Assembly: GCF_004010195.1 (NCBI RefSeq) | Contig: NC_057756.1 | Coordinates: 10,497,299 to 10,531,477 of the forward strand | Length of the DNA stretch: 34,179 bases | Source of the DNA: Chiloscyllium plagiosum | Lineage: Eukaryota | Reading direction: 5' to 3' | Part shown: positions 1 to 34,179 of the stretch, in pieces | How the letters are laid out: each line of letters starts with the position of its first letter | Position numbering within the stretch: the stretch's first letter is position 1 | Program-made: the position numbers and the translations under genes | The notes under the pieces: generated by a model | Databases searched by the model: none | What the model saw: only the letters and a program-made list of their open reading frames with translations | Told to the model about the DNA's origin: nothing

Positions 1-842
1 TCCTGCTTTTCAGCCTTCTTCCTAGTTCTCCGGAGTCCCGCTGTAGTATGTTCCTCCTCTTCTTCCCGACATCATTTGTGCCGATATGTACCACCACCTC
101 TGGCTCTTCACCTTCGTCCTTGAGGATTTCCTGCACTCTGTCTGTGATGTCTTTAACCCTGGCACCAGGAAGGTAACACACCCATCCTTAAGTCCCACCT
201 GCTGCCACAAAAACCCCGGTCAGTTCCTCTCACTATGGAGTCCCCTATTACCACGGCTCTGCGCGATGTCCGACTCTTCCACTCTGCCTCCGTGCCAACT
301 TTTGATTGACAGACCTGGCCACCTCGCGGACTGGCAGTGTCATCTATCTCTACAGTTTCCAAAACAAACAACTTGTTCCTGACAGGCACTTCCCCCGCTA
401 TGGAGTCCCCTATTACCACGGCTCTGCGCGATGTCCGACTCTTCCACTCTGCCTCCGCGCCAACTTTTGATTGACAGTCCTGGCCACCTCGCGGACTGGC
501 AGTGTCATCTATCTCTACAGTTTCCAAAACAAACAACTTGTTCCTGACAGGCACTTCCCCCAGGGTCTCTTGCACCTGTCTCCTCTCTGCCTTCCTCATG
601 GTCTGCTGTCTTCTGCTCTCTTGTGGTACGATTGGTGTAATAACCTCGCTGAAGGTCTTGTCCAGAAAGATCTCGTTATCTCGGATGAGCATAAGGTCCT
701 CGAGTTCTTTCATCAGCGCTGCAATATGCTCGGTCAGTAGCTGAGCGTGCACACACTTTCCACACTTATACGAGTCAGACACACCAGAGTCATTGACCTC
801 CCACATCAAGCACGTAGCGCATTGAACCAGCTTGGCAGTCAT
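1..842 (-). mobile_element. CR1-clade LINE ORF1 (Zn finger, coiled coil, SGNH/GDSL esterase), frameshifted; continues beyond the window edge
   Basis: ORF 153..842 has CATC...CGKC and AVVIGDSIVRG. After a frameshift near 185 the frame reads VCYLPGARVKDITDRVQEILKDEGEEPEVVVHIGTNDVGKK (SGNH block III GxND). Confidence 0.9.
233..561. repeat. 165-bp in-frame tandem duplication inside LINE ORF1
   Basis: 233-396 is nearly identical to 398-561; the peptide GEVPVRNKLFVLETVEIDDTASPRGGQ...AVVIGDSI occurs twice. Confidence 0.95.
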
Positions 843-858
843 GTCTTCACCCTCTTCA

Positions 859-1478
859 ACTTGTTGATGGTGACCTGGTTAATAAATGCACCTCAGGACA
901 GGACAGAAAGATGTAAATTATTTAAAAACTTGTCTGAAAACCTTAAAGTTCAGGATTTGGGGACTGTTTTATGCAGTTACTGTTCATTCCGAAAAGTGTC
1001 TTTTGTAAAAATGTATGACAGGAAAATGTCCACTGTGGAAAAATTAAACTCAGGATAGTATTGTCTGCAGGTAACGTGTCATTCTGATAATCACAAGAGG
1101 AAATTCACAATGTTAGCACTTTTGGGTGGGAGCCAATGCAGTGAAAGGAGTTCCATACAAGCATTTTGAACTTGTTTTTAACATACTGTCTACCACCTCC
1201 CTACACTCATTTGAACAAACGATATATTCTTGTTGGGAAAAGAAAAGTATCTGAATTAAAATATTTACCCCTGACAGGAGCCATCCCAGGTCCTGCAGAA
1301 GAAATGGATCAATGTTAATATTTTTTCACAAAATCGATAGCATCCACATTATAATAGATTGACAGATTCAGCATTGCAAATGTTACTCTCTAACTCCATC
1401 TTTGATGGATTAGTCAAAAATTGCTCATTTCTGTCCTGTCCTGGGGTGCATTTATTAACCAGATCACCATCAACAAGT
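859..1478. mobile_element. MITE-like non-autonomous DNA element with 51-bp terminal inverted repeats
   Basis: 859-909 ACTTGTTGATGGTGACCTGGTTAATAAATGCACCTCAGGACAGGACAGAAA is the reverse complement of 1428-1478 with 2 mismatches. AT-rich non-coding interior; no clear TSD. Confidence 0.75.
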
Positions 1479-1774
1479 GACTACTAATCAAAATACAATT
1501 TCTTTTACTTGAGTGACACCATTGACACACATGGGTGAGCATGCACATAATTCAGTAAAGGTGACAGTAGCTTTTTTTTTTAAAAATAATCCTAATCTCA
1601 AATAATGCCAAAAGGAGACACATGTTGGTAAAGACTTCTATGAATAGTGCAAGACAAAGTAAACTGGGAGGAGTGAAATAGGCAGTGAAAAAGACTTGTT
1701 TATGTGCTACCCAATTACATTTCAATTACAAGTGATAACAATCTCCCTCAGAATTTTACTTTCTGAGAATATCC

Positions 1775-2905
1775 CATTTGATGATGGCAGAGCAGTAGAC
1801 ATTGATTATTTGGATTTTCGTACAGCCTTTGACAAGGTTTCGCGTGTTAGTACAATTAGATCACATGGAATTCAGGGTGAGCTTGCGCGTTGGATACACA
1901 ATTGACTTAAAGGCAGGAGACGCAGAGTAATGGTGGAGGGTTGCTTTTCAGTCTGGAGGCCTGTGACCAACGGTGTTCCACGGGGATCAGTGCCGGATCC
2001 ATTTTTGTTTGTCGTTTATATCAGTGATTTGGATGAGAATATAGGAGGCATGCACATTACACCAAAATGGGTGGCGCAGGCGACAGTGAAGGTGGTTTTC
2101 TAAGATTATAACAGGATCTTCAGCAAATGGTTCAATGGCAGAGGAGTTCAAGCTGAATAAATGCGAGGTATTGCATTTTGCTGTAACAAAAAGGGTGGGC
2201 TTTATACAATTAATGGTAGGGCCTTGGGGGGGGGGGGGTTGTAGAACAGAGGGACCTAGGGGTGCAGGTGTTTAATTCTTTAGAGCTTATGTTACATGTA
2301 GACAGAGTGGTTAAAAGGGCATTTGGCATGCTTGCCTTCATTGCTCAGATCTTTGTAAGAGTTGGGACCTTACATTGAGCTTGCACAGGACATTGGGGAG
2401 ACCTGTTCTGGAATACTGTGTCCAGTTCCTGTTATAAGAAGGATATTATTAAGCTGGAGAGGGTTCAGGAGAGATGTCCCAGGATGTTGCCAGGTATGGA
2501 ATCTTTGAGTGATAAAGATAGGCTAGGATTTGTTTCACTGGAGCGTAGGAGGCGGAGAGAAATTTATTAAAATAATGAGGGGTATAGATAGAGATGATGG
2601 CTTTTGTCTTTTCCTTGGGGTGGGAGAATTTCAAAACTAAGCAGGGGCACATTTTTAAGGTGAGAGGAGAGAGATTTCAAACAAGACATGAGGAATTATT
2701 TTTACACACCAGGGTGGTTTATGTGTGGAATGCACTTCCTGAATAAGTGGGGGATGCAGATACAATTACAATGTTTAAAAGAAAGATTTGGAGGGATATG
2801 GACCAGGAGCAGGCTGGTGGGATTACTTTAGTTTGGGGTCATGTTCAGCATGGACTGGTTGGAGTGAAGGGTCGTCTTGTGCTGTAAGACTTTATGACTC
2901 CATGA
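1775..2905 (+). mobile_element. HER1/CR1 LINE 3' fragment (RT domain to 3' tail), degenerate
   Basis: DDGRAVDIDYLDFRTAFDKV...HGIQGELARWIHN, a GVPxGSV-like motif and a (ctatgact)-like tail at ~2890-2905. Confidence 0.9.
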
Positions 2906-3379
2906 CCGAGAGACACTAACTTCACATTTCACCACTGTTGTGAGATAGAGTGCTGTCTTGAGCCTTGTAGAGAGTAGACAGCCTTTTGTAGAGATAGGCT
3001 AGTTAACCTCATGGGGCAGTATGGGTGAATACATTGACAGAAGAGAATTAATTTTCTTTGAGCAAATCTTTTAAGTTGGTCATTTGTTGTGAGGGACACT
3101 TTATCAGTGTGAGATAGCCCCCCGATTTGAATTGAAGCCAGAAATTCAGGAGAAAATGTTTACAGCAGTTTGCCAGTCAGCTGTGTCAGTATCCTGGTAA
3201 AACAAATGCTTGAAGTCAATCTATTCCCTTTCAATTGGGAAATGGAAATGGCCAGTGATTGGAGGCTGGGGTGGGAAAGAGGGGAGCGAAGGGGTGGGGT
3301 GGTGCTAGGGAAGTGGGATATGAATTAGAAGCTCAAAAGGCTACACTTTCCCCACATCATCCCACTCACCTTCACCAGG

Positions 3380-4073
3380 TCAGAGGCTGGGAATCCTGCA
3401 GCGAGTAACTCCCCTCCTGACTCCCCCCAAAGCCTGTCCCACCATTGATAATGCACAAGGCAGGAGGGTGAGGGAACACTCCCCACTTGCCCCTGGATGG
3501 GGGCAGCTCCAACAACACTCAAGAAGCTCGACACCATCCAGGGACAAAGCAGCCCCCACTGCATTGGCCCCACACCCACAAACATCCCCTCCCTCCCTCC
3601 CACACCGACACTCAGTAACAGCAGTGTGTACCATCCCCTCCCTCCTCCCACTGACGCTCAGTAACAGCAGTGTGTACCATCCCCTCCCTCCCCCCACCGA
3701 CGCTCAGTAGCAGCAGTGTGCACCATCTGCAAGATACACTGCAGAAATTCACCAAAGATTCCCAGGCAGCACCTTCCAAACCCACGGCCACTTCCATCTG
3801 GAAGGACAAAGGCAGTGAATACATGGGAACACCACCCCCTGCAAGTTCCCCTCCAAAACACTCACCATTCTGACTTTGAAATATATTGCTGTTCCTTCAC
3901 TTTCACTGGGTCAAAATCCTGGAAATTCCTCCCTAATAGCATTGTCTACCTGCAGCGTGTGGACAGCATCGGTTCAAGAAGGCAGCTCACCCCCACCTTG
4001 TCAAAGGTAACTCGAAATTAAAAGCTGGCCCAGCCAGCAGAGCCCAGATCCCATGAGAGAATTAAAAAAAAAA
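3380..4073 (+). mobile_element. LINE ORF2 C-terminal fragment and 3'UTR (CR1/Jockey group) ending in poly-A
   Basis: Frameshifted remnants reading ILQRVTPLL...AAPTTLKKLDTIQ..KAA; A-tail at ~4063-4073. Confidence 0.75.
3584..3727. repeat. About 3 tandem copies of a ~46-48-bp unit
   Basis: Unit CATCCCCTCCCTCC..CACCGACGCTCAGTAACAGCAGTGTGTAC repeated head to tail. Confidence 0.85.
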
Positions 4074-4265
4074 TCTGAACTCTCTGTTGGATCGTGGGAG
4101 CTGTACCAACTTAGAGCAGAGAGTCAAATACGTTACTCTGAATACTGCAGATGTTTTAAAATGAGTTTGCGGAAGGTTGTTATAAACAATGTTGCATGAC
4201 TTTTCAAGTTGTAATCACATTTCGATGGATTGTTTAACCAGTCTGCCTCTACACTGTCTTTATAG

Positions 4266-4357
4266 CTGGCAGGTGTACACATGACTTGGATTGTAAATGG
4301 TACTACAAGTGTGAACGTCGCAAATGTGTGCCACTATCTATTGCAAGGGCTCCTTGA
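4266..4357 (+). CDS. Candidate coding exon (exon 4266-4372, phase-1 start) for a small four-cysteine cationic peptide: xGRCTHDLDCKWYYKCERRKCVPLSIARAP*
   Basis: Acceptor ctgcctctacactgtctttatag| at 4265, donor CA|gtaagt at 4373, lying in non-repeat sequence; C-x5-C-x5-C-x4-C spacing. The phase-0 frame is also open, so the frame is uncertain. Confidence 0.45.
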
Positions 4358-4574
4358 ACAGACGTCCTTCCAGTAAGTTGCTGCTCAAGTTTTTGAAGCT
4401 TCCGTGTGTGATGTCACTGCATCTTTGAGAGAGATGTGTTCTGCGCTGATTCTCTTGCAAAGAGGCGTTGTCACAGTGGTGTTGGAATGTCTCTTTCAGG
4501 CAGGCAGAGGATAAGTTGCTTTGAATTCACCCTGGCAGTTTCTCTTTGTTGGTGAGACTGAAGAATCATGAGTA

Positions 4575-4742
4575 GTCATAGAGTCACAGAATCATAGAGA
4601 TGTAGAGCATGGAAATAGATCCTTTGGTCCAACCTGTCCATGCCGACCAGATATCCTAACCTAATCTAGTCCCGTTTGCCGGCACGTGGCCCATATCCCT
4701 CAAAACCCTATTCATATACTCATCCAGATGCCTTTGAAATGC
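4575..4742 (-). mobile_element. HER1 LINE 3' end
   Basis: (catagagt)-type tail; reverse strand reads FQRHLDEYMNR. Confidence 0.85.
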
Positions 4743-5430
4743 TGCACAGTTTGCCTTTCCACTCAGTTTAGTGCCATCAGCAAACTTGGATATGTTACAT
4801 TCTGTCTCTCCTTCTAAATCATTTAAATAAATCACGTGCAGTTGCGTATCCAACACCGACCCCTGCGGCATGCCACTCACCACAGATCTCCAACCAAAGA
4901 AACACCCATTTGTCCCAACTCTCTGCTTTCTATTGGTTAACCAATCCTCTATCCATGCTAACACATCCTCCCGCAAATCCGTGCATTCTTATCTTATGGA
5001 TGAGTCTTTTATGTGGCAACTTATCGAACACCATCTGGAAATGCAAATATACAGCAACTACCTGTTCCCCTTGATCCACCACACTTGTTACATCCTCAAA
5101 GAACTCCAGTAGATTTGTCAAACATGACCCTTCTTTCCTCAACCCATACTGCGTCTAACAGATGGAACCCTTCCCATCCAGATGTCTCTATTCCTTCCTT
5201 AATGCCTCCAGCATTTTCCCGACTACAAATGTTAGGCTAGCCGACCTAAGGTTACCTGCCTTTTGCCTACACCCTTTTTTAAACAGCGGCATGACATCCG
5301 TTGTCTCCTGGTCCCCTGAGACCTGCTCGGAGACTAGTGAATTTTGATAAATGCCCGCCAACACATCTACTGCAACTTCTGCCATTTCGTTCAGCACCTT
5401 GGGATGCATTCCATCATGACCAGGGGTCAT
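4743..5430 (-). mobile_element. CR1 LINE reverse transcriptase fragment, frameshifted
   Basis: PGHDGMHPKVL...PLFKKG; SCLTNLLEFFEDVT...FDKLPHKRLIHK; WIEDWLTNRKQRVG...GMPQGSVL...SKFADGTKL. Confidence 0.92.
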
Positions 5431-6114
5431 TAGCTGCCTTCAGACCCCTTTGAGCCTATTCTGCCATTCATTATGATCAGGGTTGATCCTCCACTCAACA
5501 GCCCCCTCTTCCCCCATATCCTTCGATCCCAATAGCCGCAAATGTGGCATCCAACCCACATAATGTTTCATTAATTCCGTGATTAATACCATTCCAAATC
5601 TCAATCTCTTGATCAAACACCCTGGCCACTGAGAAGCCCATTACTTCCATTACGTTTCCATCCCTGTTCTTTCCCTACAAATTGACTCCCTCCCAATTGG
5701 CTACAATGGATGACCTTGGTTAAATATTGACCCATTGTAAATCCTCTTCATTTGAGCCAAGTGGCGCGGACCAAGACCGTGTTTTCATCTTGGTTTTCTC
5801 ATTTCCAGGAGAACCCATCCTTTCAGGACTGGAACCTATCCTGACTTAATTGTTGCTCCTGCTTCTAATCTGCTTTGAAGAAAATAATTTGCGATTGCTT
5901 GATGGTTGCTTGGAAGGGCCATTGCTTCTCCCCTTGATCCATGATGCAACTGTCAGTCTTGTAAGACCGTAACTCACCATTGTGAAGTGTCCTGAGATTA
6001 ACTCTCCACCACCACTCGGGAGAAGATGTGACTCATGATTGGACGGAAGATCCGCAGAGTATGTCTGTCACCAGCCAAAACATGAAACGAGCCCCAAGGA
6101 ACAACGAACGTCAC

Positions 6115-6305
6115 AGACGACAGATCTGGCAGCATCTGTTGAGAGAGAAAAACGCAGATAATATTTCAGGCCTGGACGAAGACATCTTCCAGATGAAACT
6201 GCGATTGAAACATTCACTCTGTTTCCCCCTACCACAGATTCTGCAAGACCTGTTGAGTTTCTCCAACACGTTCACTATTTTGTTCGGATTTCCAGCATCC
6301 GCCTT
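6115..6305. mobile_element. Degenerate Penelope-derived palindromic element
   Basis: Inverted arms CAGATCTGGCAGCATCTGT / ACAGATTCTGCAAGACCTG, with a decayed hammerhead-like core CAGATGA...GAAAC at 6190-6211. Confidence 0.6.
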
Positions 6306-6432
6306 TAATTTGCTTTTATTCACAGATTGCAGGATTGCAAAGAAATTTCTATTCACAATCGATGTCCATTCTAATTAGATAGTTTTCAATCAGACGATTA
6401 ATTTGCTATCAACTGGGGTTACTAACTGGCAA

Positions 6433-6645
6433 TAAAAACTGAAAGAAGTGTGGATGCTGTCAATCAGAAACAGCAACAGAAGTTGTTGGAAAAGCTCAGT
6501 TGGTCTGGCAGCATCTGTGAATAGAAATCAGAGTTAACATCTCAAGTCACGTGACCCTTCCTCAGTACAGAGGAACCAAAACGTTAACTCTGATTTCTCT
6601 GCCCAGATGCTGCCAGACCTGCTGAGCTTTTCTGTTGCTGTTTGC
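6433..6645. mobile_element. Penelope-derived palindromic element
   Basis: Arms GAAAAGCTCAGTTGGTCTGGCAGCATCTG..GAAATCAGAGTTAAC and GTTAACTCTGATTTC..CAGATGCTGCCAGACCTGCTGAGCTTTTC. Confidence 0.75.
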
Positions 6646-7019
6646 ATGTAATTGGCAAAACTGGGGATAAGTATGACTTCATTAAATAAAGGGACACGTT
6701 TGAGGCACAAAAAATGGCTTACTCCTGTTCCTCGATTCCTATATCTTGCAAACACCACCTTCAGCCTTTTGAGGACTGGCCCAGGAAACTGTGCTCATTG
6801 ACCCCAGGTGTGGAATGATAGGGACAGCTTCAACTGCGATGGTGGGCATCCAGAATAGACCATCGCCCACATATGGATCTCCTGCTCTGAGCGATCCAAC
6901 CCTTGTGCCACCCCACCCAGTGTCAACTGAAGTCCTTGAAAGGCCTCTTCAGCTGAACATGGAATGATAAGAGCCCCAAACCTAAGGCATTCACAGTTGG
7001 GAAACAACGGGGTTTACCT

Positions 7020-7090
7020 GACGATTTTCCTGCTCCTTGGATGCTGCCTGACCTGCTGTGCTTTTCCAGGACCACTCTAATCTGGACTTG
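7020..7090 (+). mobile_element. Single arm of the Penelope-derived repeat
   Basis: CCTGCTCCTTGGATGCTGCCTGACCTGCTGTGCTTTTCCAG; same family as 14449-14562 and 27255-27484. Confidence 0.65.
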
Positions 7091-7326
7091 ACCTGTGGAG
7101 TTGAATTGGTGAGATTTGAATTAATAAGGTTTGGATTGCCAGAGGGTGAGATGAGCTGAGCTTTAGAAGGGTTAGTGAGATGAAGGTGAGTTGAGTTGGT
7201 ATTGGTGACTCCAGCTGTGTTCATGGTGGATAATGTCATTTGCACTTAACTGGCTAATAAAGAAAGTCTTTCATCGCAAAAGATTTCTCTTCCTTTTAGA
7301 CTCACAGTTCCAGATCAAATATGTTG

Positions 7327-7470
7327 GGGTCTGGTTAGCTCAGTTGACTGGATGGCTACTTTGTGATGCCTGGGTTCAATACTTCCATGGATTGACGTTA
7401 CTATAAAGCACTCTCCTTCTCGATCTCTCCCCCTCACCTGAGCTATGGTGACCCACCGGCCATTTCTCCC
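7327..7470 (+). mobile_element. tRNA-derived SINE, degenerate
   Basis: A-box-like TAGCTCAGTTG at 7336 and B-box-like GGGTTCAATAC at ~7372. Confidence 0.55.
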
Positions 7471-7724
7471 TGTTGAGAGTATGGATTTTTGCTCACTTTA
7501 CTATTAACCAGTCACTTGTTACTCATCATTTTATGTTTTTTTCTGATGCTTGGTTTGTTTGTAAGTGTTAAACCAAGTTGAAAATCAGATGATCCACCAG
7601 GAGAAAGAGAGGGTAAACTTTAAATATGTTCAAAAGGAGGACAGAGTTCCTCACTGCTTTCTCTAGGATAAAGGGTTAATGGCAGGACAATCTCAGAGTG
7701 CATTCAGTTTGCAACTCCCGAGGA

Positions 7725-7972
7725 TCGTAGAATTCCTACAGAGTGGAAACAAGTCATTCAGCCTATTGAGTCCACACTGGTGCTCCGAGGAACATCCCAT
7801 GACCTATCCACCTAGCCTGCACACCTTTGAAGTGTGGGAGGGAAACCAGAGCACCTGGAGGAAACCCCCGCAGACTCAGGGAGAACATGCAAACTCCACA
7901 CAGACACCCAGCCAATCCCAGCTCCCTGATCTTATGAGGCAGTTTTGCTGACCAATGAGCCACCATACCCAT
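7725..7972 (-). mobile_element. HE1 (V-SINE) copy with deletions
   Basis: GGAGAACATGCAAACTCCACACAGAC core (reverse of the V-domain) and reverse tRNA head GAGCCACCATACCC. Confidence 0.8.
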
Positions 7973-8324
7973 CAGTTTGGATGAATACAGGGGGGCAATA
8001 CCTAAAACCCCTGCTTCCTGTATCTGCTGACATCTTAGCTGATCTGACGCACAGGAAATTATTCATGTCTTTGTTGCCTCGAGACCTGAACTTTTCAAGG
8101 CCATGCTGAGCCAGTCTGCCAAGAGGACTGTTTCCCCCTCTGCCTCAGTCCTCCTCACCCCTTTATCCTACACCCATGTCACCCCTTGTTGAAGACCGTC
8201 CTCACCCCTCAATGGAGAAGCACTCGAGCTTCCTGTTTGAGAACTCATCGGAAAAAAGCCCTCACGACAGTCCCTGAATCATTAGATTCTGCCGGCAACG
8301 GTCACAATCAAGAGCAGCTCCATC

Positions 8325-8580
8325 ATTCGGCCCCGCCCACTTTCTCAAAATCTAGCCTAAGGGGCGGGGCTTCGCCCAGTGACAACTGTCAGCTGATTTC
8401 AAAGGGTGTCAGCCTTTCTCCTCCATGACTGTGACCCGTCGTCTCACTTTTTGAGGGATTGTGGGATAATGCCTGGAACCCCTCCTCCACTCATAGGGGA
8501 ATTCAACCATGATGTGCATCGCAGAGTGTCCGGCCACACCAGTACCGACTAGCATTTATGCCACTGCTGGCGCCCCCTCC
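8325..8580. promoter_or_regulatory. Promoter/enhancer-like motif cluster
   Basis: Opposed GC boxes CCCCGCCC (8331-8338) and GGGGCGGGGC (8361-8370), near-palindrome TGACAACTGTCA (8380-8391), E-box CAGCTG (8390-8395), kB-like GGGGAATTCA (8496-8505); non-repeat sequence. Confidence 0.35.
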
Positions 8581-8976
8581 CACTCTTCATTGTCTCACTT
8601 TATAAACATTCCTGTCTCCTCCTTTCTCCCTCATGTCTTTCCCTTGATAAATGTTTCAATGCTTTTGATTATATCACTGCCCATACACCAACAGCATATG
8701 GACTGCAACAGATCCTTCTCAAACGGAACTAGGGACAGGCAGCAAATGAAATGAATGAATAAAAAAATCTTCAAATATTCCCCACTTGCAGTAAAAACAA
8801 GATTTTCCCAAATTCCGTATTGGATTTATTCATGACCATCCCACATGATTGGCTCCATTACTTGGCCCCCAAAGCCTTTCACAACTCAAGGAGAACTCCG
8901 ATTCCACGCACTGCAGAAGTAGGGCCATCAAATCCACACTGACCCTCCAAACAGCATCCAACTGAAAGACCCCTGC

Positions 8977-9431
8977 CCTACCCCTGCACATCTTGAGACA
9001 CAATTTGGAGATGCCGGTGTTGGACTAGAATGTGTAAATATAAAAATCGCACAATACCAGGTTATAGTCCAACAGGTTTATCTGGACACCCAGAGGTAGC
9101 CCATGCAGTCTCAGGGAGAACATGCAAACTCCGCACAGACAGTCAGCTAAGGCTGGAATCAAAGACAGATCAAGACACAATGGACAATTTCGCATGGCCA
9201 ATCCACCCTGCCTGCTCATCTTTAGAGTTAGGGAGGAAACCTTCGTAGCCATGAGGAAGAATGTGCAAACACCGCACGGTCAGTCACCCAAGGGTGAAAT
9301 CAAACCCAGGTCCCTGGCGCTGTGAGGTAGCTGTGCTAACCACTGAGTCATGGCATCACCCTGCTATCAAGTCATAGAGTCATAGAGATGTACAGAATGG
9401 AAACAGACCCTTCGGTCCAACCCGTCCATGC
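8977..9431 (+). repeat. Direct repeat copy A (composite of minus-strand HE1 SINE pieces, a Penelope end and a HER1 tail); runs into the gap
   Basis: Matches 10089-10543 at offset 1112 with 8 substitutions counted by eye. Confidence 0.95.
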
Positions 9432-9515
9432 NNNNNNNNNNNNNNNNNNNNNNNNNNNNNNNNNNNNNNNNNNNNNNNNNNNNNNNNNNNNNNNNNNNNN
9501 NNNNNNNNNNNNNNN
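9432..9515. other. Assembly gap (84 N)
   Basis: Run of N. Confidence 1.
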
Positions 9516-10089
9516 ACCGTTCGAAGGTTAACCACTCATCATATACTGTGTTGAGCAGTGAATTTTATTAATTACACCATCATACTACCCACCACCCTTA
9601 CTTAAGTGACTAAAAATCATCAACTTTATTCCTAAGAGCCTTAAAATCAAAAAAAAAAATTAAAAATTAAGAGACAATAAAAAAATTAAAACCTAAAACA
9701 CACTTATTAAAATTACACAAAATTCACTAAAACTCTTAACCTAGAACATCATATCTAAAACACTATAATATCAATTTTAAAAGACGATTAAATTATGTCC
9801 AACGGAGAACCTAAGAGTCCATGAATATTCTTAGCAGCTCTAACGTCAGGGAGATAACGAGGTTCGTCATATCTTGGGCAAAAGATTTGAATTTCATAAT
9901 CCCAAGTTTTTTCATGAGCTCATCATTTCTTCCGAGCCATTTACCTCTACATCCTATCACGAACCCATACAAAGTTATTTCTCCCTGACCGGTAAAATCC
10001 ATTATTTCTGCTTTGAGATGTTTGTATTTGGTTACTTTCTCCTCCCATGCTGCTTCTAGGGAGTTGACTTGAAAGTCTGCCCTAATAGC
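9516..10089 (-). mobile_element. 5'-truncated R2-clade non-LTR retrotransposon: restriction-like endonuclease C-terminus (10089-9811) plus T-rich 3'UTR
   Basis: Uninterrupted 92-aa frame AIRADFQVNSLEAAWEEKVTKYKHLKAEIMDFTGQGEITLYGFVIGCRGKWLGRNDELMKKLGIMKFKSFAQDMTNLVISLTLELLRIFMDS*. EKxxKYxHL and GFxxGxRGKW match the R2 endonuclease C-terminus. Confidence 0.8.
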
Positions 10090-10543
10090 CTACCCCTGCA
10101 CATCTTAAGGCACAATTTGGAGATGCCGGTGTTGGACTAGAAAGTGCAAATATAAAAATCGCACAATACCAGGTTATAGTCCAACAGGTTTATCTGGACA
10201 CCTAGAGGTAGCCCATGCAGTCTCAGGGAGAACATGCAAACTCCGCACAGATAGTCAGCCAAGGCTGGAATCAAAGACAGGTCAAGACACAATGGACAAT
10301 TTCGCATGGCCAATCCACCCTGCCTGCTCATCTTTAGAGTTAGGGAGGAAACCTTCGTAGCCATGAGGAAGAATGTGCAAACACCGCACGGTCAGTCACC
10401 CAAGGGTGAAATCAAACCCAGGTCCCTGGCGCTGTGAGGTAGCTGTGCTAACCACTGAGTCATGGCATCACCCTGCTATCAAGTCATAGAGTCATAGAGA
10501 TGTACAGAATGGAAACAGACCCTTCGGTCCAACCCGTCCATGC
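10089..10543 (+). repeat. Direct repeat copy B
   Basis: Matches 8977-9431 and begins exactly at the R2 5' truncation point. Confidence 0.95.
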
Positions 10544-10750
10544 CAACCAGATATCCCAATCCAACCTAGTCCCACCTGCCAGCACCCGAGCCCCTTGGCC
10601 CATCTGGTCAAGATTGTGCTGTAATCTGAGGTAACCCTCTTCGCTGTCCACTGGGTAACCCAAGATGGAGGACAGGAAAAATTTCTGGCTGTAACAGCTG
10701 CTCCTTTTTTGTGGTTTTGACGTAAGTCATCCCTTAGACTTACCTTTCTA

Positions 10751-10809
10751 GAAAGAGAGAGAGAGAGACAGTCAGAGGGGGAGAAAGAGAGAGAGAGAGG
10801 GAGAGGAGA
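10751..10809. repeat. Imperfect (GA)n microsatellite
   Basis: gaaagagagagagagagaca...gagagagagagagg. Confidence 0.85.
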
Positions 10810-11064
10810 CTGAGCCAGTTCCTGATGGTTTGTAATCTTTTTGCCCTGAAAACAATCTTTCCTGTATGGTGTCATCTTAACACTCTGTGTGCTCACAGCA
10901 CCTTCCTGTATTTGTAGGTTTGCACATCATGACTTACCCACTCGCCCTCCTTACACTGAGCACTGGATCCCTGCTGCTGACTCCGAGCATCAGTGGCAAA
11001 AGCCAAGTCAACAATGCAATTCTAATAACGAGCTTTATCATTTATCAGAAGTTCAAAAACAAAA

Positions 11065-11722
11065 GTCATAGAGTCATAGAAACTGGCCTTTTGGCCCGTA
11101 CTGGTCCATGTTAACTACAGTTTGCCCTCATAGGTAGTTCTTATTGCCTGTATTTGATCAATATCCCTCTAAACCCTTCCCATCCAGGTACCTGTCCAAA
11201 TGGTTTTGAAATGTTGCTGTTGTACCTGCCTAAACCACTTTCTCTGGCAGCCCATTCCTTATACGCACCACTCTCTGTGAAGATGTTGCCCCTCAGGTCC
11301 TTCTTAGATCTTTCCCCTCTCACCCTAAATCTCTGCCGCTAGTTTCCAATTCCCATTCCCTATCAATTCCCCTCATGGTTTTACACACCTCGATAAGGGG
11401 ACCCGTCATTCTCCTACGGTCCAGGGGATAAAGCCCTATCCTGGCCAAACTCTCCCTAAAACTCAGGCCAGTAATCCTGGAAACATCCTCATCAATTGCT
11501 CTTTCCAGTTGAACGATGTCCTTCCGATAACAGGGTGACCAGAACTGTGCAATATCATCCACGTACGGCCTCACCAATTGTAACAGAACATCCCAACTCC
11601 GGTACTCAATGCCTCATCCCAATGAAGCCCAGCATGCTAAGTGCCTTCTTCACTGCCCTGTCTATCTGTGATGCCACTTACAACAAATGATGAACCTGTA
11701 ATCCTCAGTCCCTGTGTTCCAT
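11065..11722 (-). mobile_element. HER1/CR1 LINE 3' fragment
   Basis: VRPYVDDIAQFWSPCYRKDIVQLERA..., RGERSKKDLRGNIFT; (catagagt) tail at 11066. Confidence 0.88.
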
Positions 11723-12222
11723 NNNNNNNNNNNNNNNNNNNNNNNNNNNNNNNNNNNNNNNNNNNNNNNNNNNNNNNNNNNNNNNNNNNNNNNNNNNNNN
11801 NNNNNNNNNNNNNNNNNNNNNNNNNNNNNNNNNNNNNNNNNNNNNNNNNNNNNNNNNNNNNNNNNNNNNNNNNNNNNNNNNNNNNNNNNNNNNNNNNNNN
11901 NNNNNNNNNNNNNNNNNNNNNNNNNNNNNNNNNNNNNNNNNNNNNNNNNNNNNNNNNNNNNNNNNNNNNNNNNNNNNNNNNNNNNNNNNNNNNNNNNNNN
12001 NNNNNNNNNNNNNNNNNNNNNNNNNNNNNNNNNNNNNNNNNNNNNNNNNNNNNNNNNNNNNNNNNNNNNNNNNNNNNNNNNNNNNNNNNNNNNNNNNNNN
12101 NNNNNNNNNNNNNNNNNNNNNNNNNNNNNNNNNNNNNNNNNNNNNNNNNNNNNNNNNNNNNNNNNNNNNNNNNNNNNNNNNNNNNNNNNNNNNNNNNNNN
12201 NNNNNNNNNNNNNNNNNNNNNN
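11723..12222. other. Scaffold gap (500 N, probably an arbitrary-size join)
   Basis: Exactly 500 N. Confidence 1.
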
Positions 12223-12304
12223 GAGATTTCAGTGATTGAGAGAGAGAGAGGCGGAATACGCTCGGAATGTTTTTTTTTGGAGCTGAGATGGTCGACAGGG
12301 GATC

Positions 12305-12915
12305 GATAGATACAGGAGTAGGCCAGTCAGCCCTTGGCACCTGAACCATCATCCAATACCATCATGGCTGACTGTACAATCTCAGGATCCCATTCCCACC
12401 CTCTCCCCTTGATCCCTTTAGCCCCATGATCCACATCCAGCTCCCTCTTGGATATATCCAATGAACTGGCCTCCAACAGCTTCCTGTGGGACAGAATTCC
12501 ACAGGTTCCCAACTCCCTGAGTGAAGAAATTCTCCCTCATCTCGGTCCGGAATGGCTTACCCCTCTATTCTGAGGCTGTGACCCCTAGTTCTGGACCTCC
12601 CCAACATCGGGAACATTCCTCCCGCATCTAACCCATGCATTCCCACCAGGATTGCATATGTTTCCATGAGAGTTCCTCCCCCTCATTCCTCTAAATTCCA
12701 GTGAGTACAATCCCAGTCCATCCAGTCTTTCCCCATATGTGAGTCCTGTCATCCCAGGAATCAGTCTGGTGAATCTTTACTGGGATCCCTCACTAGCGGG
12801 AATGTCCCTCCCTCCAGACTAGGAGACCGAAACTGCACACAGTCTTCAAGGAGTGTCCTCACCAAGGCCCTGGGTAACCGCAGCAAGACACCCTTACTGC
12901 AATACTCCAATCTTG
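12305..12915 (-). mobile_element. CR1 LINE 3' fragment
   Basis: Reverse-complement match to 24985-25600, which reads FRTEMRENFFTQGVGNLWNSVPQEAV. Confidence 0.88.
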
Positions 12916-12917
12916 TC

Positions 12918-13502
12918 GCTATGTTGCAGGTGTACAGGACATTGGTGAAGCCACTTTTGGAACATTGTGTGAAATTCTGGTCTCCTTCCTATCTGAAGGA
13001 TATTGTGAAACTTGAAAGGGTTCAGAAAAGATTTACAAGGATGTTGCCAGGGTTGGAGGATTGGAGCTACAGGGAGAGGCTGAAGAGGCTGGGGCTGTTT
13101 TCCCCGGAGCATCGGAGGCTGAGGGGTGACCTTATAAAGGTTTACAAAATTATGAGGGGCATGGATAGGATAAATAGACAAAGTCTTTTCCACAGGATAG
13201 GGGAGTCAACACTAGAGCGCATAGGTTTAAGCTGAGAGGGGAAAGATATAAAAGGGAGCTGAGGGGTAACCTTTTCATGCAGAGGGTCGTGCGTGTATGG
13301 AATGAGCTACCAGAGGAAGTGGTGGAGGCTGGTACAATATAACATCTAAAAGGCATCTGGATGGGTATATGGATAGGAAGGGTTTGGAGGGATATGGGCC
13401 GGGTGCTGGCAACGTGGACTAGATTGGGTTAGGATATCTGATCAGCATGGATAAGTTGGACTGAAGGGTCTATTGCCATGCTGTATACATCCATAACTCT
13501 CT
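12918..13502 (+). mobile_element. HER1 LINE 3' fragment
   Basis: MLQVYRTLVKPLLEHCVKFWSPSYLKDIVKLERVQKRFTRMLPGLEDWSYRERLKRLGLFS. Confidence 0.92.
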
Positions 13503-13715
13503 GATCCTATTTTGGCAAAGAATTCTTGGTAAAGATTGACTTGTGCTGAACACAGGAACTTAAGACTCCTCTTTGACATCTCTCCCCAACACACCCACAT
13601 ATTCAGCTACATTCACTCTCAATGTCTCACTCACGGTTTCCCACTTTCCCTCATCCACTCCCTGAGACATGGCCTCCCTCTCATTTCTTTTCAGATGCTG
13701 ACCTTCAGGGAGACT

Positions 13716-14380
13716 TGTTATAGACAAGGCCAGACCCCCTAAAACATTTCAAGGAGGTAGCACAGACCCTAACGCTGCTAGTTGCTTTAAGCAGGTGTAT
13801 AGTGGATATTCCAGGAGGGATGCAGCTGCTCAACCCACTTAGTTTTAAACAAAACCGAATTTACTTACAAGGTTATCGAATGAAACACAACCAAAGAGAA
13901 CAGAATACAAAATAAGTTAACCAATCTGTAAACCCAACAGACTATCACAACTTAATGCTGCTGTTCCAAATACTTGCAACAATCCCCATAAACACCTCTT
14001 GGCACAAAACGTAAAATCAAACACAGAGTCTCACAGCAGAGAGAGAGAGAGAGAGATGGCAGCATGGACCATCCTCTTCCATGGAGCTGTTTCTTAGACC
14101 TGCAGCCTCACTGTCTGTTTTCAGTGAACACCCAGACTGCTAAAACCAGACCAAACCAAACCAGAGAAAAGCTGACCTGAGAGAACTGGCCACTCCCCTT
14201 TCATTGTCCAAGTGTTTATTTTTAAACTTGAAAGCCTTTTACCGAGGCAGTATCTGTTAGTTATACTCAAACTGACCCTAAAACCTTTCAAACCCAAGCA
14301 TTTCAGAACCTGTATCTTTACAACCTCCTGAAAAAAAAACAAAGACAACACAACCTTGTTAATGGAGCACCATTGTCACA
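13716..14380. mobile_element. Solo LTR (665 bp), Gypsy- or ERV1-type
   Basis: Termini TGTTA...GTCACA with a perfect 4-bp TSD GACT at 13712-13715 and 14381-14384; no internal ORFs. Confidence 0.85.
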
Positions 14381-14419
14381 GACTGCACTGGACTACATCC
14401 CCTCCTGACCATCTCAGTA

Positions 14420-14562
14420 AAAACAAGGGCTGCAGATGCTGGAAACCAGATTCTAGATTAGAGTGGTGCTGGAAAAGCACAGCAGTTCAGGCAGCATGCG
14501 ACCTGCTCCTCGGATGCTGCCTGAACTGCTGTGCTTTTCCAGCACCACTCTAATCTAGAATC
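14420..14562. mobile_element. Penelope-derived hairpin element with a perfect ~48-bp stem
   Basis: 14449-14497 GATTCTAGATTAGAGTGGTGCTGGAAAAGCACAGCAGTTCAGGCAGCAT is the reverse complement of ~14515-14562. Confidence 0.8.
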
Positions 14563-14586
14563 CTGACCATAAGACCCTGTGCCATA

Positions 14587-14913
14587 GGGTGGCATGGTGA
14601 CTCAGTGGTTAACACTGTTAGGTCACAGTGCCAGGGGCCCAGGTTCGATTCCAGCCTTGGGTGACTGTGTGTGGAGTTTGCACATTCGCACCGTGTCCCC
14701 GTGGATTTCCTTTGGATGGTCTGGTTTCCTCCCACAATCCATAGATGTGCAGGTCAGATGACTTGGCCATGCTAATTTGCCCATAGTGTTCAAGAGTATG
14801 TGTAGGTTAGGGGCATTGTTCGGGTATAAATATAGGGTTGGGGAATGGGTCTGGGTGGGCATTTCGGTGTGGACTTGTTGGGCCGAAGGGCCTGTTTCCA
14901 CGCTGTAGAGATT
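14587..14913 (+). mobile_element. HE1 V-SINE, near full length
   Basis: A box TGACTCAGTGG, B box GGTTCGATTCC, core GTGTGGAGTTTGCACATTC, HER1-like 3' end GGGCCGAAGGGCCTGTTTCCACGCTGTA. Confidence 0.9.
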
Positions 14914-15097
14914 TGATGAAATTCTACCGTTGAACCAGCTCTCAGCCATTTTCTCCCATTTTCCCAAGATGCTGTTTGACAAGTAAGCAGTCCTGGTTGG
15001 TTGCTTCACCAGGTTGATACCCATGCCACCAGCTGTCTCACACTCTCAAATGCAAGAGCAGTCTGCTGATACCATGGTGACTTGACATTTCACTTAC

Positions 15098-15122
15098 ATC
15101 GACTAGGGACCTGAACCCATGG
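15098..15122 (-). CDS. IgSF receptor cytoplasmic exon 2 (25 nt, phase 0 to 1): PWVQVPSR
   Basis: Strong acceptor tttctgtctccatcactcttcccag| and donor |gtaagtg; in phase with the preceding 46-nt exon. Confidence 0.6.
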
Positions 15123-15715
15123 CTGGGAAGAGTGATGGAGACAGAAAGTCCATTACACCCCATTTGGGTTCTGCTTTAACCTGGAAAGCTACAAACCAAG
15201 TGCTGAAAAGTGCATGACGCTGGGTAACCAGTTGGCAGGGACGTGATGGATCGAGTGGAGACGTTCCAGCTGTAAATTGTGATGCCTTCTGTGTTTAAAT
15301 TGACCAGAGTAACCCCCGGGAAATCTGATGAAGTAAAATGGGTTTAGAAATGTGAAACGGAATTGCTTGTATACAAGTGGATAAGTTGTATTGAGGTCAG
15401 CTACACACAGTACCACGCTGAGCATTAACCTCCCTCTGTCTTCCTGAACTCCCTCACTGAATGCAGAAGCATCCACTCTCAAGGAAATCTCTTAGTTGTT
15501 TACTATCTCATCACGGGAAATACCGCTCTCTTCCTCCCATCTCCACCGTCGACTGCAGGGAAACCTTTTTTGCCCATTCCCTGTGTCAATTGCAAACTAA
15601 AAGCTCCAAATTACTCACATTATCCTGAGTTGCATCTGTGAGTTGTCTTCTGTTATTGTCCTGCTAATGAAAATATCACAATAAGCAAGGGAGGGTCAAG
15701 AGGCAGCAAAAAGGT

Positions 15716-16183
15716 GCTATTAATGGTAAGGTCCTAAGGAGTGTTCCTGAACAAAGAGACCTTGGAGTGCAGGTTCATAGCTCCTTGAAAGTAGAGTCAC
15801 AGGTAGATAGGATAGTGAAGAAGGCGTTTGGTATGCTTTCCTTTATTGGTCAGAGTATTGAGTACAGGAGTTGGGAGGTCATGTTGCAGCTGTACAGGAC
15901 ATTGGTTAGGCTGAGAGGGGAAAGATACAAAAGAGACCTAAGGGGCAACTCTTTCACACAGAGGGTGGTACGTGTATGGAATGAGCTGCCAGAGGAAGTG
16001 GTGGAGGCTGGTACAATTGCAACATTTAAAAAGCATCTAGATGAGTATATGAATAGGAAGTGTTTGGAGGGATATGGGGCCGGGTGCTGGCAAGTGGGAC
16101 CAGATTGGGTTGGGATATCTGGTTAGCATGGACAAGTTGGACCGAAGGGTCTGTTTCCTTACCGTACACCTCTATGACTCTAT
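15716..16183 (+). mobile_element. HER1 LINE 3' fragment with internal deletion
   Basis: VKKAFGMLSFIGQSIEYRSWEVMLQLYRTLVR joined directly to LRGERYKRDLRGNSFTQRVVRVWNELPEEVV; ctctatgactctat tail. Confidence 0.92.
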
Positions 16184-16532
16184 AACAAGTTAAAAGCTGC
16201 TGAGTGTTGATTTGCTCAACAGGAGGCAGTATTCCAACCGGGAAGTCTCAATGTCGAACTGGCGGGATTATTTCTAATCGCTGATACCAACAAGGACAAG
16301 TGAAGGCACAGGGATCCTGAGAGAGGTGTGTCGATGAAGTCAAGGAGAGTATGTGAGGGACAGCTGTGCAGATGGGTAAAGTGGCAAGTCACTGTGTTGG
16401 TCGATTGTCTTAACTGGACCTGTTGTCCTATTAAGGAAGTCATAGTTTCTCACCAGTTAGTACACTGATCAAGTCTGTAATCCTCAAGATTGTGTACATG
16501 TTTGAATCAAATCATTTTTATGAAATACTTAC

Positions 16533-16578
16533 TTGTCTATTCCAGCATTTGTTTATCATCCTGCAAATGAACGCATCA
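16533..16578 (-). CDS. IgSF receptor cytoplasmic exon 1 (46 nt, phase 2 to 0): (C)DAFICRMINKCWNRQ
   Basis: Acceptor ttcctgttttctgacag| and donor CAA|gtaagta; continues the TM exon frame. An alternative in-frame acceptor lies 18 nt downstream. Confidence 0.65.
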
Positions 16579-16804
16579 CTGTCAGAAAACAGGAATCTGA
16601 GTTTGTATTCTCATAAACTATAATCTGTTTTATTTCATTTATTTATTTTGCTTGTTTTTTTTTCAACCTATAACCAGTACTTGTTTGGAATGAAGTTTAT
16701 ATCTCTTGGCATCAGATCTATAAAAGGCTCCTGGAATATTTTCAACTTAGGTTACCGTGATAAGGGAATATCACACCAAATATGTCTTTATTTTCTGCTC
16801 ATTT

Positions 16805-16995
16805 TGCAGGCATCATTGTCCATCTCTCATTGCCCATGAACTGAGCAGCTTGATCGTCCACTTCAGGGGTCAGGTAAGAGTCAACTACATTGTTTTGGTG
16901 TCTGGAGTCACACGGGTAGGCCAGGCCAGCTAAGAATGGCAGATTTTCTTCCCTATGGGAGGTGAGTGAGCTAGGCATTTTTTTAGGACAGTCTA
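16805..16995 (-). mobile_element. Shark SINE fragment (SacSINE1-like)
   Basis: Reverse-complement similarity to 33262-33572 (TAAGAGTCAACTACATTG...GGAGTCACACGGGTAGGCCAGGCCAG). Confidence 0.6.
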
Positions 16996-17078
16996 ATAGA
17001 TTTTGTGATTGGTCTGCTGGGATTTTCTGACAAATCATTGCTTGAGTAAGACTAACAGAACACTACTATGCTACAATA

Positions 17079-17391
17079 TTAAGAATTAACATGAATGTTT
17101 TCAAGGCTTTGGGGAGGGAGGAAAGAAGGTTTACCAGAATGCTGCCTGGACTGGAGGGCTTGCCTTATGAAGAAGGGTTGAATGAGCTCAGACGTTTCTC
17201 TCTGGAGAGAAGGAGGAAGAGAGGAGACCTGATCTTAAGAATTAACATGAATGTTTTCAAGGCTTTGGGGAGGGAGGAAAGAAGGTTTACCAGAATGCTG
17301 CCTGGACTGGAGGGGCTTGCCTTATGAAGAAAGGTTGAATGAGCTCAGACGTTTCTCTCTGGAGAGAAGGAGGAAGAGAGGAGACCTGATC
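17079..17391. repeat. 156-bp tandem duplication spanning a LINE 5' junction
   Basis: 17079-17234 matches 17235-17391 apart from a 1-nt insertion and 1 substitution. Confidence 0.95.
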
Positions 17392-17756
17392 CAGGTGTAC
17401 AAAATAATGAGAGGCATGGATAGAGTCAATAGCCAGAGGCTTTTCCCCAGGGGCAGGATTGACTGGTACGAGAAGTCATAGTTTGAAGATATTGGGAGGA
17501 AGGTATAAAGGAGACGTCAGAGGTAGGTTCTTTACACAGAGAGTTGTGAATGCATGGAATGCATTACCAGTGGTGGTGGTGGAAGCAGAGTCATTGGGGA
17601 CATTTAAGCGACTGCTGGACATGCACATGGACAGCAGTGAGTTGTGGGGTGCATAAGTTGTTACTATATTTTACATTAGGATTAAATCTCAGCACAACAT
17701 CGTGGGCCAAAGGGCCTGTTCTGTGCTGTACTTTTCTATGTTCTATGTTCTATGTT
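17105..17756 (+). mobile_element. CR1 LINE 3' fragment
   Basis: RRFTRMLPGLEGLPYEE..., GRFFTQRVVNAWNALP; (ttctatg)n tail. Confidence 0.92.
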
Positions 17757-17938
17757 TGACACTGATATCTTTGAAGGTTTATTTTAAGATTAAATCACTG
17801 CCATTTTCTCGAAATTGAAACTTACTGCCCCAATTCCTGCTAAATTAAATGCAGTGAATTAATTTGCGACAATTATTTTAAATGCAGTTTTTTTTCTCAT
17901 TCAAATTCAGTTTGGTCTCTGTATTATGTAGCACTTAC

Positions 17939-18044
17939 CAAACGATCCAGATGATTACGCCAAGACAAAAGAATACCAAGCCCACAATTATGTAAGTCTT
18001 GCCTTCATGATTCTTAACTTCTTGACACCACTTGTAATTTTCAA
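17939..18044 (-). CDS. IgSF receptor stalk and transmembrane exon (106 nt, phase 1 to 2): (I)ENYKWCQEVKNHEGKTYIIVGLVFFCLGVIIWIV
   Basis: Acceptor ttaatctcctctgtag| and donor TG|gtaagtg; hydrophobic segment; in phase with the Ig exon. Confidence 0.8.
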
Positions 18045-18414
18045 CTACAGAGGAGATTAAAGCTTGCTTATTAGACATGGTTGAGTTGTCACATCGGTAG
18101 ACAAAGCACACACCACACTTCCTTTCCAATGATGTTGTCCCTTGTTGCCCAAGACCTCCGACAGAAAGCCACAGAGCCCGAACCAAAGCTCTATTGGTGA
18201 GGATGGACCTTCCTGCCATGACCATCTGATGTGCCCGTGTCTCACTCTCTTCCACTAACTGCCCTCAAGCTGGTTTGGACAGGGAAGAGCCAGTTGCTAC
18301 AAACCTCTTTCTGCAACCTGACTTTGCAAAGCAAAGGCTAGGAGATGTCCCCAAATCCTGCTGAGGTGCTAGGGTGATGTGAATGTGTTCTTTTCAGACG
18401 AGAGAACACAAGAA

Positions 18415-19155
18415 CAGGGTATTATTTAAATTGGGCAAAGCTGCAGAGAGCTGTAACACAAAGGGTCTTGGGTTGGAATTCTGCACGAAACACAAAAAGC
18501 GAGCGCACAGGGCAGTAGGTAATCAGGAATGTTAATGAAATGTTGGTCCTTATTTCCAGGGTGTTGGAGTGTAAGAGTAGGGAAGTCTTACTGCAGCTGT
18601 ACAAGGTGCTGGGGAGACCACATCTGGAGAAATGTGAGGAGTTTTGGCCTCCTTATTTAAAGAAGGATATCATTACATTGAAGGCAGTTCAGAAAAGAAT
18701 GATCTCTGCTATGGAGGGATTATCTCCTGAGCAAAGGTTACACAGGTGGGGACTCTACTCACTGGAGTTTAGAACGAGAGGCGATCTCACTAAAACATTT
18801 CGGATTCTGAAGGGGCTGGACAGGGCCAATGCTGAGAGGGAGGGTCCCCCCCATGGGAGAGTTTAGGAGCAGAAGGCACTGTCTCAGAGTACAGGGGCAC
18901 CAAATTCAGACTGAGATGGGGGGGAATTTCTTCTCTCAGAGAGGTGTGAGTCTTTGGAGCTCCCTGGCACAGAAAGCGGTGGGAGCAGAGTCCATGTGTA
19001 CATTTAAGAAATTCCTGATCAGTCGGGAACTCACAGATTACAGGGATAGGACAGAAAAGTGGACATGAGGAATGGCGGATCAGCCATGATCCTACTGAGT
19101 GGTGGAGCTGACTTGAGGGGCCGAATGGCCTACTCCAGTTCCTATTTCTTCTGGC
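18415..19155 (+). mobile_element. CR1 LINE 3' fragment
   Basis: ISRVLECKSREVLLQLYKVLGRPHLEKCEEFWPPYLKKDI..., NFFSQRGVSLWSSL. Confidence 0.9.
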
Positions 19156-19231
19156 CTTAAATGCAGCAAGTATCATGCAGCATTGGAATAAACTGATGTG
19201 GCTTGTACCAAGGAAATGTACACTCTGAGTG

Positions 19232-19590
19232 GTCACAGCTTCATACAGCACAGAAACAGACCCTTCGGTCCAACTCAATCATGCTGACCAGATAGCCTAA
19301 ATTAATCTCGTACTATTTGCCAGCACTTGGTCCATATCCCGCCAAACCCTTCCTATTCATGTATCCATCCAGATGGCCTTTAAATGTAGTTATTGTACCA
19401 GCCTCCACTACTTCCTCATTCCATGCATGCATCACCCTCTGCGTGAAAAAGTTACTCCTCAAGTCCATTTTAGATCTTTCCCCACTCACCTTAAACCTAT
19501 GCCCCTCTAGTTCTGGACTCCCCAGTGCTGGGAAAAAGACCATGGCTATTCACTCTATCCGTGCCCCTCATGATATTAAAAGCCACAAGA
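19232..19590 (-). mobile_element. HER1 LINE 3' fragment
   Basis: GHRFKVSGERSKMDLRSNFFTQRVMHAWNE..VVEAGTITTFKGHLDGYMNRKG. Confidence 0.9.
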
Positions 19591-19714
19591 AGGTAACCCG
19601 GACTTTCATGCATTTCATAAATAATACCTCTTGGAAAAATTGTCATATTTAACAAAGAGAAAACAATTATCCCATTGTTCTTCATTGTTGCAAATCCAGG
19701 CTCTATAGACTAAA

Positions 19715-20402
19715 GATGTGCAGGTTAGGATGGATTGGCCATGGGAAATTGTCCCATAGTGTCCAGGGATGTGCAGGTTAGGGTGGATTCATCATGCTAA
19801 ATTGTCCCATAGTGTCCAGGGATGAGCAGGTTAGGGTGCATTGGCCATGCTAAGTTGTCCCATAGTGTCCAGGGATGTGCAGGTTAACGTGGATTGGCCA
19901 TAGGAAATTGTCTCATAGAGTCCAGGAATGTGCAGGTTAGGGTGGATTGGCCATGGAAAATTGTCCCATAGTGTCCAGGGATTTGCAGGTTAGGGTGGAT
20001 TGGCCTTGCTAAATTGTCCCATAGTGCTCAGGGAATTGCAGGTTAGGGTGGATTCGCCATGGGAAATTGTCCCATAGTGCCCAGGGATGTGCAGGTTAGG
20101 GTGGATTGGCCGTGGGAAATTGTCCCATAGTGCCCAGGGATGTGCAGGTTAGCGTGGATTGGCCATGGGAAATTGTCCCATAGTGTCCAGAGATGTGCAG
20201 GTTAGGGTGGATTGGCCATGCTAAATTGTCCCATAGTGTCCAGGGATGTGTAGGTTAGGGTGAATTGACCATGGGAAATTGTCCCATATTGTCCAGGGAT
20301 GTACAGGTTAGGGTGAATTGACCATGCTAAGTTGTCCCATAGTGTCCAGGGATGTGTAGGTTAGGGTGAATTGCCAGTGGGAAATTGTCCATATTGTTCA
20401 GG
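19715..20402 (+). repeat. Minisatellite of ~13 copies of a 53-bp unit derived from the HE1 SINE interior
   Basis: Consensus GATGTGCAGGTTAGGGTGGATTGGCCATGGGAAATTGTCCCATAGTGTCCAGG; continues into an HE1 3' end. Confidence 0.95.
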
Positions 20403-20537
20403 GATGTGTAGGTGCATTAGTCAGGGGTAAATATAGGGTAATCGGGTAGGAGAATGGGTCTGGGTGGGTTACTGTTCAGAGGGTCAGTGTGGACTTGTTG
20501 GGCCGAAGGGCCAGTTTCCACACTGTCGGGATTCTAT
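20403..20537 (+). mobile_element. HE1 SINE 3' end
   Basis: GAATGGGTCTGGGTGGGTTACTGTTCAGAGGGTCAGTGTGGACTTGTTGGGCCGAAGGGCC. Confidence 0.85.
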
Positions 20538-21094
20538 TTATTTCTGTGACCCATCTCTACAAATTCAGATTTTTACCTTAGGACTGAGTCTCATTCCATA
20601 CAACACATTGCAGAATATCAGAGCACTGATAGCCAAAAGCTACCTGAAGATGCAGAACTGGATGCCAAGTGAAGCAAGGAGGTACTAGATCTGGTAACCA
20701 AAACACGAGTCGAGGAAATCGGTTTTAAGGAGTGGTTTAATGAGGTCGTGGCATGTCATGGTTCCAGGACTAAGAGGCTACGCAGCTGTAGTGATGGACA
20801 TGTGGAATGAGAGGAAATTCCTCCAAACTTGGAGGGATACGGAGATCCCAGACGGTGTAGCATCATTCAAGGTGAGACTCAACTAGAATGGGTCCCTCTA
20901 TAAATACAGGAAAGATAACACTGTTGGTGCTGAGAATACACAGAAAGGAACATTGACCTTCCTGGTCAATAATTTCACAGACAGGTCACACCATTGGAAG
21001 GAGAATGGAACTGCACTGTGACAAGTTGACATCATTAATCCCATTCTAAGTGTAGATGCTGGATCTACCGCAGACTGAACATTCAGAGAACCCC

Positions 21095-21210
21095 TACGGT
21101 TCGGAATCAGGCCATTCAACCCATCAAGTCCACAATCACCCTCTGATAAGCATCCCACCCAGACCCACCCCTCTCCCTTACCCTTACAATCCTGCATTCC
21201 CCATGGCATC
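21095..21210 (-). mobile_element. HE1 SINE 3' fragment
   Basis: CAGGCCATTCAACCCATCAAGTCCACA...CATCCCACCCAGACCCACCC. Confidence 0.7.
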
Positions 21211-21320
21211 CAACCCAGTCTGCATTTTCAGCACTTTATCGATAGGGATATTATTTAAATAGTAGCATTATATTCAATTATTCCACAAATGCCATTTTTA
21301 TAAACGTGTTTAACACTTAC

Positions 21321-21590
21321 TAGATATATTAAATTGCACTTCCTTCTGATTTACGTCATTCTTAATGACACATTTGTATGACCCACAATCAGATTCATTA
21401 ATAGCAACAATCATCAAAACAATGCCACTCTCTGATATTGAATGTCTGCTGTCATTGGTCAATGTTTCATCATCCTTTTCCCAGTGAAATTGTGGATTTG
21501 TTCCGTTTTCAATCTTACATATGAAGGTATGGTTGCCACCTTTACTGAACTCCGTCTCGTTCCATTTAACACTGGGTGTTGAAATAGATT
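21321..21590 (-). CDS. Immunoglobulin domain exon (C2/I-set, 270 nt, phase 1 to 1) of a CD2/SLAM/CEACAM/HEPACAM-like membrane protein
   Basis: xSISTPSVKWNETEFSKGGNHTFICKIENGTNPQFHWEKDDETLTNDSRHSISESGIVLMIVAINESDCGSYKCVIKNDVNQKEVQFNIS has the B-strand Cys, C-strand Trp and DxGxYxC. Acceptor cccttttgttcttcacag|, donor A|gtaagtg. Confidence 0.92.
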
Positions 21591-21689
21591 CTGTGAAGAA
21601 CAAAAGGGTTGACAAACAGCAGAGAAGCTAATTACAAACCAATGCACCAAGAATGATTGGTCTACAGCCTCTGATTTGATTGGTTGTTG

Positions 21690-21975
21690 TTGCATGTACC
21701 TAAGTGCAGTGAAAGGTTTTGTTATGTGCGTAGTACGGGCAGATCCGAACGTACAAGGACAGACAGATCATAGGGTGTTTAGGCTGAGTGAGACGTACAG
21801 GTTACACTGCACAGGAGGTTCACAATAGTGGGATTGACATTAGATTTGAACTTTGAGAGGCCTGTTTAGCAGTCTAATAACAGCAGGAAAGAAGCTGTTT
21901 TTCACCCTGTTGGTGCATGTGTTCAGGCGTCTGTACCTTCTGCCTGAGAGGGGAGGTTGGAAGAGATTATTACCT
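21690..21975 (-). mobile_element. Rex1/Babar-like LINE 3' fragment
   Basis: Reverse similarity to 23440-23700 (AGTCTAATAACAGCAGGAAAGAAGCTGTT...GTTCAGGCGTCTGTACCTTCTGCC). Confidence 0.6.
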
Positions 21976-22014
21976 GGGGGTGGGAATCCTCAATAAATAC
22001 ATAATAAAAAAACA

Positions 22015-22266
22015 AGAGTCATTCTTCTCTCGGGCGTTGTGGGTCTTTGGAACTCCTGCCACAGTCACCCGTGGGGGCAGATTCCTTGTGTATGTTTAAG
22101 GCTGAGATAGATTCTTGATCAGTTGGGTAATCAAGAGTTATGGGGCAAGGGCAGGAACTTGGATGTGAGGAATGTCAGCTCAGACATGATCCTATTGAGT
22201 GGGGTAGCAGGCTTGGAGGGCAGAACAGCCTCCTCCTCTTCCCCTTCCTTATGGTCTATGGTCTTA
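22015..22266 (+). mobile_element. CR1 LINE 3' end
   Basis: TTTAAGGCTGAGATAGATTCTTG...CATGATCCTATTGAGTGG...cttatggtctatggtctt tail. Confidence 0.75.
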
Positions 22267-22289
22267 AGGTTCTGAACCAGACCAAAACT

Positions 22290-23706
22290 GGTCATCGTGA
22301 CTTCAGCTGTCTGGGTGGAAGACCTGGAAAAATGGTGCACTGAGAACAACCTAGCTTCCTGGCAAAACCAAGGAATTCATTATAGGGGAACCTCGATTAT
22401 CCAAATACCAATTATCTGAAAATCGGATTATCCGAAGGAGGTCCCGGTAGAAACGTTACATCAAAGACATCTTTCCAGCACTGATCGTGTCTTTTGTTTA
22501 CAGTGATTAAACAGGCACCCTCTCCAAATGACTGACCTCCCACCCTCTCTCTCTCCCCACACACTTTCCCTGGAGTACCCTAACCTCCCCACCTCCCTCC
22601 CTTTCCCAGGAATGATCTCTCCAACGTTGTCCTGTACAGGCAAACGTGAAACCTGTCAAAAGTTTGCAGTAAAAAGTTGTGTGTGTGACTGTGGCTGTGT
22701 CTGTGCGCTATTTGGAGACTTACCCCACAAACGTAGCTGCCGCAGTAATCTTATTGTTGGTGTGCAGTCTGGATGCCCTGGAGAGGGATCGTGGATGGAC
22801 GGGGTGGGGGGGGGGGGGGGGGAGGGGGCGGGGTTGGATTGGGTTTGGGGGCGGGGCCTCACGCACTGTGTGCTGCTGCAGGCTCCTGAACAGGGAGCAG
22901 ACTTAAAAATTCCGAGCCCTCGAGGAAAGGCATTTAATCGATTTTCCGAATAATCGATTATCCGAACGAAATAGTGTCCGCCCATCTCGTTCGGATAATC
23001 GAGGTTCCACTGTATTGGTTTTCAGCGGGATGTTACTCATGTCCCCCTACACATTAATAGCACAGAGGTGGAATGAGTGGAGAGTGTCAAGCTCCTGGGA
23101 GTGGTCATCCACAACAGGCTTTCTTGGACTCATCATGTGGGTGAACTGGTTACAAAGGCCCAACAACGTCTCTTCTTCCTCAGGCAGCTGAGGAAATTTG
23201 GCGTGACGGTGAATACCCTAGCCAACTTTTATAGGAGCGCCATCGAGAGCATTCTGTCTGGATGTATCAGTACCTGGTATGGCAACTGTACCATTCAGGA
23301 TCGGAGATGGTTACAGAGAGTGGTGAACTCGCCCCGGACAATCACAAAGGCCAACCTCCCATCTACAGAATCCATCTACCAGGGCCACTGTCAAGGAAAG
23401 GCCACCCAGTATTCTCAAAGATCCATCCCACCCCGGCAGTTCTACAACCTCTATCATCGGGGAGAAGGTACAGCAGTCTGAACTCACTAACCAGCCGGTT
23501 TTGTAACAGTTTCCACCCTCCTGTTGTTAGAATACTGAATGGACTCTCAAACTCTTAACATTCTCCTGTACCTGTGTTTTGGTTTTTGCCGCTGTTTACC
23601 TATTATTTACAATCTATGCTACTTAACTCTGTGATCTGCTTGGATTGCTCACAAGGGAAAACTTTGCCACTGTGCCTCGGTACACGGGACAATAAATTCA
23701 GTTCAA
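22290..23706 (+). mobile_element. Rex1/Babar LINE 3' fragment, interrupted by a MITE
   Basis: WCTENNL..KTKEFI|IGFQRD is rejoined across the MITE; VESVKLLGVVIHNRLSWTHH...KAQQRLFFLRQLRKFG...FYRSAIESILSGCISTWYGN; tail ACAATAAATTCAGTTCAA. Confidence 0.9.
22383..23012. mobile_element. Tc1/mariner (Tigger/pogo-type) MITE, 630 bp, TA TSD
   Basis: TA|TAGGGGAACCTCGATTATCCAAA ... TTCGGATAATCGAGGTTCCACTG|TA; internal subterminal GATTATCCGAA repeats. Confidence 0.9.
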
Positions 23707-24109
23707 TGTTCTGAATGTCTCTGCTTTTCTCTTCAAACTAAGCGTAAGTTTACATTTTACTGTGTGAAATTGGAACAAAGGAACAAAGGGATCTAGAGGG
23801 GACAGGATGAGAAAGAATCTCTAACCTTTCGCTGAACAAGTTACTATTCATGTCCCTGTGATATATATGTCTCAAATAGGGATCGATGGGGATGATTCCA
23901 GAAGACAGCGTGAATAGGTGAGGATTCGTTTCCTGTGTCAAGACATGGTTTATGGGCGGCGTTAAAATCGCAAAAGGGCGTCATAGAATCATCAAAAGAA
24001 TTAGCACAGGAAGAGTCCATTGTGTCTGTAACAGTTCTTTGAGAGACCCATCCCCATAATCCCATTCCATTTGATTGCTACCTTGCAATATCTTTCTTCC
24101 TGAGTATTT

Positions 24110-24320
24110 GGGAAGTGGTGGTGGATTAATGGTTCCGAGTCTCAGGCTAATGCTCTGGGCTATGAGGTCAAGTGCCCAACGTGGCATAACATGAAATTTG
24201 AATTCAGGTAGAAGCCAGCAGGTGTATAATCTAGCTTGCTGTTGACCATGTACCTGCTGCTGAAAGCCGTGGAGTCCCATGTGGTTCACTAATGACCTTT
24301 CAGGAAGATCTGTACTCCTC
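24110..24320 (+). mobile_element. Shark SINE (SacSINE1-like), degenerate
   Basis: Similar to 33262-33572: TGAAATTTGAATTCA...GACCATG...CCCATGTGGTTCACTAATGACCTTTCAGGAAG. Confidence 0.55.
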
Positions 24321-24411
24321 ATAATCTGGGGATCATGGTGGGACAGTGGCTAAAGGTCAGTAGGCAGGTACAGCAGGCAGTGAGGAAAGCAAATGGTGTG
24401 CTGGCCTTCAC

Positions 24412-24984
24412 AGAGTTAGAGAGTCAGAGAGCTGTACAGCACAGAAACAGACCCTTTGGTCCAATTCATCCATATCGACCCTAACCTACACTAGTCCCAT
24501 TTGCCAGCACCTGGCCCATATCCCTCTAAACCCTTCCTATTCATATACCAATCCAGATGCCTTTTAAAAGTTGTCGTTGTACCAGCCTCCACCACATCCT
24601 CTGGCAGCTCATTCCAAACACCCTGTGCAAGAAAGTTGTCCCTTAGGTCTCTTTTATATCTTTCCCCTCTCACCCTAAACCTGTGCCCTCTAGTTCTGGA
24701 CTCCCCCACCCCAGAGAAAAGACTTTGTCTATTTATCCTATCCATGCTCCTCATGATTTTATAAACCTCTATAAGGTCACCCCTCAGCCTCCGACGCTCC
24801 AGGGAAAACAGACCCAGCCTGTTCAGCCTCTCCCTGTAGCTCAAACCCTCCAACCCTGGCAACATCCTTGTAAATCTTTTCTGAACCCTTTCAAGGTTCA
24901 CAACATCCTTCTGATAGGAGGGGAACCAGAATTTCACGCAATATTCCAAAAGTGGCCACCAATTTCCTGTACACCTGCAACATA
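24412..24984 (-). mobile_element. HER1 LINE 3' fragment
   Basis: PLLEYCVKFWFPSYQKDVVNLERVQKRFTRMLPGLEGLSYRERLNRLGLFSLERRRLRGDLIEVYKIMR. Confidence 0.93.
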
Positions 24985-25603
24985 GTGGGAGGATTAGAGT
25001 ATCACAGTAAGGGCGTCTTGCTGCGGTTACCCAGGGCCTTGGTGAGGCCACTCCTTGAAGACTGTGTGCAGTTTCGGTCTCCTAGTTTTGAGGGAGGGAC
25101 ATTCCCGCTATTGAGGGATCCCAGCGAAGGTTCACCAGACTGATTCCTGGGATGGTGGGACTCATATATGGGGAAAGACTGGATCGACTGGGATTGTACT
25201 CACTGGAATTTAGAGGAGTGAGGGGGAGGAATTCTCATGGAAACATAGAAAATCCTGATGGGATTGGATAGGCTGGATGTGGGAGAAATGTTGGGGCAAG
25301 TCCACAACTAGGGGTCACAGTCCATGAATAAAAGGGGTAAGCCATTCCGGACCGAGATGAGGGAGAATTTCTTCACTCAGGGAGTTGGGAACCTGTGGAA
25401 TTCTGTCCCACAGGAAGCTGTTGGGGCCAGTTCATTAGATATATCCAAGAGGGAGTTGGATGTGGATCATGGGGCTAAAGGGATCAAGGGGAGAGGGTGG
25501 GAATGGGATCCTGAGATTGTACAGTCAGCCATTATGGTATTGGATGATGGTTCAGGTGCCAAGGGCTGACTGGCCTACTCCTGTATCTATTTTCTGTGTT
25601 TCT
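24985..25603 (+). mobile_element. CR1 LINE 3' fragment
   Basis: GLEYHSKGVLLRLPRALVRPLLEDCVQF..., FRTEMRENFFTQGVGNLWNSVPQEAV. Confidence 0.88.
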
Positions 25604-25692
25604 ATCGATCCCCCGTCAACCATCTCAGCTCCAGCGAAAACATTCCGAGCGTATTCCTCCTCTCTCTCTCTCAATCACTGAAATCTCACAAG

Positions 25693-25862
25693 CTCTTAAC
25701 ATTCTCCTGTACCTGTGTTTTGGTTTTTGCCGCTGTTTACCTATTATTTACAATCTATGCTACTTAACTCTGTGATCTGCCTGGATTGCTCACAAGGGAA
25801 AACTTTGCCACTGTGCCTCGGTACACGTGACAATAAATAAACTCAATTCAATTCAATTCAAA
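25693..25862 (+). mobile_element. Rex1/Babar 3'UTR copy
   Basis: Nearly identical to 23552-23697; (attca)n tail. Confidence 0.85.
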
Positions 25863-25972
25863 TTCTCCATCCCAGGGCAACATCCTGATGCATCGCCCTC
25901 TGTACCCCCTTCCAGTACAATCCCACCCTTCCTGTAATGTGGGGACCAGAACTATACACAGAACTCCAGCCA

Positions 25973-26190
25973 TAACTGGCTAAAGGGATAGCGTAGGAGG
26001 AAGGGTGTTCGATTTTTGCATCATTGGGACAGCTTTTGGGATAGATGGGATTTCTACACTATGGATGGGTTGTCCCTGGATGGGAAAGGATTAATTTTCT
26101 TGAGAGATCAAATATTTTCAGAGATCTAAGATCTTAAAGAGATCTTAACTAATCTGGGAGATTTTAAATTGACCCAGCAGGGGGATGCAA
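25973..26190 (+). mobile_element. CR1 ORF1 SGNH-esterase C-terminal remnant
   Basis: NWLKG*RRRKGVRFLHHWDSFWDRWDFYTMDGLSLDGKG (decayed DGLHL motif). Confidence 0.7.
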
Positions 26191-26259
26191 CACAGAGTCG
26201 GTGTAAAATCTTGTCCAAGGTCCAAGCAGATCTAGAAGCAATACTAGCGCAGTCCAGTA

Positions 26260-26598
26260 GGTGGAGATATTATCAAGCTGCAGTGGGTTCAGAGGCGATG
26301 TTGTGAGGAACGGGAGGGTTTATGTTATAAGGAGAGGCTGGATAGGCTGGGACTTTTTTCACTGGAGCCTAAGAGGTTGAGAGGAGACCTGATTGAAGTT
26401 TATAAAACAATGAAGGGTATAGATAGAGTTAACGGTAGGTGTACTCTCCCGCGGATGAGGGAATGCAAGACTGGAGAGCACATTGTTAAGGTGAGAGGAG
26501 GGAGATTTAAAAGAGAGGAAGGGGGGACAAATTTTAGTGGGTGGTCCATGTGCGGAATGAATTTCCTGAGGAAATGGGATGTGTGGGTACAGTTATAA
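26260..26598 (+). mobile_element. HER1/CR1 LINE 3' fragment
   Basis: RGDLIEVYKTMKGIDRVNG...VKVRGGRFKR. Confidence 0.85.
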
Positions 26599-26600
26599 TA

Positions 26601-26850
26601 CCCTCTAGTGTTGGACTCCCCTATCCTGGGGGGATAAAAAACCTTGTCTATTTACCCTATCCATGCCCCTCATGATTTTGTAAACCTCTATAAGGTCACC
26701 CCTCAGCCTCCGAGAGCTCCAGTGAAAACAGCTCCAGCCTATTCAACCTCTCCCTGTAGCACAAATCCTCCAACCCTGGCAACATCCTTGTAAATCTTTT
26801 CTGAGTCCTTTCGAATTTCACAACCTCCTTCCGATAGCAGGGAGACCAGA
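26601..26850 (-). mobile_element. HER1 LINE fragment
   Basis: Same sequence family and orientation as 24690-24930. Confidence 0.85.
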
Positions 26851-27254
26851 GCCCTTAGAAACAATTTCCACTGGACATTCTGCCTCTCTCAGTCCATTTT
26901 ACACATCCCACGTTACAATGATGACCTGCGATATTGATGTCATTATTAGCCACATCCCTCTCATGTACACAACTAATCCTGTAAATGCATGGTAAATTAC
27001 AGGCATCTCTATGGACAGCTCTAGGTCCTCCATCGGATCATAGAATCCCAGCATTGTGGAAGTAGGCCATTCAGCCCATTGAGTCCATACCAACTCTCCA
27101 AAGAGCTTTGGCATCTATTTTTTCTCTGAAATTCATGCAGTTACCTTATCTTTCTCAAATGTATTCAACAGCACCCTAAATGTGAGAAAAAGTGCAGCGT
27201 GTCCTCTCCCTTGCAAAACCAAACACAATTTCAGCATGGAGACGAAAGTGAGAC

Positions 27255-27484
27255 CCTCCTGATGCTGGAGATCAGAGTCGACAATGTGATGCTGGAGAAG
27301 CACAGTAGGTCAGGCAGCATTCAAGAATCATCACGCTACCAGAATCACGGGTGAAGTTCTCCAGGCAGTTGCTTGTGAAAAACCGAGGCAGTTTGTGATC
27401 TTTGCTTTGATTCTCCTGCTCCTCGGATGCTGCCTGACCTGCTGTGCGTTTCCAGCACTACGTTCTTGACAACAACTTCAGCAT
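27255..27484. mobile_element. Penelope-derived inverted arms around a ~100-bp spacer
   Basis: GATGCTGGAGAAGCACAGTAGGTCAGGCAGCAT / ATGCTGCCTGACCTGCTGTGCGTTTCCAGCA. Confidence 0.7.
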
Positions 27485-28130
27485 GATCTCTCAAATCTTA
27501 GGATCTATACCTCACCTTGTAAAAGCAAATGTCCTGTATGCTTTCTTGACCACGCTATCTACCTGCCAAGCCACTTTCAGAGATCTACAGATGCTGGCCA
27601 ATGTTCATCTGTTTCTCTGCCCTCAGTAATCTTATATTGTATATCCGCTCGTCTTCTGAGCTCAGGATATCATAGTTAGAATTTCCAGGCCTCAAAAATG
27701 AATTCCTTGAGCCTTTCATATCCTCCATTGGCATCAAACAGAGCTATGCACATCAAATTTTCAAATTCTATGATGAGATCACTGATCTGCCCTCTCCCAA
27801 CTTGCTCCCTCATGTCCCTCAGTCTTTGAGGGTGAGTATGGAAGTAATTTGGAACTTTAATTTCAGACAATGAGGCAGGGAAAAGGCCTTGTCTACAGTA
27901 TCACAAGCTATGGATAGGAGACAGAGATATTTACTGATGGTAAAAGATGATGTTGAGACCATTACTATTTTTCTTTCCTTTTTAGTTTTTGGTTTGGACC
28001 TTGGAAATTGGACTTTGAAATTTGAGCAGGGCTTGTTTTAGAAAGAGAAATAAGGAGGGAACTAAAGACTGCTGTTTATCTGGGAACTGGTCTCAAAAGA
28101 TAATGCAGGTGAATTACTGCTCTGAGGACA

Positions 28131-28152
28131 NNNNNNNNNNNNNNNNNNNNNN
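28131..28152. other. Assembly gap (22 N), followed by a Penelope-derived arm
   Basis: Run of N, then GATGCTGCCTGACCTGCTGCGCTTTTCCAGCA. Confidence 1.
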
Positions 28153-28964
28153 GATGCTGCCTGACCTGCTGCGCTTTTCCAGCAACACATTTCCATCTTT
28201 GATCTAATTATTCTCCAGTTATTAACTTCTGAACATCCACAGAAAAGAAAACCAGTCTATACCAAATCAGGAAATATGTCCAGAGATCTGCAGATGCTGT
28301 TTGCATATATAACTCCAGAATTCATGCAGAATATAATCCAGATGCCTGGATTTCATGAAGGCTTGGTGTTAATCCTCGAAACGGCTGTCAAACTGGCAAC
28401 TTATGATTTTTATCCCTTAACTGTGTCTGTCGATGTGTGAGTGAAGATTCATATTCAGAGACAATTGGGTTTCTGCCATAGATACTAATTGGATTACTTT
28501 GTAGTTCATCTGTGTTCTGAAAAGATTTATCTAATTAAAATGAATTGTTAACTTTTTGGTGTCCAAGATCAGCTATTCATAAAGTCTGATCAGGAACAAC
28601 TGAGCAACTTTGAGAGTGATTGAATGGGAAAATTGTGTTGAGAATCCAGTGATAGCGAGGCTGGTTTATTCTGGTTAGTTATCTCTAAACTGATGTAATT
28701 TCCCAGACAGTGGATCCTTTCAGCTTCCATTTTCAACAGAGATGTTTCAAAAGACAGAGTGAGGACATGGTCCATAACTGAGTATAATGCAGCTGCCTAC
28801 AACTCCCTGTCAACTTCAAATACCACGGTCCTCTCTTTTCCTCTGAATAGCATGACAATGTTCTCCTCAAGTGAAGCCAGACTGTGCCATTTCAAAGGCT
28901 TATGTTGGTTGATCATTTGCTTGTTTTCGTTAACACTGACAATGTTTTTACAACTGTCTTACAG

Positions 28965-29005
28965 AATGTCAATGTGCTCCCCCTACTGGAGATTGGAACA
29001 GAAGG
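28965..29005 (+). CDS. Candidate small exon (41 nt): MSMCSPYWRLEQK; may extend upstream to an acceptor at 28850
   Basis: Acceptor ttttacaactgtcttacag| and donor G|gtgagc; all three frames are open. Confidence 0.4.
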
Positions 29006-29496
29006 GTGAGCTTTTGTCTGCAGCACAGAGTACTCTTCACAGTTTAAGTGCCGTGCTAGGTGCAGCCTAGAGGATAGAGTGGCAAACTGGGTATTGTCAG
29101 GCTGGAGCCAAGGCTGGGTCAGTGCCAAGTCCTGATGCAAAAAAGGAGCATCAACCCCAGGCTGCTGACTCCACTAGGGGAGAGTGGTGGCAATCCGGAA
29201 CTCACTGACTGTGAGGCTGGGACTGGCAGACACCCTCAGCTCATTGGAGAAGAGTTTAGATGTACACTTGTCAAACCAAGGCTATGGGCCAAGTGTTGGG
29301 AAATGGGATTAGGTGCTTGGCTTTGACTAGCTCAAACTCAATGGTCCAAAAGGTCTTTTTTTCCCCCTTTGCTGTTGACATCTGAAACTGGAATTTAAAA
29401 GATTAACTTGATTGAAACACAAGATGTCCTGAGGGGATTTGACAAGGTGGATGTGGAGTGGATGGTTCCTCCTGCCAATAGGGTCAGGATTTGCTC

Positions 29497-30219
29497 ATAG
29501 AGTCGTAGAGATGTACAGCACGGAAACAGACCCTTCGGTCCAACCCGTCCATGCCGACCAGATATCCCAACCTAACTTAGTCCCATTTGCCATCATTTGG
29601 CCCATATCCCTCTAAACCCTTCCTATTCATAGACCCATCCAGATGCCTTTTAAATGTTGTCATTGTACCAGCCTCCACCACTTCCCCAGGCAGCTCATTC
29701 CATACACGTACCACCCTCTGGGTGAAAACATTGTCCCTTCAGTCCCTTTTAAATCTTTCTCCTCTCACCCAAAACCTATGCCCCTCTCGTTCTGGACTCC
29801 CCCACCTCAGGGAAAATACTTTGTCTATTTACCCTATCCATGCCCCTCATGATTTTATAAACCTCTATAAGGTCACCCCTCAGCCTCCGACGCTCCAGGG
29901 AACACAGCCCCAGTCTATTCAACCTCTCCCTAAAGCTCAAATGTCCAAACCTAGCAATGTCCTTGTCAATCTATTCTGAACCCTTTCAAATTTCACAACT
30001 CCCTTCCTATAGCAGGGATACCAGAATTGTATGCAATATTCCAACAGTGGCCTAACCAATGTCCTATACAGCCGCAACATGACCTCCCAACTCCCACACT
30101 CAATGCTCTGACCAATAAAGGAAAGCATACCAAATGCTTGCTTCACTATCCTGTTTACCTGTAACTCCACTTTCAAAGAACTATGAACCTGCACTCCAAG
30201 GTCTCTTTGTTCAGCAACA
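29497..30219 (-). mobile_element. HER1 LINE 3' fragment
   Basis: VKQAFGMLSFIGQSIECGSWEVMLRLYRTLVRPLLEYCIQFW...; catagagtcgtagagatg tail. Confidence 0.93.
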
Positions 30220-30221
30220 AA

Positions 30222-30730
30222 GACTAGTGAAGAAAGTGTTTGGAATGCTTTCCTTTATCAGATGGTGCATTGAGTATCAGAGTTGGGAGGTCATGTCCTG
30301 GCTGTACAGGGCATGAGTTCAGCCACTCTTAGAATACTGTGTTCAGTTCTGGTCTCCCTGCTACAGGAAAGATTTTGTGTAACTTGAAAGAGTTCAGAAA
30401 AGATTTATAATGATGTTACCAGGGTTGGAGGGTCTGAGCTACAGGGAGAGGCTGAACAGGCTGTGGCTGTTTTCCCTGGAGCATCGGAGGCTGAGGGGTG
30501 ACCCTATAGAGGTTTATAAAATCATGAGGGGCATGGAAAGGGTAAATAGACAAGGTCTTTTTCCCCTGGGGTAGCAGAGTCCAAAACTTAAGGTGAGAGG
30601 AGAAAGATTTAAAAGGGACCTAAGGGGTAACATTTTCACACAGAGGGTGGTACGTGTATGGAATGAGCTGCCAGAGGAAGTGGTGGAGGCTGATACAATG
30701 ACAGCATTTCAAAGGCATCTGGATGGGTAT
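30222..30730 (+). mobile_element. HER1 LINE fragment, head to head with the previous copy
   Basis: LVKKVFGMLSFIRWCIEYQSWEVM...; GTATGGAATGAGCTGCCAGAGGAAGTGGTGG. Confidence 0.92.
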
Positions 30731-30784
30731 TGCTAATTGGAGTGGCTAACCTGATTGAGCAGGATTGCTCTCTGAAACCTCGCA

Positions 30785-31465
30785 ACATAGACAATGGGTG
30801 CAGGAGTCGGCCATTCGGCCCTTCAAGCCTGTACTACCATTCAATACGATCATGGCTGACAATGCAATCTCAGGATCCCATTCCCACCCTCTCCCCAATC
30901 GGTTGTGTGCAGTAACAGACCATGTGACAGCAAGGCCTGGTGTGTGGGGTCTGGGATAAGGGCATGGGAGAACATACCTCCAGCCCCAAAATTGTTGAAC
31001 TCAATAATGAGTCCAGAAGGCTGTAGAGTTTCAGATTCCTTGATCCCTTTAGCCCCCAAGTCCAATCCAGCTCCCAATTGGATATATCCAATGAACTGGC
31101 CCCCAACAGCTTCCTGTGGGAGAGAATTCCACAGGTGCCCAACTGTCTAAGTGAAGACATTCTCCCTCATCTCAGTCCAGAATAGCTTACCCCTAAATCA
31201 TAGACTGTGACCCCTAGTTCTGGACTTCTCCAATATCCTTCCCACATCCAGCCTGTCCAGTCCAATCAGGATTTTATATGTTCCTCTAAGAATCCACCAC
31301 CCTTCCATTGTTTAAAATTCCAGTGAGTACAATCCCAGTCGATCCAGTCTTTCCCCATATATAAGTCCCACCATCCCAGGAATCAGTCTGGTGAACCTTC
31401 GCTGGGGTCCCTCAATAGCGGGAATGTTCCTCCCTCAGACTAGGAGACTGAAACTGCACACAGTC
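30785..31465 (-). mobile_element. CR1 LINE 3' fragment interrupted at ~30898-31036
   Basis: Same family and orientation as 12305-12845. Confidence 0.85.
30900..31036 (-). mobile_element. Penelope-like GIY-YIG C-terminal remnant
   Basis: Reverse frame TLQPSGLIIEFNNF resembles the Penelope C-terminal motif LGTLxPxGLNxxF. Confidence 0.55.
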
Positions 31466-31546
31466 AAAGGTTAGTCCATCAAATCTTAACTCTGCTTTAA
31501 GTATTTCATTGTCTCCCCACTTTATGATCATGTTGCTTTATTCCAG

Positions 31547-31591
31547 GGCGCAATGACAAACCTGACAATACTGATAATGAAGATGAGTCAA
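31547..31591 (+). CDS. Candidate small exon (45 nt, phase 1 to 1): xRNDKPDNTDNEDES
   Basis: Acceptor tgttgctttattccag| and donor A|gtgagc; lies in non-repeat sequence. Confidence 0.5.
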
Positions 31592-31844
31592 GTGAGCTGA
31601 ATGCTGGCAAGGATTTAGAGATCTCACATCATGATAAAATATCCCTGAAAGGTTCGAGAGGAGCCATCAATCTCTCATGGACAATAAGAGATGGACAACA
31701 AACACTGGCATTGCCAGTGATATCCACATGAAATGAAAGACTTATTTAAACTCCACAGAGAGATGGGATAGCACAAACGATATTGATCTGATGGAGGAAC
31801 TATCTTGAGTCAGCAGTTGAATACACTTGGTTTCTCTCTTCGAA

Positions 31845-32137
31845 TCCTTATAGCACGGAAGCAGGCCATTCTGCCTCTCAAACTCACACTGAACATCCCA
31901 CCCAATTTCTGTAACCCTGCATTTCATGGCTAATCCACCTAGCCTGCGCATATTTGGACACTATGGGTAATTATATCATGGCCAATCCACCCTAACCTTT
32001 GGAGTGTGGGAGGAAACCCACGCAGGCACAGGGAGAATGTTCAGACTCCTCACAGATAGGTGGCCGAGGCTGGAATTGAACCCAGGTCCCTGGTGCTGGG
32101 AGGGGACAGTGCTAACCACCGAGCCACCGTGCCATCC
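31845..32137 (-). mobile_element. HE1 V-SINE
   Basis: GGGAGGAAACCCACGCAGGCACAGGGAGAATGT...GAATTGAACCCAGGTCCC...GCTAACCACCGAGCCACCGTGCC. Confidence 0.88.
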
Positions 32138-32237
32138 AATATCCACATCCTCAGAACAAGGGTCATTCCAGCTGATGCATCTCGCTGTCTTGGCTGGATT
32201 TACTGGTTAGTTAACTGAGAAATATCCTCTCACTTAC

Positions 32238-32899
32238 AGTCATAGAGATATCCAGCACAGAAACAGACCCTTCAGTCCAAATCGTCCATGCCGACCGGAT
32301 CTCCTAAATTTATCCAGTCCCATTCACCAACACTTGGCCCATATCCCTCTAAACCCTTCCTGTTCATATATCCATCCAGATGCCTTTTAAATATTGCAAT
32401 TGTACCAACCTCCACCACTTCCTCTGGCAGCTCATTCCATACACGTCCCACCCCCTGGGTGAAAATGTTGCCCCTCAGGTCCCTTCTAAATCTTTTCCCT
32501 CTCACCCTGAACCTATGCCCTCTAGTTCTGGACTTCCCCTCCTGACACTTCCCCTCCTGGACTTCCCCTCAGTCTCCGACACTCCAGCGAAAACATCCTC
32601 TCCCTGCAGTTCCAACCCTCCAACCCTGGCAACGTCCTTGTCAATCTATTCTGAACCTTTTCAAGTTGCACAACATCTTCCCTGCAGCAGGCAGACCAGA
32701 ATTGAACACAGTATTCCAAATATGGCTGAACTTATGTCCTGTACAGCCGCAGCATGACCTCCCAACTCTTATACTCAATGTATTGACCAATAAAGGAAAG
32801 CATACCAATCGCCTTCTTCACTATCCTGTCTACCTTCCACTTTCAAGGAGCTATGAACCTGCACTCCAAGCTCTCTTTGTTCAGCAACACTCCCCAGGA
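32238..32899 (-). mobile_element. HER1 LINE 3' fragment with internal deletion
   Basis: EYCVQFWSACCREDVVQLEKVQNRLTRTLPGLEG; RGKRFRRDLRGNIFTQGVGRVWNELPEEVV. Confidence 0.92.
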
Positions 32900-33261
32900 A
32901 TTTGCCGTTACCAGGGCCTCACTTGATTGTCTGACAGGTTTACCAAGTGTGCAGCCGCTCTGGCTAATCTGAAAGCTGTACCTTCACAGACAGGCTGCAT
33001 GTTTATGAGCTTGAGTATACTTCCTTTTCATGCCCTTGTCCTCAGGAGGTGGTAGTATTGGCCAGAAAGTCCTTCACCACTTGCCCAGGCTGAGACCTTG
33101 ATGGTGGGCCGTCTTGGTTACTAATGGGACTCAGTCAGGCCCCTCTGAGGGCAGTACCCACAATGTCAAGCAGGACCTCATGTCACAGCAGAAGGGTTGG
33201 CAGTTCCAATCGAAACTGGGGCATAATCTGAACCTTCAAGGACAATACCTGACAGAATGTG

Positions 33262-33572
33262 GGGAGGTGATGGCCTTGCAATATTACCGCTAAATGATTA
33301 GTCCAGCGACCCAGCTAAAGTTGCAGGTTTGAATCCCACCAGGCCAGATGATGGAGTTTGACTTTAATTTTAAAACAAAAAATCTGGACTTATAAAAGAG
33401 TGCAATGATGACCATGAAACCACTGAGGATGGTCGGAAAGAAACCCATCTGGGTTCAGTCATGTCCTTTTGGGAAGGAAACTACCATCCTTACCTGGTCT
33501 GAGCCGACACGTGACTCATAGCAATGTTGGTGACTCTTAACTGCTTCCTGGGGAATTGGGAATGGGCAATAA
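33262..33572 (+). mobile_element. Shark tRNA-derived SINE (SacSINE1-like)
   Basis: B-box-like GGTTTGAATCCC; body GATGACCATGAAACC...CCCATCTGGGTTCA...GGAAGGAAACT..CATCCTTACCTGGTCTG. Confidence 0.65.
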
Positions 33573-33782
33573 CTAAAACGCATGTTACAGCATCATTCTG
33601 TGTCCATTGCAAGAGGTGGGATTTTATTAAACTCTGCATCATAATTTATCTTAAAATCCCAAGGGAGCTTGTACAGTTTCTGGCAAGCAATGATATTCAG
33701 AAAAGATACCTATGTTATCAGCAGCCATCTCTAAGATCGGAACTTCGTTAACTTTCTGTTAATGGTTCAATGTTCATTACAG

Positions 33783-33838
33783 ACAAGAATGGAGCTACAA
33801 ATGATTCTTCAATTTTAACATTAAAAAACTACCTTTAA
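33783..33838 (+). CDS. Candidate terminal coding exon: (N)KNGATNDSSILTLKNYL*
   Basis: Acceptor ttcaatgttcattacag|; in phase with the 31547-31591 exon; TAA at 33836-33838. Confidence 0.4.
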
Positions 33839-33851
33839 CAGTGGGAGATTC

Positions 33852-34179
33852 TATAAGACCATAAGATCATACGACATAGGAGCGGATGTAAGGCCATTCG
33901 GCCCATCGAGTCCACTCCGCCATTCGATCATGGCTGATGAGCATTTCAACTCCATTTACCCGCATTCTCCCCGTAGCCCTTAATTCCTTGTGACATCAAG
34001 AATTTATCAATTTCTGCTTTGAAGACATTTAGCGTCCCAGCCTCCACTGCACTCTGCGGCAATGAATTCCACAGGCCCACCATTCTCTGGCTGAAGAAAT
34101 GTCTCCGCATTTCTGTTCTGAATTTACCCCCTCTAATTCTAAGGCTGTGTCCACGGGTCCTAATCTCCTCGCCAAACGG
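33852..34179 (-). mobile_element. CR1 LINE 3' end, CpG-retaining (probably young); continues beyond the window edge
   Basis: (cataaga)n tail; GAATTCCACAGGCCCACCATTCTCTGGCTGAAGAAATGTCTCCGCAT reads MRRHFFSQRMVGLWNS on the minus strand. Confidence 0.9.

Follow-up and report, generated by a model that had tools for sequence, protein, structure and literature searches.

The window analysed here is a stretch of 34,179 nucleotides of the Chiloscyllium plagiosum genome (NCBI RefSeq assembly GCF_004010195.1, contig NC_057756.1, positions 10,497,299 to 10,531,477 of the forward strand). On its minus strand, positions 9516-10088 consist of R2 sequence, and base 10089 already belongs to the flank. R2 elements normally insert in ribosomal RNA genes. 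Here, the order is flank copy, scaffold gap, R2 piece and flank copy, and the features of this arrangement are given in Table 1; the recurrence of the same 455 bp on either side had not been recorded in the initial annotation. Elsewhere in the window lie a tandem array with a 53-bp unit (19613-20495) and, on the minus strand, a 241-amino-acid (aa) open frame with a CxxC motif (156-878), which is presumably a piece of a LINE ORF1 and overlaps a 165-bp tandem duplication (233-561).

Table 1. Features of the R2 locus in the window, with the CR1-type LINE site found at other loci
Feature	Position	Strand	Remarks
Predicted pre-insertion site in the empty allele, GG^TAG	8973..8984	-	Predicted
Left flank copy, read as the empty allele	8977..9431	+	8 differences from the right copy
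Scaffold gap, 84 N	9432..9515	.	From the sequence; place of the unassembled R2 3' end and 3' junction
R2 3' UTR, first 295 nt, T-rich	9516..9810	-	Comparison with relatives
R2 ORF end, last 91 codons and stop (end of the restriction-like endonuclease)	9811..10088	-	5'-truncated, no start
5' junction of the R2 piece, blunt	10088..10089	-	Read from the sequence
Right flank copy, read as the filled haplotype	10089..10543	+	Window self-comparison; mostly very high-copy repeat pieces
CR1-type LINE site	L135 and L137 at 1501	-	
3' junctions at the CR1 site	L073, L099, L103, L104, L106, L111, L114, L129		

Read from stop to stop, the minus-strand frame at 9811-10089 has 92 aa and holds EKVTKYKHL and YGFVIGCRGKW; its first Met is residue 30, which leaves 63 aa, and on re-reading these coordinates agree with those first reported. 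A PDB search with the 92-aa peptide gave only three matches at E≤1 (9nl3, 9dou, and 9nl2, with E values from 5e-11 to 7e-8), and since all three are R2 proteins, the match is not a chance one. By sequence, the solved R2Tg structures (9dou/9nl3) are the closest structural relatives of the peptide. A Pfam scan of the peptide returned no family. Over 91 aa the window is 87% identical to P0001 (chiPu_0022439), a protein of Chiloscyllium punctatum, and the proposed identity as the C-terminus of an R2 endonuclease is thus borne out. Thymine makes up 134 of the 295 nt (45%) at 9516-9810, and the GC content of the bin 9501-10000 is 0.31 against about 0.45 in the surroundings, in keeping with the description of a T-rich 3' UTR unlike the neighbouring DNA. 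An Rfam scan of the whole window found no match at the gathering score, and the window is therefore without rRNA, as had been noted by eye; the 5' flank is repeat DNA, and the copy does not lie within 28S.

The fragment begins just past the endonuclease residues PD and D, as read in the translation of its relative L031; we take these to be catalytic residues. Being 5'-truncated beyond both, the fragment is dead and cannot give a working protein. By comparison with relatives, about 176 nt of the R2 3' end are absent from the assembly and lie in or beyond the gap. In one RNA run (X21, about 2% of which was read), depth was below 5 on the T-rich UTR, with none on the coding part, a result that speaks neither for nor against expression.

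A protein search of the genome (3.56 Gb) yielded 150 scored hits from 351 candidates. The best hit, L002/L031 (one locus, 87% protein identity), lies at a distance of 203 kb, between gaps where the same scaffold ends, and runs into canonical 28S, with 1643 nt of downstream 28S. Another member, L042, is a full-length element of 4.65 kb that occupies the canonical site and is flanked by 28S at either end, so that the family is present at its usual target. P0001 was found by a search with a close relative, L037 (81% identity). The beginning of P0001 resembles what is visible of R2-1_CPu in Table S2 of PMC13188248, and in the accessible portion of that table R2-1_CPu is listed with 28S on both sides. 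In a tree of C-terminal rows (108 rows and 97 columns, R2-like hits only, no labelled outgroup), the window groups with P0001 and L031 with support of 97/93. The relatives L037, L042, and P0001 possess the reverse transcriptase domain PF00078 and, by eye, three zinc fingers and a Myb motif, all outside the fragment, and L037 scores E 1e-186 to R2Tg versus 1e-70 to the Bombyx mori-type protein. The zinc fingers, Myb motif, and better R2Tg scores place the family in lineage A, and the fragment is a 3' piece of a known shark R2 of this lineage. An HDV-like ribozyme is absent from the fragment; when the 5' 181 nt of a relative were tested for one, a plain fold, which is blind to pseudoknots, gave z -0.04.

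The two flank copies were compared with sequencing runs from outside the assembly. Four of 24 runs were compared with 9516-11000, namely the Logan contigs of X1, X2, and X9 and the raw reads of the RNA run X21; these probably come from other animals, and Logan contigs drop rare variants. Depth in X2 is 53.7 at position 10281, within the duplicated stretch, against 67.9 in the unique flank, and in X1 it is 9.8-11.8 over the duplicated stretch against 8.6-15. At 10281, X2 shows the letters of both the left copy and the right copy (34.9 and about 19), and its record 14 equals the right copy with 1 difference and departs exactly at 10089 into letters that are not R2. Given this single-copy depth, the presence of both letters and a right copy that lacks R2, the two 455-bp copies are best interpreted as an empty and a filled allele. 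Since the stretch is single copy and allelic in other animals, the assembly probably stacked the empty and the filled haplotype. We also considered whether flanking duplications are a routine habit of this assembly; this reading is without support, as only this gap has one (1/13 gaps in the fetched loci, 1/3 in the window).

About 115,500 records from X1, X2, X9, and X21 were compared, and not one of the 24 pieces listed from them bridges 10088/10089; the R2 contigs of other runs match up to 10083-10088 and then continue into unlike sequence, as in longer elements, and the largest share of the stretch's words in any run is 53%. A lack of reads across this junction had been put forward as a sign of a chimera, and these pieces neither prove nor rule one out. 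At the junction itself, an 8-nt word at 10077-10084, 4 nt inside the R2 piece, equals the 8 nt across the empty site (8973-8980). In the empty allele, GG^TAG lies at a distance of 4 nt from the 5' junction; GGTAG has a frequency of 0.06% per position, and upstream of the predicted nick the empty site bears no likeness to 28S.

The open frame was initially taken as evidence of a recent, possibly active family. The conclusion survives and the evidence does not: 38 of the 49 next-best genomic hits (63-87% identity) are likewise stop-free over the match, in a ranking that favours stop-free hits, so that the open frame says little on age and is weak evidence of youth. What does speak for recency is the presence in other samples of multi-copy relatives that are about 98% identical to the piece (6 differences in 275 for X2 record 12, 3 in 186 for X1 record 5). 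These extend past both ends of the window piece, and X1 depth over the R2 part is 25-74 against 13-15 in the unique flank. A second set of relatives in the other samples is about 91% identical, and of its 18 listed sites 13 are silent and 5 are changing. Seven sites of the window differ from 92-100% of the depth in the runs that cover them; four of these lie within the frame, where two alter a residue, one of them at a conserved Phe. The nearest other copy in the assembly is only 76% identical in DNA, which suggests that the young copies in rDNA are unassembled. On this basis, the off-target landing is most likely recent.

In order to set the fragment in context, 3' junctions were surveyed in 61 distinct copies of the window's family with a readable 3' end, a score-biased subset in which duplicates were merged and classes were assigned by hand; the window copy, L014, and L036, whose 3' ends are not readable, were left out. 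Six of the 61 have long 28S flanks, with 28S on both sides or reaching a gap, and nine have a 28S tail of 51-1228 nt followed by other DNA. In twelve, all of them on contigs shorter than 14 kb, the next sequence is another R2, beginning with its 5' end. In the remaining 34, R2 gives way directly to non-rDNA, mostly at TAG(CC); 28 of these have the natural 3' end and six a clipped one. Strays are therefore common, and there is no single new site. Most of them begin no more than 10 nt from the natural 3' end of R2, and poly(A) is absent. A TAG or a longer 28S prefix (3-10 letters) opens 18 of 27 non-rDNA flanks, where the TAG background is 1% per position; this count covers 27 of the 28 natural-end copies (L022 omitted), with 3' anchors set by eye and a slack of 1-3 nt. 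TAG(CC) is the sole sequence common to the 27 flanks, which is not the pattern of R8 or R9, where there is one new common target. A target-site duplication (TSD) was clear in just one of 28 comparisons (12 + 16, several of the 12 being without a true 5' flank), namely 33 bp at L037; the empty site of L037 is without the TAG-like letters, which means that TAG can come from the RNA alone.

Several arrangements met during the survey should be kept in mind by anyone annotating R2 in this genome. The sequence that follows the 12 R2 3' ends at first resembled a new shared target; in fact, the copies are stacked head to tail, and the sequence is the 5' UTR of the following R2. Such stacks, with mixed subfamilies, are found on small contigs at L045 (C94519), L034, L006-L008, L010, L011, L020, L021, and L028, and a stack on contig C85578 terminates in 28S. 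Among 12 putative full-length strays, eight (L075, L076, L078-L082, and L085) begin in non-28S DNA at the first bases of the element, a G run, two have long upstream 28S, and two are without the first 100-130 nt; the G-run starts may mark the site at which the 5' end of the RNA is cut. Many dispersed 28S matches start at the R2 site, and two 28S pieces without R2 (L050:1501 and L051:1501) start about 12 nt upstream of it. At L054, the R2 3' end is followed by upstream 28S and an intact target site, that is, a rearranged rDNA unit. The same 3' flank recurs at different places for L058/L116, L127/L128, and L017/L018/L030, so that either the insertions were duplicated or the assembly repeats them. 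Directly after a 3'-clipped copy of the window's family comes a further R2 family of lineage A (L004:949-2307), whose open frame is long; L125, with a 28S tail, may be yet another. At L036, the R2 fragment lies beside a 328-aa frame (minus strand, 2017-3000) that by eye is like a seven-transmembrane receptor.

A second R2 family appeared as hits of about 50% identity (75 candidates, 40 scored, all on chromosome-scale contigs). Of its 35 junctions, 19 open with TAG, and none runs into 28S beyond 14 nt. Eight of the 35 3' junctions fall at one position in the reverse transcriptase gene of a LINE, which from a peptide motif we take to be CR1-type, and this position is similar to the 28S target. 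The pattern of this site has 2226 matches in the genome, and even at 100 times that number, 0.1 of 35 junctions would be expected there. Under a score chosen post hoc, it shares the top rank for likeness to the 28S target in each of two LINE loci, out of about 5,960 positions per locus. The eight copies range from 73% to 100% identity and are scattered among the other copies. On these 3' junctions a template switch fits as well as an insertion, and the position is a possible second target. Three copies, from both families (L055, L096, and L134), continue into what is apparently one position of another LINE, presumably so given the peptide VAGQVDK in the flank. The 3' end of the second family reads, by eye, like the 3' UTR of the zebra shark element R2-1_STig, which the available part of PMC13188248 lists with 28S flanks. 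This likeness, along with the one copy that has 14 nt of 28S, weakens the idea that the second family is a fully non-specific R2.

We favour, and regard as moderately probable, a real, R2-made, heterozygous off-target insertion at this locus. The source would be an R2 that resides in rDNA and belongs to the youngest lineage-A subfamily, its RNA being transcribed together with 28S rRNA; that R2 is copied from rRNA co-transcripts is stated in the portion of PMC13188248 at hand. Reverse transcription would then be target-primed at a non-rDNA site, where a short 28S tail of the RNA (UAGCC) probably pairs with TAG beside the nick, and copying would halt after about 750 nt, leaving a dead 5'-truncated copy. 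In the sequenced animal, this young insertion would be present on one haplotype, and the assembler would have placed the empty allele to the left of the gap and the filled one to the right, creating a false 455-bp duplication. The GG^TAG of the empty allele predicts where the missing 3' junction should lie; as that junction is unassembled, the key hallmark is unreadable. The initial annotation had offered two readings, and of these the off-target insertion of a shark R2 is supported, as is the R2 identity. The other, a lineage with changed or relaxed specificity, divides: changed specificity is not supported, given that L031, P0001, and L042 are 28S-associated, and relaxed specificity is a fair description in so far as strays are common lineage-wide.

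An unlikely alternative is that a library or assembly error joined R2 from the animal's own rDNA to a contig start, with no insertion here at all. The piece adjoins a gap at the end of a contig, and R2 is multi-copy, so that such reads would be abundant. The 8-nt common word fits an artefactual switch too, the right-copy haplotype exists without R2 in X2, and it is the absence of a bridging contig among those listed from the four runs that keeps this alternative in play; that absence has less force given the loss of rare variants from Logan contigs and the probable origin of the runs in other animals. There is, moreover, no long overlap to mislead an assembler, GG^TAG lies 4 nt from the junction, and real strays are frequent in the genome. 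The seven window-specific sites fit a private insertion and a private rDNA variant alike. A true duplication, that is, an older fixed insertion with a TSD of at least 455 bp, would give exactly the order flank, R2, gap, and flank, and the 1.8% divergence of the copies is near the distance of the piece from its subfamily; single-copy depth in X1 and X2, versions that act as alleles, and a right copy without R2 make it very improbable.

The insertion may also be real and owe nothing to the R2 endonuclease, if cDNA was captured at a break or if an R2-28S RNA was copied by another LINE. Other LINEs are abundant in the genome, strays rarely show a TSD, most off-target sites are unlike 28S on their upstream side, and the 28S tails of 51-1228 nt indicate that long read-through RNAs were copied. 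We nevertheless consider this route improbable: strays start near the natural 3' end without poly(A), as if the R2 protein picks its own 3' UTR, one R2 family reuses a 28S-like site, and, according to the accessible text of PMC11371274, nuclease-dead R2 rarely inserts in cells. Little credence can be given to a lineage that has abandoned 28S, whether for another target or for none, in the manner of R2NS, R8, and R9. Most assembled copies are outside rDNA and eight full-length copies begin in non-28S DNA, but the nearest relatives in the tree are 28S-inserted and L042 is full-length at the canonical site, which argues that the lineage has not been retargeted. The strays retain 28S-derived 3' letters, and with the nearest stray so distant there has been no burst of young dispersed copies; the young, near-identical dispersed copies of R2NS, with none at 28S, are thus not what is seen here. 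A preponderance of strays is also expected where rDNA copies are purged or unassembled and strays persist (PMC13580325, section 7, as far as available).

Shark R2s and stray R2 copies are already known, as the available parts of PMC5035012, PMC13188248, and PMC2718515 make clear. The bamboo-shark elements R2-1_CPu and R2-1_CPl in the visible part of Table S2 of PMC13188248 are of the same lineage and have the same type of T-rich 3' UTR; the window piece differs as a truncated copy outside rDNA, and the accessible portion of that paper does not discuss dispersed copies. In five Drosophila species, incomplete R2 copies outside 28S are 1-2% divergent from the rDNA copies, and non-28S R1 copies carry up to 14 nt of downstream 28S (PMC2718515, part available). 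These are strays likewise; those of the shark number at least in the low hundreds, have 50-95% identity, and have 28S tails of up to about 1.2 kb. The avian R2 proteins TaGu and ZoAl gave about 1% and 0.1% off-target insertion in human cells, at sites with little likeness to the target save for primer-complementary bases just after the nick (PMC11371274, accessible text). The shark stray junctions match this signature, in the natural germline rather than with engineered templates in cell culture. R2NS-1_SMed and R2NS-1_CSi, with copies more than 98% identical to their consensus at unrelated sites (PMC5035012, accessible text), are likewise outside 28S, whereas the window's family is still at 28S and its strays are mostly old and mutually unlike.

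The window fragment is accordingly one stray of many and not the sign of a retargeted element. In itself it is ordinary, and the set of strays is of greater interest; in the literature searched, which excludes most subscription papers, we found no description of the strays in sharks as a set, of stacked R2 copies, or of a hot spot in a LINE. We suggest, tentatively, that shark lineage-A R2s are leaky and have left a long fossil record, and that the R2-1_STig-like family has a recurrent CR1 target, reached independently and over a long period. If this is true, the CR1 site would represent a natural stage on the way to a new target and would chart the tolerance of the R2 protein, and the window fragment would be among the newest, still polymorphic entries of the record. 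A 2026 review (PMC13580325, section 7, as far as available) regards a plain division of R2 proteins into specific and non-specific as too simple. Lineage-A R2 proteins are under development for gene insertion into rDNA, and hundreds of natural strays are a direct sample of off-target sites, of the reach of R2 RNA into 28S, and of R2 sequence change. That change over time can be read in the strays, a record that rDNA turnover normally erases.
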